From the NCBI GenBank assembly GCA_001029715.1, contig CP011212.1, positions 259,407 to 323,406 on the forward strand: a DNA stretch of 64,000 bases, written 5' to 3'. The stretch's first letter is position 1. Each line of letters starts with the position of its first letter. Below, piece after piece: positions 1 to 64,000 of the stretch. The translations under genes were made by a program, and so were the position numbers. The notes under the pieces are model-generated. The model was not told the DNA's origin. It worked only from the letters and a program-made list of their open reading frames with translations, and did not search any database. The DNA comes from a candidate division TM6 bacterium GW2011_GWF2_28_16. GTDB taxonomy: Bacteria; Patescibacteriota; Microgenomatia; UBA1400; PJMF01.

Positions 1-26
1 GTTACAATCTCTCATAGATTAACAAA

Positions 27-173
27 TCAAATCAAGAGAAATGGTGAAGGAACTAGCCTTTTGACCCATTCAGCAACCGATCTTTCATGAAAGACGCGGT
101 GCTAAATCTAGCTCGCAAGAGGGAGATTCGCTCGTTTGAGAAAATTCAAACACTCTTTGCGGAGTGTTTTTTT
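27..173 (+). promoter_or_regulatory. SAM-I-like riboswitch leader with intrinsic terminator upstream of metK
   Basis: Several blocks resemble the SAM-I consensus: TCAAGAG, GGTGAAGGAACTAGCC (compare GGUGGAGGGACUGGCCC), GACCC, CAGCAACC and GGTGCTAAATCT (compare GGUGCCAAUUCC). A P1-like pairing joins TCAAA (27-31) with TTTGA (135-139), and TTTGA can alternatively pair with TCAAA at 146-150. A clean terminator follows: AAACACTC-TTTGCG-GAGTGTTT plus a T-run (147-173). metK starts at 226. Confidence 0.45.
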
Positions 174-225
174 ATTTCTCCCCACAATTATTAATTTAAG
201 TTAATCGTTTTTAGAAGGAAAAAAT

Positions 226-1341
226 ATGTTTGATCAATTTACTTCGGAATCAGTAGCCGCTGGTCATCCAGACAAGATTTGTGATCAAATCTCTGACAGT
301 ATTATTGATGCTTGTTTAGCAGCTGATCCAAAAAGTCGTGTAGCAGTGGAAACTTTAGTAACCACCAATAAAGTTGTTTTGGCTGGTGAGGTGACTTGTT
401 CCACTCAAATTGATTTTGCCAAGATTGCTCGTCAAACTATTAAAAGATTGGGTTATGTTAATCCTGATTGGGGATTTTCTGATCAATCAGATATTGAAGT
501 TTATATTCATGAGCAGTCTCCAGATATTGCCGTTGGCGTGGATGATGGTGGAGCAGGAGATCAGGGAATTATGTTTGGTTATGCTTGCAATGAGACTCCA
601 GAATTAATGCCGATGCCGATTATGATGGCTCATCAGTTAATGCGTAGTTTAGACAAAGCAAGAGAAACTAACTTAATTTCTTATCTTAGACCAGATGGCA
701 AGGCACAAGTCGTCATTGATTATGATAAAAAAGGTCAGCCTCAAAAAGTTTCTACCATCATTATGGCAGTGCCTTACGATCCAAAAATTAGCAAAAAGCA
801 ATTAGACAATGATCTTTGGGAAAAAATTATTGTGCCTGCAGTTAAAAAGTATTTACCAAAGCAAGTTTTGATTAAAGATGACATTAAATTAATTATCAAT
901 GGTACTGGTGCTTGGGAGATTGGTGGGCCAGCCTCAGATACAGGAGTGACTGGTCGTAAAATTATCGTTGACACTTATGGTGGCATGGGTCGTCATGGCG
1001 GAGGCTGTTTTTCTGGGAAAGATCCTAGCAAAGTTGATCGCAGTGCTGCTTATGCCTGTCGCTTTTTGGCCAAAAATATTGTTGCTCATGGTTTGGCTAG
1101 TCGTTGCGAGCTAAGAGTGGGTTATGTTATTGGTCAGGCTCAACCAGTTTCTTTTAATGTTGAAACATTTAGTACTGGTAAAGTTAGTGAACAAGAAATC
1201 AAAGAATATGCTCTAAGTTTATTAGACATGTCAGTCAAAAATATTATTAAAAAACTTGATTTACGAAAGCCAGTTTTTGCTAAGACTGCTGCCTATGGTC
1301 ACTTTGGTAGGGAAGAATTTTCTTGGGAAAAAATTGTTTAG
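226..1341 (+). CDS. metK: S-adenosylmethionine synthetase
   Basis: GHPDKICDQISD N-terminal motif; GGGAFSGKD-like and full-length MetK architecture (371 aa). Confidence 0.95.
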   Translation: MFDQFTSESVAAGHPDKICDQISDSIIDACLAADPKSRVAVETLVTTNKVVLAGEVTCSTQIDFAKIARQTIKRLGYVNPDWGFSDQSDIEVYIHEQSPDIAVGVDDGGAGDQGIMFGYACNETPELMPMPIMMAHQLMRSLDKARETNLISYLRPDGKAQVVIDYDKKGQPQKVSTIIMAVPYDPKISKKQLDNDLWEKIIVPAVKKYLPKQVLIKDDIKLIINGTGAWEIGGPASDTGVTGRKIIVDTYGGMGRHGGGCFSGKDPSKVDRSAAYACRFLAKNIVAHGLASRCELRVGYVIGQAQPVSFNVETFSTGKVSEQEIKEYALSLLDMSVKNIIKKLDLRKPVFAKTAAYGHFGREEFSWEKIV

Positions 1342-1376
1342 TTTTTAAAATTTATCCATTGTGATATATTTACTTT

Positions 1377-2168
1377 ATGAAGAAAAAATTTCCACTTTTC
1401 CTCTTATTAATTATTATTGCTGGAGCAGCTGTTTATTTTTTTAGTCAAAAAAATAATCCGCAGTTGGCAGAGAAAGCGGCTGAAAAAGCTGTAGTCAATG
1501 AAATGTTGGCCAACTGTAAATACGATAAAGACGTTTGTGCTTACTTTGTTGCTCAGGCTCAAGCGATGGAAAAGGGTGTCGTCATTAGTACCGTAGCTAA
1601 TTTAGGTGAATATGGAACCAGTACTAGTGAAATGAAAACCAGTGGTAGTGATATGGAAGTGAATAGCTATAAAGATGGTCAGCTGGAGTCAAGCATGATT
1701 TCTTTTGGTGGAGTCACTTATTTCGAAGACTTAGAAGACAACAGTTGGTACCAGGTGGGTGACGCTGAGGGCAATTTTAGCGATCCTAAAGAAAGTTTAG
1801 TAGAAATTCAAGCTACTTATAATGAAGATAATTTGGACATGCAAATTAAAAAAGTGGGTAGTGAGGCTTGCGGAAATTTGACCTGCGATAAGTATGAAAT
1901 CATTGATACTATGGGCGAAGATGGTAGCACTAGCTATGTTTGGATTGACACTAAGGAGCACTTGGCTCGCAGAATGGAATTTAGCTTTGAGGGTGGATCC
2001 AATGTAATGGAATATAAATATGAAGCGGTACAAATTAACAAACCAGCTCCAATTAAGGAAATGCCCATGTTTGATGCTCCTGACAGCAGTGAAGTAGAAA
2101 GTGGCGAGATGCCTTCCCAAGCAGAACTTGAGCAAATGATGAAAGATTATGGATTAGATGGCGAATAA
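1377..2168 (+). CDS. hypothetical secreted/membrane-anchored protein
   Basis: N-terminal hydrophobic segment (FPLFLLLIIIAGAAVYFF); acidic C-terminus; no recognisable catalytic motif. Confidence 0.5.
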   Translation: MKKKFPLFLLLIIIAGAAVYFFSQKNNPQLAEKAAEKAVVNEMLANCKYDKDVCAYFVAQAQAMEKGVVISTVANLGEYGTSTSEMKTSGSDMEVNSYKDGQLESSMISFGGVTYFEDLEDNSWYQVGDAEGNFSDPKESLVEIQATYNEDNLDMQIKKVGSEACGNLTCDKYEIIDTMGEDGSTSYVWIDTKEHLARRMEFSFEGGSNVMEYKYEAVQINKPAPIKEMPMFDAPDSSEVESGEMPSQAELEQMMKDYGLDGE

Positions 2169-2646
2169 TTTTTCACCAACTTCAAGCTTGCCAGTTAAAT
2201 TTATTCGTCCTGGAATAAAGGCATTTATTGTTCGTGATGGGAAAATTTTAGTGGTCAAAGAAAAAGTGAAGCGCTTTGGCAAAGAAACAATTATTTATGA
2301 CTTACCAGGTGGAGGGATTGATCCAGGTGAAAATTTACACGATGCTCTCCATCGTGAAGTAATGGAAGAAGTTGGACTTAAAATTGAGATAGGCAAGTCG
2401 GTTGGCAATTGGGATTTTGTCATTCCAAGTTTTGAAGATCCAAATTTTAGCGTACACATTATTTGTATGGGTTATCAATGCAAATTGCTTGGTGAACAGA
2501 TGATAGATATAGACAAAAACCCCGCGAAACTAGAAGATATTTTTGGTACTGTGTGGATGAGCAAGGCAGAAATCTTGGCTTTGGAATATGATGTTTTTGC
2601 CCACAATTTAAATGTGAGAAAAGCTCTGGAGGCTGTGGAAATATAA
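2158..2646 (+). CDS. NUDIX hydrolase
   Basis: Nudix box GGGIDPGENLHDALHREVMEEVGL (Gx5Ex7REUxEExGU). Confidence 0.8.
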   Translation: MANNFSPTSSLPVKFIRPGIKAFIVRDGKILVVKEKVKRFGKETIIYDLPGGGIDPGENLHDALHREVMEEVGLKIEIGKSVGNWDFVIPSFEDPNFSVHIICMGYQCKLLGEQMIDIDKNPAKLEDIFGTVWMSKAEILALEYDVFAHNLNVRKALEAVEI

Positions 2647-2655
2647 ATAGTTGAT

Positions 2656-3948
2656 TTATTTTGCCATCGCTTTTTTCTTTAATTCCAATGGCATTTTTTC
2701 AATGGCATAACGTAAGGAAGTTCTAGGCATCACTGCTTTGTTTTTCATGACGTAATTGAAAACTTCTTGTTGATGAGCTTGGCTAGCTGCTTTGAGCATC
2801 CAACCATAGCCTTTTTGCACCATATCATCTGAATCAAGTAACAGGCTGTCCGCAATTTCAAAAATGTCTTTGAGGAATTTGCCATTTCTAGCAGGAATGA
2901 TGAGTGAGACAGCACTAGCTCTTTTGACCCATCTATTTTTAGATTTGGTCCATTTTTTTAATTCAGTTAGGTATTCTGGGAAAGTTTCTATGAATTTACC
3001 AATTGTGTGATTGCAAAAAGTATCGCAAGACGCCCAGTTGTTAATATATTTCTCGACCCAGTTTTCAAAAATAGTAAAGTCTTTTGCTTCGTATTGTTTC
3101 CAAACATTATAAGACCAATTACAGGCGATGAAAGTTTCTTCCATATAACCAGATTGCCAAAGTTTTTCACATAAAGAAAATATTTTTTCTTTGCTTTCAT
3201 CTTTGATTTCTTTGAAAGTTTCTTTAGCAATTTTGGCAACAGTAGCGGTTTTGACACCATAAAGCTCAACTGCTTCTTTGAAAAATCTTTGACTAGATGC
3301 TTGAGTTTTAGGGTCAGCATTTTGTTTTAATTGATTTTGGAGGGTTTTGATGAGGGGATGCATATCTTGCTCTCTGTCTGTAAGATATTTTTCACGTAGT
3401 TTTTTGGCGAAAGAAGTCGAAAAAGGTTTCTTGCCAAAAATAGGTGAAACTTCTTGTTTAAGGTGTTCTAGCATTTCTTTATTATTTTTCTTTAAAACTT
3501 TTTGTATAGCTCGACAACCTTCCTGAGTATAAATCCATAGGTAATCTAAATCTTTAAAAGTTCCAAGAACTTTATCATTTAAATAAATATCAATTTTGCC
3601 AAAAGCCCAGTCATCGTGAACTGAAATATATTTAATAATTTGTTTAGATTTATTTTTAGGATAATTAATTGAATCCAGAATTTTTTTCGCAAGCTTCGCC
3701 CCAGTTTTCATGTGTGCTTTTCTAATATCTTTATCGTAGTAATTGACTTCTGCTATATCGGCTAAAGTTGAGTAGCCTATGTCATGTAAGATTGCGAGGG
3801 GCATCAGCAAGGTTTTATCTAGAGATTCTTGTGCACAGACCTCATCAACCTTTTGCATAAACCACTCGATATGTTTAATATCCATGGGACGACCTTTTTG
3901 GTAGTAGGGTTTAGAGAGTTGCCAGATTTGTAAGTAGATATCTTGCAT
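2656..3948 (-). CDS. HD-domain phosphohydrolase fused to an AlkD-like DNA alkylation repair (HEAT-like repeat glycosylase) domain
   Basis: The N-terminal ~200 aa carry H...HD...D motifs (HIEWF; LAILHDIGY). The C-terminal ~230 aa align to AlkD-family blocks (WxxR..RASAVS..; DDMVQKGYGWMLKAASQ, compare QKAIGWVLREYAK). Confidence 0.75.
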   Translation of the reverse strand: MQDIYLQIWQLSKPYYQKGRPMDIKHIEWFMQKVDEVCAQESLDKTLLMPLAILHDIGYSTLADIAEVNYYDKDIRKAHMKTGAKLAKKILDSINYPKNKSKQIIKYISVHDDWAFGKIDIYLNDKVLGTFKDLDYLWIYTQEGCRAIQKVLKKNNKEMLEHLKQEVSPIFGKKPFSTSFAKKLREKYLTDREQDMHPLIKTLQNQLKQNADPKTQASSQRFFKEAVELYGVKTATVAKIAKETFKEIKDESKEKIFSLCEKLWQSGYMEETFIACNWSYNVWKQYEAKDFTIFENWVEKYINNWASCDTFCNHTIGKFIETFPEYLTELKKWTKSKNRWVKRASAVSLIIPARNGKFLKDIFEIADSLLLDSDDMVQKGYGWMLKAASQAHQQEVFNYVMKNKAVMPRTSLRYAIEKMPLELKKKAMAK

Positions 3949-4116
3949 GAAGAATATTGTAGCACTGCAGAAGTGTGGGAACAGTACGCTGTGAGTATTG
4001 CTTAGGTTTGCTTTGTAAACTTAGTGGGATTCGCCCTCTTCGAGGACTAGTCACACACCCCTAAAGAGTGCTTGCTAGGCAAACAGAGTATTTGCTATAT
4101 CGATCTCGCTTGACGG

Positions 4117-4201
4117 CGGAGGGACAGGGATTCGAACCCTGGATAGCTTGCGCTATGGCGGTTTAGTAAACCGCTGCACTAGGCCACTATGCGATCCCTC
4201 C
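4117..4201 (-). tRNA. type-II (long variable arm) Ser-like tRNA with apparent anticodon ACU; CCA not encoded (CCG)
   Basis: The reverse complement folds as a cloverleaf. Acceptor GGAGGGA/TCCCTCC, 3-bp D stem with GG in the loop, anticodon stem GCGGT/ACCGC with loop TTACTAA, variable hairpin ATAGC-GCAA-GCTAT, T arm CAGGG-TTCGAAT-CCCTG, discriminator G. The D-arm is shared with the two other Ser tRNAs in this window. Confidence 0.65.
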
Positions 4202-4235
4202 TTTTTAAACTAACAGGGTCTGATTGTACCAAAGA

Positions 4236-5237
4236 TTAGCTTTTAATAACAGATTTTGTTTTTTGTTTATCCAAGAGAAAAAGACTCAAAAATAAGGTGA
4301 GTCCCCAAAGGGTAATAACGCCGAAAAGAACAGTTGTGCTTAATTGTTTGGTTATCATTGCATAAATAATTCTCATTAAAATTGTATGGGATAAAAAAAT
4401 GATGTAGGAATTTTTGCCTAACCAAAGTAAAAGTTTATTGGCAGGTAATTTTATAGTCACTAAACTTAGACAAAAAGATAAGCCGAATAAAATAATTGAC
4501 AATTTAGTAAATTTTAAAACTGGCAGCGGATCGATACCATTATTGATTTGCTTTAGACAGATAAAAACTATCGCGCCAAAAACTAAAGCACTGAGAACTG
4601 GAGCGAGTTTGACTAATAATTTTGGCAAAGTTTTTAATTTTAAATAAATGCCAAAAGCAAAATAACCAATCCATGACAGTGATAAGGTATATTGAAAGCG
4701 ATCGCTTTTACTGCTTGTAGCGGCGAAAGTGATATAAAGAGTGACTTGGATTAATAGCGTGAGAAATAAAAGTAGTTTTGGTTTTTTTCGAAGCAGCCAA
4801 AGCAAAGGGAAAAGAGCATAAAGCTGAAAAAGTACTGGTAAAAAATATAACTGATAATCAGCTTGACCAAAAAGCAATTGTATCCAAAGCGACATCGGTT
4901 GGTTGCCATATGACCAAGCAGACACGGAACTGATGATTAGAATCGAAGCAAAGCTCCATAATAAATAAAGCGGTAACAGTTTGAAAACTCTTTTTTTGAA
5001 AAAATCTAAATATTCAATTTTTTGGTTTTCATATTTTGTTGCTAGTCCGTAACCAGAAAGCATAATAAAAGCTGGCACACAAAAACGAGCTAATTGATCA
5101 ATGCTGATAAAAAAAAGTTGTTTTTCTGAATTATAAATACCAGGAAAATAAGCAAGAATATGAATGATGACAACGGCGATAATGGCGAGTCCTCTGATTA
5201 AATTAGTTCTTTGGAAGGAGATAAAAATTTTTTGCAC
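4236..5237 (-). CDS. acyltransferase family 3 (OatA-like) integral membrane protein
   Basis: ~10 TM segments; N-terminal NLIRGLAIIAVVIIH motif typical of membrane O-acyltransferases. Confidence 0.6.
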   Translation of the reverse strand: MQKIFISFQRTNLIRGLAIIAVVIIHILAYFPGIYNSEKQLFFISIDQLARFCVPAFIMLSGYGLATKYENQKIEYLDFFKKRVFKLLPLYLLWSFASILIISSVSAWSYGNQPMSLWIQLLFGQADYQLYFLPVLFQLYALFPLLWLLRKKPKLLLFLTLLIQVTLYITFAATSSKSDRFQYTLSLSWIGYFAFGIYLKLKTLPKLLVKLAPVLSALVFGAIVFICLKQINNGIDPLPVLKFTKLSIILFGLSFCLSLVTIKLPANKLLLWLGKNSYIIFLSHTILMRIIYAMITKQLSTTVLFGVITLWGLTLFLSLFLLDKQKTKSVIKS

Positions 5238-5306
5238 TTTAGATATTTATAAATATTATAGCAGTTCGAGAGGACAGATCTAAGCATTAGTAATATAGTA
5301 AGTCAT

Positions 5307-6290
5307 ATGAAATATAGAACATTGGGAAAGACTGGCTATAAAGTTTCTGAGATTGCCTATGGTTCTTGGTCTTTGGGGGCTGATTGGGGTGACGTTTCAG
5401 AAGAACAGGCTTTTTCTACTCTAGCCACATTACCAAAAGCAGGTATTAATTTTATTGATACAGCGGATGTTTATGGTGATGGTAGAAGTGAAAAGTTAAT
5501 TGCTAAATTTGGACAGACTGAGACTGCGCCGATGCACATAGCAACTAAAGCAGGCAGAAGACTAAATCCCCATCTTGCTAGAGGCTATACGGAAGAAAAT
5601 TTAACAAAATTTGTTGAGCGAAGTCTTAAAAATCTAGAGACCAATTGTTTAGATTTGCTCCAACTTCATTGTCCACCAACACAAGTTTTTTATATGCCTG
5701 AAACTTTCAGAGCATTGGATAATTTGGTGAAAGCAGGAAAGATTCGTTACTACGGGGTTAGTGTAGAAAAAGTGGAAGAGGCATTGAAGGCAATTGAATT
5801 TCCAAATGTTTCAACAGTGCAAATAATTTTTAATATGTTTAGACAACGTCCGATGGAATTATTTTTTCAAGAAGCTAAAAAGCGCAACATTGGGATTATT
5901 GTTCGGGTGCCTTTGGCAAGTGGGCTTTTGACTGGTAAGTTTGATTCCAATTCAAAGTTCGCTGAAAACGATCATCGTCTATATAACCGACAAGGAGCAG
6001 CTTTTGATGTAGGTGAAACATTTGCAGGAGTAGATTTCGAAACTGGATTAACTGCAGTAAAAAAGCTCAAAAAGATTGTTCCTGCTGGATATACAATGCC
6101 ACAATTTGCTCTCAAATGGATTTTAATGCAAGATGCTGTTTCGACAGTAATTGTAGGAGGAAAGACAGCAGAGCAAGTTATGGAAAACAGCCAAGCTAGC
6201 GAACTTCCAGCTCTTAGCGATCAATTGATGAAAAAAGTTGCAGATATTTATGAATCTTCAATCAAATCTCAAGTTCATTATCGTTGGTAA
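5307..6290 (+). CDS. aldo/keto reductase
   Basis: LGKTGxxVSxIxxGSW; GINFIDTADVYGDGRSE; full AKR-length (327 aa). Confidence 0.9.
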   Translation: MKYRTLGKTGYKVSEIAYGSWSLGADWGDVSEEQAFSTLATLPKAGINFIDTADVYGDGRSEKLIAKFGQTETAPMHIATKAGRRLNPHLARGYTEENLTKFVERSLKNLETNCLDLLQLHCPPTQVFYMPETFRALDNLVKAGKIRYYGVSVEKVEEALKAIEFPNVSTVQIIFNMFRQRPMELFFQEAKKRNIGIIVRVPLASGLLTGKFDSNSKFAENDHRLYNRQGAAFDVGETFAGVDFETGLTAVKKLKKIVPAGYTMPQFALKWILMQDAVSTVIVGGKTAEQVMENSQASELPALSDQLMKKVADIYESSIKSQVHYRW

Positions 6291-6295
6291 TTTTT

Positions 6296-6556
6296 TTATT
6301 GCCGAATCAGAATTTCTTTTTTGCTTCGACTCAATTTTTTAATCTCGCATTCCTTTTGAGCTGCTTCTTTGTGAGTAGTAAATTTTTCAGAATGAACTAA
6401 TTTGACAGGTCCGCGCCCGCGAGTATAAGTAGCACCTTTACCAGAATTATGGACTTTAATGCGATGATCTAGGTCATATGTCAGACCGGTGTAATAAGTC
6501 TTGTCGGCACATTGCAGGATGTAGGTGAACCAATGAGGATGAGTGGATTTAGGCAC
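6296..6556 (-). CDS. GIY-YIG nuclease domain protein (UPF0213/YhbQ-like)
   Basis: WFTYILQCADKTYYTGLTYDLDHRIKVHNSGKGATYT... GIY-YIG signature; 86 aa. Confidence 0.85.
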   Translation of the reverse strand: MPKSTHPHWFTYILQCADKTYYTGLTYDLDHRIKVHNSGKGATYTRGRGPVKLVHSEKFTTHKEAAQKECEIKKLSRSKKEILIRQ

Positions 6557-6563
6557 GATACCA

Positions 6564-6938
6564 TTATACAGGCGATTCGGTCATCGCATGGATAAAACCA
6601 ATAATAAGGCCGTTGTCTAAATCTTCACCACAGGAGATGTATCCATTTAAAAAGTCAGGAGAGATTTTACTCCACTCACTGTTTAATTCAAAATTATTTT
6701 TCTTTGCAAAATCTGGCCACTTAGCTAGGGTTTCTTGAAGGGCTGCTTCGTTTTCAAATTTCTTTCCGACGACATATTTATCAAGAAAAAGAGAAAGTAT
6801 TTTATAGGTAGGACGAGTTATTGTTAAAAAATATTTAGTAGCTGAATCTTCTAAAGCTCTTATATCTTCTGGTGAAAGACCACTACCCTGATCCTTGTTT
6901 AGAAGATCGTTTTGACAGCCTTCAATCTCTATCGGCAT
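6564..6938 (-). CDS. hypothetical small protein, paralog of 9663..10028
   Basis: Shares the FLDKxVxxKKFxNxxxLxxxLxKWPxFAxxN...E..W block and an acidic C-terminal tail with the other copy. Confidence 0.6.
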   Translation of the reverse strand: MPIEIEGCQNDLLNKDQGSGLSPEDIRALEDSATKYFLTITRPTYKILSLFLDKYVVGKKFENEAALQETLAKWPDFAKKNNFELNSEWSKISPDFLNGYISCGEDLDNGLIIGFIHAMTESPV

Positions 6939-7033
6939 AAATTATCCTTTTCGTTAAAAAATTGATAATCAATGTAATAATATATCAAACAACGTCATTG
7001 TCAATAATGAAGCGAAATAAAGGGCTTTTTTGC

Positions 7034-7666
7034 TTATACCGTATTAAAATAGCGATCACCGTAGTCACCGAGTCCTGGAACAATATATTTTTTATCATTA
7101 AGTTTTTGATCAATGCTGGCGGTAAAAATTTTTACTTTAGGAAATTCTTGATGAATGGCTTCAATTCCTTCAGGTGCAGCGAGGACGCTGGCAACGCGCA
7201 TTTCTTTTGGATTTTCTTCTGCCATTCTGCGTAATAAATGTAAAATAGAACCGCCAGTAGCTAGCATCGGGTCGGTAACAATGATGGTAGTGTTGTGATC
7301 AATCTCCGGTAGTTTCCAATAATATTCGCGGGCGACAGCTGTGCATTCATCACGTTCCAAACCGACGAAGCCGACTTTGACATTGGGTAATAAATCCATG
7401 GCTCCAAAAAGCATAGCAATGCCAGAGCGTAAAACAGGTACAACAACTATATTTTCATCTAGTGTGCACGATGTAGTTTCACAAAGAGGTGTTTCAATCT
7501 TTCCTTTTTTACAAGACAAGCTTTTAGTGGCTTCGGCAAATAATAAATAACAAATACGATCAGAGTTCTCACGGAATTCGTGTAATGATGTTTTTTTATC
7601 GCGTAGGTGACTGAGGGAATCTTGAATAATAGGATTTTTACAAACGAAAACATTTTTTAAAATCAT
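7034..7666 (-). CDS. upp: uracil phosphoribosyltransferase
   Basis: PRPP-binding IIVTDPMLATGGS and C-terminal YIVPGLGDYGDRYFNT. Confidence 0.9.
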   Translation of the reverse strand: MILKNVFVCKNPIIQDSLSHLRDKKTSLHEFRENSDRICYLLFAEATKSLSCKKGKIETPLCETTSCTLDENIVVVPVLRSGIAMLFGAMDLLPNVKVGFVGLERDECTAVAREYYWKLPEIDHNTTIIVTDPMLATGGSILHLLRRMAEENPKEMRVASVLAAPEGIEAIHQEFPKVKIFTASIDQKLNDKKYIVPGLGDYGDRYFNTV

Positions 7667-7741
7667 ATTTTTTTAGTCTAATTTAATTATGGGAAGATGG
7701 CAAGGGAGATTGCGATTGAATGATTCTTAATATACCCCCCA

Positions 7742-8215
7742 ATGGTATGCTATACTTATTTCATGATTTCTATAAAAGAATTTTTAATAGTCAAAATCCT
7801 GCGTAGTAATTATTGTAAATTAATTTGGTTGCTGGGGTTTTTTGGCAGTTATTTTTTAATTCCAAAGCATCTCTTTATGACTGCCTATGCTTATTTGGCT
7901 TTGTTTTTTATGTTGGGTTTTGCGACGATGCTGACTTGTTTTATTCGCAATATAAAAGAAAAAATTACTTTAGCTAAAACTTATAAATCTTCTTTTTTGG
8001 GGATTTTGGCTTCTATTTTGGGTCTAACAGCTTTGCAACTTTGTGGACTTGGAGGTGTTTTTTGTAGCGGCAGTGTTTTTCTTGGATTATTAACGACTAT
8101 TTTTCCTGGAATAGCTTTAGGAATTTTTAGTCAGTATGCAGTGGAATTAGTGATTTTTTCGATCATTATGCAAGCGGTTACGATTTGGCAAATGGGCTGT
8201 TTTAAGAAGAAGTAA
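7742..8215 (+). CDS. hypothetical integral membrane protein
   Basis: 4-5 predicted TM helices; no motif. Confidence 0.45.
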   Translation: MVCYTYFMISIKEFLIVKILRSNYCKLIWLLGFFGSYFLIPKHLFMTAYAYLALFFMLGFATMLTCFIRNIKEKITLAKTYKSSFLGILASILGLTALQLCGLGGVFCSGSVFLGLLTTIFPGIALGIFSQYAVELVIFSIIMQAVTIWQMGCFKKK

Positions 8216-8941
8216 TTAAGCCAAAAAATAAATCAATCCTGCTCCAATTGAAAAGCTGAGGAGTGAAAGCAAGAGTTTAACTACATTCTTTTCTGCACGA
8301 ATTTCTGGAAGCAAATCAGAAGTAGCAATATAAATAAATCCACCGGCAGCAATAGCGAGTAAATAATAATTAAAGGATTCCACGCTACTGTAAAAACTAC
8401 CTACGATTGTGCCAATTATGGCAACTAAGGCAACGGCGAAATTGAGCAAAATGGCTTTCTTTTTACTAAAACCTGCATGAATTAAAACGCCAAAATCACC
8501 AAATTCTTGAGGTAATTCGTGTAGAGCAATCGCTAAACTACTAGATAAACCAACACGCCAATCGATAGTGAAGCTAGCAGCAATAATCAAACCATCAATG
8601 AAGTTGTGAATAGAATCACCTAGTAAATTCATATAACCAAAACTATGGACATGGCAATTTTCTTTATGGCAGTGGCGCCATTGGAAAATCTTTTCAATGA
8701 TAAAAAATGCAAAGAAAGCTAGAAAAGTTACTAATAAACTGGTCTCAATTCCTAAAGCTTCAGCGCTCTCTGGAATTAGATGAAAAAAAGCATCAGCCAT
8801 TAGAGTTCCAGCGGCTAAAGCTAGTAAATAGATAATAATTTTATGAAGGAGTTTGTGTTTAATGCTGAGTGAAAAAACGCCTAATAGAGAAATGAGGCTG
8901 ATCAAAAAAGTAGCTAATAGAGCGAAAAGTAAATTTGACAT
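8216..8941 (-). CDS. zupT: ZIP family metal (zinc) transporter
   Basis: HNFIDGLIIAASF and HELPQEFGDFGVL ZIP signatures; 8 TM. Confidence 0.85.
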   Translation of the reverse strand: MSNLLFALLATFLISLISLLGVFSLSIKHKLLHKIIIYLLALAAGTLMADAFFHLIPESAEALGIETSLLVTFLAFFAFFIIEKIFQWRHCHKENCHVHSFGYMNLLGDSIHNFIDGLIIAASFTIDWRVGLSSSLAIALHELPQEFGDFGVLIHAGFSKKKAILLNFAVALVAIIGTIVGSFYSSVESFNYYLLAIAAGGFIYIATSDLLPEIRAEKNVVKLLLSLLSFSIGAGLIYFLA

Positions 8942-8999
8942 AGGTTGTATTTTAACAGAGATGGGAAGATGGAATAATTGGATTTATGCTTAAGGGGGA

Positions 9000-9629
9000 T
9001 TATCCAATTTTTTGAACTAGTTTTGGAATTTCAATAAATAAATTAGTTCTAGCATCTGCTCCTAACAATTCATCTTTTGTATAAGCAATAGCTTTCATGC
9101 CAGCTGCCTTAGCTGCGTTCATATCACTTTGAGCGTCGCCCACATAAACAGCCTCATTGGGTTTTATGGCTAATCTTTCGCACGCCAACAATAGTGGCTC
9201 TGGTTCTGGTTTATGTTTTTCTGTGTCTTCAAAAAAGACAGCAATCTGAAAAAAATTCTGTAAAGCAGTTAGCTGAGGCACGAGAGAAACTCTAGATTTC
9301 ACTCTACTTGTGACTATCGCTAAGGCGTATTTTTTGCTTAATATTTTAAGAGTGCTTTCACAGTTATCTGGGATAGTTATCGATTTTTCTTGATAAGGCA
9401 CTGCATGGCTTTTACCCAGTAGCCAAATTCTTTGCACTTCTTTTTCGTCAGCAGTTGGAATTAACTTTGCTATGGCCTGATCCATCGGTAAATGAAATGT
9501 GGTTTTGTAAACTTCTCTAGTTGGAGGATTATATCCAGTAAAGGACATCAAGTCTTGGAAAAATTTAAAATTTGCTTCAAAGGAGTCTAGCAAAACACCG
9601 TCGACGTCGAAAATAACTGCTTTGATCAT
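9000..9629 (-). CDS. HAD-superfamily hydrolase (beta-phosphoglucomutase-like phosphatase)
   Basis: Motif I IFDVDGVLLDS; motif IV VGDAQSDMNAAKAAGM. Confidence 0.85.
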   Translation of the reverse strand: MIKAVIFDVDGVLLDSFEANFKFFQDLMSFTGYNPPTREVYKTTFHLPMDQAIAKLIPTADEKEVQRIWLLGKSHAVPYQEKSITIPDNCESTLKILSKKYALAIVTSRVKSRVSLVPQLTALQNFFQIAVFFEDTEKHKPEPEPLLLACERLAIKPNEAVYVGDAQSDMNAAKAAGMKAIAYTKDELLGADARTNLFIEIPKLVQKIG

Positions 9630-9662
9630 GGTTGAATTATATTATATATGGAAAGAGATTTT

Positions 9663-10028
9663 TTATTTTGGAGTTTCTTCGGCTTCGACAAAGTCTTTGA
9701 TTAGGGCAACGATAAATTTGCCACCATCTTCGGTGGGGAAAAAGATGGATCTACTAGACTCATCAAAAGAAAGTTGTTTCCAATATTTTTCTAACCCGAG
9801 ACTATTTATTTCTGCAAATTCTGGCCATTTTTTTAAAATGGCTTCTAATTCTTCTGCATTATTAAATTTTTTATCAATTACCAACTCATCAAGAAAACGT
9901 TTTAACATTTTAAGTGTAGGAATGGTTACACGTTCAATATAAGTACCAGTTCCATCTTCTGGAGTTTTCTTTTTATCATATTTTTGAAGAAGCTTGCTTT
10001 CTAAATGAGCGCCTGTAATATTTTCCAT
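9663..10028 (-). CDS. hypothetical small protein, paralog of 6564..6938
   Basis: Paralogous block LKRFLDELVIDKKFNNAEELEAILKKWPEFAEIN...KYW. The tracked ORF begins at a GTG at 10064; the ATG at 10028 (MENITG) is the more likely start. Confidence 0.55.
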   Translation of the reverse strand: MENITGAHLESKLLQKYDKKKTPEDGTGTYIERVTIPTLKMLKRFLDELVIDKKFNNAEELEAILKKWPEFAEINSLGLEKYWKQLSFDESSRSIFFPTEDGGKFIVALIKDFVEAEETPK

Positions 10029-10174
10029 TTTTTTGTACCTTTCAAAATGTTGATGCGGAGGCACTGCACTCTTCGAGTACTAGGCAGGTACTTTGTACTT
10101 GCCGTCGGGATTTGAGAAATTCTATTTTCTATCACATAGATAATCATCTCAGTTGCACTGAATGTTTATCTATG

Positions 10175-10257
10175 CGGAGGCACTGGGATTTGAACCCAGG
10201 AACCCCGAAGGGTCAGGTTTAGCAAACCTGTGCAATTGGCCACTATGCGATGCCTCC
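10175..10257 (-). tRNA. tRNA-Ser (anticodon GCU), CCA not encoded
   Basis: Reverse-complement cloverleaf: acceptor GGAGGCA/TGCCTCC, anticodon stem CAGGT/ACCTG with loop TTGCTAA, long variable arm, T arm CTGGG-TTCAAAT-CCCAG, discriminator G. Confidence 0.85.
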
Positions 10258-10442
10258 TTTTTAAAAATACTAGACGATTATAGCAGAAAGATTATTCTAA
10301 CTCTCTAGAATTTATTCCTTTTTTTCCGTACTTATATAAATTTAGTTTTTTAATTTTCATGCGCAGCTGTTTAGAAAGTTTGTTGAGTTTTTGCTTTAGA
10401 AAAAACGGAAACTTTCGTTAAGCAAGCATGAGAGTAAAAAAA

Positions 10443-12164
10443 TTAATGCATCTCCGAGCTTCTTTCTTTCAAGAAGTTTCTCCAAGATTCGATGACGCGA
10501 ATGGAGGTGGAGAATGGCAAATCAATAACGGCGGTGAAGAGGGCAGCAAAGATATTATATTTTTTCCACTGATTAGAAAACCATTGTCCAATTTTGGCTA
10601 AAGGAATGGAAAAGAGTTCGAGTAAAAATTCAGTAAAGCTGACGTGATCTTCGATAGTGATTTCTTTAGATTTTGATTTAATAGCCATGGCCGCGAAGAA
10701 GACCATTGCAACGTTGACGGTGTCGAGATACATGGAGGTCCAAGGTACGCGACCGATCTCAAAAATCCAGAAAATAAAACGCATGGCAGCTAGTCCGCAA
10801 AAAACAGAAATGGCAATAAAAACAAAATTAAGGACTTTATTTTTCTTACGGCGAAAATCGACTTCGTAAACATCTTCACTACTATGTTTATGGATAATTT
10901 TAGAAACCTCTCCTTGAACAATCTTTAAATTGCTGTCTTTTGGAGGGCGAATGACGATCACTAAAATAAACATTACTAAACTAGGAATAAGTAAATCTAC
11001 AAAAAGTGAAAGGATGCTAAATTCTTTACCAGCTAGTTTAGCAACTGGACCTTCAAAGATAATAAAACTGGCAATACCAGCTACAAAAATAGATAAAGTT
11101 GAATAAATAGCGGAACGGAAAAGGCGACTCTTAAGACTTTTCTTACGTTTAAAGTAAGCTTCTTTGATCATTTCCTTAAGTTCTTCTGGATTGGCTAATT
11201 TTTCTTTGACCACATCTGGAGTGTTATTGATTCTATCAAGTACATCACCAATAATGCGATAAGCTGCATCATATTTGCCAGCTAATTTGTAGAAATGTTT
11301 ACCTTCTTCACTATTGAGATCCTCTTCAATCTGTTGGCGAACTTCATGAACTTGTCTCATGACATTTTCTATACTTTCTTCTGTTTCTTCAACCCAGAAA
11401 GGATAGCGGATTTTAATGACATTATAAGAAATGATTGGATCATCAAAATTATAAAGAGTACGCATACTAGCGATATAAATTTGAATGAGGCGATCAAGGT
11501 CGCTCATTTTATCGCTGGGTAAAATGCGATTACGTTCAAAAATAACGTTAGTCATTAGATTAAGCAAGGCGTTTTCTTTAAAAGCTGGGGCTAAAACCTC
11601 TTCAATTTCGCAAGCGGCAACTTCTAGCATCCAGGTATAAAATTCCATTTTGTTTTTAACATGTTTCTTGCTTTGGGAGTTGGGAAGGTTGGAATTATCT
11701 AAAATACGAATGTATTTGGAAAGAATATTTTCGATTTCCTTGATTTGTTTTTTAGCAATTTTGCCATTGTCGAAGTAACCACTACGCATCAGCTCTAAAA
11801 TCATTGGTTCAGCCATTTCAGTGGCGTTCAAATTTGGAAGTATGCTAATTCCATAGAGTTCCGAAACTAAACGACGTTTAAGAATGCGTTCAATGGCTCC
11901 ACGACGCAATAAATTTTCTTCTTTCCAATCAATAACTTTTCTGACCTGTTCATAAACACTGGCAATTTTAGAAGCCAGTTCATCTACCTCAAGAGGGGAA
12001 ATAATTGCTCGATGTTGATACTCCCAGTCCATCTGGTATTGCTTAGTGTATTCTTTAGCGTAAGCAGAAAGCTCTCTAGGCTCAACAATCTTTTTTTCTT
12101 GCTTTACTTCTTCTACTTTTATTTCAGTTTGATTTTCGTTATCTGGCATAAACAATTTCTTCAA
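10443..12164 (-). CDS. hypothetical protein: ~350 aa cytoplasmic N-domain plus C-terminal multi-pass membrane domain
   Basis: 573 aa. The C-terminal third contains several hydrophobic helices. No recognisable catalytic motif. Confidence 0.55.
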   Translation of the reverse strand: MKKLFMPDNENQTEIKVEEVKQEKKIVEPRELSAYAKEYTKQYQMDWEYQHRAIISPLEVDELASKIASVYEQVRKVIDWKEENLLRRGAIERILKRRLVSELYGISILPNLNATEMAEPMILELMRSGYFDNGKIAKKQIKEIENILSKYIRILDNSNLPNSQSKKHVKNKMEFYTWMLEVAACEIEEVLAPAFKENALLNLMTNVIFERNRILPSDKMSDLDRLIQIYIASMRTLYNFDDPIISYNVIKIRYPFWVEETEESIENVMRQVHEVRQQIEEDLNSEEGKHFYKLAGKYDAAYRIIGDVLDRINNTPDVVKEKLANPEELKEMIKEAYFKRKKSLKSRLFRSAIYSTLSIFVAGIASFIIFEGPVAKLAGKEFSILSLFVDLLIPSLVMFILVIVIRPPKDSNLKIVQGEVSKIIHKHSSEDVYEVDFRRKKNKVLNFVFIAISVFCGLAAMRFIFWIFEIGRVPWTSMYLDTVNVAMVFFAAMAIKSKSKEITIEDHVSFTEFLLELFSIPLAKIGQWFSNQWKKYNIFAALFTAVIDLPFSTSIRVIESWRNFLKERSSEMH

Positions 12165-12197
12165 TCTTCAATAGATTATAGCAAATTTTTCTTTATA

Positions 12198-13079
12198 ATG
12201 AGCAACATGCCTGATAAATACACCGCCGTTTGGGTTTCCCACACATCTATTAGTGATTTTTTGCAGTGTCCTAGAGCATATTACCTCAAGAATGTTTATA
12301 AAGATCCAAAAACCAACCATAAAGTTCAATTAATGTCGCCACCTCTGGCGCTTGGTCAAGTAGTGCATAGTGTTCTTGAGTCTCTATCAGTTTTACCGAC
12401 CACAGAGCGTTTTAAAGAGTCATTAATTGTTAAATTTGAGCGTAAATGGAAAGAAGTCTCTGGCAAGAGAGGCGGATTTTTTGATGCAGAGACAGAAGAG
12501 CAATATAAAAATCGTGGCAAAGAAATGTTGCTTAAGGTTATGGAAAATCCTGGTCCTTTAACTGGTTTGGCAGTCAAAATTAAAGAGGATTTGCCACATT
12601 ATTGGTTATCTGAAGATGAGGGCATTATTCTTTGCGGCAAGATTGATTGGCTAGAATATCTCAAGGATAGTGACAGCGTCAATATTATTGATTTTAAGAC
12701 TAGTAAAAGCCAAGAAAACGACAGTTCTCTACAGTTACCAATTTATCATCTCTTAGTTCACAATTGCCAGCATCGCAGTGTCAGTAAAGCCAGTTATTGG
12801 TATTTAGGTCTTGATGAAATTGTGGAAAAAACTTTGCCAGATTTGGAAGAAGCTCATGATCAAATTCTCAAAATTGCCAAAGAAATGAAATTAGCTCGTC
12901 AACTGGAGCGTTTCAAATGTCCACATGGCGAAGACGGTTGTTTTGCTTGCAAACCTTTTGAAAAAATTATCCAAGGCGAAGCTGAGTTTGTGGGCGAAAA
13001 TGATTATCGTCAAGACATTTACGTCATGGAGCGATCCAAAAAAGAATTATCTAAAGAAGAAAATAGCGAGTTAATTTAG
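12198..13079 (+). CDS. PD-(D/E)XK nuclease superfamily protein (Cas4/RecB-like) with C-terminal Cys cluster
   Basis: N-terminal SISDFLQCPRAYYLK; IIDFKTSK (D..K motif); C-terminal CPHGEDGCFAC Fe-S-type cluster. Start trimmed to the ATG at 12198 to avoid overlap with the upstream minus-strand gene. Confidence 0.7.
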   Translation: MSNMPDKYTAVWVSHTSISDFLQCPRAYYLKNVYKDPKTNHKVQLMSPPLALGQVVHSVLESLSVLPTTERFKESLIVKFERKWKEVSGKRGGFFDAETEEQYKNRGKEMLLKVMENPGPLTGLAVKIKEDLPHYWLSEDEGIILCGKIDWLEYLKDSDSVNIIDFKTSKSQENDSSLQLPIYHLLVHNCQHRSVSKASYWYLGLDEIVEKTLPDLEEAHDQILKIAKEMKLARQLERFKCPHGEDGCFACKPFEKIIQGEAEFVGENDYRQDIYVMERSKKELSKEENSELI

Positions 13080-13080
13080 T

Positions 13081-13386
13081 TTATTTGCTAGGATCTAGAA
13101 CTAAATCCTTGAAGCGACCATCTCTAAGTAAAAGCGCAATGACTGCATAAACGGCAATATCTTGCCAATTTTCATAACAGCTCTCATTTTCAGGTTCAGC
13201 CCCAGTACTAGCCAAGTTTTGTAAACGACGTAGTTTGTCATTAATGCGGAAAATAATGCCCATCTCGCCATTGTCTAGAATGTTGTCTTTGCCGTAGTCT
13301 TTATTCTTTTTGATAAAAATCTTTAGCAATTTAGCTAATTCTTCGTCAAAAGCTTGATCTAGATGTTGTGGTTTGGTTTGAGGCAT
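13081..13386 (-). CDS. hypothetical small protein (possibly DUF1599-like)
   Basis: 101 aa; KNKDYGKDN block; no confident assignment. Confidence 0.45.
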   Translation of the reverse strand: MPQTKPQHLDQAFDEELAKLLKIFIKKNKDYGKDNILDNGEMGIIFRINDKLRRLQNLASTGAEPENESCYENWQDIAVYAVIALLLRDGRFKDLVLDPSK

Positions 13387-13428
13387 AGCTAATATATTAA
13401 CAAATTTTTAATTTTTGACTAGACTAGT

Positions 13429-14607
13429 TTAATAATTAACGTGCAAATAATAAGAGTCAAAATTATCTGATTGTTTAACTCTGACATATTTTAAGACACC
13501 TCCACCACAGGCCATGCTACCTCTATATAATTCTCCATCTTTTACTGCTTTGACCGTTGCATTAGTGCTGACAATATCTATTCCAGTATGAATATCGTTG
13601 GCATAGCGAGAAGAATATGATGTTGAGCCGTACCCTTGTGTTACTCGGATTGAGTCATTTAGTGGCCAATTCCAGTTTCCACTTCCATTGCGTGCAGGAT
13701 CAATATTATCCCATATTAAGCCAATGTTTTTTAAAAGATCAAAAGGATTTCTACGGTTTCCATTTTGTGCAACTTCAAAATGTAGATGTGTCCCAGTGGA
13801 ACATGCAGATTTCCCTTGAATGATAGACGCCACTCTGTCTCCTTCTTTTATATCTCCGACTTTTACTTCTGTTCCCAAGCCAGCTACAATGCCACGAATA
13901 GCTGCTAATTCAGCCCGTGCAGCTGCTAATTTTTGTTGATAAACGGATTCATTGTTTTTTGTTTCTTTTAATAAATTATCTTTACTAGCTTTTTGAGAAT
14001 CTAGAATATTTTTTTGACTCTGCAATTCTTTTCTTTTTTGCTCTACCTCTGCTTGTTTAGTTTCTTTAAGATCTTTTTGTTGATTGTAAGTTAGTCGTTG
14101 TAACTCAGTCTTTTTCATAATGTCTAGGGTTTGTTCTTGAGCGACATTGACATAACGATATTGACTAATAAAACCATTAAAAGAGTCGGCTGCAAAAAGA
14201 TTATTTTTGTAAGGCAGGCGACTTTGTTTGTAGCTTTCACGAATTCTTTTGATCAGAATTTCACTCAAACGATTGAGAGAAATACCTAAACCTTCAATTC
14301 TTTCTGAAAGCTCGGTAATTTCTTTTTCCAAGGCATTGATTTCGGCAGCGGTTTGTTGAATTTTAAGACTTTGAACTCTAATTTGGCCATTAATAATATC
14401 GATGGTTGACTGGAGGGTATTAGCCTCTGATTGAGCTCTATTTACTTCTCCTTGCCAACATCCTTCAAGCTTTTCTAGACAATTTTCGTAATTATCAGAA
14501 CCTTCGGTGCAATTATATTGTTGATCACAATCCTCAGCTCTGACCACCGCTGGAGAGAACAAAAAAACAGCTAGTAGAATCAGAAAATAGCTTATAGTTT
14601 TTCTCAT
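13429..14607 (-). CDS. M23 family metallopeptidase with N-terminal coiled-coil (EnvC/PcsB-like FtsEX partner)
   Basis: Signal peptide MRKTISYFLILLAVFLF; long coiled-coil; C-terminal M23 HxH site GTHLHFEV. The start was set to the ATG immediately after the ftsX stop. Confidence 0.8.
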   Translation of the reverse strand: MRKTISYFLILLAVFLFSPAVVRAEDCDQQYNCTEGSDNYENCLEKLEGCWQGEVNRAQSEANTLQSTIDIINGQIRVQSLKIQQTAAEINALEKEITELSERIEGLGISLNRLSEILIKRIRESYKQSRLPYKNNLFAADSFNGFISQYRYVNVAQEQTLDIMKKTELQRLTYNQQKDLKETKQAEVEQKRKELQSQKNILDSQKASKDNLLKETKNNESVYQQKLAAARAELAAIRGIVAGLGTEVKVGDIKEGDRVASIIQGKSACSTGTHLHFEVAQNGNRRNPFDLLKNIGLIWDNIDPARNGSGNWNWPLNDSIRVTQGYGSTSYSSRYANDIHTGIDIVSTNATVKAVKDGELYRGSMACGGGVLKYVRVKQSDNFDSYYLHVNY

Positions 14608-14609
14608 TT

Positions 14610-15479
14610 TTATCTTTTGAGCATGCGTGCTACAGCGCTGTAGCTTGCCACAATTCCAAGGAGAATGGCCAAGACAAGGCCGGCTGCGAACTGGTAGGCA
14701 AAGAATTGCCAAGCAATAGGGAAGTTAACGATGCCTGTCAAGAAGTTTTTAAGCCAAGGGTTGGCATAAAGCATCATTGCAAAATAAATGGCAAAAGCCA
14801 AAACGCTGGACATACTACTAACAATCATTGCTTCTAGTAGATAGGGACGATTGATGTAGGCATTATTAGCACCAACAAATTTCATAATTTGGATGTTTTT
14901 TCTCTTGGCTGAAATTTTCATGGAGATGGTGGTCATAATCATTAAAAAAGAAGCCACAGTCAGAGAAATTAGCAGGAACAAACCAACTAGGCGCATGGCA
15001 TTAGTCCAACGGACTAAATTATTAATCACATCTTCCTGAAGAACGACATCTTCAACGCTACTTTCTGCGAGGAGATCGTTTTTGATGGCTTCAAGGCTTT
15101 TAGCATTTGCAGCAGCAACCTCAACACTGGATGGCAAAATTTCCTCAGTAACTAACTCTAGAAGCAAGGGATCATCTTGGTTTTCTTTTTGATAGATTTG
15201 TAAGGCTTCTTGTTGAGTAACTATTTTAACTTCTTTGACGTAAGCTTTTTCTTTCATCTTTTGGCTTATTCGAGTTAAATCTTCACTTTTGGCTTCTAAC
15301 TTCAAAAAAGCAATTACCTGAGGCTGAGTCTCAAAAAAGGAGAGTACCTTTTCGCTCCCAATGGTTAATAGGGAAAAGCAGTAGGCAATAAAAAAAGTGA
15401 TTGTTAAAAGAAAAACAGTCAAAATACTTTGATAAGGTGAGCGACGAATTGCTACTAGAGCAGAATCAAGTGCTTTCAT
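14610..15479 (-). CDS. ftsX: cell division permease FtsX
   Basis: 4 TM with a large extracytoplasmic loop between TM1 and TM2. Lies directly downstream of ftsE and overlaps it. Confidence 0.8.
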   Translation of the reverse strand: MKALDSALVAIRRSPYQSILTVFLLTITFFIAYCFSLLTIGSEKVLSFFETQPQVIAFLKLEAKSEDLTRISQKMKEKAYVKEVKIVTQQEALQIYQKENQDDPLLLELVTEEILPSSVEVAAANAKSLEAIKNDLLAESSVEDVVLQEDVINNLVRWTNAMRLVGLFLLISLTVASFLMIMTTISMKISAKRKNIQIMKFVGANNAYINRPYLLEAMIVSSMSSVLAFAIYFAMMLYANPWLKNFLTGIVNFPIAWQFFAYQFAAGLVLAILLGIVASYSAVARMLKR

Positions 15480-16389
15480 TTTTTTTCTTTTCCTCTTTTT
15501 TATCTTTGCTTTTTTCTTTTTGATCGTTGTTTTTTATCTTCTTAGAGCCAATTTTAAGTTTCAACTTGGGGAAACTTAATCTGTCAGCGAGACTTAGTTT
15601 AGGCTTGGTTTCTTCTTTTTTAGTTTCTTCTTTGGCTAGTTTATCTAATTTTTCTTTAACTTTTTCTCTTTCTTCATCAATTTTTTCTTCCCCTACTGGT
15701 TCAGGGGTCGATTCATTTTGTTTCTTTGGCTCAGATTGTTCTTTTTTATCGAGATGAATGATTTTTCCTTTGCCAAGTTCATCTAAAACTAATTGATCAT
15801 GAGTCGCAAAGAGCAGAGTAGTGCCAAGTTCATTAATCTTTTTGAGAAGTCTGGTAATTTTAATAGTAGCTTCGCTGTCTAGATTCCCAGTTGGTTCATC
15901 AGCAAAAATAATTTTAGGACCAACTGACAGAGCTCTAGCAATACTAACTCGTTGAGCCTCTCCTCCTGACAGTTGTCTTGGGAATTGAAGGGCTTTGTCT
16001 GCTAGACCAATTAAATTAAGCAGATCGGTAACTCTAGATTCGATCTCTTCGTCTTTTTTATTACTGATGTAAAGGGGTAGAGCAATGTTTTCCCAGACGT
16101 TCATCTCCTCTATTAATTTATAATCTTGAAAGACGACGCCAATTTTTCGACGTAGCGCGGGAATTTCTGAATTTTTAAGTTGACTAAGTGGGGCATTTTC
16201 AAAAGTGATTTCTCCGCTTGTGGGGAGATATTCTCTAATGAGTAATTTCATTAGAGTGGTCTTGCCTGCTCCAGATGGTCCTGTGATGACCAAAAGATCA
16301 CCTTCATTAATTTCTAGATTCAAGTCAACGATGGCGGTTTGTTTATCAGCAAAAGACTTACTGACAGATGAAAAAACTATCATGGGCAC
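15466..16389 (-). CDS. ftsE: cell division ATP-binding protein FtsE with ~90-aa Lys/Glu-rich C-terminal extension
   Basis: Walker A GPSGAGKTT, signature LSGGEAQRVSIARAL, Walker [13 protein letters not shown]. Low-complexity KE-rich tail. Confidence 0.9.
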   Translation of the reverse strand: MPMIVFSSVSKSFADKQTAIVDLNLEINEGDLLVITGPSGAGKTTLMKLLIREYLPTSGEITFENAPLSQLKNSEIPALRRKIGVVFQDYKLIEEMNVWENIALPLYISNKKDEEIESRVTDLLNLIGLADKALQFPRQLSGGEAQRVSIARALSVGPKIIFADEPTGNLDSEATIKITRLLKKINELGTTLLFATHDQLVLDELGKGKIIHLDKKEQSEPKKQNESTPEPVGEEKIDEEREKVKEKLDKLAKEETKKEETKPKLSLADRLSFPKLKLKIGSKKIKNNDQKEKSKDKKEEKKKNEST

Positions 16390-16408
16390 GAAGTCTATTT
16401 AAGCATGT

Positions 16409-16990
16409 TTACTCTAAAGTTTGAATAGGAGCTTCTGCATCTACGTTGATTACTTCAACTCGACCTACATCCATGAACCAACCGGCTTTATCTGCCTTGA
16501 AGGTTTCACCGTAAATTTTGGCTTCAGTGCCAGCGAGTTTATCTAGATCGACAACAGAGGAAGTTAGGGCAACAGTTTGAGTTTCTCCACCTTCTCTTAG
16601 TAGTTTATGAGAGCCTTCGCCATCTACACCACCTTTTTCAATATAACCTGTAGCACTATCAGCAAAAGTATCTTTGTCTTGCACACCAAAAACATCTCCA
16701 TTTTTGATCTTACTGCCTTCTTCAATGGTGACATTTTGCATCAAAGAAGCAGTTCCCTTGCTCTTGAGCTTAAAAGCACCGAAACCAGTCATGATGCCAG
16801 CTAAAACAGCGACACTGCAAATGATAATAAAGGTTTTTTTGACTTTTTTGCTCATAAGATCTTGATTTTGCCTCAAATCTCTCATTTCGTCAACTCGATT
16901 TTGATTGACAGTTCCTATTTCTTGTCCAACTTGTTGTTCGACTTGTTGTTCTGATTGGTTTGATTGATCTTCTAATTGCATTTTATACAT
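16409..16990 (-). CDS. hypothetical membrane-anchored protein
   Basis: Q/E-rich N-terminus, single TM (FIIICSVAVLAGIMTGFGAF), extracytoplasmic C-domain. Confidence 0.5.
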   Translation of the reverse strand: MYKMQLEDQSNQSEQQVEQQVGQEIGTVNQNRVDEMRDLRQNQDLMSKKVKKTFIIICSVAVLAGIMTGFGAFKLKSKGTASLMQNVTIEEGSKIKNGDVFGVQDKDTFADSATGYIEKGGVDGEGSHKLLREGGETQTVALTSSVVDLDKLAGTEAKIYGETFKADKAGWFMDVGRVEVINVDAEAPIQTLE

Positions 16991-17015
16991 ATCTTTTTAT
17001 TTTAGACCAATTTAC

Positions 17016-18071
17016 TTAGTTTTTTCCATAATGAATAAAACTAAGTACAAATTGATCCAAATCCCCGTCCAAAACACTGCTACTTTGGCTAGTTTCTACT
17101 TGAGTGCGAGTGTCTTTAACTAATTGATAAGGATGAAGAACATAATTGCGGATTTGAGTCCCCCAACTAGCATTTTGGTGCTGACCTTTGGCACTTTGCA
17201 ATTCGTTTTCAAGTCTTTCTTCTTCGATTTTAGCTAATTTGGCTTTAAGCATTTTAATTGCTCTTTCTCGGTTTTGAATTTGACTGCGCTCTTCACGACA
17301 TTTAACGGTAATATTACTTGGTACATGGGTTAATTCTACTGCAGAGCTAGTTTTATTAACTGACTGTCCGCCAGCCCCACCAGCACGAGTAAAATTCCAT
17401 TCAAGATCGCTATCCTTGATCTCAATATCATTTTGTTGGTCAAGTAGAGGTAAAACTTCAACCAGAGCAAAAGAAGTTTGTCTGAGACTATCAGCATTGA
17501 AAGGACTTTGGCGCACCAAGCGATGAGTGCCTTGTTCGCCTTTGAGATAGCCATAGGCGTATTCTTCTTCAATTTCGAAAACTGCTTCTTTGATGCCAGC
17601 ATCTTCTCCCCTAATTTCTGAAACAAATCTATATTTCCAGCCTTTTCTCTCGAAATAGCGCTGATACATACGCTTCATCATCTCTGCCCAGTCCATAGCT
17701 TCAGTGCCACCTTGACCAGGATGGATAGAAAGAATGGCGTAAGAACGATCATATTTGCCACTGAGATATTGTTTAAGTTCAGCTTCTTTAAAAATCTTTT
17801 CTAGGTTTTTGGCAATTCTTTCAGAGTCTTCACTGAGTTCTAGTTCAATGGCGGCTTCTAAATCATCACAAAGTTTTTCTAAAACTTCCAAGCTTTTAAC
17901 TTCTTTTTGCAAAGCAGAAAGTAGTTGCATCTTAGTTCTAGAATCTTCAGTTTGCCAGAAGTCTTCTCTTTCACTTTCTTTTTCGATTATTCCAATTTCA
18001 GCTTTTTTTTCTATCAATTTAGAATCAAGCAAAAGTTTGCGACAATTGGCGATTAAAGTGTCTTGGTCCAT
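17016..18071 (-). CDS. prfB: peptide chain release factor 2
   Basis: SPF tripeptide (RQSPFN) and GGQ loop (AGGAGGQSVNKTSSAV). Single continuous ORF. Confidence 0.9.
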   Translation of the reverse strand: MDQDTLIANCRKLLLDSKLIEKKAEIGIIEKESEREDFWQTEDSRTKMQLLSALQKEVKSLEVLEKLCDDLEAAIELELSEDSERIAKNLEKIFKEAELKQYLSGKYDRSYAILSIHPGQGGTEAMDWAEMMKRMYQRYFERKGWKYRFVSEIRGEDAGIKEAVFEIEEEYAYGYLKGEQGTHRLVRQSPFNADSLRQTSFALVEVLPLLDQQNDIEIKDSDLEWNFTRAGGAGGQSVNKTSSAVELTHVPSNITVKCREERSQIQNRERAIKMLKAKLAKIEEERLENELQSAKGQHQNASWGTQIRNYVLHPYQLVKDTRTQVETSQSSSVLDGDLDQFVLSFIHYGKN

Positions 18072-18085
18072 ATCTAATCTGTATT

Positions 18086-19495
18086 CTAATCGAAGATCAT
18101 GCTTTGATCACTAGTGAGTTCAAAATTCTTACTTTGATCTTGATAATTAATAGAGTAAGTTGTTGCTTGTAGTCCCGATTGCTTCTGAATAAAAATGCTT
18201 TTTTGTTCTTCTACTCCAAGTTCACTTTTAAGATTTATTTCTATTTTGCTCTGGCCTTTTGCCAACACTGGAGCTAAAAAGCCAACCTCTCGCCATTTTT
18301 GGCCGTCTTTTGTTTCCATCACTCTTTGATCAATTTGAGCAATTTCTTGGTCATCGATTAAAACACTGACAAGGTTATTATTTGGTTTAATGTAAAGTCG
18401 TTGATAGTTAATGTAAGGTAATTGATTATTATTTTGGAACTTAATGCTGAGTTTTTGCTGATTTTCATCAATATTTATATTGACTTGGCGCTCTACCAAT
18501 CTATTTGTTTTGTTAATGCCGACATTACTTTCCACGAGGAAATAATAAAGTTCTTGATTATTGTCGTACATTTTGCCATCTAGCTGCCTTCTACTTAGAA
18601 TCTCAGCAATTTCCTGATCTTTGCTATGGATCTGAATATCTTTGCTTTGTAGCAGATTTTTTGCTAAGGCGAGATAGGCTTGGGGATTTTCTTTAATGGA
18701 TTGACTGAGTTTTAGCTTAAAGATTTTTAAGAAATGATTAAGAAAATTAGCTTTTTCTTGTGAACCGGGAAAGAATTCACTACGATCTTCTCTGGCAATT
18801 TCTGCAAAATTATATTGGTCAACACTTTTGTCATAGTCTGGTAAATAAATCTCTCCAGTAATAGCTAAAAGTTTTTCAACTGCGTTTAAATTAATAGCGA
18901 TCACTCCTTGGTAATCTTTTTGTTCGGTCTCCTTGAAAAAATAAAGAACTTGCTCGGCTGAATCAGGAAAATTAGGCCACCAGTTGGAGTCTGGCAATCT
19001 CATCCCTTGACCAGAACTCAAATATTCATCTAAACCTTTTGGTGCTTCTAGAAATCCTTTAAATTGTCCATCTGGTACATAAATATCTTGGATTTTAAAA
19101 GGAGTGAATTGGCCATTTTTAATTTCTAAAGTAGAAAATGAGCCAAGAAAGCCACCGCTTGCTCTTAGCTCATCGCTGTTTTGTAAAATAATAATGTAGT
19201 TTTGATTTTCGTTAAGGAATTTTTTGCTGACTAAAAGCAAATCATTGCTAATGGATTTGAATTCATTTAATTGCTTTATATCAATTTTATTTAATTTATT
19301 ATTTATTTTTTCTAAATTTTTGATTATTTTTTCTGCTAAATCACGATCACTTGTTTCGCCACTCATTACCTGATTAAAATATTTTTGAGAGTCCTTTTGG
19401 AGAGATGAAAAAAGTAAGTAATTCCTAAAAATTCCTAAGACTAGAAAAAAAGATAAACTTGAAAAAACTATAAGTATAATAAGAGGTTTTTTCAT
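18086..19495 (-). CDS. hypothetical extracytoplasmic protein with N-terminal TM anchor
   Basis: 469 aa with an N-terminal hydrophobic helix. Sits beside the glycosyltransferase genes. Confidence 0.5.
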   Translation of the reverse strand: MKKPLIILIVFSSLSFFLVLGIFRNYLLFSSLQKDSQKYFNQVMSGETSDRDLAEKIIKNLEKINNKLNKIDIKQLNEFKSISNDLLLVSKKFLNENQNYIIILQNSDELRASGGFLGSFSTLEIKNGQFTPFKIQDIYVPDGQFKGFLEAPKGLDEYLSSGQGMRLPDSNWWPNFPDSAEQVLYFFKETEQKDYQGVIAINLNAVEKLLAITGEIYLPDYDKSVDQYNFAEIAREDRSEFFPGSQEKANFLNHFLKIFKLKLSQSIKENPQAYLALAKNLLQSKDIQIHSKDQEIAEILSRRQLDGKMYDNNQELYYFLVESNVGINKTNRLVERQVNINIDENQQKLSIKFQNNNQLPYINYQRLYIKPNNNLVSVLIDDQEIAQIDQRVMETKDGQKWREVGFLAPVLAKGQSKIEINLKSELGVEEQKSIFIQKQSGLQATTYSINYQDQSKNFELTSDQSMIFD

Positions 19496-20463
19496 GATTC
19501 TTGAATTGCTTTGAGATATAAATCAGCTAATTTTTTAAAACTATGGTTTTTAGCTAATTGATAATTTTTATCGAGTATTCCCCTTTGTTTTTTTATGGTT
19601 AAATGATTCTTGAATAATTTTTCAGCATTGTTTGCACAAGCGATTCCATCAGCAAATGGGCTATCTAATAAATAATCTTTCTTTAAGTCATTCTGATATG
19701 CACTGAGCACATTATTTTTATAAGCCATGGCTTCTAAGATAGAGAGATAGCCACCCGAGAAACAGTTGGCAGATTTTTCTAAATATTTTCTGACATCAAC
19801 GAAACCGAGCACCTCACCATATTTTTGGCATTCTTTTTTCATCAGACCATCGCCACAGAATTTAACGGAAAAAATTATGTTTTCTTTTGATAAAATATCT
19901 AAGAACTCTAAAAAAATTGATAAACCAGTGTCTTTTTCTAATCTACCAATAAAGAGAAAGCTATCTTTTTCTTTTTCAATGACGCTAATTTCTTTTGCAG
20001 GGAGAGCTACACCCCCATAGTTTAAATAATTATTCTTATTATCTAATTGATAATATTTATTTATATATCTGCCAATGCTGATGGTTTTATTAGAAAGTGT
20101 TTGGGCAAGCTTTTTGTAAAAAATATTTTTAAGAGGAATGGGGTAGATTTTTTCCCAACCATGAAAAGTAGTAATGACTTTTTTCTTTGGGAAAAGAATT
20201 CTAAATGGCAGATAATATATAAAGACATCGTGAATGAAAACAATTTCTGCCTCTTTGATTTGTTTTATTCTTTTAGACAAAGCCCACCAAATTTGTAGCA
20301 AACCAAAGAATTTCAGCATTTTTTTATCAGTAAAAATCTCTCTTTTACTAATGATTTCTATCTCGAGACCAGCTTTTTTTAGGTAGGGCAAAATCGAGGC
20401 AATGTGTTTTTCAACACCGCCAATTTCTGGAAGATATGATTCTGTAATGATTAATGCTTTCAT
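19492..20463 (-). CDS. glycosyltransferase family 4 (GT-B fold)
   Basis: ITESYLPEIGGVEKH N-terminal motif and C-terminal E..EAMA block. Start set to the ATG at 20463 (MKALIIT). Confidence 0.7.
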   Translation of the reverse strand: MKALIITESYLPEIGGVEKHIASILPYLKKAGLEIEIISKREIFTDKKMLKFFGLLQIWWALSKRIKQIKEAEIVFIHDVFIYYLPFRILFPKKKVITTFHGWEKIYPIPLKNIFYKKLAQTLSNKTISIGRYINKYYQLDNKNNYLNYGGVALPAKEISVIEKEKDSFLFIGRLEKDTGLSIFLEFLDILSKENIIFSVKFCGDGLMKKECQKYGEVLGFVDVRKYLEKSANCFSGGYLSILEAMAYKNNVLSAYQNDLKKDYLLDSPFADGIACANNAEKLFKNHLTIKKQRGILDKNYQLAKNHSFKKLADLYLKAIQES

Positions 20464-20487
20464 GCTAAGTCGGGTTATAATTAAGAT

Positions 20488-21426
20488 ATGTCTAGTTTGA
20501 TTGATTATAGAAAAATCTCTGTTTCTTTGATAGCGACAGTTTTTAATGAAGAAAACAATATTATTGAATTTTTGGAAAGTTATAAAAGGCAAAGCGTTTT
20601 GGCCAATGATTTTATTATTGTGGATGCTTTTTCCAGTGATCAGACTTATCCAATTATTAAAAAATTTAGCCTAGAAAATCCAAAATTAAAGATTAGGCTT
20701 TTTCGTAAAAAATCTAATCGTAGCCAAGCTAGAAATTTTGCAGTGGAGAAATCACAGTCAGATTATTTAGCTTTTACTGATGCTGGTTGCGTGCTTGATC
20801 AATTATGGCTCAAAGAGTTGCTAGATAAATTGGCAAGTTCACAAAAAAAAGTAGTGGGAGGGTTTTTTAGAGGGATTTCTAAAAATAATTTAGAAGAGGC
20901 GATAGTCCCCTATTTTTTACAATTAAATAGAAATGTCAATGAAAAAAATTTCACCCCCACTACCCGTTCACTCTTAATTGAAAAAAGGCTTTGGCAAAAG
21001 TTAGGAGGTCTCAATGAAAAGTTGGAATTGAGTGAGGACTATCAATTAATGTTGAGAATCAAACAAGAAAAAATTGAGATAACCTTTGCTAAAAAAGCGG
21101 TCGTTTTTTGGTATCCACCAAAATCTTTTTCATCTTTTTTAAAGAAGATAACTTCTTTTGCCAAAAGCGATATTGAAGCGGGAATTATTAGGCTAAAAGT
21201 TTTATCTATTTTTGCTAGGTATTTTCTTCTTGTTTTGATTCTTATTGAAAATCCTTTTATTTTTCTTCTAGCTTTTTTACTCTATATATTTTGGAGTATC
21301 AGTAAAAATATGCACAACTGTCCGAATTCTTGGTATTATTTGCCGGTTTTACAAATTAGTTCTGACTTCGGAATAATGATCGCTAGCTTATTGGCTTTGC
21401 CTAAATTTAAATCAAGAGCTCTTTAA
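20488..21426 (+). CDS. glycosyltransferase family 2 with C-terminal membrane helices
   Basis: VSLIATVFNEENNI, DAFSSD, FTDAGC (DxD region) GT2 motifs. Divergent from the GT4 gene. Confidence 0.75.
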   Translation: MSSLIDYRKISVSLIATVFNEENNIIEFLESYKRQSVLANDFIIVDAFSSDQTYPIIKKFSLENPKLKIRLFRKKSNRSQARNFAVEKSQSDYLAFTDAGCVLDQLWLKELLDKLASSQKKVVGGFFRGISKNNLEEAIVPYFLQLNRNVNEKNFTPTTRSLLIEKRLWQKLGGLNEKLELSEDYQLMLRIKQEKIEITFAKKAVVFWYPPKSFSSFLKKITSFAKSDIEAGIIRLKVLSIFARYFLLVLILIENPFIFLLAFLLYIFWSISKNMHNCPNSWYYLPVLQISSDFGIMIASLLALPKFKSRAL

Positions 21427-22679
21427 TCATAGATTTCTAAAACTTTATTATGATATTTTTTTGCCAATTTGATAGAAATAGGTAATAACAAAAAGATACT
21501 CCCAAGGCCCATGATTAAGAAAATTATCCTAAGAGCTTGCTCTGTATATTCATTAAGAACCGAGAATATAGCCAGTATTAATATAAAGGCTAAACTAATC
21601 ATCATGCTTAAGCTAGAGATGGCAGTAGCTCTATTTTTGGAACTATAGCATTGGTTGCTGAGTTTTCCTAAAACATTCCAACGCATAGAAGAGACAATGA
21701 AAACCACAAATATAATAACCACCATGCTTGGTACCTGATAGAAATAACTTAAAGGTAAAAAGATGCTAAGCAAAATAGCTGGCATTAAGAAAACCACTTT
21801 CATTTTTTCGAATACTTTCTTCCTGATAAGAACATGCAAAAACTGAACGGCAAACAAAGACAAAAAGGCTAAAATAAAACCCATGTTTTTTTCGCTCACT
21901 CCCAAATCAACCAAGGCAAAATTTTTAAAACTAAGCACAATTGGCCAAGTAAATGCTCCAACTAAAATATAGAAAAGAGAAATATCTCTAGATTGTTTAT
22001 TTTTAAATAATTCTTTAAATCCCATTTTGGTTTGTAGTAGATAATTTTTTAAAGTAAATTTTTCACTATCAATATCTGGTTCTATGAATTTCAAAGATAT
22101 AAAGGTTGCTATTAAAAAAGAAATACCTGTTAGCACTGATGGCAAGTGATAATGTTTTTCAAATATTAGTCCACCGATGATGATGGCTGCAAAAATACTG
22201 TAATTAAAGATTAAGTTATTTTTGTTACTAATTTCACTGAAAGCTGCTTCTTTTTTATTTTGTTTGAGAGTGTCAAAAACTAGAGCTTCCAGGGCGCCAC
22301 TCATTAAAGCATCACCTAGTCCAAATCCTAATCCAGCAATCAAAAACAAGGAAAAACTATCAGCATAAGCAAATAAAAAATAAGCCATTGCGCTAACAAA
22401 AAATGAGATGCTAACACTTTTTTTTCTGCCGATTAAATCAGCTAGGGCACCGGTTGGCAATTCCAAAATAATAGCACTAAATAAAATGACCATGTCAATA
22501 ATAGCGACTTGAGTTAAAGTAATGTATTTTAGTTCCATAGATACCCAGACTGGTACCATAAAGAACAAAGAACGAAAAACACTCAATATTCTTAAATAGA
22601 AAATATTGTTGTTATATAAATTTTGATTACGATCTGTGGTTTTTTCTGGAAATCTAAATAATTTCTCAATACTAAACAT
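21423..22679 (-). CDS. MFS transporter
   Basis: 12 TM organisation; G-x-LaD-x-xGrkk-like loop (GALADLIGRKK). Confidence 0.75.
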   Translation of the reverse strand: MFSIEKLFRFPEKTTDRNQNLYNNNIFYLRILSVFRSLFFMVPVWVSMELKYITLTQVAIIDMVILFSAIILELPTGALADLIGRKKSVSISFFVSAMAYFLFAYADSFSLFLIAGLGFGLGDALMSGALEALVFDTLKQNKKEAAFSEISNKNNLIFNYSIFAAIIIGGLIFEKHYHLPSVLTGISFLIATFISLKFIEPDIDSEKFTLKNYLLQTKMGFKELFKNKQSRDISLFYILVGAFTWPIVLSFKNFALVDLGVSEKNMGFILAFLSLFAVQFLHVLIRKKVFEKMKVVFLMPAILLSIFLPLSYFYQVPSMVVIIFVVFIVSSMRWNVLGKLSNQCYSSKNRATAISSLSMMISLAFILILAIFSVLNEYTEQALRIIFLIMGLGSIFLLLPISIKLAKKYHNKVLEIYD

Positions 22680-22698
22680 CCGATAATTCTATCAGAAA

Positions 22699-23571
22699 TT
22701 AACCTTTTTTACTTGAGAAGCCACAAACGAAATCTTTTTCAACGCAACCAGCGCATTTGTGTCCGTAATATTTATCATCCCAAGCTGCAAGGCGATTTTT
22801 TAAAGACGTAATGATTTCTTCGCTATTGCTTTTAATATTGCCAATTGGTCTAATGCCTTCACAGCAGCCGTAAACTTGTCCATCAGACATTAAAGATACT
22901 TGGAAGCAACCAAGATCTTTTGGTGGAAAGGTTTGGCGTTTACTCATCAACTGTTTGATTTCTTCTTTATCTAAAAAATTAAAACCTTCAACTCGCCCAA
23001 CGATGTTGGAAATGGGGTGTTTTTGCAGGTAGCTCATTGGTTTTCGTGGATGGTAGGTCACAACAATTTTTTTACCAAAAATTTTTTCCAGCTCTTGCTC
23101 AAAATCATTGATTTGTTTCAAGTTTTCTTTAGTCACAATAGAGAAAATTTCAAAATGAAAACCAAGTTTTTGAGCTTTTTGAAGGAGAGTAATGCTTTTT
23201 TGAAAGTTGCCGGCGCCACGATTTTGGTCATGGTATTCTTCGAGCCCATCAATAGAAATGATTAAGTTGACCATATTGCTTTGTTCGATTTCTTCCAAGC
23301 GATCAATGGTGCCATTGCTAATGATTTGTACAAAAACACCTTTTTTCGTAAGTTCATTTATGAGGGCTGGAAAGTCTTTGAGCAAAAAAACTTCTCCGCC
23401 ACAAAAAGTGACACTTTCTAATTCTTGGATTTCTTGGTAGCGATTGATAAAATCTAAAATTTCCTGATTGCTGAGGACAAATTTAGTCTTTTTGGTATAA
23501 CAAATTTTGCAATTAAGATTGCAACGCTCCAGAGGATTAATGTAGAGGTGTTTGAGTTGATTTATTTTCAC
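22699..23571 (-). CDS. radical SAM protein with C-terminal SPASM/twitch-like Cys cluster
   Basis: CNLNCKICY (Cx3Cx2C); C-terminal GCCEG...CAGCVEKDFVCG cysteines. Confidence 0.75.
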   Translation of the reverse strand: MKINQLKHLYINPLERCNLNCKICYTKKTKFVLSNQEILDFINRYQEIQELESVTFCGGEVFLLKDFPALINELTKKGVFVQIISNGTIDRLEEIEQSNMVNLIISIDGLEEYHDQNRGAGNFQKSITLLQKAQKLGFHFEIFSIVTKENLKQINDFEQELEKIFGKKIVVTYHPRKPMSYLQKHPISNIVGRVEGFNFLDKEEIKQLMSKRQTFPPKDLGCFQVSLMSDGQVYGCCEGIRPIGNIKSNSEEIITSLKNRLAAWDDKYYGHKCAGCVEKDFVCGFSSKKG

Positions 23572-23590
23572 GCTTGGCTATTTTAGCACC

Positions 23591-24379
23591 TTAGAAAAGA
23601 GCTGAACCAAATATCAGCAATAAAACACTAGCCATCACAATGCGGTAAATGCCAAAGCCAGTTAAAGTGTGTTTCTGCAAGTAGGCAATAAACCACTTGA
23701 GGACAAAAAAGGCGACGACAAAGGCGGTGACAAAACCAATAGCTGTTAGCAATATTTCTTCTGAAGAAAGAGTAGTTTTGCCTATTAATTTAAACATGTC
23801 GTAGCCAGCAGCAGCACAGATAGTGGGAAGAGCAAGTAAGAAAGAATATTTAGCAGCTTGAGAACGTTTTTGACCCATGACCATCATGCTTAGCATCACT
23901 GCTCCAGCGCGAGAAACGCCTGGCAAAGTAGCCAATGCCTGGCCAATACCGATTACGATACTTTGTTTCCAAGTCAGATCTTTAATTTCTTTGTCAATTT
24001 TTTTGTTCTTTTTGAGTTGCCATTCGTAAACAATAAAAATAATACCAACTAGCATAAAGGAACCAATCATTAGCCAGTCAGTCTCAAAGAAAAAGCTTTT
24101 AATAATTGAATGTAAAAGAAAGCCGACGATGGCGGTTGGAATAAAAGACAGAATAATTTTTTTATCAAGTTCACGATCTTGCCAAAGTTCTTTACCATAT
24201 AAAAAGAGGACGGCAATGATGGCTCCAGCTTGGATAAAAACTTCAAAAAACTTAAGAAAATCACTATTCTCAATCATTAAGAATTTGCTAACAAAAATCA
24301 AATGAAAAGTAGAGGAAATAGGCAGGAATTCTGTTAATCCTTCAATGATGCCTAGTACGAATGATTGCCAGATTTCCAT
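23591..24379 (-). CDS. uppP: undecaprenyl-diphosphate phosphatase
   Basis: GIIEGLTEFLPISST; PGVSRAGA motif; 8 TM. Confidence 0.9.
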   Translation of the reverse strand: MEIWQSFVLGIIEGLTEFLPISSTFHLIFVSKFLMIENSDFLKFFEVFIQAGAIIAVLFLYGKELWQDRELDKKIILSFIPTAIVGFLLHSIIKSFFFETDWLMIGSFMLVGIIFIVYEWQLKKNKKIDKEIKDLTWKQSIVIGIGQALATLPGVSRAGAVMLSMMVMGQKRSQAAKYSFLLALPTICAAAGYDMFKLIGKTTLSSEEILLTAIGFVTAFVVAFFVLKWFIAYLQKHTLTGFGIYRIVMASVLLLIFGSALF

Positions 24380-24512
24380 AATGAGCTGATTTTATCAAAG
24401 TAAAAGCTAATGATATAGTAGCGACTAAGCTGTTAGAATAGAAAATCACCGCATATAGAATATTATATATTCAACGCGATCTATATGTTGTATAATTTTT
24501 TGAGGAAAAAAT

Positions 24513-25016
24513 ATGACGATTTTGATGACCACTTTATTTTTTTTAGTAGCTCTTATTTTTGCAGTGCCTGCTAAAGCAGTTTGTCCAATTTGTACAATAG
24601 CAGTAGCTGGTGGTTTAGGAGTTTCTAGATGGATCGGCATTGATGATTCAGTGATGGGTATTTGGATTGGCGGCTTGATTCTCTCTAGTGGTTTTTGGAT
24701 GGCTGACTTTATTAGCAAAAAAACTTTGAAAATTCCTTATCCAAAATTGCTTTCTATTTTAGTGATGGTTCTTTTTGTAGTTCCACCTCTATATTGGTCT
24801 CATATTATGGGCATAGTAGGCAATACTCTTTGGGGAATTGACAAAATTCTTTTAGGCACAATTGTAGGCTCAGGATTATTTTTTGCTGGGATGAAATTAG
24901 ATCAATGGCTACGCACTACCAATGAAGACAAAGTTTATATTTATTACCAAAAAGTTATCGCTCCAGTGTTTTTCTTAACCTTGGGGAGTTTTATTTTCTT
25001 TTTGATCACTCTTTAA
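24513..25016 (+). CDS. hypothetical integral membrane protein
   Basis: 5 hydrophobic helices; CPIC pair near N-terminus. Confidence 0.5.
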   Translation: MTILMTTLFFLVALIFAVPAKAVCPICTIAVAGGLGVSRWIGIDDSVMGIWIGGLILSSGFWMADFISKKTLKIPYPKLLSILVMVLFVVPPLYWSHIMGIVGNTLWGIDKILLGTIVGSGLFFAGMKLDQWLRTTNEDKVYIYYQKVIAPVFFLTLGSFIFFLITL

Positions 25017-25047
25017 TTAAAAATTCTCAAAGGGGAAGCTAAAAATT

Positions 25048-25617
25048 ATGAAAAAAACAAAATCAGTTCAACCAGATATCAATAAGTTCATGAGCAAAGT
25101 AAAGGCCATGGAAAAAGGTCATGAGCTCGATCTGTCTTCTGATGAAGATTTATCGATGGCGATCATGAATCTGATTTCTATGGAAGAACATTTTTTCTTT
25201 ACTTATAATAAGACTGGCGATGCTAAATACCTAGATTTACTCAATGAAATTCGAGAAATGCGTAAGACCGCTCTTAAACGCATTATTAAAGATTACGAAG
25301 GAGAAGTTTGGTGTATTAGTAAACATTTACTGGCTGCTTCAATGAGATTTATGGAGGTAGGAACAAAAGCTTTGACCAAGGGTGATAAAAAAGGCAGCGA
25401 AGAAATGTTCCAGAATTCCTACAAGCTTTATTCTTTGTTTTGGGGTTTAAATCTGAATTTGGTTGGTACTAAAGAGATTGGCAGTGTTAAACAAAGTAAG
25501 TCAGCCAAGATTTCTTTTATCAGCGAAGACAAAAAACCAAAAGAGAATGGTGTGGCTAGTATCTTAGATAAATTGGGAGAGGTGGTTAAGAAAGCGGTTG
25601 ATTGTTGTAAAGAATAG
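25048..25617 (+). CDS. hypothetical protein
   Basis: 189 aa soluble, no motif. Confidence 0.45.
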   Translation: MKKTKSVQPDINKFMSKVKAMEKGHELDLSSDEDLSMAIMNLISMEEHFFFTYNKTGDAKYLDLLNEIREMRKTALKRIIKDYEGEVWCISKHLLAASMRFMEVGTKALTKGDKKGSEEMFQNSYKLYSLFWGLNLNLVGTKEIGSVKQSKSAKISFISEDKKPKENGVASILDKLGEVVKKAVDCCKE

Positions 25618-26860
25618 ATTTCATAATTGGTAAGACAATTGTATCAAGCAGAATCTTATTCACATCTGCTCTGCGATCTGGATTTATCCATCCAGAAGTT
25701 TCTAAAGACCAACATCGATCCATACCCCAACGTACTATAGCTGTTTCAAAGTTTTTATTGTGTGTTTCTTTTGTAATGGGGACCACTTCTTTTGTACTTT
25801 TATTTATTTCTTCTGAAGCTGGTAATTGTGCATAGCCATCAACAAATAAGTTCATTCCAAGAAGCTTATCGGTAATATCATCAATACCATTTAGCAATGG
25901 TAGACCCTGTGCCCTCATCGTATTTTGAAAATTAAGAACGCACTCTTGTATAAATTTTTCATTTTTTGGATCCATTTTTTCATTGTTGGAAAAAAAGTTA
26001 GGAGTGTCATACATATAACAACCACTTTGTTTTTCAACTTGTTCTCCGTTTTCATTAATTTGAGTAGTGGTGGACCAATTGTCGGCGTGAAAACTAAAAC
26101 CATGTTTTGCTTGAGGAGCATACGTTTTAATTGCTTTTAAAAGCTGGCCAGCTTTAGGAAATAATTGATCTGGAGATGGAGTTACACCTTCTTCTAACTC
26201 TATAAATTGTCTGTTGAGGTCAACATAAGAAGTTTCGTTTCCATTTTCATCTTCACCATTAGATATATAAGAACCACTTTCAGTTAGATATTTGGTGAAA
26301 AGTAATTTGTTAATTGATCCATCTGTATTAAGAATCTCCTCTCGTTGTTTTGGATTAATTCTTTTGGCTTCGACCATTCTGTCTAATAATTCTTGATCAA
26401 GTTGTACTCCTCGATTTTTTTGTAAATATGCTTCTTCATTGGCACGGGGAATAATCAGTACATTCTTCATGGCAGGATCATCTCTTAATATTTTCTCAGT
26501 TAATTGTAAAAACATAGGAATAGCTGGACCAGGTTCATCGCCGTGAATGTGGGACACTATTACCACATTAGGATCGCCAATGCGATAAATGATCATTGGG
26601 TTGCATCCTGCTTCTTCAACAACAATTTTTTCTACTTTACCTGACTTTTCAAGTATTTTTGAAGCTTCTTGAAATTGATACTCCTGATAATCCCAATCAA
26701 AAACTGTTTCTTTGCTTTGCAGATCTTGGTGTTCTTTGGGATTACCTAAAGCGTGACTTTGAGCTTTTGCCTGATCGAAGGCAAGGGAGTCAAGACTGGA
26801 CCTATCAAATTCTTTAAAAGTTGCTTCAGAGTTTTTAAGCATAGTTTGATTATAAACCAA
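25586..26860 (-). CDS. M14-like zinc carboxypeptidase / succinylglutamate desuccinylase-aspartoacylase family protein
   Basis: VVIVSHIHGDEPGP (HxxE zinc site typical of AstE/AspA-M14 fold). Confidence 0.55.
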   Translation of the reverse strand: MVYNQTMLKNSEATFKEFDRSSLDSLAFDQAKAQSHALGNPKEHQDLQSKETVFDWDYQEYQFQEASKILEKSGKVEKIVVEEAGCNPMIIYRIGDPNVVIVSHIHGDEPGPAIPMFLQLTEKILRDDPAMKNVLIIPRANEEAYLQKNRGVQLDQELLDRMVEAKRINPKQREEILNTDGSINKLLFTKYLTESGSYISNGEDENGNETSYVDLNRQFIELEEGVTPSPDQLFPKAGQLLKAIKTYAPQAKHGFSFHADNWSTTTQINENGEQVEKQSGCYMYDTPNFFSNNEKMDPKNEKFIQECVLNFQNTMRAQGLPLLNGIDDITDKLLGMNLFVDGYAQLPASEEINKSTKEVVPITKETHNKNFETAIVRWGMDRCWSLETSGWINPDRRADVNKILLDTIVLPIMKSILYNNQPLS

Positions 26861-26870
26861 AGTTTTTTAT

Positions 26871-27884
26871 TTATTTTACCCTTTCCAACTCAGGAAAAAG
26901 TAAATACAAAAACTCTCTAGCTGCATGACGATTTTTACCCTCATATGGATAATCATGGATATCAAATCCAGGTGAGTCATTAATTTCGATAATTACATAA
27001 CTGTCTTTATTTTGTTTTTTGCTGACGTCAGTACTCATAAAATCAATACCGGCAAAGGATAATCCAGGAATAGTGCGAATTGCTTTGATAGCAATTTCTT
27101 TTACAGATGAGTGGATTTGATCAGTAAAATCGATAGCATCTCCTCCTTGAGAAATATTGGAAACTTTTCTAAGAAAAACTCTCTTTCCTTTTTTAGGAAT
27201 GTTTTCGAGGTCTAACTTTTGTTCCTCAAGATATTCCTTCAATTTTTTATCAATTCTGATTTTTAAGTGAGATCTATTGCTACCTTTTTCTCCACGAATA
27301 TCTTCTTGGTTTTTTATTTTAATCAGCTGTTTAATATTATTTTTTCCGTCACCAATGACATTTGCTGGAATTCTTTTCACCACGCCAATGACTTTTTCTC
27401 TAGTGGCTAGGATTCGATATTCTTCTCCGGTAAACATTTCTTCGATGACGGCGCCAGTTTTTTTGCCTCGAGAATAGGCAAAAGCAAGCCTAATTGCTTC
27501 TAAGTATTTATCAAAAGAATTGAGATCGAGGGTGATATTTTCTCCCCAAGTTCCACTAAGTGGTTTAACTACGAGTGGTTTTTTTAATTTTTCAAAAATA
27601 TCACGAAGATACTTTTTGTCACTGTCTTGATTTATGTGATAGCTTTTTGGAGCATTAATTCCAGCCTGTTGGAGTAAATTATTGGTAATTTTCTTGTTTC
27701 TACAGATATAATGAGCAAGAGCAGTGCATGAGGAAGGAACCTGATGATGGTAGGATTTTTCTTGTCCTTTATAAGTTAAAGAAATAATTTCTGTTCCTGG
27801 AATAATTTTCCAAGTAATTCCGTGTTTTTCTGCCTCTTTGATAATAATTCTAGAACTGTTGGTTAAGTTGTTTCCTTTTTTCAA
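26871..27884 (-). CDS. ATP-grasp ligase (RimK/LysX-like alpha-L-glutamate ligase family)
   Basis: ATP-grasp fold blocks (VVKPLSGTWGENI; EEMFTGEEYRIL; DSPGFDIHD). Confidence 0.65.
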   Translation of the reverse strand: MKKGNNLTNSSRIIIKEAEKHGITWKIIPGTEIISLTYKGQEKSYHHQVPSSCTALAHYICRNKKITNNLLQQAGINAPKSYHINQDSDKKYLRDIFEKLKKPLVVKPLSGTWGENITLDLNSFDKYLEAIRLAFAYSRGKKTGAVIEEMFTGEEYRILATREKVIGVVKRIPANVIGDGKNNIKQLIKIKNQEDIRGEKGSNRSHLKIRIDKKLKEYLEEQKLDLENIPKKGKRVFLRKVSNISQGGDAIDFTDQIHSSVKEIAIKAIRTIPGLSFAGIDFMSTDVSKKQNKDSYVIIEINDSPGFDIHDYPYEGKNRHAAREFLYLLFPELERVK

Positions 27885-28031
27885 ACCACTGGGTGAAAAA
27901 TATTCATAAGTTAGTTTTGGCAGAGAGATCCTTTTCTGGTCTAACGAGATTTGGCGATTTTTTATTTGTTATAAAATAACGTTGATAAATCGAGGTTAAA
28001 GATGATTTATTATAGCACTTTTTGGCTATTT

Positions 28032-28117
28032 TGGCGGAGGTGACAGGATTCGAACCTGTGAAGCTGTGAAGCTCTAGTTTTCAAGACTAGCGCAATTGGC
28101 CACTATGCGACACCTCC
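28032..28117 (-). tRNA. tRNA-Ser (anticodon UGA), CCA encoded
   Basis: Reverse-complement cloverleaf: GGAGGTG acceptor, anticodon stem CTAGT/ACTAG with loop CTTGAAA, long variable arm, T arm CAGGTTCGAATCCTG, GCCA 3' end. Confidence 0.85.
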
Positions 28118-28253
28118 TTTTGCTTGATTAAAGAGCGAAAGATAGATTATATCAGTCTTGCCTAGTATTTTACAGTAAATTTGCCTTGAGCTGAAGAGTA
28201 GAAAGCCAAAGAAAAGACTCTCCAACACAAAGTAAAAATCGTGTATATTAGAT

Positions 28254-28916
28254 GTGATGTTAGAAAAGATCAAAGCTGCCCTCTTTGGCAATCAAGTCGA
28301 AGAAAAACTAGGTCCTGAACCTGAGTCAACTGCACAAACGCAAGCTCAGGCTGATCAGGAATCTAGTGTTCGCATGCCTGGTCAATTTAAAATGGAAAAG
28401 TCTAGGGTAGCTCCAGGTCTTTATAGGCCAATTCCAGAAGAAACTTTAGTTGAATGGAATGCTCCAGCTAGACCATTTAAAAAACGTAAACGTCAATTTT
28501 TCAGTACAATCATTATTATTGCTATTTTGGTTTCCTTAATTCTATTTTTTGCTGGTCAAGTTTTGCCAGTGGCGGTGGTAATTTCAATTGTATTTTTAGT
28601 TTATGTGACAGCAGTGATTCCTCCTCAAGAAGTGCATTATAAATTGACCAATTATGGCATTTATGTCGAAAAAGAAGCTTTTTCCTGGCTAGTGATGGGA
28701 CGATTTTGGTTCGATGATAAAGCTGGACAGCGGGTTTTAGAAATTGAGCTTTATAAATTTCCAGGTCGTTTAACTTTTGTTTTAGTTGAAGGTCAGTCTC
28801 CCAGAGAAAAAGATCTAGAAGCTGTCCTATCTGAAGTTTTAATAGAAGAAAAACCAGAACTTACTACCTATGAGAAAGCTGCTGATTGGCTCAAAGAAAA
28901 AGTCCCTCTAGAGTAA
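28254..28916 (+). CDS. hypothetical membrane protein (two TM followed by possible bacterial PH-like domain)
   Basis: Two adjacent hydrophobic helices after a charged N-terminus. Confidence 0.45.
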   Translation: MMLEKIKAALFGNQVEEKLGPEPESTAQTQAQADQESSVRMPGQFKMEKSRVAPGLYRPIPEETLVEWNAPARPFKKRKRQFFSTIIIIAILVSLILFFAGQVLPVAVVISIVFLVYVTAVIPPQEVHYKLTNYGIYVEKEAFSWLVMGRFWFDDKAGQRVLEIELYKFPGRLTFVLVEGQSPREKDLEAVLSEVLIEEKPELTTYEKAADWLKEKVPLE

Positions 28917-28944
28917 TGGCCTTATTTTTTGTTATGATGAGTTT

Positions 28945-29484
28945 ATGAATAAAACTGCTCTCCTGCAAACCATTTCAACAATAGTTGGCAGCAAATTACA
29001 GTTGGCTGTTTTATTTTCTTTTTTGATTTTCTTTATTCCTGCTTTTGTGCATCAGCAATTTCTAACTGGTCCAATTATTAATGCTCTACTAATCTTGTCG
29101 TTTATATATTTAGGTAAAAGTAAGGCTCTTTTCTTGGCTTTAATTCCTAGTACAGTCGCCCTTTCTAGAGGATTATTGCCCTTAGCTTTAGCTCCGATGG
29201 TGCCTTTTATTATGATTAGCAATTGTCTTTACATTATTATTTTTGCCAAACTTCAAGCTAAATCTCAGACTAAAAATTTCTTAGCTATTCTTCTCGCTGC
29301 TTTAGCTAAGACAACTTTCTTATTTGTAATTTCTAAGTTGCTGATGGAAAAAATCTTAGTAGCTACTTTAGCTTCCAAGATCGCTATGATGATGTCTTGG
29401 CCACAATTATGGACGGCAGTAGTAGGTGGAATTATGGCTTTATTAATTAGTCAAGCGCTACAGAAAAAATATGTATCAAGATGA
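28945..29484 (+). CDS. hypothetical integral membrane protein
   Basis: 5-6 TM; immediately upstream of and overlapping the NuoF-like gene. Confidence 0.5.
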   Translation: MNKTALLQTISTIVGSKLQLAVLFSFLIFFIPAFVHQQFLTGPIINALLILSFIYLGKSKALFLALIPSTVALSRGLLPLALAPMVPFIMISNCLYIIIFAKLQAKSQTKNFLAILLAALAKTTFLFVISKLLMEKILVATLASKIAMMMSWPQLWTAVVGGIMALLISQALQKKYVSR

Positions 29485-30484
29485 ATTATTAGCTAAAATT
29501 GAAGAGGCGGGCTTAGTTGGGCGAGGTGGCGCTGCCTTCCCTGTTCATCTAAAGTGGCAGCGCATCAAATCCCTAAAAAATCCCAAGAAATATGTGGTTT
29601 GCAATGCCAGTGAAGGAGAAATTGGAGTTGAAAAAGACCTTTATATTTTAAAAAATTATCCAGAAGAAGTGATTAGAGGCTTGCTTTTAGCGATGGATTT
29701 TTTAGGAACCAAAGAAGCTTACATCAATTTTAATAAAGATTATTATCAGGCGACTAAAAATAAAATAGATCCTTTGCTAGATCTTTGTAGAAAAAAAGGC
29801 TATTTAGTTAGTATTTTTCAGGAAGAACCAAGCTATATTGGTGGCGAAACAGGAGCACTTTTAAACGCTATTGAAGGTAAAAAAACTCAGCCTCGTCCTG
29901 AGTCACCCAGCCCGTCTCTTAAAGGTATTTTTGGTTATCCAGTTTTATTGCATAATGTTGAAACTCTCTATGATATTGCCAGAGTATCAATGGGTACTTT
30001 TAAAGCAACTCGTTTTTCAACTATTCTAGGAGTCAGAAATGAAGGTGTTTATCAGTTTGGAATCAAGCAAAAAGTGGCAGATATTTTACGAGAAACCAAT
30101 AACTATCCAGAATTTCCTTTTTTTGTTCAAGTTGGCGGAGGAGCTAGTGGTGAAATTTTGACATCTGATCAAGCAGAACAGGCTGTTGTTGGCGGTTGCG
30201 GTTCAATTGAAATTTATAAAACTAGCACCAGCTCTAAACAATTTTTAGATAAGATTTTTAATTTTTATGCCAAAGAGAGCTGTGGTAAATGCACGCCTTG
30301 TAGAGATGGTTCTTGGCAATTACAACAAATGTTAGCGGAAATAGAGGAAGGCAGTGAAATTACGTGGCAAAAAATTGCTCCAATTATTAAAGTAATGGAA
30401 AAATCTTCATATTGTGGTTTGGGCAAGTCAATCGCTTTGCCAGTCAAAAGTTATGCCAAAAATATTTTAGGAATAGAAATTTAA
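29471..30484 (+). CDS. NuoF-like (51 kDa / HndC-like) NADH-binding subunit, truncated form
   Basis: GRGGAAFPVHLKW; FMN/NADH region YIGGETGALLNAIEG; C-terminal ESCGKCTPCRDGS 4Fe-4S motif. 337 aa. Confidence 0.75.
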   Translation: MYQDELLAKIEEAGLVGRGGAAFPVHLKWQRIKSLKNPKKYVVCNASEGEIGVEKDLYILKNYPEEVIRGLLLAMDFLGTKEAYINFNKDYYQATKNKIDPLLDLCRKKGYLVSIFQEEPSYIGGETGALLNAIEGKKTQPRPESPSPSLKGIFGYPVLLHNVETLYDIARVSMGTFKATRFSTILGVRNEGVYQFGIKQKVADILRETNNYPEFPFFVQVGGGASGEILTSDQAEQAVVGGCGSIEIYKTSTSSKQFLDKIFNFYAKESCGKCTPCRDGSWQLQQMLAEIEEGSEITWQKIAPIIKVMEKSSYCGLGKSIALPVKSYAKNILGIEI

Positions 30485-30485
30485 A

Positions 30486-32216
30486 ATGCCAAATACAATT
30501 ACCGTTTATATTGATGGACAAGCCTATCAAGCAGAAGAAGGTCAAAGTATTTTGCAAGTGGCGATGTCCAATCAATTAGATATTCCCCATTTGTGTTATC
30601 ACGAGGATCTGCCGATCGAGGCCAACTGCCGACTGTGCTTGGTAGAGAGCGAAGGTAAAATTACTACCTCTTGCACGCTAAAAGCAAGTGAAGGCATGAA
30701 AGTTAGCACTAAAAATGAAGAATTAGTTGAAATGCGCCAAGAAAATCTACGCTTACTTTTGGCTTCTCATGTTAAAAATTGTCCAAAATGTCAGAAAAAA
30801 CAACCCTGTCCAGCTTTTGGTTTAATGCAAAAATATGGTGTCACCAGTGAAGAATATCAGCGTAAGATGCTTGATTTAGCCGTCCATAAAATGGGTAGCG
30901 CAGCTGAATTTGATCCCAATCTTTGTGTTAAATGTGGTCGTTGTGTCAACATTTGTGCTGAGATTGGTATCAATTTTTTAAAGATTGAGGGAAAAGGAGC
31001 AGATGCTCATCTGACTTACAATCAAAATCCTAAAGTTGATTGTATTTACTGTGGTCAATGCACCGTTCATTGCCCAGTTAATGCTATTCGTGAGCAAAGT
31101 CACTTAGAGCAAGTAGAAGCTGCTCTATTAGACAAAGACAAAATTTTAATTGCTCAAATGGCACCCTCAGTAAGGACGAGCATCGGTGAGGAGTTTGGTC
31201 AAGAAGTAGGCTTAAATATGGAAAAAAAGATGTTTACAGCTCTGCGTCAGCTCGGTTTTGAGAAAATATTTGATGTTAATACTGGAGCTGATATCACCAC
31301 TATGATTGAGGCTAAAGATTTAAGCAATCGCTTGAAGAAAAGAGATGCTGGTGAAGCGACTGCTTTACCAATGTTTACCTCTTGTTGTCCTGGTTGGGTC
31401 AAATTTTTAGAATTTTACTATCCAGATTTTATTGATCATCTAACCACTGCTCGTTCACCACAGATTCATTCTGGAGCTGCCTACAAAACTTGGTGGGCTG
31501 ACAAGGCAGGGGTTGATCCGAGTAAAATTGTGGTGGTTTCAATCATGCCTTGTACTTCAAAAAAATATGAAGCAGAAATGGAGAAGTTTAACTTTGAACA
31601 TAAAGGTCATAAATTAAAACCAGTTGATTTTGTGCTTACCACCAGAGAAATGGCCACTTTACTTAAGAAGAATCAAATTGATTTACCAAGCCTGGAGGAA
31701 AGCGAAGCCGATACTGAAGGAGAATATAGTGGCGCTGCCGCGATCTATGGAGCCTCTGGAGGAGTAATGGAATCAGCACTGCGCACTGCTACCCACATAC
31801 TCACTGGAGAAGAAATGCCTAATTTAGAACTAGAAGAAGTCAGAGGCATGAAGGGTATCAAACGTGCCACTATAAAAATTGGTGACAAAGAAATAAAAGT
31901 AGCAGTGGTTGCTACAGCGCGAAATGCGCGCAACGTTCTCGAAGAAATTAAAAGGAACAAAGAAGCTTATGATTATGTTGAATTTATGGCCTGTCCAGGT
32001 GGTTGTATTGGCGGCGGCGGCCAGCCGCTAACTAGTACCAATGCCATTATCAAGAAGCGTATTGCTGGCTTATATTCTATTGATGCCAAAAAAAACCGCC
32101 GCCGTGCTCATGAAAATAAAGTTGTGCGGGAGTTTTTCTCTTACTTGACTGACAAGCCTTTATTAGCTGAAAAAATACTGTATACTAGCTATTCGGCAAA
32201 AAACAAATTTGAGTAA
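30486..32216 (+). CDS. hydA: [FeFe]-hydrogenase catalytic subunit
   Basis: N-terminal 2Fe-2S ferredoxin fold. Two 4Fe-4S motifs (CVKCGRCVNIC; CIYCGQCTVHCP). H-cluster motifs L1 TSCCPGW, L2 MPCTSKKYE, L3 EFMACPGGCIGGGGQP. Confidence 0.9.
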   Translation: MPNTITVYIDGQAYQAEEGQSILQVAMSNQLDIPHLCYHEDLPIEANCRLCLVESEGKITTSCTLKASEGMKVSTKNEELVEMRQENLRLLLASHVKNCPKCQKKQPCPAFGLMQKYGVTSEEYQRKMLDLAVHKMGSAAEFDPNLCVKCGRCVNICAEIGINFLKIEGKGADAHLTYNQNPKVDCIYCGQCTVHCPVNAIREQSHLEQVEAALLDKDKILIAQMAPSVRTSIGEEFGQEVGLNMEKKMFTALRQLGFEKIFDVNTGADITTMIEAKDLSNRLKKRDAGEATALPMFTSCCPGWVKFLEFYYPDFIDHLTTARSPQIHSGAAYKTWWADKAGVDPSKIVVVSIMPCTSKKYEAEMEKFNFEHKGHKLKPVDFVLTTREMATLLKKNQIDLPSLEESEADTEGEYSGAAAIYGASGGVMESALRTATHILTGEEMPNLELEEVRGMKGIKRATIKIGDKEIKVAVVATARNARNVLEEIKRNKEAYDYVEFMACPGGCIGGGGQPLTSTNAIIKKRIAGLYSIDAKKNRRRAHENKVVREFFSYLTDKPLLAEKILYTSYSAKNKFE

Positions 32217-32240
32217 ATTTCCGAATAAAAAAAGAAAAAT

Positions 32241-33275
32241 ATGAAACAATTTTTGAGTAAAATCATGACATTTTTAAAGAGACGTTGGAAGCTTTTGGCG
32301 ATTATTTTAGTGATTATCTTAGCTGGTTCTTGGTATGTACAGGGTAGTGCTAAGAATGCTACTCAATTAATTTTTGTTTCCCCAGTTAGAGAAGATATTG
32401 TCTCCAGCATTACCATTTCTGGTCGGGTGGACGCTAAAGAAAAAGCTCGTCTGCGTTTTGCTGCTGGTGGAAAAATAGTTTATTTAGGTGCTAAAGAAGG
32501 TGATGCTGTCAAAAAATGGCAAAGCATTGCCACTATTGATCGTGCTACACTCCAGAAACAACTTGACCAAAATCTGAATCTTTACATGAAGGAAAGATAC
32601 GATTTTGAAGACGTTCAAGATGATATCAAAGATCGTTCTTTAGATACAGCAGAAACTAGAGCAGTGGCTAAAGATCAATATGATTTAAACAATCAGGTTC
32701 TAAACGTAGAAATTCAAAGCATTGCTATTGCTAATACCACCATCTATTCGCCTTTCGATGGCATTGTAACTTCTGCTCCAACTGCAGTTTCGGGAGTGCA
32801 ACTTATGGCAACTGATTATTTTGAAATAGTTAATCCAAAAACCTTAGTTTTCCGTGCTTCAATTGATGAAGTAGACATGCATCGCATTGAAAAGGGACAA
32901 AGCGCTCAGATTATTTTAGATGCTTATGATGAGGAAGAAATTGAGACTCAGATTTCTTATATTTCATACACAAGCTTTGAGTCTTCTACCGGCACAGTTT
33001 TTTTAATTGAATTTCCCATTGATAGTCAAAATATTGAAAAGTATCGCATTGGGATGAATGGTGACGCTCATATTAAAATTGCCGAGAAAAAAGATGTCTT
33101 AACTGTTCCTCTTGATTCGATCAGTGAACATGATGATAAAGTTTTTGTTTTTGTCAAAGCTGATAATAAGGAAGGCAAAGAAGAAAGAGAAGTCAAAGTT
33201 GGCTTAGAGAGTGAAGATAGAATTGAGATATTTGAAGGTTTAAGTGAGAACGATCAGGTAGTTTTGCCTGAGTAA
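32241..33275 (+). CDS. HlyD/MacA-like periplasmic adaptor (membrane fusion) protein
   Basis: N-terminal TM anchor, coiled-coil, beta-barrel hairpin region. Precedes the ABC pair. Confidence 0.7.
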   Translation: MKQFLSKIMTFLKRRWKLLAIILVIILAGSWYVQGSAKNATQLIFVSPVREDIVSSITISGRVDAKEKARLRFAAGGKIVYLGAKEGDAVKKWQSIATIDRATLQKQLDQNLNLYMKERYDFEDVQDDIKDRSLDTAETRAVAKDQYDLNNQVLNVEIQSIAIANTTIYSPFDGIVTSAPTAVSGVQLMATDYFEIVNPKTLVFRASIDEVDMHRIEKGQSAQIILDAYDEEEIETQISYISYTSFESSTGTVFLIEFPIDSQNIEKYRIGMNGDAHIKIAEKKDVLTVPLDSISEHDDKVFVFVKADNKEGKEEREVKVGLESEDRIEIFEGLSENDQVVLPE

Positions 33276-33293
33276 ATTCATTGAAAATGATCT

Positions 33294-33974
33294 ATGTTGT
33301 TAAATTTGAAGCATGTTTCCAAGAACTATAAGATCGGTGACACCATCATTCATGCTTTGGATGATATTTCCTTGCAAGTTAAGGAGAAAGAGTTCTTAGC
33401 TATTATGGGACCATCTGGTTCTGGAAAATCAACTTTCCTGCAGGTAGCTAGTATGTTAGCGGAACCTAGTTCTGGAGACATTTTCTTGAATGATACTGAG
33501 GTTTCTTCATACAATGAAATTCAGCGAGCTCATCTGCGTAATAAAGAAATCGGTTTTATTTTTCAATCTTTTAATCTATTAGCCAGAACTTCAGCTTTGG
33601 AGAATGTCATGTTGCCTTTGTTTTATGCTGGTTATGATGTTAATTCAGCTAGATCTAAAAAGAAGGCCATTGATATGTTAGAAAGAGTTGGTTTGGGCGA
33701 TCGTTTAAATAATACTCCAGCTCAACTCTCAGGCGGGCAGCAACAAAGGGTGGCTATTGCCAGAGCTTTAATTAATGATCCTTCGATTATTTTTGCTGAT
33801 GAACCAACTGGCAATCTTGACTCCAAAAGTGGCGAAGATATTAAGAAAATTCTTAAAGATTTAAGTAAAGAAGGTAAGACCATTATCATGGTTACTCACG
33901 AAGAAGATGTGGCAGCAATCGCCAAAAGACAGGTTGTATTTAAAGATGGTAAAGTTTTAAGTGATAAAAAATAA
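33294..33974 (+). CDS. ABC transporter ATP-binding protein (MacB/LolD-type)
   Basis: Walker [37 protein letters not shown]. Confidence 0.9.
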
Positions 33975-35188
33975 TGAAAATTAGTAAAATTTTTCCACTA
34001 GCTTTAAAATCAATTTTACTTAATAAGAGTAGATCTTTTTTAACGATGTTGGGAGTAATTATAGGCGTGGGTTCAGTGGTCTTATTGACGAGTATTGGTA
34101 CTGGCTTACAAGCTTATATTACCGATCAATTTGCCAGTTTAGGAACGAACATTCTTTATGTAGTGCCAGGTAATCCTTTTGGCGAAAATGGTGGTTTTGG
34201 CGGTGAACAATCTATGCTTGAAAGCACTAAACCTGTTCTAAAAAGAAGATTTTATGATCAAGTGATTCGAAACAATCGCGATTTAATTAAAGATGGTGTA
34301 GTCACGGCAGTTAATATTGCTGAGGCTAAATATGCTAAAACTACGAAAAAAGCCACACTTTACGGTGTCACGAGTTCTTACGAATCTGTTTATAATTCTC
34401 CGGCTGTTAAAGGAAGATGGTTTACTAAGGTTGAAGAGGAAAAATCTGAGCGAATTGTTTTACTTGGACCAAAAATAGCAGAGGATTTGTTTGGCAAAGT
34501 AGATCCAATTAACAAAAATATTCTTCTCAATGGTCAAAACTACACAGTAATTGGCTTACTTGAGGAAAAAGGAGGAGGTTTTGGTGGTCCAAGTTTTGAT
34601 AGCTATATTTATGTGCCAACTGAAACTCTTTTTAAATATTTCGATACAGAACTAATTGACTCCTTTATTTTTGAAGTCAGAGACAAAGATCAAATCAAGG
34701 AAGCAACTAGAGCAATTGAAAAGACTATCGGTAAAGAATTAGATGATGATGAGTTTTCAGTTTTTGATCAAACTCAGTTATTAACAACGATTAATAGTAT
34801 TTTAGGAATGTTAACTATTGGTTTGGGTGGAATTGCGGCAATTTCTTTGGTAGTTGGTGGCATTGGCATTATGAATATTATGTTAGTTTCAGTGACTGAA
34901 CGTACTCGTGAGATTGGTTTGCGCAAGGCTTTAGGAGCTACTCCAAATTTAATTTTAGCTCAGTTTTTGATTGAGGCAGCTTTGCTTTCCGTAATTGGTG
35001 GGCTAATTGGTTTGCTCATCGCTTATTTGGGCTCTTTGGCGATTCAACCATATTTTCCAGCCAAGGTAACTGTCGGTGCAGTAATTTTGGCTTTTGGAGT
35101 TTCTACAGCTGTCGGTTTAGTTTTTGGTGTTGCTCCAGCTAAGAGAGCTGCTAAATTGTCTCCGATTGAAGCTTTGCGTTACGAGTAG
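33974..35188 (+). CDS. ABC transporter permease, FtsX/MacB family
   Basis: N-terminal TM, large extracytoplasmic domain, C-terminal 3-TM FtsX-type bundle. Confidence 0.85.
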   Translation: MKISKIFPLALKSILLNKSRSFLTMLGVIIGVGSVVLLTSIGTGLQAYITDQFASLGTNILYVVPGNPFGENGGFGGEQSMLESTKPVLKRRFYDQVIRNNRDLIKDGVVTAVNIAEAKYAKTTKKATLYGVTSSYESVYNSPAVKGRWFTKVEEEKSERIVLLGPKIAEDLFGKVDPINKNILLNGQNYTVIGLLEEKGGGFGGPSFDSYIYVPTETLFKYFDTELIDSFIFEVRDKDQIKEATRAIEKTIGKELDDDEFSVFDQTQLLTTINSILGMLTIGLGGIAAISLVVGGIGIMNIMLVSVTERTREIGLRKALGATPNLILAQFLIEAALLSVIGGLIGLLIAYLGSLAIQPYFPAKVTVGAVILAFGVSTAVGLVFGVAPAKRAAKLSPIEALRYE

Positions 35189-35287
35189 TTTCTTTTGAGT
35201 AACCACTTGTAGTTATTATTTTAAAGTTTAGACCTTCAAATAGTGCTTTTTTATCTTATTTTGGTATAATTCCCATTTAGAGAGAAA

Positions 35288-36559
35288 TTGTTTGTGACCG
35301 AAAAAAGACCCAATTATTCTGATAAGAATCAAGAATCCAGTCAAAAAGCTGCAGATGCTTATGATGAGTTGATGAAAAAGGAAAGAACACACTACTATTC
35401 GGATAGAGATCTTAAACCTAGCCCAAAAGAGTTGACGGATGCCTTCAATAAACTAATCAGAGACGGTTTAGTTCCTGTAAATAAAAAGGCAGAAGAAAAA
35501 GATTCAACAATTGTTAAGTCCATACCAAGCATTAGCATAGATCTAAAAAAAAGGCTTTCGAATAGTAATGATCTCAATGCCTTATCCAAAAGAAACAAAT
35601 TACCAAATATTTTTGAGGATGCCACAGATAAAGAAAATGGAGCTCAAACTTTAGCAAAACTTGATTTACCAATATATAAAAGAATAAAAACTACTATTGG
35701 AGAATTTTTACAAAATCCTGAAAAATATTTTGGTAGCTTGAAATCAAATTTATATTTTCCTTCGGCAATGGATGCAAAAACTGGAGTAAGATATTTTGAG
35801 CTTGGTTTAGATGAGGATACTACTGTTAATTTTATAAAGGATTTAGTAGACAAAAAGGCAATTTCTCCAGATTATTCCTTCACTTTATCAGAGTATCAAA
35901 AAAATGAAATTAGTGGCAATATCATTATTAATCCCGTTATTCTTAATGAAAGCAATAGAATGGCTGAACATAGCGGTGAAATTTATATCGAGATTGTTGA
36001 TGGCGAACACGCTGGTTTAGCTTATGGAGAGAAGTCCGCTATTCTTATAGCTAGAACTAATTTGGAAAGCAATCATCCCGATATCATGAATTTTGATGTC
36101 ACATTAAAGAAGGAGGAATTTAGTAGACCTTTGATAAGAAAAATTAATAATAGACGTTTTTGGCAAAGGACGCATGGCAGAGAAGCTTATTTTGGCTTCT
36201 TGCTTTTAAAAGAAATCATTGAGAAAGGCGAAATTTATTGGCCTCTCATAGACAAAAAAAATAGAGAAAAGGATCAGAATGCAATTTTGCGTTATCAAAA
36301 ATTGATTGAGCAAGTGACGGAAATTTTGCATTTGATTCCTAAAGATCAAGACAATAAAAGCAATTTTTCAGTCAATGGTGAAGCTTTCCATCCTGGTTAT
36401 TATGAATTTATTGTTGGTCCATTCGGTACAATTTTTATAGATCATAGAGACGCTGGTAACTATTCAAATTTGCACTATCATTATTTAGAGGAAATGCAAG
36501 AGATTCATCCGCTTAAACTTGCCGCCGAAAAGACAGAAACTCCACTTTCCAAGGACTAG
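35288..36559 (+). CDS. hypothetical protein
   Basis: 423 aa soluble. The ORF begins with TTG/GTG; an extended -10 (TGGTATAAT) lies about 25 nt upstream. Confidence 0.5.
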   Translation: MFVTEKRPNYSDKNQESSQKAADAYDELMKKERTHYYSDRDLKPSPKELTDAFNKLIRDGLVPVNKKAEEKDSTIVKSIPSISIDLKKRLSNSNDLNALSKRNKLPNIFEDATDKENGAQTLAKLDLPIYKRIKTTIGEFLQNPEKYFGSLKSNLYFPSAMDAKTGVRYFELGLDEDTTVNFIKDLVDKKAISPDYSFTLSEYQKNEISGNIIINPVILNESNRMAEHSGEIYIEIVDGEHAGLAYGEKSAILIARTNLESNHPDIMNFDVTLKKEEFSRPLIRKINNRRFWQRTHGREAYFGFLLLKEIIEKGEIYWPLIDKKNREKDQNAILRYQKLIEQVTEILHLIPKDQDNKSNFSVNGEAFHPGYYEFIVGPFGTIFIDHRDAGNYSNLHYHYLEEMQEIHPLKLAAEKTETPLSKD

Positions 36560-36692
36560 ACGGGTAAATCGCGCTTTGCTTGACTTAAGACTTTCCGTCG
36601 AGAGACTCGCCCTTCGGGCACTAGGAGGGTGCTTTGCACTCTCCGTCGGGACTCGGTTAGCTTCTTATCCATACCATCTCAACTTATAAAAA

Positions 36693-36719
36693 AAGACGCA
36701 TCCGCGCGTCTCTTTTTAT
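36693..36719. terminator. bidirectional rho-independent terminator
   Basis: AAAAAAGACGC-ATCCGC-GCGTCTCTTTTTATAA: a 6-bp GC stem flanked by an A-run and a T-run. Lies between convergent features. Confidence 0.55.
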
Positions 36720-36722
36720 AAG

Positions 36723-36796
36723 TCGGAGAGACAGGACTCGAACCTGCGACCTTACGCACCCCATGCGTACGTTCTAGCCATCTGAACTACTCTCCG
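36723..36796 (-). tRNA. tRNA-Pro (anticodon GGG), CCA not encoded
   Basis: The reverse complement CGGAGAG...CTCTCCGA folds as a cloverleaf with C1-G72 and A73 (bacterial Pro identity). Anticodon loop ATGGGGT, T loop TTCGAGT. Confidence 0.85.
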
Positions 36797-37002
36797 TTTG
36801 TTTCTTTTTTGATTTTACTCTAAATTTAATCAAATTCCACAATAGTCACGCTTCTTGCAATCTAACTAGTGCATAATCATTCATAGTTATTAGTAAATGT
36901 GCAAAAAAGCGAAGAAAAGGCAAAAACTGCTAGTTAAAAAATTAGCAAAAATAGCATATAAATAATACACAAATAAAAAATAAACTAAGAAAGAGAGGGA
37001 AT

Positions 37003-38037
37003 ATGGCGAAGAAAAAAACAGATGAAGTTTTAGAGAAAATGCCTGATTCAGGTAAGAGACAGGCTGTCGAGATTGCTATGCAGCAAATTGAGAAACAATT
37101 TGGTAAGGGTTCAATTATGAAGCTGGGTGAATCACTTAAAGATTTGCCAAAGATGCCAGTGATTTCCACTGGTTCTCTATCGCTCAATATGGCTCTTGGA
37201 GTGGGAGGTTTTCCAAAAGGTAGAATTATTGAGATCTATGGTCCAGAAGCTTCTGGTAAAACCACTCTTTGTTTGCATGCGATTGCTGAAGTTCAAAAGT
37301 ATGGTGGCGTGGCTGCTTTTATTGATGTTGAGCACGCTCTCGATCCTGTTAGAGCAGAAAAGATTGGTGTTAATTTAGAAGAAGTTTTAATTTCTCAGCC
37401 AGACTATGGCGAACAAGCTTTAGAAATTGCTGAAACTTTAGTCAGATCTGGAGGAGTTGATTTGGTCATTGTTGATTCAGTAGCTGCTTTGGTACCAAAG
37501 TCAGAAATAGAGGGCGATATGGGTGACCATCAAATGGGTACTCAGGCACGTTTAATGTCTCAAGCAATGCGTAAACTAACCGCAGCTTTGAATAAAACCA
37601 AAACTACCATTATTTTTACCAATCAGATTCGTATGAAGATTGGCGTGATGTTTGGTAGTCCAGAGACAACTACGGGAGGAAATGCTTTGAAATTCTATGC
37701 TTCTTTGCGTTTAGATATTCGTAAAATTGCTAATATTCAAGAAGGAGATAAAGTTGTTGGTAGTCGCCATCGCGTCAAAGTTAAGAAAAATAAAGTTGCT
37801 CCGCCTTTCAGACAAGCTGAATTTGATATGAATGACTATGGTATTTCCAGAGAAGGAGATGTGGTAGATATTGGTGCTGAGATGGGTATTATTGAGAAGT
37901 CTGGCAGTTTCTTTAAATATAATAATGAGGTGATTGCCCAAGGAAGAGAAGCAGCTAAAGACAAATTTAAAGAAGATAAAAAGTTAATGAAAGAAATAGA
38001 ACAAGCCATTTGGAAAAAATCCAAGAGGAATAAATGA
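37003..38037 (+). CDS. recA: recombinase A
   Basis: GSIMKLGE; Walker [10 protein letters not shown]; full RecA core. Confidence 0.95.
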
Positions 38038-38260
38038 CCAGCTTCTTTGACTTTTAGGTCATTTTTCATTATAATGGCACAAGTATTTGTTAAAATTTAT
38101 TATTTAGTAAAAAGAAGCTAATTGCTTTAGAATTTAGTCGAGTATATTTATTTTGGAATCTTAAATTTAGTTATCAGTATGAGAATCATTTTTCTTACAC
38201 CAATAAATTAATACCTCAAGCCTTCTCATTTAGAGAAGCTATTTCTAAACGCAAGTAAGT

Positions 38261-39895
38261 TTGTTTTTACCTAAACGGAAGGTAGACATGTCATTTTTTA
38301 GTAATTTATCAACGCTGTTTTCAGCTGAGGATGAGGCCAAGCGAAAAGCTAAAATTTCTTTTCCAAGAGCTCAACAGCCACAAGCTAAGCCAGTTAAACA
38401 ATTTAATAAGCCAGTAAAACAGGCTAAGCCAACTCCGGTTATGCAAGCTGAGGCTTCTTCTATTATAGAAAAAGCCAAGCAGGAGGCAGAATCTTTAATT
38501 CGCGATGCTCACTCTAAAGCTAGAGAAATCATTGTTGAAGCAAAAGATGAGTCTTTAGAAATTCGTTCCAAAATTGAAAAAGAAACTCGTCGTGTTGAGC
38601 AAGAATTAGCTAACCAACAAAGAGAGTTACAAAATAAGTTAGATAAGATTGATTTTCGTTTTGAGCAAACCGCTCAAAAGGAAGAACGCATAGATCAACT
38701 TAAAAAAGAGTTGGAAGATCAAAGAGTAACTTTAGAAAAATCTAAGGCTAAAACCTTGGAAAAATTAGAAGAAATTTCTGGCTATTCTAAAGATAAGGCC
38801 AAAGAAATTTTATTTGAAGGTCTTGAGAAAAAATACAGCCGTGATTTAGCAAAAATGGTGGCAGAAAAAGAAGAAGCCGCCAAGCTAGATGCTGATGAGA
38901 AAGCTCAAGAAATCATAATCGATGCCATGCGTCATGGTGCTACTGATTATGTTGCTGAATATACTGTTTCAGTTATTAATATTCCTTCAGAGGAAATTAA
39001 AGGTAAAATTATTGGTAGAAACGGTCGTAATATTCACTCTTTTGAAAGTTGCACTGGTGTAGATGTTGATCTTGATTCCTCACCTACAGAGATCAAACTT
39101 TCAAGTTTCGATCCAGTTCGTCGCGAAATTGCTCGTGTTTCTATGGAACGCTTAATCAAAGATGGTCGTATCCAGCCAGCTAGAATTGAAGAAATTGTTG
39201 CCAAAGTTGAACAAGAAATTGACAGAATTACCTTTGATGCTGGTAAAAAATTAGCTCATGAAGTTGGTGCTTATAATATTCCTAACGGCTTAATTTCTAT
39301 GCTGGGTCGTTTTAAATATCGTTTTTCTTACGGTCAGAATATGATTAAACACACCATCGAAGAAACCAAGATGGGTATTAATATTGCTAATGAATTGAAA
39401 TTAGATATTAATGTAGTTAGACTTGGTTGTTTATTACATGATATAGGTAAGGTTTCAGGCAATCATGATGAGAGTCATGTCCAAGCTGGTGTGCGCATTG
39501 CCAAACAATTTGGTATGCCTCAAGCTGTTATAGATTGTATTGCTCAACATCACGAAGATGAACCTTTTTCTAGCCCAGAATCCATGGCTACTTATATAGC
39601 TGATGCTATTTCTGGTGCCAGACCTGGCGCACGTTATGAGAATCACGAGGATTACGTCAAAAGATTATCCGATTTAGAAACGATTGCTATGTCTTATGAA
39701 GAAGTTAAACAGGCTTATGCTATCCAAGCTGGTCGTGAACTCAGAGTGCTTTTGTTGCCGGAGAAGAGCAAAGATGATGACGTGACAATTTTAGCCAATA
39801 AAATTCGCGATCGCGTGCAAAAAGAAGTCATGGTTCCGGGTAGTGTCACAGTTACCGTTATCCGTGAATTTCGTGAGCAAGCAATCACTAAATAA
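38261..39895 (+). CDS. rny: ribonuclease Y
   Basis: N-terminal coiled-coil, KH domain (IGRNGRNI), HD domain (LLHDIGK; HHE). Confidence 0.9.
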   Translation: MFLPKRKVDMSFFSNLSTLFSAEDEAKRKAKISFPRAQQPQAKPVKQFNKPVKQAKPTPVMQAEASSIIEKAKQEAESLIRDAHSKAREIIVEAKDESLEIRSKIEKETRRVEQELANQQRELQNKLDKIDFRFEQTAQKEERIDQLKKELEDQRVTLEKSKAKTLEKLEEISGYSKDKAKEILFEGLEKKYSRDLAKMVAEKEEAAKLDADEKAQEIIIDAMRHGATDYVAEYTVSVINIPSEEIKGKIIGRNGRNIHSFESCTGVDVDLDSSPTEIKLSSFDPVRREIARVSMERLIKDGRIQPARIEEIVAKVEQEIDRITFDAGKKLAHEVGAYNIPNGLISMLGRFKYRFSYGQNMIKHTIEETKMGINIANELKLDINVVRLGCLLHDIGKVSGNHDESHVQAGVRIAKQFGMPQAVIDCIAQHHEDEPFSSPESMATYIADAISGARPGARYENHEDYVKRLSDLETIAMSYEEVKQAYAIQAGRELRVLLLPEKSKDDDVTILANKIRDRVQKEVMVPGSVTVTVIREFREQAITK

Positions 39896-39912
39896 GGTAA
39901 AATTAAAAAGAT

Positions 39913-40128
39913 ATGAATAGCTTTTTATTAGCCAGTCAACTTTTTGTTTCAATAATTTTAGCTAGCTTAGTGCTTCTGCAGCCTGGTTCTAGTGGTGGCG
40001 GGAGTTTATTTAGTGGCTCTGGTGAAACTTATCACACTCGCAAAGGAGTGGAAAAATTGCTTTATTACATTACCATCTTTTTCTTGGTTCTCTTCGTGGC
40101 CAATTCAATTGCTCTTTTATTGATTTAA
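39913..40128 (+). CDS. secG: preprotein translocase subunit SecG
   Basis: 71 aa, two TM flanking the Gly-rich LLQPGSSGGGSLFSGSG loop. Confidence 0.75.
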   Translation: MNSFLLASQLFVSIILASLVLLQPGSSGGGSLFSGSGETYHTRKGVEKLLYYITIFFLVLFVANSIALLLI

Positions 40129-40137
40129 AAACAGAAA

Positions 40138-41538
40138 ATGCGTAAATTATATTGGTACATCAGTAGTTATGTGCGTAAACATGGTTGGATCTTCCTTGGT
40201 TCAATTGCCATAGCTCTCTTGTTTTTTTCTTTCTTATTACCTTTGGTCAATAAAAAATTAGCTTTAAAAAAAAGTACTTATATTGCCATTGTTGGTGAAT
40301 ATACTCTAAATGACCTGCCGAAGCCGATTAAAAATCAGCTCAGTGCCGGTCTAACTAAAATTGGTACCGACTTGCAAGCAGAACCATTATTGGCTGACAG
40401 ATGGGTAGTAGAAGATGATGGCAAGCAATATCGTTTTGTTTTAAAAAAAGAAGTTAAATGGCAGGATGGTCAGGCTTTAAAACCAGAAGATATTTATTAC
40501 AATTTTTCTGACGTACAAACGATTAGTACACCTAATGAAGTAATCTTTACTTTGCCAGAGGCCTTTTCTCCTTTTCCTGTTTCTGTGTCTGAGCCAATTT
40601 TTAAGACAGAGTGGCAAAAGAAAATTTTTTTTCCAGATAAAATGAAAATTATTGGTATTGGTCAATATAAAATGCTTGATTACAAGCTAAAAGGCAATAA
40701 TTTGAGTGAGTTTAAAATTGATGGTCCAGATGCTAGATATATTTATCGTTTTTACTTGACTGAAAATGAAGCAGTTAATGCTTTTAAAAAAGGCGAGATA
40801 GACGTGCTTCTAAATATTTCTAATTGCTATGATTTATGCGATTGGTCTAAGTTAGAAATGGCCAAAGAATTAGCTTATGACCGTTATTTAGCAGTTTTCT
40901 TTAATAATACAGATCCACTTTTAACTAAAAATGTTCGTCAAGCTCTTTCTTATATTTTGCTAAAAGATTATGGGAATGCTAGGGCTATAGGTCCAATTAA
41001 TCCCAATTCTTGGGCTTATTTGCAAGGAGGTAAGGATTATGGCAAAGATTATGATCGCGCTATTGAAAGATTGATGGATGATATGCCCAGAAATCCTCTT
41101 AATTTTGAATTGACCACTAGTTCAAATTTTATCGATGAGGCAGAAATGATGAAAAAAGAATGGCAGGATTTTTCATCTTTTGCTCTTGAAAAATGCCAAG
41201 TTAATAAAGCCATTCAAGATAAAAATTTGTGTCAAAACTTAGACATTAAAATTAATATTAAAATTAGTAATTTTCCAGATTTAGCTAATTATCAACTTTT
41301 ACTTATTGGTCAAGAATCTTCGATTGATCCTGATCAATACTTTATGTGGCATTCATCTCAGCCAACTAATTTTACTCATTATAAAAATACCAGAATAGAT
41401 AGTTTATTAGAAAAAGGTCGTAAATCTTTAGACTTTGAAGAACGCAAAACTATTTATCAGGAGTTCCAGCAATTTTTGCTAGAAGATCCTCCGGCAATTT
41501 TTCTTAGATATCTAGATAATTATTCGATTGCTCGCTAG
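40138..41538 (+). CDS. membrane-anchored solute-binding protein, family 5 (peptide/nickel SBP-like); orphan
   Basis: N-terminal TM; AEPLLADRWVVEDDGKQYRFVLKKEVKWQDGQALKPEDI block typical of SBP_bac_5. No adjacent permease or ATPase genes. Confidence 0.55.
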   Translation: MRKLYWYISSYVRKHGWIFLGSIAIALLFFSFLLPLVNKKLALKKSTYIAIVGEYTLNDLPKPIKNQLSAGLTKIGTDLQAEPLLADRWVVEDDGKQYRFVLKKEVKWQDGQALKPEDIYYNFSDVQTISTPNEVIFTLPEAFSPFPVSVSEPIFKTEWQKKIFFPDKMKIIGIGQYKMLDYKLKGNNLSEFKIDGPDARYIYRFYLTENEAVNAFKKGEIDVLLNISNCYDLCDWSKLEMAKELAYDRYLAVFFNNTDPLLTKNVRQALSYILLKDYGNARAIGPINPNSWAYLQGGKDYGKDYDRAIERLMDDMPRNPLNFELTTSSNFIDEAEMMKKEWQDFSSFALEKCQVNKAIQDKNLCQNLDIKINIKISNFPDLANYQLLLIGQESSIDPDQYFMWHSSQPTNFTHYKNTRIDSLLEKGRKSLDFEERKTIYQEFQQFLLEDPPAIFLRYLDNYSIAR

Positions 41539-41562
41539 TCACACTTCTTGTAATTTGGCTCA

Positions 41563-43296
41563 TTGATAATAGAGCTAATGAAAAAGTATTTTTTATTTTT
41601 AATTAGTTTCGTACTTTTATTTAATATTGCGCCAGCACGAGCACAAAGAATTTTTAGCGATGATTTTTCAGGAAATTTAGAAAAGTGGCAGCTAGTAAAT
41701 GGCGACATAAGCTATTGGCAAATTAGCAATCAAGCTTTATATGCAACCATTACTCAATCAAGAAAATTAAGTACCATTGTGCCAAAAGATGAGTTTTGGC
41801 AAGGAATGGATGAATACACAGTTGATTTTATTTTCAAGGTTTTTGATGATACTGATAAAAATTTTGTAGTTGGGATGAGAGATGCGGCTAATTTTTATGA
41901 TTTTCATTTTTATAGCAATAAATTAATCGTAGAAGATATTCGTAACGGTTTTTCTATACATAATGCAATGGTGCCTTTTGCATTGGAACTGAATCGAGAT
42001 TATTCAGTTCATATTTCTTATACTAAAGAAAAAATTGAGTTACTTATTGATGGCGAAAAAGTTTTTAATACTACTGAAAATTGGGCGCCACCTATTTATG
42101 GAGGGAAATTTGGCTTAAAAATTGCCACAGGCGGAGTGGCTCATTCCAGAGCTTTCTTCAATCAAGTTGAGGTTAAAGAAATTAATTCTAAGGATGTTTT
42201 ATTCAAACAAGATGATCCACTTTGGGCAATGGCTATTTATGATCATGCCGATATTTGGACTGATCATCCAGAAATGAGCAATTGGGCTTGTGCTCTTAGT
42301 TCAGCAGCGATGCTAATTCGAGCATACGGCTATCAATTTTTACCAAGTGGTGATGAGATTAATCCACTCTCACTCAACCGGTGGTTAATTGAACAAGGTG
42401 ATGGCTATATTGCAGAGGGCTTAGTTAATTGGTTAGCAATTAGTCGTTTATCAAGAATATTGAGTGAGCAAAGTGCCGATGTTTTACCTAAATTAGAATT
42501 TACTTACTTCAATGGAAGCGAAGAAGAAAACCTAAATGTTTTAAGAGAAAATTTAGTTGAAACTACTGGGCAAATTGCTGCTAGTGCTAATCATTTTTTT
42601 CTAGTTAAAGAATATCTTGAAAATTTACATGATTTTTCCATTAAGGATCCGCTTTATGGTCAGCTTTTGCTTTCAGAAAAAACAGAAAAAATTGTTTCTC
42701 TGCGTCTTTTTCAGCCAAGTTTTACTGACCTTAGCTATTTGCTATTGGTTTTACCAAAAGAATTTAATTTTTCTTTGACCACTGAGAATGGCGATGCAAT
42801 TGAGGACTTACAAAGTGTCGAAGAAGAAATTGTTGGGGAATTGGGAACGATTGGTCAAGATTATAAGCTAATTTATTATGCTAAACCTGAATCAGTTAAA
42901 CTAAATCTGTTTTTAAATACTTTTAATTTTAATAAGGAATTGCTAGACAAGGTAAAACTTTTCATTTATCAAAATGATGGTGATTTTCAGCTTATCAGCT
43001 TAAGTGATCTAATTGGCGAAGTGAAAAATTTTGATGAAGTTGATCAGTTTTTATTGAAGATAGATTATTCAAAAGAAGAAGAAAGCATTGTTAATTTAGA
43101 AATAATTGAAAAAACCGTTGATGAACAAAAGCAAAATACTCTCAATCAATTAGCTGTTCAATCAAATGAAGACTTTGAAAGTGGCAAACTTAGTTTTTAT
43201 CTTTTTTATCAGCTCAACTTATTAATTGATTCCTTGCGAGAGCATTTAGATTATTTTTTCTTACTCCAGAAGTTTTTAGATTTTCATAAGCTATAA
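41563..43296 (+). CDS. hypothetical secreted protein (N-terminal lectin/LamG-like region and possible C39-like peptidase region)
   Basis: Signal peptide; WACALSSAAMLIRAYGY Cys-containing block. Weak assignment. Confidence 0.45.
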   Translation: MIIELMKKYFLFLISFVLLFNIAPARAQRIFSDDFSGNLEKWQLVNGDISYWQISNQALYATITQSRKLSTIVPKDEFWQGMDEYTVDFIFKVFDDTDKNFVVGMRDAANFYDFHFYSNKLIVEDIRNGFSIHNAMVPFALELNRDYSVHISYTKEKIELLIDGEKVFNTTENWAPPIYGGKFGLKIATGGVAHSRAFFNQVEVKEINSKDVLFKQDDPLWAMAIYDHADIWTDHPEMSNWACALSSAAMLIRAYGYQFLPSGDEINPLSLNRWLIEQGDGYIAEGLVNWLAISRLSRILSEQSADVLPKLEFTYFNGSEEENLNVLRENLVETTGQIAASANHFFLVKEYLENLHDFSIKDPLYGQLLLSEKTEKIVSLRLFQPSFTDLSYLLLVLPKEFNFSLTTENGDAIEDLQSVEEEIVGELGTIGQDYKLIYYAKPESVKLNLFLNTFNFNKELLDKVKLFIYQNDGDFQLISLSDLIGEVKNFDEVDQFLLKIDYSKEEESIVNLEIIEKTVDEQKQNTLNQLAVQSNEDFESGKLSFYLFYQLNLLIDSLREHLDYFFLLQKFLDFHKL

Positions 43297-43304
43297 TTAG
43301 AGCT

Positions 43305-44393
43305 ATGAATTTTTGGCAAAAAATATTAGCAGAGAAAAAGATGATTTTAGCCTTATCGCCGATGGATGGGGTGACTGATTTTCCTTTTCGCGCAATTAAT
43401 AAAAAGTATGGCCAAGCTGATTTGATTTTCACAGAATTTGCTAGTGTCGAAGGTGTTTGCCGTAGCACTTCTACTAAAATTTTAAATCATTTTGATTTCA
43501 ATGATGCTCAGCGTCCATTAGTGGCGCAAGTTTTTGGTAAAACTCCGGCTTTTTTTAAGCAAGCTGCAGTCCTACTTTGCGAGCTAGGGGTTGATGGAAT
43601 TGATATCAATATGGGTTGTCCAGCGCCAACTGTTGCCAATCATGGTTCTGGAGCAGCTATTATAAAAAATCCAGAATTAGCAAAAGAGCTTATTAGAGTA
43701 GTTCAAGAAGGAATTGCAGAATGGAAAAATGGTTTGGAGTTAAAAGATTGCCCAGATATTTCTCCTAAGACTGTTATGGCGGTCGCAGATAAGAAAAAGA
43801 ATTTCGCATTGCCAGATATTGATCGCAAAAAAATTCCAACTGTTTCTGTTAAAACCAGAATTGGTTTTGATCATGAGGAAATAGATACCTGGCTTCCGCA
43901 CTTGCTAGGAATGCGGCTCGTCGCTATTTCTCTACACGGGCGCACTCTCAAACAAGGCTACTCCGGCAAGGCCGATTGGTCAGTTATCGGGCGAGCCGCA
44001 GCACTTATCAAAAAAGAAGATCCCTCAGTTGTTTTTCTTGGTAATGGTGACGTGACAGATTATGAAGAAGCAATGGAAAAAGTTAAGCAATATAACTTAG
44101 ATGGTGTATTAATTGGTCGAGCTAGTTTTGGTCAGCCTTTTATTTTCCTGCCAAAGGCAGAACGAGAAAAAGCTTTGGCAGAAAAAAACATTTTTAAAAT
44201 TGCTTTGGAACACGCCAAGCTATTTGAAGCTACTTATCCTGAGAGCGAGGGCTATAAATTTTTACCAATGCGTAAACATTTGGCATGGTACACTAAAGGC
44301 GTGGAACAAGCAGCTTTGATTAGATCTGAATTAGTGCGTAGCAATAATTCCTTAGAAGTAGAAGCAGTTCTACGTAAATACAAATTGATTTAA
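43305..44393 (+). CDS. dus: tRNA-dihydrouridine synthase
   Basis: LSPMDGVTDFPFR N-terminal motif; TIM-barrel Dus family length. Confidence 0.85.
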   Translation: MNFWQKILAEKKMILALSPMDGVTDFPFRAINKKYGQADLIFTEFASVEGVCRSTSTKILNHFDFNDAQRPLVAQVFGKTPAFFKQAAVLLCELGVDGIDINMGCPAPTVANHGSGAAIIKNPELAKELIRVVQEGIAEWKNGLELKDCPDISPKTVMAVADKKKNFALPDIDRKKIPTVSVKTRIGFDHEEIDTWLPHLLGMRLVAISLHGRTLKQGYSGKADWSVIGRAAALIKKEDPSVVFLGNGDVTDYEEAMEKVKQYNLDGVLIGRASFGQPFIFLPKAEREKALAEKNIFKIALEHAKLFEATYPESEGYKFLPMRKHLAWYTKGVEQAALIRSELVRSNNSLEVEAVLRKYKLI

Positions 44394-44402
44394 ATCAAAA
44401 AA

Positions 44403-47400
44403 ATGACTAATTTTGAAGAAGCCTATCAGAGTCTTAATTCTCTGCAAAAAGCAGCTGTTGATCATATTGAGCAGGGGCCACTGCTCTTGATTGCTGGTCC
44501 AGGTACTGGTAAAACTCAAGTTCTTTCTCTGCGTATCGCCAATATTTTGAAACAAACCGATGCCAGACCAGATACAATTTTAGCTCTAACTTTCACTGAA
44601 GCTGCCGCTAAAAACATGCGCGAGCGTTTACTGACCATTATTGGTAAAGATGCTTATTACGTTAATATCAGTACTTTTCACTCTTTTTGTCGTCAGGTTA
44701 TTGCTGAACATGGTGAGTATTTTCCTTTACCGAGGGAAAGTGAACATCTTAATGACTTAGATCGCTATCAGCTTTTTGAACAATTATTAGATGAGCTAAA
44801 GCCAGAGCATTTGCGACCAATCAACGATCAATATTATTATGTTAATGACATTATCAAAGCCATTTCTGATTTAAAGAGAGAAGGTATTTCTGTTTTACAA
44901 TTTGAAGAAATGTTGCGCGCTGAAGAGCAAGATCTTTTGGAGTTCAAAGAAAGCAGTAAAAATAAAACTAAAATTGCTAGCTTTGAGAAAAAAGTTGCTA
45001 AGAATAAGAATTTACTTTTACTCTATCAAGCTTATCAGGATCATCTTCGTCAATCTTTGCGTTTTGATTATGATGACATGATTAATTTTGTAGTTGATGC
45101 TTTCAGTGAGAATGAACTTTTACTTCGTGAATATCAAGAAAATTTACACTATTTTTTGGTGGATGAATATCAAGATACTAACTCTGCTCAGAATAAACTA
45201 ATTGATTTACTTGTTTCTTATTGGGAGGAAAAAGAAGGCATGGCCGATCTTTTTGCCGTTGGCGATCCGAATCAAGCGATTTATCGTTTTCAAGGTGCTT
45301 CAGTGGAGAATGTTTTGGCTTTTACGCGTAGTTATCCCAATGCTACAGTGATTACTTTAGACACTGCCTATCGTTGTCCGCAAAATATTTATGATTTGGC
45401 GACGCAAATCATCTCTTACAATAAACTTTCAAAGTTAAGCAATAGTGATGAGAAAATCCAATTGGTGACGAAGCTAAAAAGTCCTAAAGGTGATGGTGAA
45501 AAAATTAAATTTTTTAAATCCCCTTCACAAATTTTAGAAGCAGTGGCAGTGGTTGAAGAAATAAACAAACTTAAAAAAGCTGAAGTTCCTTTTGCTGAAA
45601 TTGCTGTTTTATATCGCAACCATTCCGATGCCAATGATTTAATTGAGGCTTTAGAGAAATGGGGTATTCCTTATCAATTAAGCAAAGGCAATGATGTTTT
45701 ACAAAATCAGCACATTGATGAATTACTTATCTTAATGACCCTGATTACTAAGATTAGAGAGGCTCAGGAAGCAGATTTATTATATAGAGCGATGACTTTT
45801 TCTTGGCTAGGTTTAGATTCTGCTGTAGTGATGAAATTGGGTCGAGTGGCCGGTAAAATAAGAATAGACCTTTATGATTTAATAGGCAGAGGTCTTAAAT
45901 TCATTAATCAAGAATTAAAAGATCAAGAAATTACTGAAGAAGAATTTAATATTATTTTGGCTTTCATAGATAAACTCAAGGATTTTTCCAAAAAAGATCA
46001 GTCTTTAACTTTTAATCATTTTTTTGAAGAATTAATTAGTGATAAAGGTTTTGGTTTTTTGACTTTTATCAAAAACTTAGCAGATGGTTTTGAGCAAATT
46101 ACTATTCTCAATGCGCTCTTTGCAGAAGTTAAATCTATGCTTGCCAAAGATCATCAGTTACATTTGGAATCTTTTCTCAGCCAAATTAATGTCTATAAAA
46201 ATCATAATATTAAAATTCAAAGTAAAAATTTACTGAATAATCAGGATGCAGTTTTCCTTTCAACGGTTCACAGTGCCAAAGGCATGGAATGGGAGCATGT
46301 TTTTTTGATTAATTTAGTTGATAAAAAGTGGGGCAATAAAAGAGATAATAATAAAATAAAATTGCCGGCTGGGATTATCAAAAATACTGATATATCTGAA
46401 AAAGAACGCAATGAAGATGATCGTCGTCTTTTTTATGTAGCCTTAAGTCGTGCTAAAACGCAACTTCATCTAAGCTATCCAGAAAAAATTATTGAAAACA
46501 ATCAAAGCAGTGATAAGTTTCCGTCAATCTTTTTAGAGGAACTGAAAGAAATTGAAGTGAATTTGCAGAAGCAATTTTTGGAAACTGAGCTTAAACAGGA
46601 AATTTTAGATAATGTTGAAATTCATCTGAGTAGATTAATGTCTCCAGCACCAGTTCGTTCTTTTGTGAATAGCGAACGTGAGTTTCTAAATTCTTTAGTC
46701 AAAGACTTTCAATTATCAGTTACGGCTCTTAATACTTATTTACGCGATCCGCAAGAATTTTTAGAAAATAATTTACTGAGAATTCCTCGTGCCAAAGAAA
46801 CCTTTATGTCTTTTGGAACAGCTGTCCACGTTTCTTTAGAGCGATTCTACAAGTTGGAAAAGCAAACTAAAGAAATTCCGAAATTAGAATTTTTGCTAAA
46901 AGAATTTGGAGTGGCGTTGCAAAAAGAAATTTTGAATGCAAGTGATTTAGCTGATCAGCTTAAACATGGCCAAGAAATTTTGACGAGTTATTATAATGAT
47001 CGTTTAATTGTGCCAGTTAATGTTTTTGATGTGGAAAGAAGTTTCGGTGGAGGACGTAGGATAATGTTGGGAGACATCCAACTTTCTGGAAAAATTGATC
47101 GCATTGATTTGATTGATGCAGAGCGTGGGCTTTTAGCTGTTTATGATTACAAAACTGGCAAGCCAAAAACTCGTGGAGGAATTGAAGCGACTAGTAAAAC
47201 TTATCAAAAAGATTTTTCAGAACGTGAGCTTAATTTACCAGAAACAATTCGCGGACCATATAAGCGCCAATTAATTTTTTATAAAATTCTTCTAGGTTTA
47301 GACAGAACAATTAATCCAAATTGGCAAGTTAGCGAAGCTATTTTTGAATTTGTTGAACCTAAAGAAAAAGGCAGTGATAAACACATTGCTCAATCCTATT

Positions 47401-47501
47401 CAATTACTGATGAAGAAGTAGCTGATCTAAAACAATTGATTAAAGAAGTGATGAAAGAAATTCGTTCACTTAGTTTTCTTGATACAATTCTTTTAAAGTA
47501 A
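44403..47501 (+). CDS. UvrD/AddA-type helicase with C-terminal PD-(D/E)XK nuclease domain
   Basis: Walker A AGPGTGKT; UvrD motifs. C-terminal nuclease DRIDLIDAE...VYDYKTGK. Confidence 0.85.
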   Translation: MTNFEEAYQSLNSLQKAAVDHIEQGPLLLIAGPGTGKTQVLSLRIANILKQTDARPDTILALTFTEAAAKNMRERLLTIIGKDAYYVNISTFHSFCRQVIAEHGEYFPLPRESEHLNDLDRYQLFEQLLDELKPEHLRPINDQYYYVNDIIKAISDLKREGISVLQFEEMLRAEEQDLLEFKESSKNKTKIASFEKKVAKNKNLLLLYQAYQDHLRQSLRFDYDDMINFVVDAFSENELLLREYQENLHYFLVDEYQDTNSAQNKLIDLLVSYWEEKEGMADLFAVGDPNQAIYRFQGASVENVLAFTRSYPNATVITLDTAYRCPQNIYDLATQIISYNKLSKLSNSDEKIQLVTKLKSPKGDGEKIKFFKSPSQILEAVAVVEEINKLKKAEVPFAEIAVLYRNHSDANDLIEALEKWGIPYQLSKGNDVLQNQHIDELLILMTLITKIREAQEADLLYRAMTFSWLGLDSAVVMKLGRVAGKIRIDLYDLIGRGLKFINQELKDQEITEEEFNIILAFIDKLKDFSKKDQSLTFNHFFEELISDKGFGFLTFIKNLADGFEQITILNALFAEVKSMLAKDHQLHLESFLSQINVYKNHNIKIQSKNLLNNQDAVFLSTVHSAKGMEWEHVFLINLVDKKWGNKRDNNKIKLPAGIIKNTDISEKERNEDDRRLFYVALSRAKTQLHLSYPEKIIENNQSSDKFPSIFLEELKEIEVNLQKQFLETELKQEILDNVEIHLSRLMSPAPVRSFVNSEREFLNSLVKDFQLSVTALNTYLRDPQEFLENNLLRIPRAKETFMSFGTAVHVSLERFYKLEKQTKEIPKLEFLLKEFGVALQKEILNASDLADQLKHGQEILTSYYNDRLIVPVNVFDVERSFGGGRRIMLGDIQLSGKIDRIDLIDAERGLLAVYDYKTGKPKTRGGIEATSKTYQKDFSERELNLPETIRGPYKRQLIFYKILLGLDRTINPNWQVSEAIFEFVEPKEKGSDKHIAQSYSITDEEVADLKQLIKEVMKEIRSLSFLDTILLK

Positions 47502-48078
47502 TGCTATCGATATCTCTTTGTGAGATGATTAATTCTTCTTTTGGAAAAGGCCACTGAATATTTAAATCTGGATCAAAAATAGAAACGGCCAAATCATCTT
47601 TTTTATCTCTTTCATGATAAAGCATATCGACGCCATAGAGATAGTGCATTGGACCTTCTACTGCACAGACGGAATTACCAATTTTTTTAGTGATATAAAG
47701 AGACTCACCCCATTCATTGTTAGGGTCGGCGATAAAATCAAAATATTCAACGTTTTTATAAGTTGGTGAATCATTGCGGACATCAGCTAAAGCACAAAAA
47801 GCGTGACCCTCTACTATGGTAATTAATTTATTCCAGCCTTCGGTGTGAATGCCCCTAGCGATTTTGCTTCTGGAAACTGATAAATTAACTTGTTTAATTT
47901 GAAAGTTTGGATTAATGCCCGCAGCCTTAATTCTTTCTGGTTCTAGAATTTGTGAAAAAAATCCGCGGTCATCAATGAACTTTTTATATTTAATATAATA
48001 AAGACCATCAATGTTGGTTTTAAAAATATTTTCTGCAATTTCTAATTCTTTTTTTGGACTGTAGTAGTTGATTGCCAT
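47470..48078 (-). CDS. dTDP-4-dehydrorhamnose 3,5-epimerase-like cupin (RmlC family)
   Basis: RGIHTEGWNKLITIVEGHAFCALADVRNDSPTY matches the RmlC RGLHFQ...VDLR..SPTFG block. Start set at the ATG at 48078. No rmlABD genes nearby. Confidence 0.6.
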   Translation of the reverse strand: MAINYYSPKKELEIAENIFKTNIDGLYYIKYKKFIDDRGFFSQILEPERIKAAGINPNFQIKQVNLSVSRSKIARGIHTEGWNKLITIVEGHAFCALADVRNDSPTYKNVEYFDFIADPNNEWGESLYITKKIGNSVCAVEGPMHYLYGVDMLYHERDKKDDLAVSIFDPDLNIQWPFPKEELIISQRDIDSITLKELYQEN

Positions 48079-48174
48079 AATGGTTTTTAGTCTAACACAA
48101 GACGCACATTTTATTAAGTCATGACTTTCTATCTTCAAAAATTCGCCAATGCATGTAAAATTGACAAACAAACT

Positions 48175-49383
48175 ATGTCAGATTCTTATACCCCGCCACA
48201 AAATATCATTGATAAATATGCGCATGTTTTAGTTAACTTCGCGCTTAATTCTGGAACAGGTGTTAAAAGAGGTGAGGTGGTGCAATGTATTGTTCCCGAT
48301 GTAGCTAAACCCATGGCTTTGGCGCTCCAAAATACTTTGTTAAAAGCTGGAGCTCATCCAGTGATTCGCTTAATTCCATCTGGTTTTGATCGTGATTTTT
48401 ACAATTTAGCTAGTGACGAACAATTGGGCTTTTTTCCAAGAAAATTTTTGAAAGCTCGTGCTGATTTAATTGATCATCAAATTGGTATCATTGCAGAATC
48501 AGATCCCATGGAATTATCAGAGGTTGATCCGCGCAAGATTATGTTAATGCGTAACAGTCAAAAACCCTATCGTGATTGGTTGGTGACCAAAGAAAACCGT
48601 AATTTATTTACTTGGACTTTGGCACTGTGGGGTATGCCAGCCAAAGCCAAAGAAGTTGGTTTGAGCCTTGAAGATTATTGGCAACAGATTATTAAAGCTT
48701 GTTTCTTGGATGAAGCAGATCCAGTGGCTAAATGGCGAGAAGTTTTTACCATGCAAGAAGATATTAAGAAAAAGTTAAATGACATGCGCATCCAATATGT
48801 TATCGTCAAAGGTGAAGACGTAGACTTAACTGTTAAAATTGGTGCAGATCGCATTTGGCAAGGTGGTAGCGGGCGCAATATTCCTAGTTTTGAAATTTTT
48901 ACTTCTCCTGATTGGCGAGGAGTCGATGGATGGATTCGCTTTAATGAGCCGCTTTATCGTTACGGCAATGTCATTAGAGACATTTATTTGCGAGTAGAAC
49001 ATGGACTCATAGTGGAAGCTAAAGCTAAAACTGGCAACAAGTTTTTGCAAGCAATGTTAGAAACTAAAAATGCTAATAAGTTCGGTGAATTTTCCATGAC
49101 CGACAAGCGTATGTCTCACATCACTCATCCAATGGCAGAAACTTTATTTGATGAAAATATTGGTGGTCGTTTTGGTAATTCGCATTTAGCGATTGGCATG
49201 GCTTATAAAGATTGTTACCGTGGTAATCCAGATGCTGTCAAAGCAAATCAGTGGAAAGCAATGGGTTTTAATGACAGTGCTGAACACACCGACATGATGA
49301 CTACAACCGATCGCAGTGTGACTGCGGTTTTGGCAGATGGTAAAGAAGTTTTGATTTATGAAGATGGTCAATTTGTAGTTTAA
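48175..49383 (+). CDS. M29 family aminopeptidase (AmpS/PepS-like)
   Basis: FGEFSMTDKRMSHITHPMAETLFDENIGGRFGNSHLAIG. Start at 48175 (MSDSYTPP), which is the typical M29 N-terminus. Confidence 0.8.
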   Translation: MSDSYTPPQNIIDKYAHVLVNFALNSGTGVKRGEVVQCIVPDVAKPMALALQNTLLKAGAHPVIRLIPSGFDRDFYNLASDEQLGFFPRKFLKARADLIDHQIGIIAESDPMELSEVDPRKIMLMRNSQKPYRDWLVTKENRNLFTWTLALWGMPAKAKEVGLSLEDYWQQIIKACFLDEADPVAKWREVFTMQEDIKKKLNDMRIQYVIVKGEDVDLTVKIGADRIWQGGSGRNIPSFEIFTSPDWRGVDGWIRFNEPLYRYGNVIRDIYLRVEHGLIVEAKAKTGNKFLQAMLETKNANKFGEFSMTDKRMSHITHPMAETLFDENIGGRFGNSHLAIGMAYKDCYRGNPDAVKANQWKAMGFNDSAEHTDMMTTTDRSVTAVLADGKEVLIYEDGQFVV

Positions 49384-49403
49384 TTTAGTGCTAAAATAGC
49401 GAC

Positions 49404-50180
49404 ATGACAATTAATTCAGATCATCAGTTAATCAAATATCAAGAAATCGGCAAAAAATCTACAGAAATGCTTTGGCAACTTTGGGAGGCCACTATTGAAG
49501 GGGCTACTCCAGCTCAAATCGATGATTTGGCGACGCGACTTTGTCAGCGCTATAACGTCACCTCAGCCTTTAAAGGAGTTGGTTCCAGAAAAAATCCTTA
49601 TCGTTATGTAACTTGTATCAATGTAAATGATGGCGTGGTTCATGGCATACCAAGCACAATTCCTTTGCAAAAAGGCGATATCGTCAAAGTTGATTTTGGC
49701 ATTATTGATGAAGGTTTTTATACCGATCATTGTTTTACTAAGTCCATTGGCGAGCCTAGCGAAGAAGATTTGCTTCTGATGAAAACTGCTCGCCGCGCCG
49801 TTCAAGAAGCGGCTCGCAAAGCTATTGTTGGTAATAAAGTTGGAGACTTGGGTTTTACCATGCAGAGTGTGGCAGAAAAAGTTGGTTTTAGCACTGTCAA
49901 AGAATTTGTTGGTCATGGCATTGGCTTCACTATGCACGATGAGCCACAGATTCCGGCTTGGGGCAAAATCCGCCAAGGTTTGACGCTTGAAAGAGGTCAG
50001 GTGCTCTGTGTTGAGGCGCAGGTAATTGCTTCTAAAGACGATGGAGTTTATATGGATGAAGATGGTTGGACCATTCGTTCTGAATCTGGAGCCAAAGCAG
50101 CTATGTTTGAATATATGGTCGTAGTTCAAGAAAAAAAGCCAGTTTTTCTAACCCCAACTTTGCAGTGGCCACTTTACTAA
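49404..50180 (+). CDS. map: methionine aminopeptidase type I
   Basis: HGIPS; VDFG; GHGIGFTMHDEPQI; pita-bread fold length. Confidence 0.9.
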   Translation: MTINSDHQLIKYQEIGKKSTEMLWQLWEATIEGATPAQIDDLATRLCQRYNVTSAFKGVGSRKNPYRYVTCINVNDGVVHGIPSTIPLQKGDIVKVDFGIIDEGFYTDHCFTKSIGEPSEEDLLLMKTARRAVQEAARKAIVGNKVGDLGFTMQSVAEKVGFSTVKEFVGHGIGFTMHDEPQIPAWGKIRQGLTLERGQVLCVEAQVIASKDDGVYMDEDGWTIRSESGAKAAMFEYMVVVQEKKPVFLTPTLQWPLY

Positions 50181-50235
50181 AATCTGATTTCCCTTTTGCT
50201 TTTTTCTCTGGAGGAGTGTATAATTATACATTCTT

Positions 50236-51390
50236 ATGACCGACAAAAGCCTCTCCGAACCAAAAACCCCAAAAACCAAAACTGAAGATAAAGTTAAGGT
50301 CAAAAAAATTCCTAAATCTCTTCAAGAAGATATTAAGAAATTATTCAAAACTGCTAGTTCTCGTGGTTATGTAACCCAAGATGAAATTTTGGATGTTTTT
50401 GTGGAACCAGAAATTTATGTTGAAGAATTAGATGATCTTTATGATCGTTTTTTTAAGAAAAGTATTGATATTTTTGAATCAGTTTCTAAGGATGAAACTG
50501 CTGGCGATGAAGATGTTCTCAAACAAGAATTAGATGTTTTGGCCAACCTTGGTAGCGTGGGTGTTTCCGATCCAGTGAGAATGTACCTTAAAGAAATTGG
50601 TCGTATTTCTCTGCTTAATAGAGAAGATGAAATTCGTTTGGCTCAAGAAGTTGAATCAGGTAGTCTTAAGGCCAAGAAGAATCTAATTGATGCTAATTTA
50701 CGTTTGGTGGTTTCTATCGCTAAAAAATATATTGGTCGCGGAATGACTTTCTTGGATTTGATTCAGGAAGGTAATAAGGGTTTGATTCGTGCGGTCGAAA
50801 AATATGATTGGACCAAAGGTTTTAAATTTTCTACCTACGCCACTTGGTGGATTCGTCAGGCCATTACTCGTTCCATTGCTGATCAGGCTCGTACTATTCG
50901 TATTCCTGTGCACATGGTTGAAACCATCAATAAATTAATGCGTACCTCACGTCGCTTAATGCAGGATCTTGGTCGTGAACCTACCCCAGAAGAAGTGGGT
51001 GAAAAGATGGAGCTCGAACCAGAAAAAGTTCGCGAGATTTTGAAGATTTCTCAAAACACTACTTCGCTTGAAACCCCAGTCGGTGATGGTGAAGATGATA
51101 GTACTTTGGGCGATTTCATCGCTGATGACAAGCAAGACAGTCCTTATGACACTACCAGTAAGCAAATGCTTTCTGAAAATGTCGAAGAGGTTTTGAAGGC
51201 TTTGTCAGACCGTGAAGCCAAGGTTTTGCGTATGCGTTTTGGTTTAGCTGGCAACAGAACTATGACTTTGGAAGAAGTTGGTAAAGAATTTGGTGTCACT
51301 CGTGAGCGTATTCGTCAAATTGAAGCCAAGGCTCTTCGTAAACTTAAACATCCAAGCAAACGCAAAAAATTACAAGATTTCTTGGAGTAA
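50236..51390 (+). CDS. rpoD: RNA polymerase sigma-70 factor
   Basis: Region 2 [18 protein letters not shown]...[13 protein letters not shown]; region 4 [28 protein letters not shown]. Confidence 0.95.
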
Positions 51391-51402
51391 AATTTTCTGC
51401 CT

Positions 51403-52131
51403 ATGAAATTTGTCTCAATCAATATTGAAGGTAATAAACATTTTGATAGAATTTTTCCGTTTTTACTTGCAGAGAAACCAGACGTACTGGCTTTGCAAGA
51501 AGTTTTTGAATGTGATTTGGAAACCATTAAACAAACCACTGGTTTGAAAAATTGTGTTTTTTATCCCAATGCTGATGTCACTCTTCCCAATATTCATTTG
51601 CAGGATCGCGGTAAATGGGGTGTGGCGATTTTTGCCAATGAAATTGTAGATAGCAAAGGCGTTTATTATTTTCAGGTTAATCCTGGAGAATTATTCATTT
51701 TTGATGAAAAAAAGAATGGCTTAGCTGATCGAGCCTTGCTGTTTGCTGAAACTAAAGTAGATGGCGAAGTTTTTAAAATTTTTAACACTCACTTTACTTG
51801 GTCTGGAGGCAGAGAAGTTAATGAGGCGCAACGCAGAGACTACGTCAAAATGAAAGAGATTCTGGAATCCTATGACGAAGTAATTCTGTGTGGCGACCTC
51901 AATACTCCTCGTGGTGAAGAAGTTTGGGACGATTTGGCCAAGACATATACCGACAACATTCCTCAAGAAATTAACACCACCATTGATAAGAATTTACATA
52001 AATCAGGTAAAGATATCCGCTTGGTGGTGGATGCTCTTTTTACCAGCTCTCATTATCTGGCGCAGAATGTGCGAGTAGTGCCCAACACCAGTGATCACAT
52101 GGCGGTGGTGGGAGAGATTGAGAGAGTTTAA
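51403..52131 (+). CDS. endonuclease/exonuclease/phosphatase (EEP) family protein
   Basis: VLALQEV; CGDLNTPRG; SDHMAV catalytic blocks. Confidence 0.75.
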   Translation: MKFVSINIEGNKHFDRIFPFLLAEKPDVLALQEVFECDLETIKQTTGLKNCVFYPNADVTLPNIHLQDRGKWGVAIFANEIVDSKGVYYFQVNPGELFIFDEKKNGLADRALLFAETKVDGEVFKIFNTHFTWSGGREVNEAQRRDYVKMKEILESYDEVILCGDLNTPRGEEVWDDLAKTYTDNIPQEINTTIDKNLHKSGKDIRLVVDALFTSSHYLAQNVRVVPNTSDHMAVVGEIERV

Positions 52132-52197
52132 TCAATTCTTTTATGACTGGTATTTTGTCTGATTAGTTGATAAAATCACTGCTGTTTTAACAAACAA

Positions 52198-52272
52198 TCC
52201 TCGATAGCTCAATGGCAGAGCAGGAAGCTGTTAACTTCAAGGTTCTAGGTTCGAGTCCTAGTCGGGGAGCCA
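52198..52272 (+). tRNA. tRNA-Asn (anticodon GUU), CCA encoded
   Basis: TCCTCGA acceptor (like E. coli tRNA-Asn), anticodon loop CTGTTAA, T loop TTCGAGT, GCCA end. Confidence 0.9.
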
Positions 52273-53799
52273 CGTCTCACTTATCCGAACCAAGTCACGG
52301 TCAACAAGTGCTTGGAAACCATCGGTATAAGTAATATCAGCGATTTTTTTGTCTTCAACCCATATCTTCTGGGCAAACCACCTCAAGAACTGCCGTTTTT
52401 CAGGCTTTGTGAAGGCTTCATACAACTCAGGCAGGCGTTTCATAAAGGTAATGATTTTCTCAATTTTGTCTTCATCCAGATTAGCGGAAGGTCGGCTGAG
52501 CTTTTCAATCTTAGCTTCCACTGATTTAAGCTCCTCACGCAGTGGCGAGTACTTCTTCTCTAACCGCTCTTGCGGGATAACCTCAGACAGTAATTGGTCT
52601 TCTATCTTGTCCATTTTCTTTTCAATGGCTTCCTTACGTTTCTTGAGGGATTTGAGCTGCCCAAAAATGTCGGTTCCTTGATTGCTCATTAGTGACCTTA
52701 GCTCCAAACGCAGTTCATCATAAAACTGTTCATCAAATTGGAGTGAGGCAATCCACTGACCTAATTGTTCGTGGACAGCCTCCATATTGGCATAGGGCTG
52801 AGAACAATCTTGTGTATAGTTTTTTGGTCCGAGACATCGGTAGTAACGATTGATGTGTCCTGACTTCTTAATGTGTTCCTCGCCAGACATGAGAGAACCA
52901 CAAGCCTTACAAAAAGTAAGACCTGCTAAAAACCAGTTGTGCTTGCGAGAGCGGTCAGCTCCTTTGTTGTGTTTTTTCATAATTGCCTCTGCTTGTTTAA
53001 TATCACTGACGTTTACAATCTTTGGATGCTGTCCGTTTTTGTAGACTTTTCCGTCATACTTCACCCAACCGCAATAACGAACATCGGTTAGCATACGATG
53101 GATTTGACTGGAGTGTACACGCTTGCCATTTTTTGTGCGAAAACCCTCTTGATACATCATTTCTTCTAACGTTTGGACAGAGTAGTTTCCAGTTTTATAG
53201 CGTTGAAAAATCTCTTTGACAAAAGGCACTCGCTCATCATCCAAGAGCCAAGGAACATCCTTTTTGAAAGAGTTTAGATACCCCAGGACTGCTCCGCCAG
53301 GCTGGATACCTTTTTCAGCCAATGCCACCATAGTGCGTTTGGTTTTTTGACCAGTAATCTCACGCTGTAACTGGTTAGCACCAGCCATGATTAAATCAAC
53401 AAACTTACCCACTGGGTCATCACCAAAATTGGGCTGCTCTGTAGCAATGAGCAAGACATTGTGTTTTTTGAGGAACGCCTTAACAGCCAGGTGGTCTTGA
53501 GCATTACGAGCAAAGCGGTCTGTCTCTTCAAGCAGTACTGCATGAACATCAGGGTCGCTTTCACACCGCTCTAGCATCCGATTAAACTCAGGTCTGCCAG
53601 TCGTTGATTTTCCACTTTTACCGCCGTCCTTATAAACATCAATAATATGCCAGTTTCTTTCCCTGGCAAACTTTGTTAATCGGTCAATTTGGTCTTCAAA
53701 TGAGTGTCCTTCTTTGACCTGACGGTCTGTGCTGACACGAGTATAAAGCAGGCAATTTTTAATCCCGTCAAAGCTATTTTCTCCAATTTGTTGGTACAT
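52258..53799 (-). CDS. large serine recombinase (resolvase/invertase-type integrase)
   Basis: N-terminal catalytic LLYTRVSTDRQ...EDQ...GKSGKS; C-terminal zinc-ribbon and coiled-coil. Confidence 0.9.
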   Translation of the reverse strand: MYQQIGENSFDGIKNCLLYTRVSTDRQVKEGHSFEDQIDRLTKFARERNWHIIDVYKDGGKSGKSTTGRPEFNRMLERCESDPDVHAVLLEETDRFARNAQDHLAVKAFLKKHNVLLIATEQPNFGDDPVGKFVDLIMAGANQLQREITGQKTKRTMVALAEKGIQPGGAVLGYLNSFKKDVPWLLDDERVPFVKEIFQRYKTGNYSVQTLEEMMYQEGFRTKNGKRVHSSQIHRMLTDVRYCGWVKYDGKVYKNGQHPKIVNVSDIKQAEAIMKKHNKGADRSRKHNWFLAGLTFCKACGSLMSGEEHIKKSGHINRYYRCLGPKNYTQDCSQPYANMEAVHEQLGQWIASLQFDEQFYDELRLELRSLMSNQGTDIFGQLKSLKKRKEAIEKKMDKIEDQLLSEVIPQERLEKKYSPLREELKSVEAKIEKLSRPSANLDEDKIEKIITFMKRLPELYEAFTKPEKRQFLRWFAQKIWVEDKKIADITYTDGFQALVDRDLVRISETWLPD

Positions 53800-53932
53800 A
53801 AAGTCCTTTCAGCCACTTAAATGGCCGCCCTGGTGCACTCAACTAGAAATGACTTCTAATTGTCCAAGACGGCCATTAAAAAAAGCCATTTCTATTAGTT
53901 GAGTGCCCTTATATTTTACCATAATATGCCAT

Positions 53933-54241
53933 TTAATTAAAGACATTTTCCTCTGGTACACCAAAGATTTCTCTGATTACTTCAAGAGGGATAAATGGGA
54001 CAATTTCACGCCTTTTGCCCTCGGACTCAATCTTCTGTACTAGGGTGAGGTATTTCTGATATTTTTCTGGTTCAGAGAGGTCAGTGGTACTCGGTGGGTG
54101 CTCTTTAAGCCAGGTTTGAGCATTATCATAAAATTGCAACAGCGTGTCATTATCCATCGCCCGTAATCGGTTTTCGATTGAACTGGCATTTGAGCCCGTG
54201 GCTGTAACGAGTTGGTACTTCATAGCCTTATATTTCTTCAA
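53933..54241 (-). CDS. hypothetical protein (mobile element)
   Basis: 102 aa; overlaps the start of the primase gene. Confidence 0.5.
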   Translation of the reverse strand: MKKYKAMKYQLVTATGSNASSIENRLRAMDNDTLLQFYDNAQTWLKEHPPSTTDLSEPEKYQKYLTLVQKIESEGKRREIVPFIPLEVIREIFGVPEENVFN

Positions 54242-56729
54242 TGAGTGACTCTAGCGTCGGGACATCGGTAGTAGTTTGAGCTAGGCTTAATTGCTTCCCA
54301 GTAATGGGGTGATAAATAGTTGTGCCGTTCAACCAGTCAGAGTTTATTTCGTACAGCTCTTCAACCTGAGGCATAACCACCGTATGCTCAATGGGCTTGT
54401 CAGACAATTTGTAAACGGCTGCTTTTGGTCCTTTGCTTTCTACCACCACTTCGACAAACCCCTTTCGTACCGCTGGGTTAATCCAGTTACGAACTGTGTC
54501 GTCATCCCAGCCAATTTCTTTGGCGAGTAGCCTTACCGTAAACTGTCCATCCTCATTTGTTGCATTGGCTTGGATGAGTTTGGCTTTTTCTAGTAGCTCC
54601 TCAGTTTTGGGATGGATTTCATAAATGGTACGCATCAGGATTTCTTCAAACAAAACCTGAGCGACGTAATAATCAGCCAACGTTGCAACTACCGCACTCC
54701 CACCGTTGATGGTTCTAATCTCTCTTTGACTTTGATGCAGTAGCGTCACATTTTCGATGAGTGACATGAGTTTTGAGTAGTCTCGCCTGACTCTAATGGG
54801 TTTTTTGGGGAAACGGTCGCTTAGTTCTTTAGCAAACGGGATGAGCACAGCGTAGGGTCGGATGATTTTTTGTAAGTTAATGAAAGCTGGGCTTGGCTGC
54901 TTAATAATTTCTGTACCATTGTATTTGGCGTTGGTAACTTCCAAAACCCTAGAAGTCTGTTTCTCAGTTTCATCAGGAAATACTGTGAAATTGCGAGTTT
55001 CATTTTCTGGATGAACGTTAGGGCGAGTAGTAGTGGTAACAAAACCAGTTGGTCCAAAAATCTCTCGCTCCATTGTTTCAATTTCGCCTGTCTCGGGATT
55101 TTTTACCGTTGTTTGGATTTTTAACTTGCCCTCAGATTGGAGTGAGCGGATAGAGTAATCAGCTTTTTGACCACCGTGCATTTCAAAAATCAGCACTACT
55201 TTGTGAGCGAGTGCATCAGCTTCAAGATAGTAAAAACTTTGAGGTGTGGCATCAGTCAGGTCTTTGTAGGCATCAGTGGGAAAAAGTGGCAGTACCTTGG
55301 AGATAACATAGGACTTGCCCGCAGCACTGGCTCCTTTAACAATCACAGAAAGTGGGTTGTCGGTAATCCTTGAAGTTAGAGCCAAGTAGTAGAGCAAGAT
55401 ATTTCGCTCCTCGCCAATTACGCCTAATTTTCTCACCTCGTTCAGCACTTGGTGTAAAAGTAAGGGTGAGTCCAGCAGGATATTTGCCTCAGTGATTTCA
55501 TTTTGATTTAGTGGTTTTTCTGGTAGTGGTGCGGTCTTGGATGGCAAAGTGTTCAGCTCATCCACTGCAAGGCTTAATGCCATGAGACTTTGTGCAACCA
55601 TTACCTGCTCATCCTCGTTAAAATCAGTTAGTTTGGAACTAAAAACACTCCTTCTTCTATCGGAGTGAAGGTTAATATTGTCCTGGTGGATGAGTTGACC
55701 AGTTTTGTATAAAGCAAGAACGACGGTGTCTTTTTTTCTTTGCAATTTGACATGATAACTAAGTCCGTCCTTTTGAAACTCGTAATTTGAACCACCATTA
55801 TTTTTGACCACAAAACCATGTGACGTGTTGGCAACGAGTGGTGCATCAGAGCTCGCAAGCGGAACCGCTAATTTTAGCAACTCAGTAAAATCACTGGCAG
55901 ATTTTTCTAGTTTGGTGAAGTAGTCAGTTAAGTCTACTTTTTTTCCATCGGTTGATGGTAAGGTTACAATGTGGGCTTTACTCCCAAATAGGTTGGCGGT
56001 TCGTTTAGCACCTACCTCGCCAGCCTCATCGGTGTCATAGCAAATATAGATTTTTGCGATGTGCTCAAAGTGCTGCAACCACTCAGGTTTGAACGTGCCC
56101 GCTCCGCCAGTGCTAGAAACGGCTGGGAAGCCATACTGTGTGGCAATCATAGTGTCAAACTCGCCCTCGGTAATGACAACAAACTCTGTCGGTTGACTAA
56201 GAACTCTGAGATTAAAAAGCGAAGCGGTTGAGCCATGTTCGCTCCACAGCTTGCTACCTTCGTCCTTTGCGGGGTCACGACGGTGTTTGATGTTGGTCAG
56301 CGTTCCTTGTTGGTCAAAAATAGGGATGGTGATGCTGCTACCGTCCCATCCAATTTGAAATTGCTTGATGGTGTCCTGAGTAAGTCCTCTTTGAGAGCCA
56401 ATGAGGTACTCCGTTATCCTGATGGGTAACTGCTGGTGGTAAGTAAGAGCACGGGAGTCATCAAGCTTTAATTTGGGCTTGGGAGCAGGTAGATAAAGCT
56501 GTGGTTTACTCTCTAGTGGTATGTATTTATCACCGCTAATTTTCTGCGTTAGCTGACTCCAGCTCCCTTTTTCTCCGCAGTGGTGGCATAAGTAGCAACC
56601 ATCTTCTGCTTTGATGTAGAAGTGTTTTTCCTTGTCGCAAAATGGGCAAATGGTGATGAGTTCGCCGTAGAACTGTCTGTGCTCAATGTTGTGTTGATTT
56701 AAGTAGTCGGCTACATTTTCGAGTAACAT
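54228..56729 (-). CDS. primase-helicase (CHC2 zinc finger + TOPRIM + P-loop NTPase)
   Basis: CPFCDKEKHFY...CHHCGEKGS zinc finger; TOPRIM VVITEGEFDTMIA...DTDEAGE; Walker A VKGASAAGKS. Confidence 0.8.
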   Translation of the reverse strand: MLLENVADYLNQHNIEHRQFYGELITICPFCDKEKHFYIKAEDGCYLCHHCGEKGSWSQLTQKISGDKYIPLESKPQLYLPAPKPKLKLDDSRALTYHQQLPIRITEYLIGSQRGLTQDTIKQFQIGWDGSSITIPIFDQQGTLTNIKHRRDPAKDEGSKLWSEHGSTASLFNLRVLSQPTEFVVITEGEFDTMIATQYGFPAVSSTGGAGTFKPEWLQHFEHIAKIYICYDTDEAGEVGAKRTANLFGSKAHIVTLPSTDGKKVDLTDYFTKLEKSASDFTELLKLAVPLASSDAPLVANTSHGFVVKNNGGSNYEFQKDGLSYHVKLQRKKDTVVLALYKTGQLIHQDNINLHSDRRRSVFSSKLTDFNEDEQVMVAQSLMALSLAVDELNTLPSKTAPLPEKPLNQNEITEANILLDSPLLLHQVLNEVRKLGVIGEERNILLYYLALTSRITDNPLSVIVKGASAAGKSYVISKVLPLFPTDAYKDLTDATPQSFYYLEADALAHKVVLIFEMHGGQKADYSIRSLQSEGKLKIQTTVKNPETGEIETMEREIFGPTGFVTTTTRPNVHPENETRNFTVFPDETEKQTSRVLEVTNAKYNGTEIIKQPSPAFINLQKIIRPYAVLIPFAKELSDRFPKKPIRVRRDYSKLMSLIENVTLLHQSQREIRTINGGSAVVATLADYYVAQVLFEEILMRTIYEIHPKTEELLEKAKLIQANATNEDGQFTVRLLAKEIGWDDDTVRNWINPAVRKGFVEVVVESKGPKAAVYKLSDKPIEHTVVMPQVEELYEINSDWLNGTTIYHPITGKQLSLAQTTTDVPTLESLIEEI

Positions 56730-56741
56730 TTTCTTGTCCTT

Positions 56742-57023
56742 TCATCCAGTTAAATTGTCTGTTAGTAATTGATTGAGCTTTGTTGAGACTGCTTGCTCAA
56801 CAGCTTGGTTGGTTTCTGTGTTTATTGGATAGTAAATCTGTAGCTGCTGCCCATTGGGCAACTTTTTTGTGGGGTAAACACAGCGATATCCCTCGGAGTT
56901 AAGACGGGTATAAACGGCAATGCTTCCTAAGTAGAGTTTGTTGTCCAAAACACACGAAGCGAAAGCGATTAAGCCACTGTCTGCTTTTACTGGGATTATT
57001 TCCACTTCCGAGACTTGAGTCAT
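56742..57023 (-). CDS. SpoVG-like nucleic-acid-binding protein
   Basis: VEIIPVKADSGLIAFASCVLDNKLYLGSIAVY...YPINTETNQAVEQAV aligns with the SpoVG core. Confidence 0.65.
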   Translation of the reverse strand: MTQVSEVEIIPVKADSGLIAFASCVLDNKLYLGSIAVYTRLNSEGYRCVYPTKKLPNGQQLQIYYPINTETNQAVEQAVSTKLNQLLTDNLTG

Positions 57024-57244
57024 GACTGCTCCTGTTCTTCACGTTCAGACTCAAGACGTTCGTAAACACTCGTTAATAGTTGGGCGAGTTGAGCGATGGG
57101 ATTATCACTCTCAAAATTGGTGGTATCAGATGTTGGGAGCTCTACGGTGCTCTCTGAATGAAATGGTGATGTAACTTGCTTCGGTAACATTTGGAGCAAG
57201 TGTAGAAGGTTCCCAAAAAGATTTGAAATACACCAAAAGTTACT

Positions 57245-58030
57245 TTAAGTGTTGGGTAGCCTCATGGTCTTCATTAGCTGCCTAAGCTTTAGCCGTTTTG
57301 GTAGTTTAGCTAAGTGAGCTTTGAAACGATTGCGATAAAGACTGATTACAGTTTCGTCGTGGAAGGTAGTTTTGTTTGGATACTTTTCAAGGAAAAAGTC
57401 GGCGATTTCTCGGTCAGTTTTTCCATCCTTGGTTAACTCAAGGATTTCTTTTTTTATCTCCAGGTCTTTGGTTCGGCTGAGATTGGGTGTTGAAGGTAAA
57501 TCAGATAAGTAACGGTCAATGAGTGGTTTGTTTTTGTTTAGTTCAGCGACGAGCTGCTTGAAAGACATTTTTTCACTCACTGTTATGGTTAGAGAGTTGG
57601 TAGCTTTTGGTTTATGTTTCAGTTGTTTTTGAGCTTTTTTCAGTACATCATCTAGCCCAACCACTCCCGAGTACTCGATTGAAATGGGCATAGTTTCTTC
57701 ATCAATATCAGGTGGTGGTGCAGACTGAAACAAGATAATGCCAACCAGTGTCCCATGCCAGCCAATAGGGAGGTCAAACAGCCAAATTATGTCTTTTACG
57801 GCTTGGTCTATCCATGGCAGTGATTGATTAACGGCATTTGATACATCGTCTGGATTGAGCACTTTTCCTTCTTGGGAAAGTTGAACAGAGTAGCCACCTG
57901 TGGGAACGCCAAACTGTTTTCTGACCGCTGTAATTTCACCAGCTAACTCCTCACTTTCTTCAAGTAACGCTAGTGCTTGGAGTTGTTTTTTTGAGTACTT
58001 TGATTTTTCTAGTAATAGTTTGATTTTCAT
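57245..58030 (-). CDS. hypothetical protein (mobile element)
   Basis: 261 aa, no motif. Confidence 0.5.
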   Translation of the reverse strand: MKIKLLLEKSKYSKKQLQALALLEESEELAGEITAVRKQFGVPTGGYSVQLSQEGKVLNPDDVSNAVNQSLPWIDQAVKDIIWLFDLPIGWHGTLVGIILFQSAPPPDIDEETMPISIEYSGVVGLDDVLKKAQKQLKHKPKATNSLTITVSEKMSFKQLVAELNKNKPLIDRYLSDLPSTPNLSRTKDLEIKKEILELTKDGKTDREIADFFLEKYPNKTTFHDETVISLYRNRFKAHLAKLPKRLKLRQLMKTMRLPNT

Positions 58031-58119
58031 GCCACTTTTTCAGATACCTTATGATGCTATTTTACCAAACTTATCTTGAGGTGGGTAATTTGATTTGTTC
58101 TTACATATGTTTGGTTTTT

Positions 58120-58317
58120 GGGATAAAATACACCCAACGACCTAAACTCATCGTGGTTTCACAGTGAGCATGGTCGAGAAATCGGATAAACGGCAGTAAG
58201 CCCTCCATGGGCTCTACGTTTATCCGTCGTATCCCGAAAGGGGTATGGGTGTCGCAAGATACCAGCCGTGGGGGGCTTTTTGGATATCCAAGGCTCTCTA
58301 CGCAGGAAGACGTAGTT
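58120..58317 (+). promoter_or_regulatory. GC-rich structured leader (riboswitch-like) upstream of a small membrane protein gene
   Basis: Nested hairpins: GGATAAACG...CGTTTATCC encloses AGCCC-TCCAT-GGGCT, followed by a GAAA-tetraloop hairpin TATCCC-GAAA-GGGGTA. Then a G-rich stem plus T-run (GGGGGGCTTTTT), a CTACG-CAGGAAGA-CGTAG hairpin containing the SD sequence, and the ATG at 58318. Confidence 0.3.
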
Positions 58318-58623
58318 ATGAAAGAGCCGATTAAAACAGTTGCCACTATAGTAGGGTTCCTACTTTTACTTGCAATACTCCCATTGCCGTATGGCTATTA
58401 CACATTTCTGAGATTGACCGTTTTTGTGAGCAGTTTATTTTTAGCGTACCAACTGTATGAGAAGAAAAGTCACGGTCTGAGTTTAGTTCTAGCTGGACTG
58501 GCTTTACTTTTTAACCCAATCATCCCTGTTTACCTCTTAAGAGAGACTTGGCTGCCGATAGATTTAGTGAGTGCTGGTTTGCTTTTCTATGTCGGATATT
58601 ATGTCAATAAAGGAGCCAAGTGA
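58318..58623 (+). CDS. small integral membrane protein (3 TM)
   Basis: The ORF runs from MKEPIKT; the upstream in-frame extension is GC-rich leader and is unlikely to be coding. Confidence 0.5.
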   Translation: MKEPIKTVATIVGFLLLLAILPLPYGYYTFLRLTVFVSSLFLAYQLYEKKSHGLSLVLAGLALLFNPIIPVYLLRETWLPIDLVSAGLLFYVGYYVNKGAK

Positions 58624-59387
58624 AGAAACTTTTTGAGGGTCTATTTACCTTGTTTCTCAGCGTCATAGGCATACTTAACTTTTCCTCTGGCATAATTGCT
58701 GCCATTTGGCTTATCGCTGTTGGCGGTTGGCAATTTGTTCTATTTGGTTTCATTTTAGGGATAGCAATGCCGTGGGTTTACTCAATCGCATCTATCCCTT
58801 CAATGCTGGTTGTGCCCTTAATCTTAAAGTTTGCCGAAAAAGGCAACCAACTTTTGATGTCAGTATTTGGGTTCATAGCTTCCTTGTATAACAACTTTTT
58901 GCTGGCACTCTGGGTATCATTTGTTTTTGGGTTGATGATACAGGTTGACTATAACCCAATAGCCATGTGGTTTTGGGGATTTGCCACCGTCATGGGACCG
59001 ATTAGTTACATGGCTAGTAAAGAAGACAGGGGCTCACTGGGTACAGTATTAGGGGCATTTTTCTGTCAGGTGGGATACATACTATTAACGGTTTCATACT
59101 ACTTTTTTGGTAGTGAGACATTGGGTTATAGCCTGCTTTGGTTGTCATTGATTGCATTTTCAGGGCTCAATATCTACCTCGGGTTTGCTGAGGGACTGTT
59201 GAGAAAAAGTGGAGCAGGTTCCACAAGCGTCCAGCCATTGGAAGAAGAAAATATCGAAGAGGCTGACATCGTGACACCAATGGAAGAACTGCAAGATACG
59301 GGTAAAAAATATTGCTCTAATTGTGGAGAACAAATTAACAAGTCAAGCAATTTTTGCACAAGTTGTGGAACTGCACTGAAAGGATAA
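58620..59387 (+). CDS. polytopic membrane protein with C-terminal zinc-ribbon
   Basis: 6 TM; acidic linker; C-terminal CSNCGEQIx8CTSCGTAL (Cx2C...Cx2C). Confidence 0.6.
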   Translation: MKKLFEGLFTLFLSVIGILNFSSGIIAAIWLIAVGGWQFVLFGFILGIAMPWVYSIASIPSMLVVPLILKFAEKGNQLLMSVFGFIASLYNNFLLALWVSFVFGLMIQVDYNPIAMWFWGFATVMGPISYMASKEDRGSLGTVLGAFFCQVGYILLTVSYYFFGSETLGYSLLWLSLIAFSGLNIYLGFAEGLLRKSGAGSTSVQPLEEENIEEADIVTPMEELQDTGKKYCSNCGEQINKSSNFCTSCGTALKG

Positions 59388-59390
59388 TGT

Positions 59391-59690
59391 ATGTTTTGTG
59401 GTAATTGTGGAGCCAAGATTGATGAAAAAACTAGGTTTTGTCCCGAGTGTGGGACAGAAGTTAAAAATGTTGGCAGGGATGCTAACGGCAAGAAAGACCA
59501 AGATATTGCTAGCGAACACGGTATTAAAAACCTTGATGAAAGACTGCAAAGACTTGAAAAATTAGGTGTAAATCACCCCAAGCTTATTAATCGTGCTTTT
59601 ACAGTGTGGGGTTATTACATACTCGCTCAAATAATAGTGGCGGGAGTGGTACTACTCCTTGCCTTAGTTTTTGGGCTTTTCTCTCAATAA
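59391..59690 (+). CDS. zinc-ribbon protein with C-terminal TM anchor
   Basis: N-terminal FCGNCGAKIx8FCPECGTEV; C-terminal hydrophobic helix. Confidence 0.6.
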   Translation: MFCGNCGAKIDEKTRFCPECGTEVKNVGRDANGKKDQDIASEHGIKNLDERLQRLEKLGVNHPKLINRAFTVWGYYILAQIIVAGVVLLLALVFGLFSQ

Positions 59691-59699
59691 AGGGTAAAT

Positions 59700-60833
59700 A
59701 TGTTCTGTACTCACTGTGGCTCTCACCTACGACAAAATGCTAAGTTCTGCGAAAAATGCGGCTCCACTGTGTCGAAGCCAAAAGCCAACAGTCAAAAAGT
59801 TGACAAGTCTCAGTCGAAAATAAAATGGCTAGTCGGTTTGGTAGTACTTGCAGTTGTTGGAGTTTCGTTTTCTCGTTTTTTCCTAGGCGGTAACTCTGTG
59901 ACTGGTTACTCACAAGATGAAGCAGGATTTAAGAAAGCTATTGACAGACAATACCAATTGCTTGAGTCTGGCACGGAAGCAGATGTACAACAGATTTACC
60001 AAGATTTTCTCGACCCAAAAGCTAAAGTCATGTCAGAAGAAGAGTACTTAAAGGGGTTCAAAGAGTATTGGGGTGACAAATATCAAAAAGTTATCATGCA
60101 TAGCTATAAAGCTGATGGAGCTAATGCTTACGCTGACAGAACTATCCGTGTGTGTACTGATGAGAACTGTCAAAACGTTGAGTCAATTAGCCGTGCCTTT
60201 AAGAAGTATTACTACGAAAATGGGCGATGGCTGATGAAGGGTGAAGACTTCTATTGCCCTAGAACTACCAACTATGAAATGGAGCCAGAGTTTTCTCGAG
60301 CTCTAAGTCTGATTGAGCAGCGGGCGACAGAAGCAGACACAGACTCTGCGGAGACATTTAAGACTTACCTAGAAGTAATCCACTGTCTGCAAATCCGATA
60401 TGCCCCTGCCGATGCTGACATGAACCAGGCAGAGGGTGTGTTTCACTTTATCCCTGGTCAAAGTGCCGAAACACTATCAATCGTCGTTTCACCTCGATAT
60501 AAGTCAAAAGATGACATCCTAACAGCCACGCTCATTATGCATGAGCTTACCCATGCCGTGAACTACGTTTCTGGTCTTTACGATGGAAAACATACCGATT
60601 GTTACCTAGACGAAGCACAAGCCTTTAGTAATCAAAATTGGTTTTTAACTGTACTTAATAATGAAGAAAAGCAGTCACTACTGGCTCGGATGAGAGTCGG
60701 TGGCTCTCCCGAACTGGTAGGTATTGCTAACGTACTGCAAACCGTTCCTCGCATGAAAGGAGCTACTTATGAGGAACAAGCTCTGAACTTTGTTAAAGCT
60801 AATCCGTTTTATCAAAAACAGTGCGGTACATAA
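59700..60833 (+). CDS. zinc-ribbon / TM / extracytoplasmic zincin-like (HExxH) domain protein
   Basis: N-terminal FCTHCGSHLx8FCEKCGSTV; one TM; IMHELTHAVNY HExxH with downstream LDEAQAF Glu. Confidence 0.6.
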   Translation: MFCTHCGSHLRQNAKFCEKCGSTVSKPKANSQKVDKSQSKIKWLVGLVVLAVVGVSFSRFFLGGNSVTGYSQDEAGFKKAIDRQYQLLESGTEADVQQIYQDFLDPKAKVMSEEEYLKGFKEYWGDKYQKVIMHSYKADGANAYADRTIRVCTDENCQNVESISRAFKKYYYENGRWLMKGEDFYCPRTTNYEMEPEFSRALSLIEQRATEADTDSAETFKTYLEVIHCLQIRYAPADADMNQAEGVFHFIPGQSAETLSIVVSPRYKSKDDILTATLIMHELTHAVNYVSGLYDGKHTDCYLDEAQAFSNQNWFLTVLNNEEKQSLLARMRVGGSPELVGIANVLQTVPRMKGATYEEQALNFVKANPFYQKQCGT

Positions 60834-61288
60834 AAAAAACTTTGGGAGTGAGTTGTTCCGATGTCCCGATGTGGTCAGAACCACAAGTTCATTAACAAGA
60901 ATCCTTTTTCTTTAGGTGGCTCCTGCCACAGGGGTAGTTATATAGTGTCCGCTACCTCTGAACATCGGTACTAGCTCTGCTGTATACCAGATGTGATAAA
61001 TAGGCTTAATGACTGTTTGGGGTTATTGAAAAGGAGCATTGTATTTTTAGGATACTACCTCTGGTGGTAAATTGCCCTACTCGAGGAAGGCGGAGTATCG
61101 TTAAACACTAAGTTTGTGGTAGATGGGTGTGTAATATTTTACACACATTGCTGTCAAAACTTTGCCAACTAATCCCAGGCAATATTATTGTTTTTAGCCT
61201 GGTTGGAAGTTTGATGTTGAACGAGTAAACGAAAGTATCTCATTTGCTTGATATGAGATAAAATATTGTAAGAAAAAGTAAAGAAAAT

Positions 61289-62851
61289 ATGGGATTTAGA
61301 TTTCGTAAATCATTTAAGATAGCTCCAGGCGTTCGGCTCAATATGAGTAAAAGTGGCTTGGGTATGAGTGCGGGTGTTCGTGGTGCTCGGGTTGGCTTTA
61401 ATAGCCGTGGGTCTTATACCAGCGTTGGTATCCCTGGAACTGGTATCCACTCAACTACTTATAGCAAAACAGGCAGAAAAGCTCGAAGCTCAGGTGGAAG
61501 AACAGCAAATCCTAGTCAGTCATCAGGTGGCGGTAAGCTACTACTTTGGTTGATTGCTATCGTCGTGGGTATTGCTCTTCCTCCATTGGGCGTAGTCATG
61601 GTGATTGGGGCAGCGATTTATTACTATCAACGGAACAAATCTCCAAAATATCAAGCAGAGCAGCGGATTAAAAAGGCTACGACGTTTTTCCAAGAACAGA
61701 AATATGCTGAGGCTGAGCCACTACTATTAGAGGCAGCCAATATTCATCCTGAAAACACGGAAACTGATTTTTTATTGGGTGGTGTTTACCATAATCAGGG
61801 TAAGTACAAAGAAGCTGCACCCTACCTAGAACGAGCTCATCAACAAGACCCGACGCATGAAGGAACTCTTGTATCACTTGCAAACTGTTATTTTAGCTTG
61901 GGTGAGTTCGACAAGGTTATACCCCTTATGCAAAACTTCCCAGGTGGTTGGGAAAATAATTTGAAAGCTTTACAACTTCTGGGCTTGAGTTTCTCCAATA
62001 AAGAGCAGCATGACTTGGCAATAGAAGTTTTCAAAAAGGCTTCGTTGACCAAAAGAAACCTTGATGATGGTTTGTTAGAGCTTCATTACAACCTGGGAAT
62101 TGTTTATGATGCTGCGGGGCAAAAAGCCAACGCACAAAAGCATTTCAAAAAAGTGTACGCCTACAACATGAACTACAAGGATGTGCTGAGTAAGATTGAT
62201 GGGGATGTGCCTAAAATCACCGATGGTGAACCGAAGCAAAACCAAGGGAAAGTTAAGGGACAAATTGGTTACTACGGGTTAGAGGACTGGTGGCTATCTG
62301 AGTTTAGTGAAGAAGAGAGGAGCCATATTGAGGAAGTTTTCCAACCTATGGGGTCTGAACCTGGTAGTAAGTCGCTAACTGAGGGTGAGTTGAGTTACTC
62401 ATCGCAGAACGCTGCTGGTTTACTTCATGCTCTCGCTGGCTGGTTCAATAAACCAGGCGACCGAGAAATTGCCAAGAAAATTATCGCTAAAGCAACTGAA
62501 CTAGCTCAAGATGGTAATGATGTTCTTGACCTTCACTTTTCGCTACAGCAAAAGATGGAGATTTATTACCGAGAACGTGAGGCTGACCCAAAAGCCATGG
62601 ATGAGGCGATTAAGGCTTGTGAGGATCAAATCAGGATAGCACCGCAGGCAGCACGACAATTTCTCAAAGAGTATCCAGGGCAACCAGTGCCTGGTCATGC
62701 AGGGTACACTCAACTAGCTATCATCCTCAAAAAACAAGATAAGCACCAAGAAGTAATCGTACTTTGTGAGAAGGCAAAAGAGCAAGGTTGGGCTGGTGAT
62801 TGGGATAAGCGGATTGCTGATGCCCAGAAGAAACAGGAGGGACAAGTATGA
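61289..62851 (+). CDS. DUF4236-type N-terminal domain / TM / TPR-repeat protein
   Basis: MGFRFRKSFKIAPGVRLNMSKSGLGMSAGVRGARVGFNSRG matches the DUF4236 pattern. One TM follows, then TPR-like repeats (HPENTETDFLLGGVYHNQGKYKEAAPYLERAHQQDP...). Confidence 0.6.
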   Translation: MGFRFRKSFKIAPGVRLNMSKSGLGMSAGVRGARVGFNSRGSYTSVGIPGTGIHSTTYSKTGRKARSSGGRTANPSQSSGGGKLLLWLIAIVVGIALPPLGVVMVIGAAIYYYQRNKSPKYQAEQRIKKATTFFQEQKYAEAEPLLLEAANIHPENTETDFLLGGVYHNQGKYKEAAPYLERAHQQDPTHEGTLVSLANCYFSLGEFDKVIPLMQNFPGGWENNLKALQLLGLSFSNKEQHDLAIEVFKKASLTKRNLDDGLLELHYNLGIVYDAAGQKANAQKHFKKVYAYNMNYKDVLSKIDGDVPKITDGEPKQNQGKVKGQIGYYGLEDWWLSEFSEEERSHIEEVFQPMGSEPGSKSLTEGELSYSSQNAAGLLHALAGWFNKPGDREIAKKIIAKATELAQDGNDVLDLHFSLQQKMEIYYREREADPKAMDEAIKACEDQIRIAPQAARQFLKEYPGQPVPGHAGYTQLAIILKKQDKHQEVIVLCEKAKEQGWAGDWDKRIADAQKKQEGQV

Positions 62852-63396
62852 GGTCAAAACAACTTATTACGTTAGTTTTATTGATTGCAGTTGTAGCTGT
62901 GATTGCTTACTTTGCTTATAGTTCAAAACAACGCAATCAGACTACGCCAACATCGGCAACACAGATGGAACAGCAGAACGCCGACTGGCAGGATGAAACA
63001 GTAAACGAAATTGGTTTAACGCTTCAACATCCTAAAGACCTGGTGTTCCGCAAGGAAATTGCCGACGATAACGGCAGGATTAGAACAGTGGGGTTTTTCC
63101 TAACAAAAGGCTCCGAAAATAGCCCTGAGTATCAAATGTACGGATTGTACCAGCAGTTTAAGGATGGAAGCCAACAAGACTTGGAACTTGCTAAGAAAGA
63201 GATGGACTCAACCACCATAAAGGAAGCAAGTATCACTGGCTACTCTGGTATTGAGGGTTTAATCATTGGTCCAAAAACCAGGTTCATTACTACTGTGATT
63301 AAAGATGGAAAACTTTTTTCGGTATCAACAATCCCACCTACAGAAGAAAATAAAGAACTGACCGAACAGATAATAGCAACCTTTGATTTTGAATAA
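62848..63396 (+). CDS. hypothetical secreted/anchored protein
   Basis: N-terminal hydrophobic helix; overlaps the previous stop (translationally coupled). Confidence 0.5.
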   Translation: MRSKQLITLVLLIAVVAVIAYFAYSSKQRNQTTPTSATQMEQQNADWQDETVNEIGLTLQHPKDLVFRKEIADDNGRIRTVGFFLTKGSENSPEYQMYGLYQQFKDGSQQDLELAKKEMDSTTIKEASITGYSGIEGLIIGPKTRFITTVIKDGKLFSVSTIPPTEENKELTEQIIATFDFE

Positions 63397-63398
63397 TT

Positions 63399-63683
63399 AT
63401 GCCCGTAATTTCATACTTATTGACTGCTTTTTTTATTGGAGGTGGGATTTATTGTATTTTCCAATATTGGAAGGTAGAGCATATTGAAAGGGAAATTAAT
63501 GTGCTTGAAACTGAATGGGATGGAGTGCCCAAGAAGTCTATGAACCCTTATGTCAATAACGACACCTTGTTGAAAATCATCGCCAAAAATAGACAGCCAA
63601 TTGAACGGAAAATATATTTGTTAAAACAGAAGAGACAATTCGTGTTGGACAAAATACCACTAATTGGTTGGTTCAAAAAGTAA
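63399..63683 (+). CDS. hypothetical small membrane protein
   Basis: One N-terminal TM; 94 aa. Confidence 0.45.
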   Translation: MPVISYLLTAFFIGGGIYCIFQYWKVEHIEREINVLETEWDGVPKKSMNPYVNNDTLLKIIAKNRQPIERKIYLLKQKRQFVLDKIPLIGWFKK

Positions 63684-63716
63684 TACCTCAGCTACATGGC
63701 TTGCTGAAATGTTCAC

Positions 63717-63962
63717 TTATAGTTCACACTGATGTTGGTAGCTTGGGTTATCCGATATGAGTTGAAACAACTTACTACGAAGGTTTTTTTGCGAGCATTC
63801 ATCATCTGTAAATAATGGGCACGTCCCATCACGATTGATATCAATCATAGTTTTGAGCATAGCCACCTGGGGATGTTTATCGTCGTTCTCTTCATTCATT
63901 TTAAGCACAACAGAACTAATCTCTTCGTTACTTAGTTTGGTGTAAAAATCAATCTGTGACAC
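63717..63962 (-). CDS. hypothetical protein
   Basis: 81 aa acidic protein; weak support. Confidence 0.35.
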   Translation of the reverse strand: MSQIDFYTKLSNEEISSVVLKMNEENDDKHPQVAMLKTMIDINRDGTCPLFTDDECSQKNLRSKLFQLISDNPSYQHQCEL

Positions 63963-64000
63963 GAATGCTTCAACCTCTTTGTCTCTACAAGATAGATTGT

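Follow-up and report, generated by a model that had tools for sequence, protein, structure and literature searches.

The window analysed here is a stretch of 64,000 nucleotides. In its right part we found a tRNA-Asn(GTT) gene with encoded CCA on the plus strand (52198..52272; ARAGORN, Rfam tRNA 62.2 bits) and, facing it on the minus strand, an ORF of 513 amino acids (52258..53799). The encoded protein is a large serine recombinase (LSR), since it combines the domains Resolvase (PF00239, E 1.7e-27, residues 17-164), Recombinase (PF07508, 4.9e-12) and Zn_ribbon_recom (PF13408, 2.3e-8). Its PHROG match was 'integrase' (E 4.6e-90), and the PDB matches comprised the N-terminal domain of the TP901-1 integrase (E 3e-17) and the C-terminal domain of the A118/LI integrase (4KIS). 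The catalytic motif reads YTRVSTDRQ, with R21, S23 and Q27 invariant in a 27-sequence alignment, and the LSR is predicted to be active as an enzyme.

The two genes overlap. Direct reading of the LSR C-terminus (...ISETWLPD) assigned T to 52273-75, W to 52270-72 (antisense of CCA), L to 52267-69, P to 52264-66, D to 52261-63 and the stop codon TAG to 52258-60, so that 15 nt are shared with tRNA-Asn. An initial annotation of this DNA had described exactly this ending and interpreted it as reconstitution of attL. An att junction does lie at the tRNA 3' end; the reconstitution, however, is minimal, as the element supplies only the terminal (G)AGCCA. The tRNA is host-derived up to ~52266, and ~9-10 nt of the overlap (P, D and stop codons) thus belong to the host and ~5-6 nt (W and L) to the element. 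In a syntenic relative (L052), the order sigma70 - Exo_endo_phos - tRNA-Asn ... hydrolase is retained without anything from the element. Nucleotide similarity to this relative ends at 52270, and its tRNA-Asn terminates in GAGCA, matching the prediction for the native attB.

The LSR belongs to a clade of ~33 clusters at 38-85% identity, with the next matches at ~27%. Common to all loci in LSR orientation is TTGGTTCGGATAAG-N6-TGGCTC, followed by immediate divergence. Among ~30 related LSR loci, similarity breaks every time directly after the Trp-Leu codons; where LSR 3' ends are near-identical, divergence starts directly after CTC, and a single LSR cluster (>=90% identity) shows at least 8 different continuations behind the WL codons. 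This point is a recombination junction. Eleven loci run on into antisense tRNA-Asn, and 4 of these 11 tRNAs contain group I introns; the tRNA sequence, with or without an intron, tracks the host and not the LSR. The antisense overlap is not due to chance: starting at the same Trp codon, it recurs in 10 or more independent loci, with LSRs that share 38-85% identity with the one studied here. A '554-aa LSR' in L045 turned out to be another gene call on identical DNA.

Since similarity ends after TGG CTC, the antisense of GAGCCA, we placed the crossover within GGGGAGC, the 7 nt common to attL and attR (52264-52270 in attL), ~5-6 nt from the 3' end of tRNA-Asn; the exact crossover dinucleotide within these bases we infer. 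The attL site (52237..52301) comprises three parts. Its B arm (52237-52266) is formed by the T-arm and acceptor of the tRNA and has GGTTCG at a distance of 13 nt from the core. The core itself (52267-52271) reads GAGCC, and the P' arm (52272-52301) consists of the final LSR codons (...LVRISETW).

The right boundary had been expected beyond the window, and a downstream search for attR located it 1.44 kb past the edge. Numbering continued from the window places its P arm at 65412-65441, its core GAGCA at 65442-65446 (L010 12044-12048) and its B' arm at 65447-65476. The site was identified by a position weight matrix (PWM) together with the arm geometry. The PWM was trained on other loci only, and with 22.2 the attR outscored every other position on either strand of 73.7 kb; 200 shuffles gave maxima with a mean of 11.7 and a highest value of 21.1. 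attL and attR have a short core of 7 nt in common, and no clear motif is visible in the B' arm. This core repeat is all that the far end of the element shares with the tRNA, with no duplicate tRNA fragment, as expected for a serine integrase. We discarded an earlier attR candidate (L010 ~12444, CAAGGGGAGCCTTT, matching attL over 8 nt) because it lay outside the top PWM scores and its arm spacing was 2-3 nt off. We also set aside clusters of contig ends (52216/52243/52245, 57763-57833, 65347 and 65510) as evidence for graph branches; they are suggestive, but follow no single k-mer logic.

Joining the P arm of attR to the LSR 3' end gave a palindromic attP, CGGATAA-N13-G-N13-TTATCCG. The predicted attP contains CGGTCGGATAAAATCCCACAGGGGGAGCCACGTCTCACTTATCCGAACC (60-mer: ACGGTCGGATAAAATCCCACAGGGGGAGCCACGTCTCACTTATCCGAACCAAG) and the predicted attB contains GGTTCGAGTCCTAGTCGGGGAGCATTCCAATTTTAGC (60-mer: GGTTCGAGTCCTAGTCGGGGAGCATTCCAATTTTAGCTTATACATC; 28-mer: GTCCTAGTCGGGGAGCATTCCAATTTTA). 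Five other elements (L030, L034, L036, L038, L039) have an attR with P-type arms and 6-14 nt identical to attL. Each of the six attP sites thus reconstructed forms a palindrome around the same base, in which 12-15 of 27 positions are complementary. The distance from GGTTCG to the core is 13 nt in the 11 tRNA arms and 18 nt in the non-tRNA P arms. This spacing agrees with the rule that the outer (ZD) motif of serine integrases is 5 bp nearer the centre in attB than in attP (PMC3783163).

Composition delimits the same interval. The GC content was 0.355 in the left host flank, 0.422 in the element and 0.339 in the right host flank. The tetranucleotide correlation to the left-flank host (reference: window 1-52197) was 0.78-0.81 within the element versus 0.93-0.98 outside. 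Both shifts cover exactly 52267-65441, continuously from 52.3 to 65.4 kb. The DNA up to position 64000 is GC-richer, as stated in the initial annotation. The compositional profile is not uniform, and an att junction is present.

Within this interval, 5.8 kb (52267-58030) form a conserved core, the only part in common with the closest related element, L018. All core genes are on the minus strand. Next to the LSR lies an ORF of 96-102 aa (53933..54241) with no family match in Pfam or PHROG and 75% identity to its L018 counterpart. No recombination directionality factor was recognised in the element; this ORF is a possible candidate for one. It is followed by a replication protein of 833 aa (54228..56729) that matched Toprim_2 (PF13155, E 1.4e-9), the PHROG annotations DNA primase and primase/helicase, the T7 gp4 primase domain and, among precomputed matches, the plasmid-protein domain PF27228; a C-terminal HTH was also assigned. 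Of its previous description as a CHC2/TOPRIM/P-loop primase-helicase, the Toprim domain holds. The CHC2 finger remained sub-threshold (18.2 versus 24.9 bits), the P-loop was recognised by visual inspection from a Walker A motif (GASAAGKS), and the protein matched no helicase family. Because a primase/P-loop protein is encoded, the element probably replicates autonomously. The SpoVG-like protein already named in the initial annotation (93 aa, 56742..57023) scored 36.8 bits against PF04026 (cut-off 29.6) and is 79% identical to its L018 counterpart. A small ORF of 56-59 aa (57020..57199), called in several assemblies, has a weak homologue in L018. The final core gene (57245..58030) encodes a 261-aa protein with 74% identity to a 265-aa gene of L018; its only family signal is HTH_5 below the Pfam cut-off.

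Between core and cargo lies a LOOT RNA on the plus strand (RF03000, 58139..58263; 86.3 bits, gathering score 46.4, E 1e-15), for which our literature search yielded no usable description. The cargo block, also on the plus strand (58207..63683), encodes according to Pfam a DUF6804 membrane protein, three zinc-ribbon proteins (255 aa and 99 aa, both membrane-like on reading, and 377 aa with an HExxH motif), a DUF4236-TPR protein and two small membrane-like ORFs. PADLOC gave no matches in the cargo and PHROGs assigned it no function. On the minus strand, the 3' part of a 268-aa gene (63717..64000) continues past the window edge, where a 194-aa gene, a non-coding stretch of 327 nt and then attR come next.

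Given the established anatomy, junction position, arm geometry, flank synteny in one relative and recurrence over many loci, the best explanation, and in our judgement a highly probable one, is that 52267 to window-equivalent 65441 is a 13,175-bp integrative element placed by its own LSR at tRNA-Asn. The initial proposal of an integrated element of the serine-integrase type at a tRNA is thus borne out by the LSR domains, the attL and attR sites and the flank synteny. Like a genomic island, the element is bounded by attL and attR, has a distinct composition and is absent from the syntenic L052 site. Pfam detected no relaxase, coupling protein or type IV secretion domain in any of its ORFs, and its gene content is therefore not that of an ICE or IME. 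The excised circle, as well as the mode of movement from cell to cell, we infer.

The host chromosome carrying the element is that of Candidatus Pacebacteria GW2011_GWF2_38_9, a tiny groundwater bacterium. In the mechanism we propose, the LSR would join the attP of the element to an attB whose centre is at the tRNA-Asn(GTT) 3' end, with a 2-bp staggered crossover inside GGGGAGC, that is, the acceptor-stem end plus discriminator base, and with the first G of GAGCC (window 52267) as the centre of symmetry. The reconstructed attP straddles the final codons of the LSR, its P' arm coding for ...DLVRISETWL and its P arm being the opposite element end. Both attP arms present a T-loop-like GGTTCG/CGGATAA ~18 nt from the core, the motif of the real tRNA T-loop being 13 nt away. 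Integration keeps tRNA-Asn intact, now with an encoded CCA, and would swap a 24-residue LSR tail for Pro-Asp-stop read off the tRNA antisense strand. For the excised state, a 535-aa LSR with the tail PLWDFIRPYFPDTSQNLQYQPAYA is predicted, and this tail (PLWDFIRPYF...) conforms to the tail motif of the family. A regular expression for the attP-type tail peptide found no match in the window and its extension, because the element's own tail has Pro where other loci have Thr. Serine integrases recombine attP with attB unidirectionally, and excision needs a directionality factor; in view of its head-to-tail arrays with P-P' junctions, the clade may not follow this rule strictly.

Could the element instead be a phage satellite or defective prophage, carried in helper-phage capsids rather than as a plasmid-like circle? 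An integrase and a primase-type replication module in ~13 kb by a tRNA resemble a PICI-like or tycheposon layout, and the DUF4236 proteins match several PHROG families of unknown function. On the other hand, Pfam and PHROGs detected no capsid, portal, terminase, tail, lysis or packaging-redirecting genes in any ORF between 52.3 and 65.4 kb, and none of 2.9 million IMG/VR contigs contains a member of the LSR clade; the corrected attP 28-mer likewise had 0 matches in these viral sequences. The element is not a phage, and we regard carriage as a satellite as improbable.

Alternatively, the mobile unit might be the 5.8-kb core (LSR to 261-aa gene, 52267 to ~58100) only. The GC-rich DNA between 58.1 and 65.4 kb would then be an older island or a separate, decayed neighbour, and the site at 65442 the end of that neighbour. 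Conservation with L018 limited to the core fits this view, head-to-tail arrays do exist at related loci, and several assemblies break at 57763-57833, where a repeat search (at 57.7 kb) found nothing to account for the breaks. However, the weak P-arm-like PWM match at 58432 that could mark such an end scores 12.5, the level of the null mean. Neither an LSR remnant nor a P'-P junction was found near 58 kb, GC and tetranucleotide composition run unbroken from 52.3 to 65.4 kb, and the P arm at 65412-65441 forms a palindrome, about a shared centre, with the P' arm of the element's own LSR. A core-only unit is accordingly doubtful, slightly more so than a satellite.

A third possibility is that nothing was integrated: the tRNA and recombinase would merely be neighbours, or the tRNA would be element-borne, and the enzyme would serve a resident region as resolvase or invertase. 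This would fit the fact that neither an empty site nor an excised form was recovered. It is scarcely credible, however, because one and the same LSR 3' end continues into many different partner sequences, always directly behind the WL codons, and tRNA-Asn sequences track the host and not the LSR. Moreover, the flank synteny shared with L052 stops where the tRNA ends, and the protein has full large-serine-integrase C-terminal domains instead of a small-resolvase HTH.

The searches for an empty site or a different occupant used exact matches to the LSR, a 94-aa protein and the Exo_endo_phos flank. All matching contigs were collinear with the window, and the ~35 public contigs covering the locus, each in the integrated form, held neither an empty attB nor a circular attP junction. 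A 41-nt left-flank pattern had 0 matches in metagenome contigs, as did an attB built from the rejected attR; the attP built from that same candidate had 0 matches in viral contigs.

We then compared the integrated element with known systems. Its LSR shares the resolvase-type catalytic, recombinase and zinc-ribbon domains with the A118/LI, TP901-1, Bxb1 and phiC31 integrases, at an identity to characterised enzymes of at most ~27%. As in phage-type serine integrases, each att site is an imperfectly palindromic sequence around a very short core, with an outer motif that lies 5 bp farther out in attP. Unlike these enzymes, the LSR targets a tRNA 3' end and not a protein-coding gene, its attP overlaps the last integrase codons, so that the C-terminus would differ between integrated and excised forms, and the att arms imitate the tRNA T-loop in an element that is no phage. 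Serine integrases typically insert into protein-coding genes, tRNA genes being the territory of tyrosine integrases, and the open-access literature we searched described no group of serine integrases specialised on a tRNA gene.

In SCCmec, the large serine recombinases CcrAB/CcrC direct insertion into the very 3' end of rlmH (orfX), a conserved housekeeping gene that is not inactivated by it. SCCmec elements may stack head-to-tail at one site and usually have two recombinase subunits, encoded inside the element. The element described here is similar in LSR insertion at a gene 3' end without inactivation and, as regards related loci, in head-to-tail stacking, but targets a tRNA with an LSR gene that spans attP, whereas the SCCmec target is the protein gene rlmH and its recombinase genes do not span attP. 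An attP within a gene whose product is altered by integration is known from two tyrosine recombinase systems: the int gene of SSV1 is split upon integration into a tRNA gene, and in mycobacteriophage integration-dependent immunity the repressor loses a C-terminal tag. In our case, by contrast, the enzyme is a serine integrase, and the change would be confined to its C-terminal end, 2 residues in the integrated and 24 in the excised form.

Tycheposons and PICI-like elements of Prochlorococcus combine an integrase, a primase/helicase module and variable cargo by a tRNA, and form tandem arrays and islands; tycheposons overwhelmingly use tyrosine recombinases with partial-tRNA direct repeats, a minority of them having large serine recombinases (bioRxiv 10.1101/2020.12.28.424599). 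The element has a replication module, cargo and a tRNA site in common with them, but differs in an LSR of a distinct clade, a repeat of 7 nt only and a CPR host. We consider it tycheposon-like in its working, but do not class it as a tycheposon.

Related loci form head-to-tail arrays with P-P' junctions. 'Attached attP' sites on chromosomal contigs, at first taken to contradict integration, are such junctions between neighbouring elements. The arrays suggest a route by which variable islands grow beside tRNA-Asn in streamlined genomes. To our knowledge, canonical serine integrases do not recombine attP with an occupied site (attL or attR). A joint reading of these features, which we put forward tentatively and as less likely than not to hold in full, is that of an undescribed CPR/Patescibacteria serine integrase lineage that is tRNA-Asn-specific, has a state-dependent protein and stacks by recombining attP with occupied sites. 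Here, each attP arm is proposed to be a copied tRNA T-arm into which 5 bp have been inserted, and one of the two arms would double as the coding sequence of the conserved C-terminus of the enzyme. The difference between the integrated (513 aa) and excised (535 aa) LSR could tune stability or directionality without a classical directionality factor. An incoming attP is proposed to recombine with attL or attR, stacking whole elements head-to-tail into defence-gene islands.

With attL, attR and attP-type junctions, the ~30 loci are a natural data set that independently reproduces the half-site rule for attP and attB. They also exemplify how a tRNA target may evolve, with the T-arm copied into both the enzyme's own att site and its coding sequence. 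Mobile elements and gene flow are poorly known in CPR bacteria, for which the locus provides precise element borders. The compact attP/attB pairs, being defined at the sequence level, may if tested become new recombinase tools.

The tRNA-Asn(GTT) gene (52198-52272, plus strand; predicted by ARAGORN, with the Rfam tRNA model agreeing at 62.2 bits) overlaps the 3' end of an ORF on the minus strand, which encodes a large serine recombinase of 513 aa (LSR, 53799 to 52258, C-terminal end ...DLVRISETWLPD). The initial annotation had claimed an overlap of 15 nt, and reading the codons from the sequence bore this out exactly. The LSR Trp codon is antisense to the CCA encoded by the tRNA (52270-52272), the Leu codon is complementary to the discriminator plus the final acceptor bases, and the acceptor and T-stem supply the Pro, Asp and TAG stop codons. 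Pfam identified all three LSR domains. The protein is the serine recombinase it was taken for, and the proposed integrated element is a real finding. The sequence supports a tRNA-specific serine-integrase element, whose attP is embedded in the final codons of the integrase and whose arms mimic the tRNA T-arm.

The LSR clade comprises about 33 protein clusters with 38-85% identity, while the next relatives share about 27%; it was absent from IMG/VR. Its C-termini have ...DLVRI-x3-WL in common and thereafter fall into two classes. One of these reads P(D/R/G)(L/V/E)DSN(Q/H)(E/R)P..., in which DSN (GAT TCG AAC) is the T-loop read in antisense. Scanning species-representative genomes revealed 20 loci. 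All loci share TTGGTTCGGATAAG-N6-TGGCTC (LSR orientation) and diverge directly after it, and antisense tRNA-Asn(GTT) continues from the LSR end in 11 of them. In six loci the last 45 nt of the LSR are identical, with five different sequences following CTC (the sixth contig stops one base past CTC), and at least eight different tails follow WL within one LSR cluster of at least 90% identity. Since a shared LSR 3' end is joined to differing sequences, we place the recombination junction at GAGCC (tRNA sense, 52267-52271) or a few bases away.

At loci L049 and L050 (JGI 3300020213 and 3300020057), the LSR again falls into the cluster defined at 90% identity or more and its P' arm is identical; the junction, near L050 position 1749, leads into GC-rich (0.49-0.57) non-tRNA DNA. 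The arm at this junction, CCCGTTCGGCAGGCTCAGGGC followed by GAGCC, has attB-type spacing and may represent a secondary attB in another host. At locus L034, the LSR adjoins a 44-nt tRNA-Asn 3' fragment (11459-11502), and the full tRNA-Asn follows about 770 nt onward (12224-12298), which suggests that an earlier event duplicated the tRNA 3' end.

The spacing within the arms distinguishes the junction types. In tRNA-side arms, the T-loop GGTTCG ends 13 nt ahead of GAGCC (tRNA sense). Non-tRNA arms carry a GGTTCG-like sequence 18 nt ahead of GAGCC and resemble the T-arm plus 5 bases, and in the LSR-side arm (LVRIS codons) CGAACC lies 18-19 nt past the centre. In serine integrases, attP half-sites have the zinc-ribbon-domain motif 5 bp farther from the crossover than attB half-sites do (PMC3783163), and the 13- versus 18-nt spacing follows this same 5-bp rule. 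The match identifies the tRNA junction as attL (B and P' arms) and the non-tRNA junctions as P/P' type.

P/P' junctions were also present on chromosome-sized contigs and at compositional boundaries. That they contradict the model was considered and rejected, as these loci are arrays in which elements lie head to tail, with tRNA-Asn as the anchor. On the L035/L039 contig there are three full units, and the LSR of one of them shares just 24% identity with the window LSR; L030 contains two units, the array ending at an intron-containing tRNA-Asn; and L018 shows a second near-identical P arm 3.65 kb onward. It follows from this layout that a P arm beside an LSR belongs to the adjacent element. Such P arms frequently have defence genes beside them (GmrSD, type I R-M, DUF87/NurA/DruA). 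Arrays could arise by homologous recombination among related elements; formation by integration would need recombination between attP and a site that already holds an element.

The 3.65-kb module between the two P arms of L018 (11550-15183) includes genes for a LexA/S24-like peptidase, a Y-family polymerase and SRAP, and its second P arm is accompanied by sequence similar to the B' arm of the window genome. The att core is likewise crossed by the ends of two LSR genes whose products are only about 24% identical to the window LSR (L030 16672-18360 and L035 18334-19962). In one case the ORF runs into tRNA-Asn and closes with VLRG-stop; in the other, SNWL leads into a P-arm tail. The use of this site, with an ORF extending across it, is thus common to distantly related LSR lineages. 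In four Patescibacteria genomes, Rfam detected group I introns (RF00028, 56-100 bits) in the anticodon loop of tRNA-Asn(GTT), at L023 11577-11836, L025 11576-11769, L028 11570-11781 and L030 18395-18685. Standard ARAGORN missed these genes; its intron option found introns in L023, L025 and L027, the last called as tRNA-Thr. The 3' ends of intron-bearing tRNA-Asn genes are still used by LSR elements.

GC and tetranucleotide profiles substantiated the reported compositional shift: composition is not uniform, with GC rising from 0.355 in the left 52 kb to 0.42-0.43 starting at the tRNA and the tetranucleotide correlation to the left-flank host falling from 0.93-0.98 to about 0.8 past it. Exact matches place the window in LBVQ01000001.1, a Rifle groundwater contig of approximately 852-853 kb (adding 254069 to a window position gives the record coordinate), and the same proteins are on deposit under Candidatus Pacebacteria bacterium GW2011_GWF2_38_9. 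Locus L010 carries the sequence on to window-equivalent 73683. In this extension, elevated GC persists to about 65.4-66.9 kb, beyond which GC is down to 0.32-0.34. Among about 35 public contigs covering the region, none showed an empty site or alternative junction, and all were collinear with the window.

A relative, L052 (alpha/beta hydrolase 78% identical), shows the series sigma-70, Exo_endo_phos and tRNA-Asn, separated from the hydrolase by 4.7 kb of unrelated genes. Its nucleotide similarity to the window ends at 52270, and the element sequence from 52.3 to 65.3 kb is absent from it. The L052 tRNA-Asn ends in GAGCA, the end predicted for the native attB of the window, so integration swapped a tRNA end without encoded CCA for one with CCA. 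This synteny argues independently for integration.

A weight matrix made from the P arms of other loci detected attR-type sites upstream of the LSRs in five loci (L030, L034, L036, L038 and L039), each with 6-14 nt of identity to its own attL around GAGCC. Applied to both strands of 73.7 kb of the own genome, its top match (score 22.2; 200 shuffles gave a mean maximum of 11.7 and a highest of 21.1) was GAAATACGGTCGGATAAAATCCCACAGGGG-GAGCA-TTCCAATTTTAGC..., with the core at L010 12044-12048 (window-equivalent 65442-65446). The initial annotation had placed the right boundary outside the window and proposed a downstream search; attR indeed lies 1.44 kb past the window end, which gives an element length of 13,175 bp. 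GGGGAGC is common to attR and attL, and the attR P arm is very similar to that of L030.

Joining the attR P arm to the LSR-side P' arm yields CGGATAA-N13-G-N13-TTATCCG. In all six reconstructed attP sites, symmetry is highest about the first G of GAGCC: of 27 positions, 12-15 are complementary, versus about 7 by chance (estimated as a quarter of 27). After excision, the LSR reading frame would continue through 24 codons, with the predicted tail PLWDFIRPYFPDTSQNLQYQPAYA. This tail agrees with the family tail motif, which is the translated P-arm DNA motif (ATT CGA ACC = I R T). Inside the right end, 327 nt are non-coding (window-equivalent 65112-65441, L010 11714-12043), GC-rich, with several hairpin-like segments and no Rfam family match; only the last 72 nt would code, solely in the excised form. 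This stretch could hold an origin or promoter.

The conserved core (52267 to 58030) comprises the LSR, a 96-aa ORF, a primase/P-loop protein, SpoVG, a 56-aa ORF and a 261-aa protein, with 71-85% identity to the L018 core proteins. SpoVG was confirmed; of the CHC2/TOPRIM/P-loop primase-helicase initially proposed, Toprim stood, CHC2 was sub-threshold and the P-loop is a Walker A motif seen by eye. The cargo consists of a LOOT RNA, membrane and zinc-ribbon proteins and a DUF4236-TPR protein, without a PADLOC match or an assigned PHROG function. No phage structural, conjugation or relaxase genes were found among the element ORFs. The element is best described as integrative and plasmid-like or satellite-like, with tycheposons and PICI-like elements as the functionally nearest known kinds.

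The LOOT RNA (RF03000, 58139-58263, plus strand, 86.3 bits, E = 1e-15) sits between core and cargo and overlaps the nominal start of the DUF6804 ORF; six related loci gave no match to it. The hit assigns this motif to a mobile element carried by a named CPR bacterium. In at least four samples (JGI 3300025154, SRR3309375, SRR6482096 and ERZ28564033) assemblies break within the 261-aa gene, at 57763-57833. This stretch yielded neither a repeat nor an att-like site, and strain differences or coverage may account for the breaks. Proteins identical to the LSR (52258-53799) and the primase (54228-56729) also exist in GenBank (KKQ10291.1 and KKQ10293.1, or KKQ88654.1 and KKQ88657.1) under 'candidate division TM6 bacterium GW2011_GWF2_28_16'; this TM6 label probably stems from misbinning in the public records.

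Follow-up and report, generated by a model that had tools for sequence, protein, structure and literature searches.

A LOOT RNA and a zincin-fold protein in the mosaic accessory arm of a small mobile element from a Pacebacteria genome

The region analyzed here carries the accessory genes of a small mobile element, of which they make up one arm; the element has integrated into the genome of a member of the Pacebacteria (CPR). Comparison with related loci indicates that the gene block is a mosaic of cassettes that can be exchanged independently, and not one seven-gene machine. The most informative gene is g4, a member of a small, orphan and uncharacterised family of zinc-protease-like proteins that are predicted to be surface-exposed. 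The genes follow a complete LOOT RNA, which looks like a portable leader of such cassettes. All features are listed in Table 1, where positions refer to the window, i.e. the whole stretch of 64,000 nt that was analyzed.

On its left side the element adjoins a tRNA-Asn gene, of which the last 15 nt are overlapped by the recombinase ORF. GC content is 0.29-0.41 (mostly around 0.35) ahead of 52 kb against 0.41-0.45 beyond it. A protein with Resolvase, Recombinase and Zn_ribbon_recom domains, an adjoining tRNA and a compositional shift are the marks of a large-serine-recombinase integrative element. The sequence-only reading had placed seven co-directional genes inside a GC-richer integrated element; this is borne out by the seven plus-strand ORFs (g1 to g7), all present, as well as by the tRNA-Asn, recombinase, primase and GC shift. 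A repeat of the tRNA-Asn 3' end was looked for as the right border (attR) and none was found; GC drops near position 17000 of contig L002, beyond the window. The element would measure approximately 14-15 kb in the Candidatus Pacebacteria (Patescibacteria/CPR) genome, with the region studied as its rightward arm. The SpoVG-like protein recurs in sibling elements (homologs in L011, L165, L167, L069 and L082), and p261 shows only a weak HTH_5 match in Pfam. Searches of the element with Pfam and PHROG revealed neither structural nor terminase genes, and a search of its ORFs with Pfam no sigma factor gene.

Table 1. Features of the element within the window.
Feature	Position	Strand	Description
tRNA-Asn	52198..52272	+	ARAGORN and Rfam; left border of integrated element
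Large serine recombinase	52258..53799	-	Resolvase + Recombinase + Zn_ribbon_recom; phrog_95 integrase, E 4.6e-90
Toprim primase-type replication protein	54228..56729	-	Toprim_2; phrog_47 DNA primase, E 3e-27
SpoVG-like protein	56742..57023	-	Pfam SpoVG, E 4.4e-9
p261	57245..58030	-	ORF, 261 aa; first gene of leftward arm, divergent from LOOT
Sigma-70-like promoter site	58100..58129	+	CTTACA-18-TAAAAT just 5' of LOOT; consensus match only
LOOT RNA (Rfam RF03000)	58139..58263	+	86.3 bits (gathering score 46.4); model positions 1-121 of 121
LOOT 3' extension	58264..58283	+	Short hairpin (AGCC-GUGGGG-GGCU), then U tract; terminator-like
g1	58318..58623	+	DUF6804 small membrane protein, 101 aa, 2 TM; Pfam PF20619, E 1.6e-25
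g2	58620..59387	+	Polytopic membrane protein, 255 aa; C-terminal Zn_Ribbon_1 at 231-253, several hydrophobic segments
g3	59391..59690	+	99 aa; N-terminal Zn ribbon, linker, C-terminal TM
g4	59700..60833	+	Zn ribbon (1-25), TM (39-62), NTF2-like (74-184), zincin-fold HExxH...E domain (186-377)
455-nt non-coding gap	60834..61288	+	Parts the two units; possibly second leader, for g5
g5	61289..62851	+	520 aa; DUF4236 (E 1.6e-23) + TM + TPR + C-terminal domain of ~210 aa
g6	62848..63396	+	182 aa, N-terminally anchored; widespread Microgenomates family
g7	63399..63683	+	ORF, 94 aa; N-terminal TM
Short-form g4 paralog, C-terminal part	63717..64000	-	Convergent; runs off window

The seven genes had been described as one tightly packed block. 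Packing is indeed tight within g1-g4 (g1 and g2 overlap by 4 nt; gaps of 3 nt before g3 and 9 nt before g4) and within g5-g7 (4-nt overlap of g5 and g6, 2-nt gap before g7), but the 455 nt between g4 and g5 divide them into two units. The start of g1 is most likely the one given in Table 1 rather than 58207, because the longer ORF overlaps the LOOT RNA and the orthologs measure 101-103 aa; the protein scores 89.5 bits against DUF6804 (Pfam gathering cut-off 27). Three zinc ribbons had been noted and their placement is correct, at the C-terminus of g2 and at the N-terminus of both g3 and g4 (Pfam Zn_Ribbon_1, PF13240, E 1e-7 to 2e-8; 31.7, 34.0 and 32.8 bits respectively, gathering cut-off 25), although the cysteine pattern is Cx2C-x10-Cx2C and not x8. 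Each of the proteins has hydrophobic segments: two in g1, several in g2 and one each in g3 to g7.

For the second unit, the 455-nt gap folds with a z-score of -2.78 (equal stability in 0 of 100 shuffles), is conserved in part ahead of the L165 homolog of g5, and gives no match in Rfam. The DUF4236-TM-TPR layout proposed for g5 is supported by profile searches (DUF4236, PF14020, 83.3 bits with a cut-off of 27; TPR_1 68.1), and a further C-terminal domain has to be added to it. Residues 1-300 share this common architecture, which is widespread as a stand-alone protein in Patescibacteria, Nitrospirota, Planctomycetes, Deltaproteobacteria and other phyla and therefore hardly fits the suggestion of a dedicated scaffold. 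Where g5 differs is in the extra domain of ~210 aa, a separate ORF elsewhere (L057; P0362). The g6 family comprises 172 clusters, the best 120 of these 172 at 47-100% identity, while g7 has no detectable relatives in the libraries searched.

The zincin-like HExxH...E motif recognised earlier in one protein corresponds to HELTH at 281-285 and E305 of g4, and none of H281, E282, H285 and E305 varies among 55 homologs. Such an HExxH with a conserved third Glu downstream is one of the marks of gluzincin-type zincins. Confident structure models of g4 yield fold matches to both NTF2 and zincin proteins; the top match is an HExxH oxygenase domain, and the NTF2 ectodomain resembles RsgI9. By sequence no relative was found in the PDB, and no curated Pfam or MEROPS peptidase family was reached (sub-threshold: Aminopep 0.0029, Peptidase_M91 0.011, eCIS_core 0.14). 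Hence g4 stands outside any Pfam peptidase family and differs from known zincins (M3 oligoendopeptidase F, M35 deuterolysin, M1 aminopeptidases) by four invariant Cys in the zincin-fold domain, an N-terminal membrane anchor and the NTF2-like partner domain. Both domains would face outward and the protein may be catalytic.

Word search retrieved 57 clusters of the g4 family and profile search 461, none of them annotated. The ribbon is confined to the closest quarter of the family (12-13 of 55), the remainder keeping a short tail and TM, so that its supposed role as a sensor is doubtful. The membrane part is a separate protein of 242 aa in L016 and is fused to the zincin part in P0008 (L011). 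A large serine recombinase lies near the family member in 13 of 15 loci, and XRE regulators are frequent neighbours, with g4 divergent from the XRE gene in many loci. The family was not found in IMG/VR viral contigs, which leaves a phage-related role without direct support. At the window end a short-form paralog of g4 had been overlooked; it matches g4 residues 186-375 (BLASTP, 30% identity, E 4e-19), and its full form is 268 aa long with a TM and a zincin domain containing HEMTH (L002, 14018-14824, minus strand).

Two known types of system invite comparison with g4. ImmA/IrrE proteases (M78) occur together with an XRE repressor in mobile elements such as ICEBs1 and Gram-positive prophages; there the repressor is cleaved by ImmA, a cytoplasmic protein. 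Similarly, g4 is an HExxH protein encoded beside an XRE-type regulator, on the integrase side of a mobile element. However, it is predicted to lie outside the membrane, its gene is often divergent from the XRE gene, an N-in TM anchor precedes its domain, the four invariant Cys are present, and none of the 55 family members matches M78. An assignment to this protease type was consequently rejected. Ltp, Sie2009 and T4 Imm/Sp are prophage-encoded membrane proteins or lipoproteins for superinfection exclusion, likewise small envelope proteins by the lysogeny or regulatory switch of an integrated element, yet no sequence or fold relation to them was found and we know of no zincin among proteins of this kind.

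Comparison of gene neighbourhoods shows which genes travel together. The full set of seven occurs in near-identical copies only (L001-L007), and four shorter contigs (L008-L010, L120) from this element or a close relative of it contain part of the block each. A second element, L018, has g1-g4 in synteny at 49-63% identity (48-50% for g3) and lacks g5-g7. In a third, L167, LOOT is followed by a g2-like membrane protein with C-terminal Zn ribbon and by g4; the g2 architecture thus precedes g4 homologs in both. The sibling element L165 has the same core (primase 69%, SpoVG 80% and p261 74% identity) and a g5 at 78%, but neither LOOT nor g1-g4, g6 or g7. Homologs of g6 without g5 or g7 are seen in L162-L164, and most g4 homologs are without g1-g3. 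The conservation expected from the earlier reading is therefore found for g1-g4 and for a g2-like gene together with g4, but not for all seven genes, which do not co-occur in any of the diverged elements compared; a single conserved seven-gene system was rejected on this basis.

The structured leader that had been noticed ahead of the genes proved to be a full-length LOOT. The LOOT motif (Rfam RF03000; Weinberg/Breaker ZWD collection) is presented among metagenome-based RNAs (PMC7779021). Compared to the RF03000 family, the present copy is located in a named genome (Candidatus Pacebacteria) and on a serine-recombinase element. It has the six helices and GNRA-type loops (GAAA, GCAA) of the Rfam model. 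We placed 41 pairs on it; in 71 copies 95.5% of the cells are paired and 38 of the 41 pairs show compensatory changes (matched by 0 of 500 shuffles), where it should be considered that the alignment was fitted to the Rfam model, which favours this result, and that the copies were picked by sequence pattern and are biased to one sub-type.

A promoter-like site lies at most 25 nt upstream in 52 of the 71 copies. On the 5' side the neighbouring gene points away from LOOT in 45 of 60 loci; on the 3' side it is co-directional in 56 of 59, its start codon following at a median of ~51 nt (mostly 15-90 nt; ~55 nt in the window). Directly after nearly all copies, outside the Rfam model, stands the consensus GCUGGCGGGGAGCUUUGUGUUU. 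A terminator-like structure was called for 42 of 66 copies and for 4 upstream controls, the window copy being one U short of the cut-off used. The genes that follow LOOT vary in kind (proteases, methylases, DUF6804, others), approximately 18 loci also contain a serine recombinase homolog, and LOOT is further found in IMG/VR contigs. Relative to the RF03000 family, LOOT in the copies gathered here is positioned as a 5' leader close to a promoter-like site and ahead of cargo genes of various kinds, with hairpin and U tract conserved on its 3' side. Given the promoter-like site, the co-directional gene on the 3' side and the variety of downstream genes, LOOT resembles a portable leader for cassettes of cargo genes, probably acting in cis. 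Most g4 loci are without LOOT; there is thus no obligatory link between the two.

It might be argued instead that LOOT stands alone as a trans-acting small RNA with its own terminator, and that it precedes genes as a by-product of compact elements. We regard this as possible but rather doubtful. Rfam types the family as 'Gene; sRNA', the hairpin and U tract follow immediately after the model, no function is common to the downstream genes, and in L163 the RNA is oriented to core genes instead of cargo. Nonetheless, the consistent direction and short distance of the downstream genes are unlike what independently oriented sRNA genes would give, and the hairpin has only ~4 bp.

For the proteins, the small membrane proteins ahead of a signal-anchored, hydrolase-like protein could suggest that g1-g4 form a cassette for lysis in what would be a satellite or defective prophage, with holin-like proteins and g4 as a SAR-like tethered wall peptidase. 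NTF2-like domains are found in wall enzymes (PBP2a, Csd6), L167 has a TerS-like GP3_package gene and LOOT occurs in viral contigs. We nevertheless judge this unlikely, since the g4 family is absent from those contigs, its gene lies where the arm begins, beside XRE regulators and not in a late region, structural and terminase genes are lacking, and the sole holin match is a weak one in Pfam for g6 (E 0.0035). To our knowledge HExxH zincins are also not a usual endolysin type. A cytoplasmic Zn ribbon, TM and outside NTF2 domain, often with XRE regulators nearby, might also point to anti-sigma or regulated-proteolysis signalling (RsgI-like or BlaR1-like) by g4 with g2 and g3, an outside signal being passed to a ribbon output. 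This appears quite unlikely: Pfam gave no RsgI_N or anti-sigma match for the g4 family, the element has no sigma factor gene, approximately three quarters of the family lack the ribbon, and the zincin domain is predicted outside, where a cytoplasmic repressor would be beyond its reach. An RsgI-like sensor was rejected, as only the NTF2 ectodomain is RsgI9-like. Most improbable of all seems the earlier proposal that the seven genes are one abortive-infection or superinfection-exclusion system with ribbon sensors, HExxH effector and TPR scaffold. Co-directional packing on a mobile element and the L018 synteny speak for it, as do the L011 homolog of g4 beside a Gabija-like pair and a restriction-modification system and the fact that none of the seven proteins could be assigned to a characterised housekeeping pathway. 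On the other hand, g5-g7 are never found with g4 outside near-identical copies of the element, the 455-nt gap splits the block, most g4 relatives have no ribbon and DUF4236-TPR is a common stand-alone protein. In line with the sequence-only reading, which could name no defence system for them, PADLOC-DB 2.0 returned 0 families for g1-g7 at E <= 0.01.

Summarizing, we consider it fairly probable that the arm is a mosaic in which LOOT is the cis leader of g1-g4, g4 is an outward-facing zincin and g5-g7 were acquired separately. The first cassette would consist of promoter-like site, LOOT and g1-g4. LOOT would form the extreme 5' end of the transcript, followed by the short hairpin, the U tract and the first start codon, and might gate or condition transcription into the cargo genes. 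The second would be g5-g7 with the 455-nt stretch as their own leader, encoding unrelated envelope proteins. Within the first cassette g2 and g4 may be the functional core, g2 with its C-terminal ribbon in the cytoplasm and g4 with a cytoplasmic ribbon and an anchor that presents the NTF2-like and zincin-fold domains outside. Here g4 would act as a zinc metallopeptidase on an envelope or surface protein to the benefit of the element, for instance through receptor processing or, as may be supposed, surface exclusion.

The plus-strand genes behind the LOOT RNA form a mosaic accessory arm and not one seven-gene system. All seven ORFs (g1 to g7) described from the sequence alone are present, and their placement in a GC-richer integrated element is borne out: GC rises at 52.2 kb from approximately 0.35 to 0.41-0.45, at a tRNA-Asn gene, beyond which the minus strand encodes a large serine recombinase, a Toprim primase-type protein, a SpoVG-like protein and a 261-aa protein (p261). 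The seven genes make up the arm diverging from these core genes. The last codons of the recombinase ORF lie over the final 15 nt of the tRNA, which suggests that the tRNA 3' end is provided by the element once integrated. The element extends beyond the window end and GC drops again about 2.7 kb further. No attR was detected, either among direct and inverted repeats or as a copy of the tRNA-Asn 3' end in the extended locus (3 mismatches allowed), and a 457-nt GC-rich intergenic stretch past the window shows no significant fold (z -0.1 and -0.8 for the two strands) and no Rfam match.

The same sequence is found in GCA_000993185.1 (LBVQ01000001.1), labelled at NCBI as the groundwater CPR/Patescibacteria member Candidatus Pacebacteria bacterium GW2011_GWF2_38_9. 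Identical g1-g7 proteins are stored there under both 'Candidatus Pacebacteria bacterium' and 'candidate division TM6 bacterium GW2011_GWF2_28_16'; one of these labels is probably wrong. Elsewhere the window carries a SAM riboswitch and two tRNA-Ser genes, one with anticodon ACT, which is uncommon in bacteria.

Coordinates of features in the window and in comparison loci (L-numbers).
Feature	Position	Strand	Remark
SAM riboswitch RF00162	26-132	+	window start; 46.4 bits, barely over gathering score
tRNA-Ser (ACT)	4115-4201	-	ARAGORN
tRNA-Ser (GCT)	10174-10257
tRNA-Asn	52198-52272	+	at point of GC rise
Recombinase/tRNA-Asn overlap	52258-52272	-/+
p261	57245-58030	-	261 aa
Segment 5' of LOOT	58079-58138		60 nt
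Sigma-70-like site	58100-58129
LOOT (RF03000)	58139-58263	+
g1-g7	58318-63683	+
g4	59700-60833	+	HExxH...E domain
Gap before g5	60834-61288		non-coding
Short-form g4 paralog	63717-64000, on to L002 14018-14824	-	268 aa; TM anchor + HEMTH zincin-like domain
GC-rich intergenic stretch	L002 15413-15869
Conserved part of gap	L165 8655-9012		5' of g5 homolog
g4 homolog with defence cargo	L011 11921-20190
GP3_package protein	L167 6842-7246	-	small-terminase-like
Group I intron	L012 3578-3861
Group I intron	L021 4547-4813
Group I introns	L027 6123-6363, 6856-7071
Group I intron	L038 1017-1211
LOOT before core genes	L163 5810-5926	-
LOOT before NucS-like gene	L034 2421-2538	-
LOOT before methylase gene	L039 7852-7981	-	type I/IIG

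The sequence-only reading took these genes as one tightly packed block encoding a sensor, an effector and a scaffold for abortive infection or exclusion. Much of its anatomy stands: the structured leader is a full-length LOOT RNA, Pfam places Zn_Ribbon_1 C-terminally in g2 and N-terminally in g3 and g4, and g5 has the DUF4236, TM and TPR architecture. The cysteines are spaced Cx2C-x10-Cx2C instead of x8, and the block consists of two tight units, g1-g4 and g5-g7, which are 455 nt apart. The g1 product is a DUF6804 protein (Pfam), for which 58318 is the most likely start, because the longer annotated ORF overlaps LOOT, the Pfam match begins at residue 43 of this longer form and orthologs measure 101-103 aa. 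The functional model is not supported. None of the seven proteins matches a PADLOC model, the zinc ribbon proposed as sensor is dispensable within the g4 family, and neither the TPR protein cast as scaffold nor the small proteins are co-inherited with the rest of the block. By gene neighbourhood, g1-g4 are syntenic in three loci (L018-L020), the only ones outside this element to hold them together (g4 49%, g1 63% and g3 50% identity; a different recombinase adjoins), but g5, g6 and g7 do not travel with g4. A neat co-directional gene block is thus not necessarily a 'system'.

Within the first unit, LOOT leads a cassette in which g2 and g4 are the conserved core and g1 and g3 are companions at closer range. 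The core recurs in a third, small element (L167), where LOOT is followed by a g2-like membrane protein of 455 aa, which has a zinc ribbon at its C-terminus, and then by a g4 homolog of 44% identity. In another locus (L016), a ribbon-less g4 homolog has 5' of it the gene for a 242-aa membrane protein, whose homolog in P0008, a g4-family protein from L011, is an N-terminal membrane part fused to the zincin part. Because of the L167 arrangement and this occurrence as split and as fused genes, the sequences support a predicted functional pair of membrane partner and g4. The L167 contig (7.5 kb) comprises a recombinase, SpoVG, LOOT, the g2-like gene and the g4 homolog. A further gene, for a GP3_package protein, hints that some such elements are phage satellites.

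The position of g4 homologs is steady more widely. Of 15 loci of sufficient length for a judgement, 13 have a large serine recombinase nearby. It is usually encoded on the opposite strand, separated from the g4 homolog by a primase and an XRE-type regulator, and the g4 homolog is then gene 1 or 2 of the diverging arm. In L011 this arm holds recognised defence cargo: directly after the g4 homolog come a Gabija-like pair (an OLD-type TOPRIM AAA_15 protein and a UvrD helicase) and the genes of a type I restriction-modification system. Five group I introns were seen by the recombinase/tRNA end of related elements, which may target intron-bearing tRNA genes; they fit the introns described in 2026 in tRNA-Asn/Asp genes of Patescibacteria (PMC13011429).

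Among 5.8 billion proteins, relatives of g4 fall into only 57 clusters, none of them annotated; searching 1.84 billion representatives with a profile yields 461 clusters. The family shares a core of 190 aa at the C-terminus, with invariant H281, E282, H285 and E305 and cysteines C186, C229, C301 and C375. Only the closest quarter of the family has the zinc ribbon; the others have an N-terminal hydrophobic anchor alone. Some relatives come from MAGs labelled Bdellovibrionales, Deltaproteobacteria UBA5329 and Oligoflexia, reflecting either spread beyond CPR or mis-binning. Convergent with the block is a short-form paralog (30% identity to g4, E 4e-19), which was missed in the sequence-only reading and runs past the window end; the element therefore encodes the family in a long and in a short form. 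The next gene after it encodes a 194-aa TM protein.

What g4 does has to be judged from its motif, fold, predicted topology and position. It carries the zincin motif and the zincin fold, the AlphaFold model having a pLDDT of 89.9 for the entire protein and 93.2 for the domain. Since the N-side of the TM segment is lysine-rich, short members have the form of signal anchors and four cysteines are present, the domain is probably extracytoplasmic. We favour a mechanism in which g4 would be an outward-facing zinc peptidase that benefits the element by acting on a protein of the surface or envelope. Against Pfam, g4 gives sub-threshold zincin matches only and reaches no curated peptidase family, the family profile finds nothing in the PDB, and the family was not found in IMG/VR; an oxygenase-type or a non-catalytic role is conceivable. 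The more familiar identities rank low: g4 qualifies neither as an ImmA/IrrE protein nor as an anti-sigma factor, so that both readings are improbable. It matches none of the known defence systems in PADLOC, and a lysis role, also considered, appears unlikely.

LOOT comes from the metagenome-based RNA collection of Weinberg and Breaker (PMC7779021). The window copy spans the whole RF03000 model at 86.3 bits (gathering score 46.4) and is thus a LOOT member. Searches of the literature on this motif, on DUF4236 and on serine-recombinase elements of Patescibacteria turned up no statement bearing on function. As a MAFFT/RNAalifold alignment of five copies gave three helices only, a covariance model was built from the window copy and the Rfam-derived structure. 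It recovered 71 copies from IMG/VR and JGI metagenomes, a sample biased by the pattern of invariant LOOT bases used for searching. In their alignment 95.5% of the cells are paired and 38 of 41 pairs show compensatory changes, with shuffled and slid controls all far below.

The context of these copies suggests the head of a transcription unit. The 3' gene is co-directional in 56 of 59 loci, its first possible start codon lying at a median of about 51 nt past LOOT; the 5' gene is divergent in 45 of 60. A sigma-70-like site occurs within 25 nt 5' of LOOT in 52 of the 71 copies. A CAAyTTAATA motif recurs in many copies 3' of the -10-like box and ahead of the 5' boundary set by Rfam (60 nt examined at all 71 loci), and the RNA may extend about 10 nt further 5' than the Rfam model. 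Directly 3', outside that model, lies a conserved segment (consensus GCUGGCGGGGAGCUUUGUGUUU) composed of a 4-bp hairpin and a U tract. The hairpin arms co-vary by eye (AGCU/AGCU, UCGC/GCGA, GCUC/GAGC, AGCC/GGCU) and the segment receives a terminator-like call in 42 of 66 copies, compared with 4 upstream controls. A long helix around the U tract was dropped as a general feature, its enrichment over shuffles being only modest (mean stem 6.6 against 5.7; stems of at least 8 in 35% against 11%).

No common function links the genes behind LOOT. Their products are, among others, trypsin-like peptidases, DNA methylases, tRNA_anti-like, PG_binding, DUF6804 and TPR proteins; a minority have a match to PADLOC models related to defence, and 93 of the neighbouring proteins are singletons. 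Serine recombinases and ParB-methylases occur on the 5' side, and a serine recombinase homolog is detectable at about 18 loci. In L163, LOOT is directed at the leftward core genes (a 232-aa gene up to the recombinase), with a g6 homolog across the shared intergenic region; its use is therefore not confined to cargo arms. One 40.7-kb predicted viral contig (IMGVR_UViG_3300025323_000435) has two copies (L034 and L039) before different genes. From this context we infer a cis role, in which LOOT would be a portable unit of promoter, leader and weak terminator at the head of transcription units carried by the mobile elements of these bacteria.

The g5-g7 unit was acquired separately, and the convergent pair beyond it includes the second g4-type protein. 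A sibling element (L165) with the same core (primase 69%, SpoVG 80%, p261 74%) has g5 at 78% and lacks LOOT, g1-g4, g6 and g7. The g6 family counts more than 170 clusters across Pacebacteria, Woesebacteria, Roizmanbacteria and Gottesmanbacteria (47-100% identity in the best 120); in the loci examined its members have recombinases or ordinary genes as neighbours, and in no case g5 or g7. The DUF4236-TM-TPR architecture is common in many phyla, g5 differing solely by an extra C-terminal domain that is a separate ORF elsewhere. The gap before g5 has no Rfam match. It folds more stably than all 100 shuffles (z -2.78) and is partly conserved in L165, so that g5 may have its own leader.

All products are membrane-bound, and the cargo therefore acts at the envelope. 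Accessory cassettes of an integrative element are a known kind of thing; without characterised counterpart are the orphan RNA as cassette leader, the orphan exo-zincin family tied to CPR serine-recombinase elements, and its membrane partner. A joint reading, which we consider rather unlikely, is that LOOT would be a portable control RNA acting in cis, in the manner of a riboswitch or an antiterminator, with its own promoter before swappable cargo cassettes of Patescibacteria elements, while the g2-like protein and the g4 exo-zincin would form an undescribed envelope-acting module, for example for surface exclusion of rival elements or phages, and a hallmark of this CPR serine-recombinase element family.

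CPR/Patescibacteria make up a large share of bacterial diversity and live attached to other cells; to our knowledge hardly any work exists on their mobile elements and regulatory RNAs. For LOOT, an orphan metagenome motif, there is now a link with a named genome and with serine-recombinase elements, and a fixed promoter-proximal place before varied cargo, which together provide a testable idea of its role. Likewise, the steady place of an unannotated zincin-fold family by the recombinase/regulator end of such elements makes a function at the cell surface, to the benefit of the element, a candidate.
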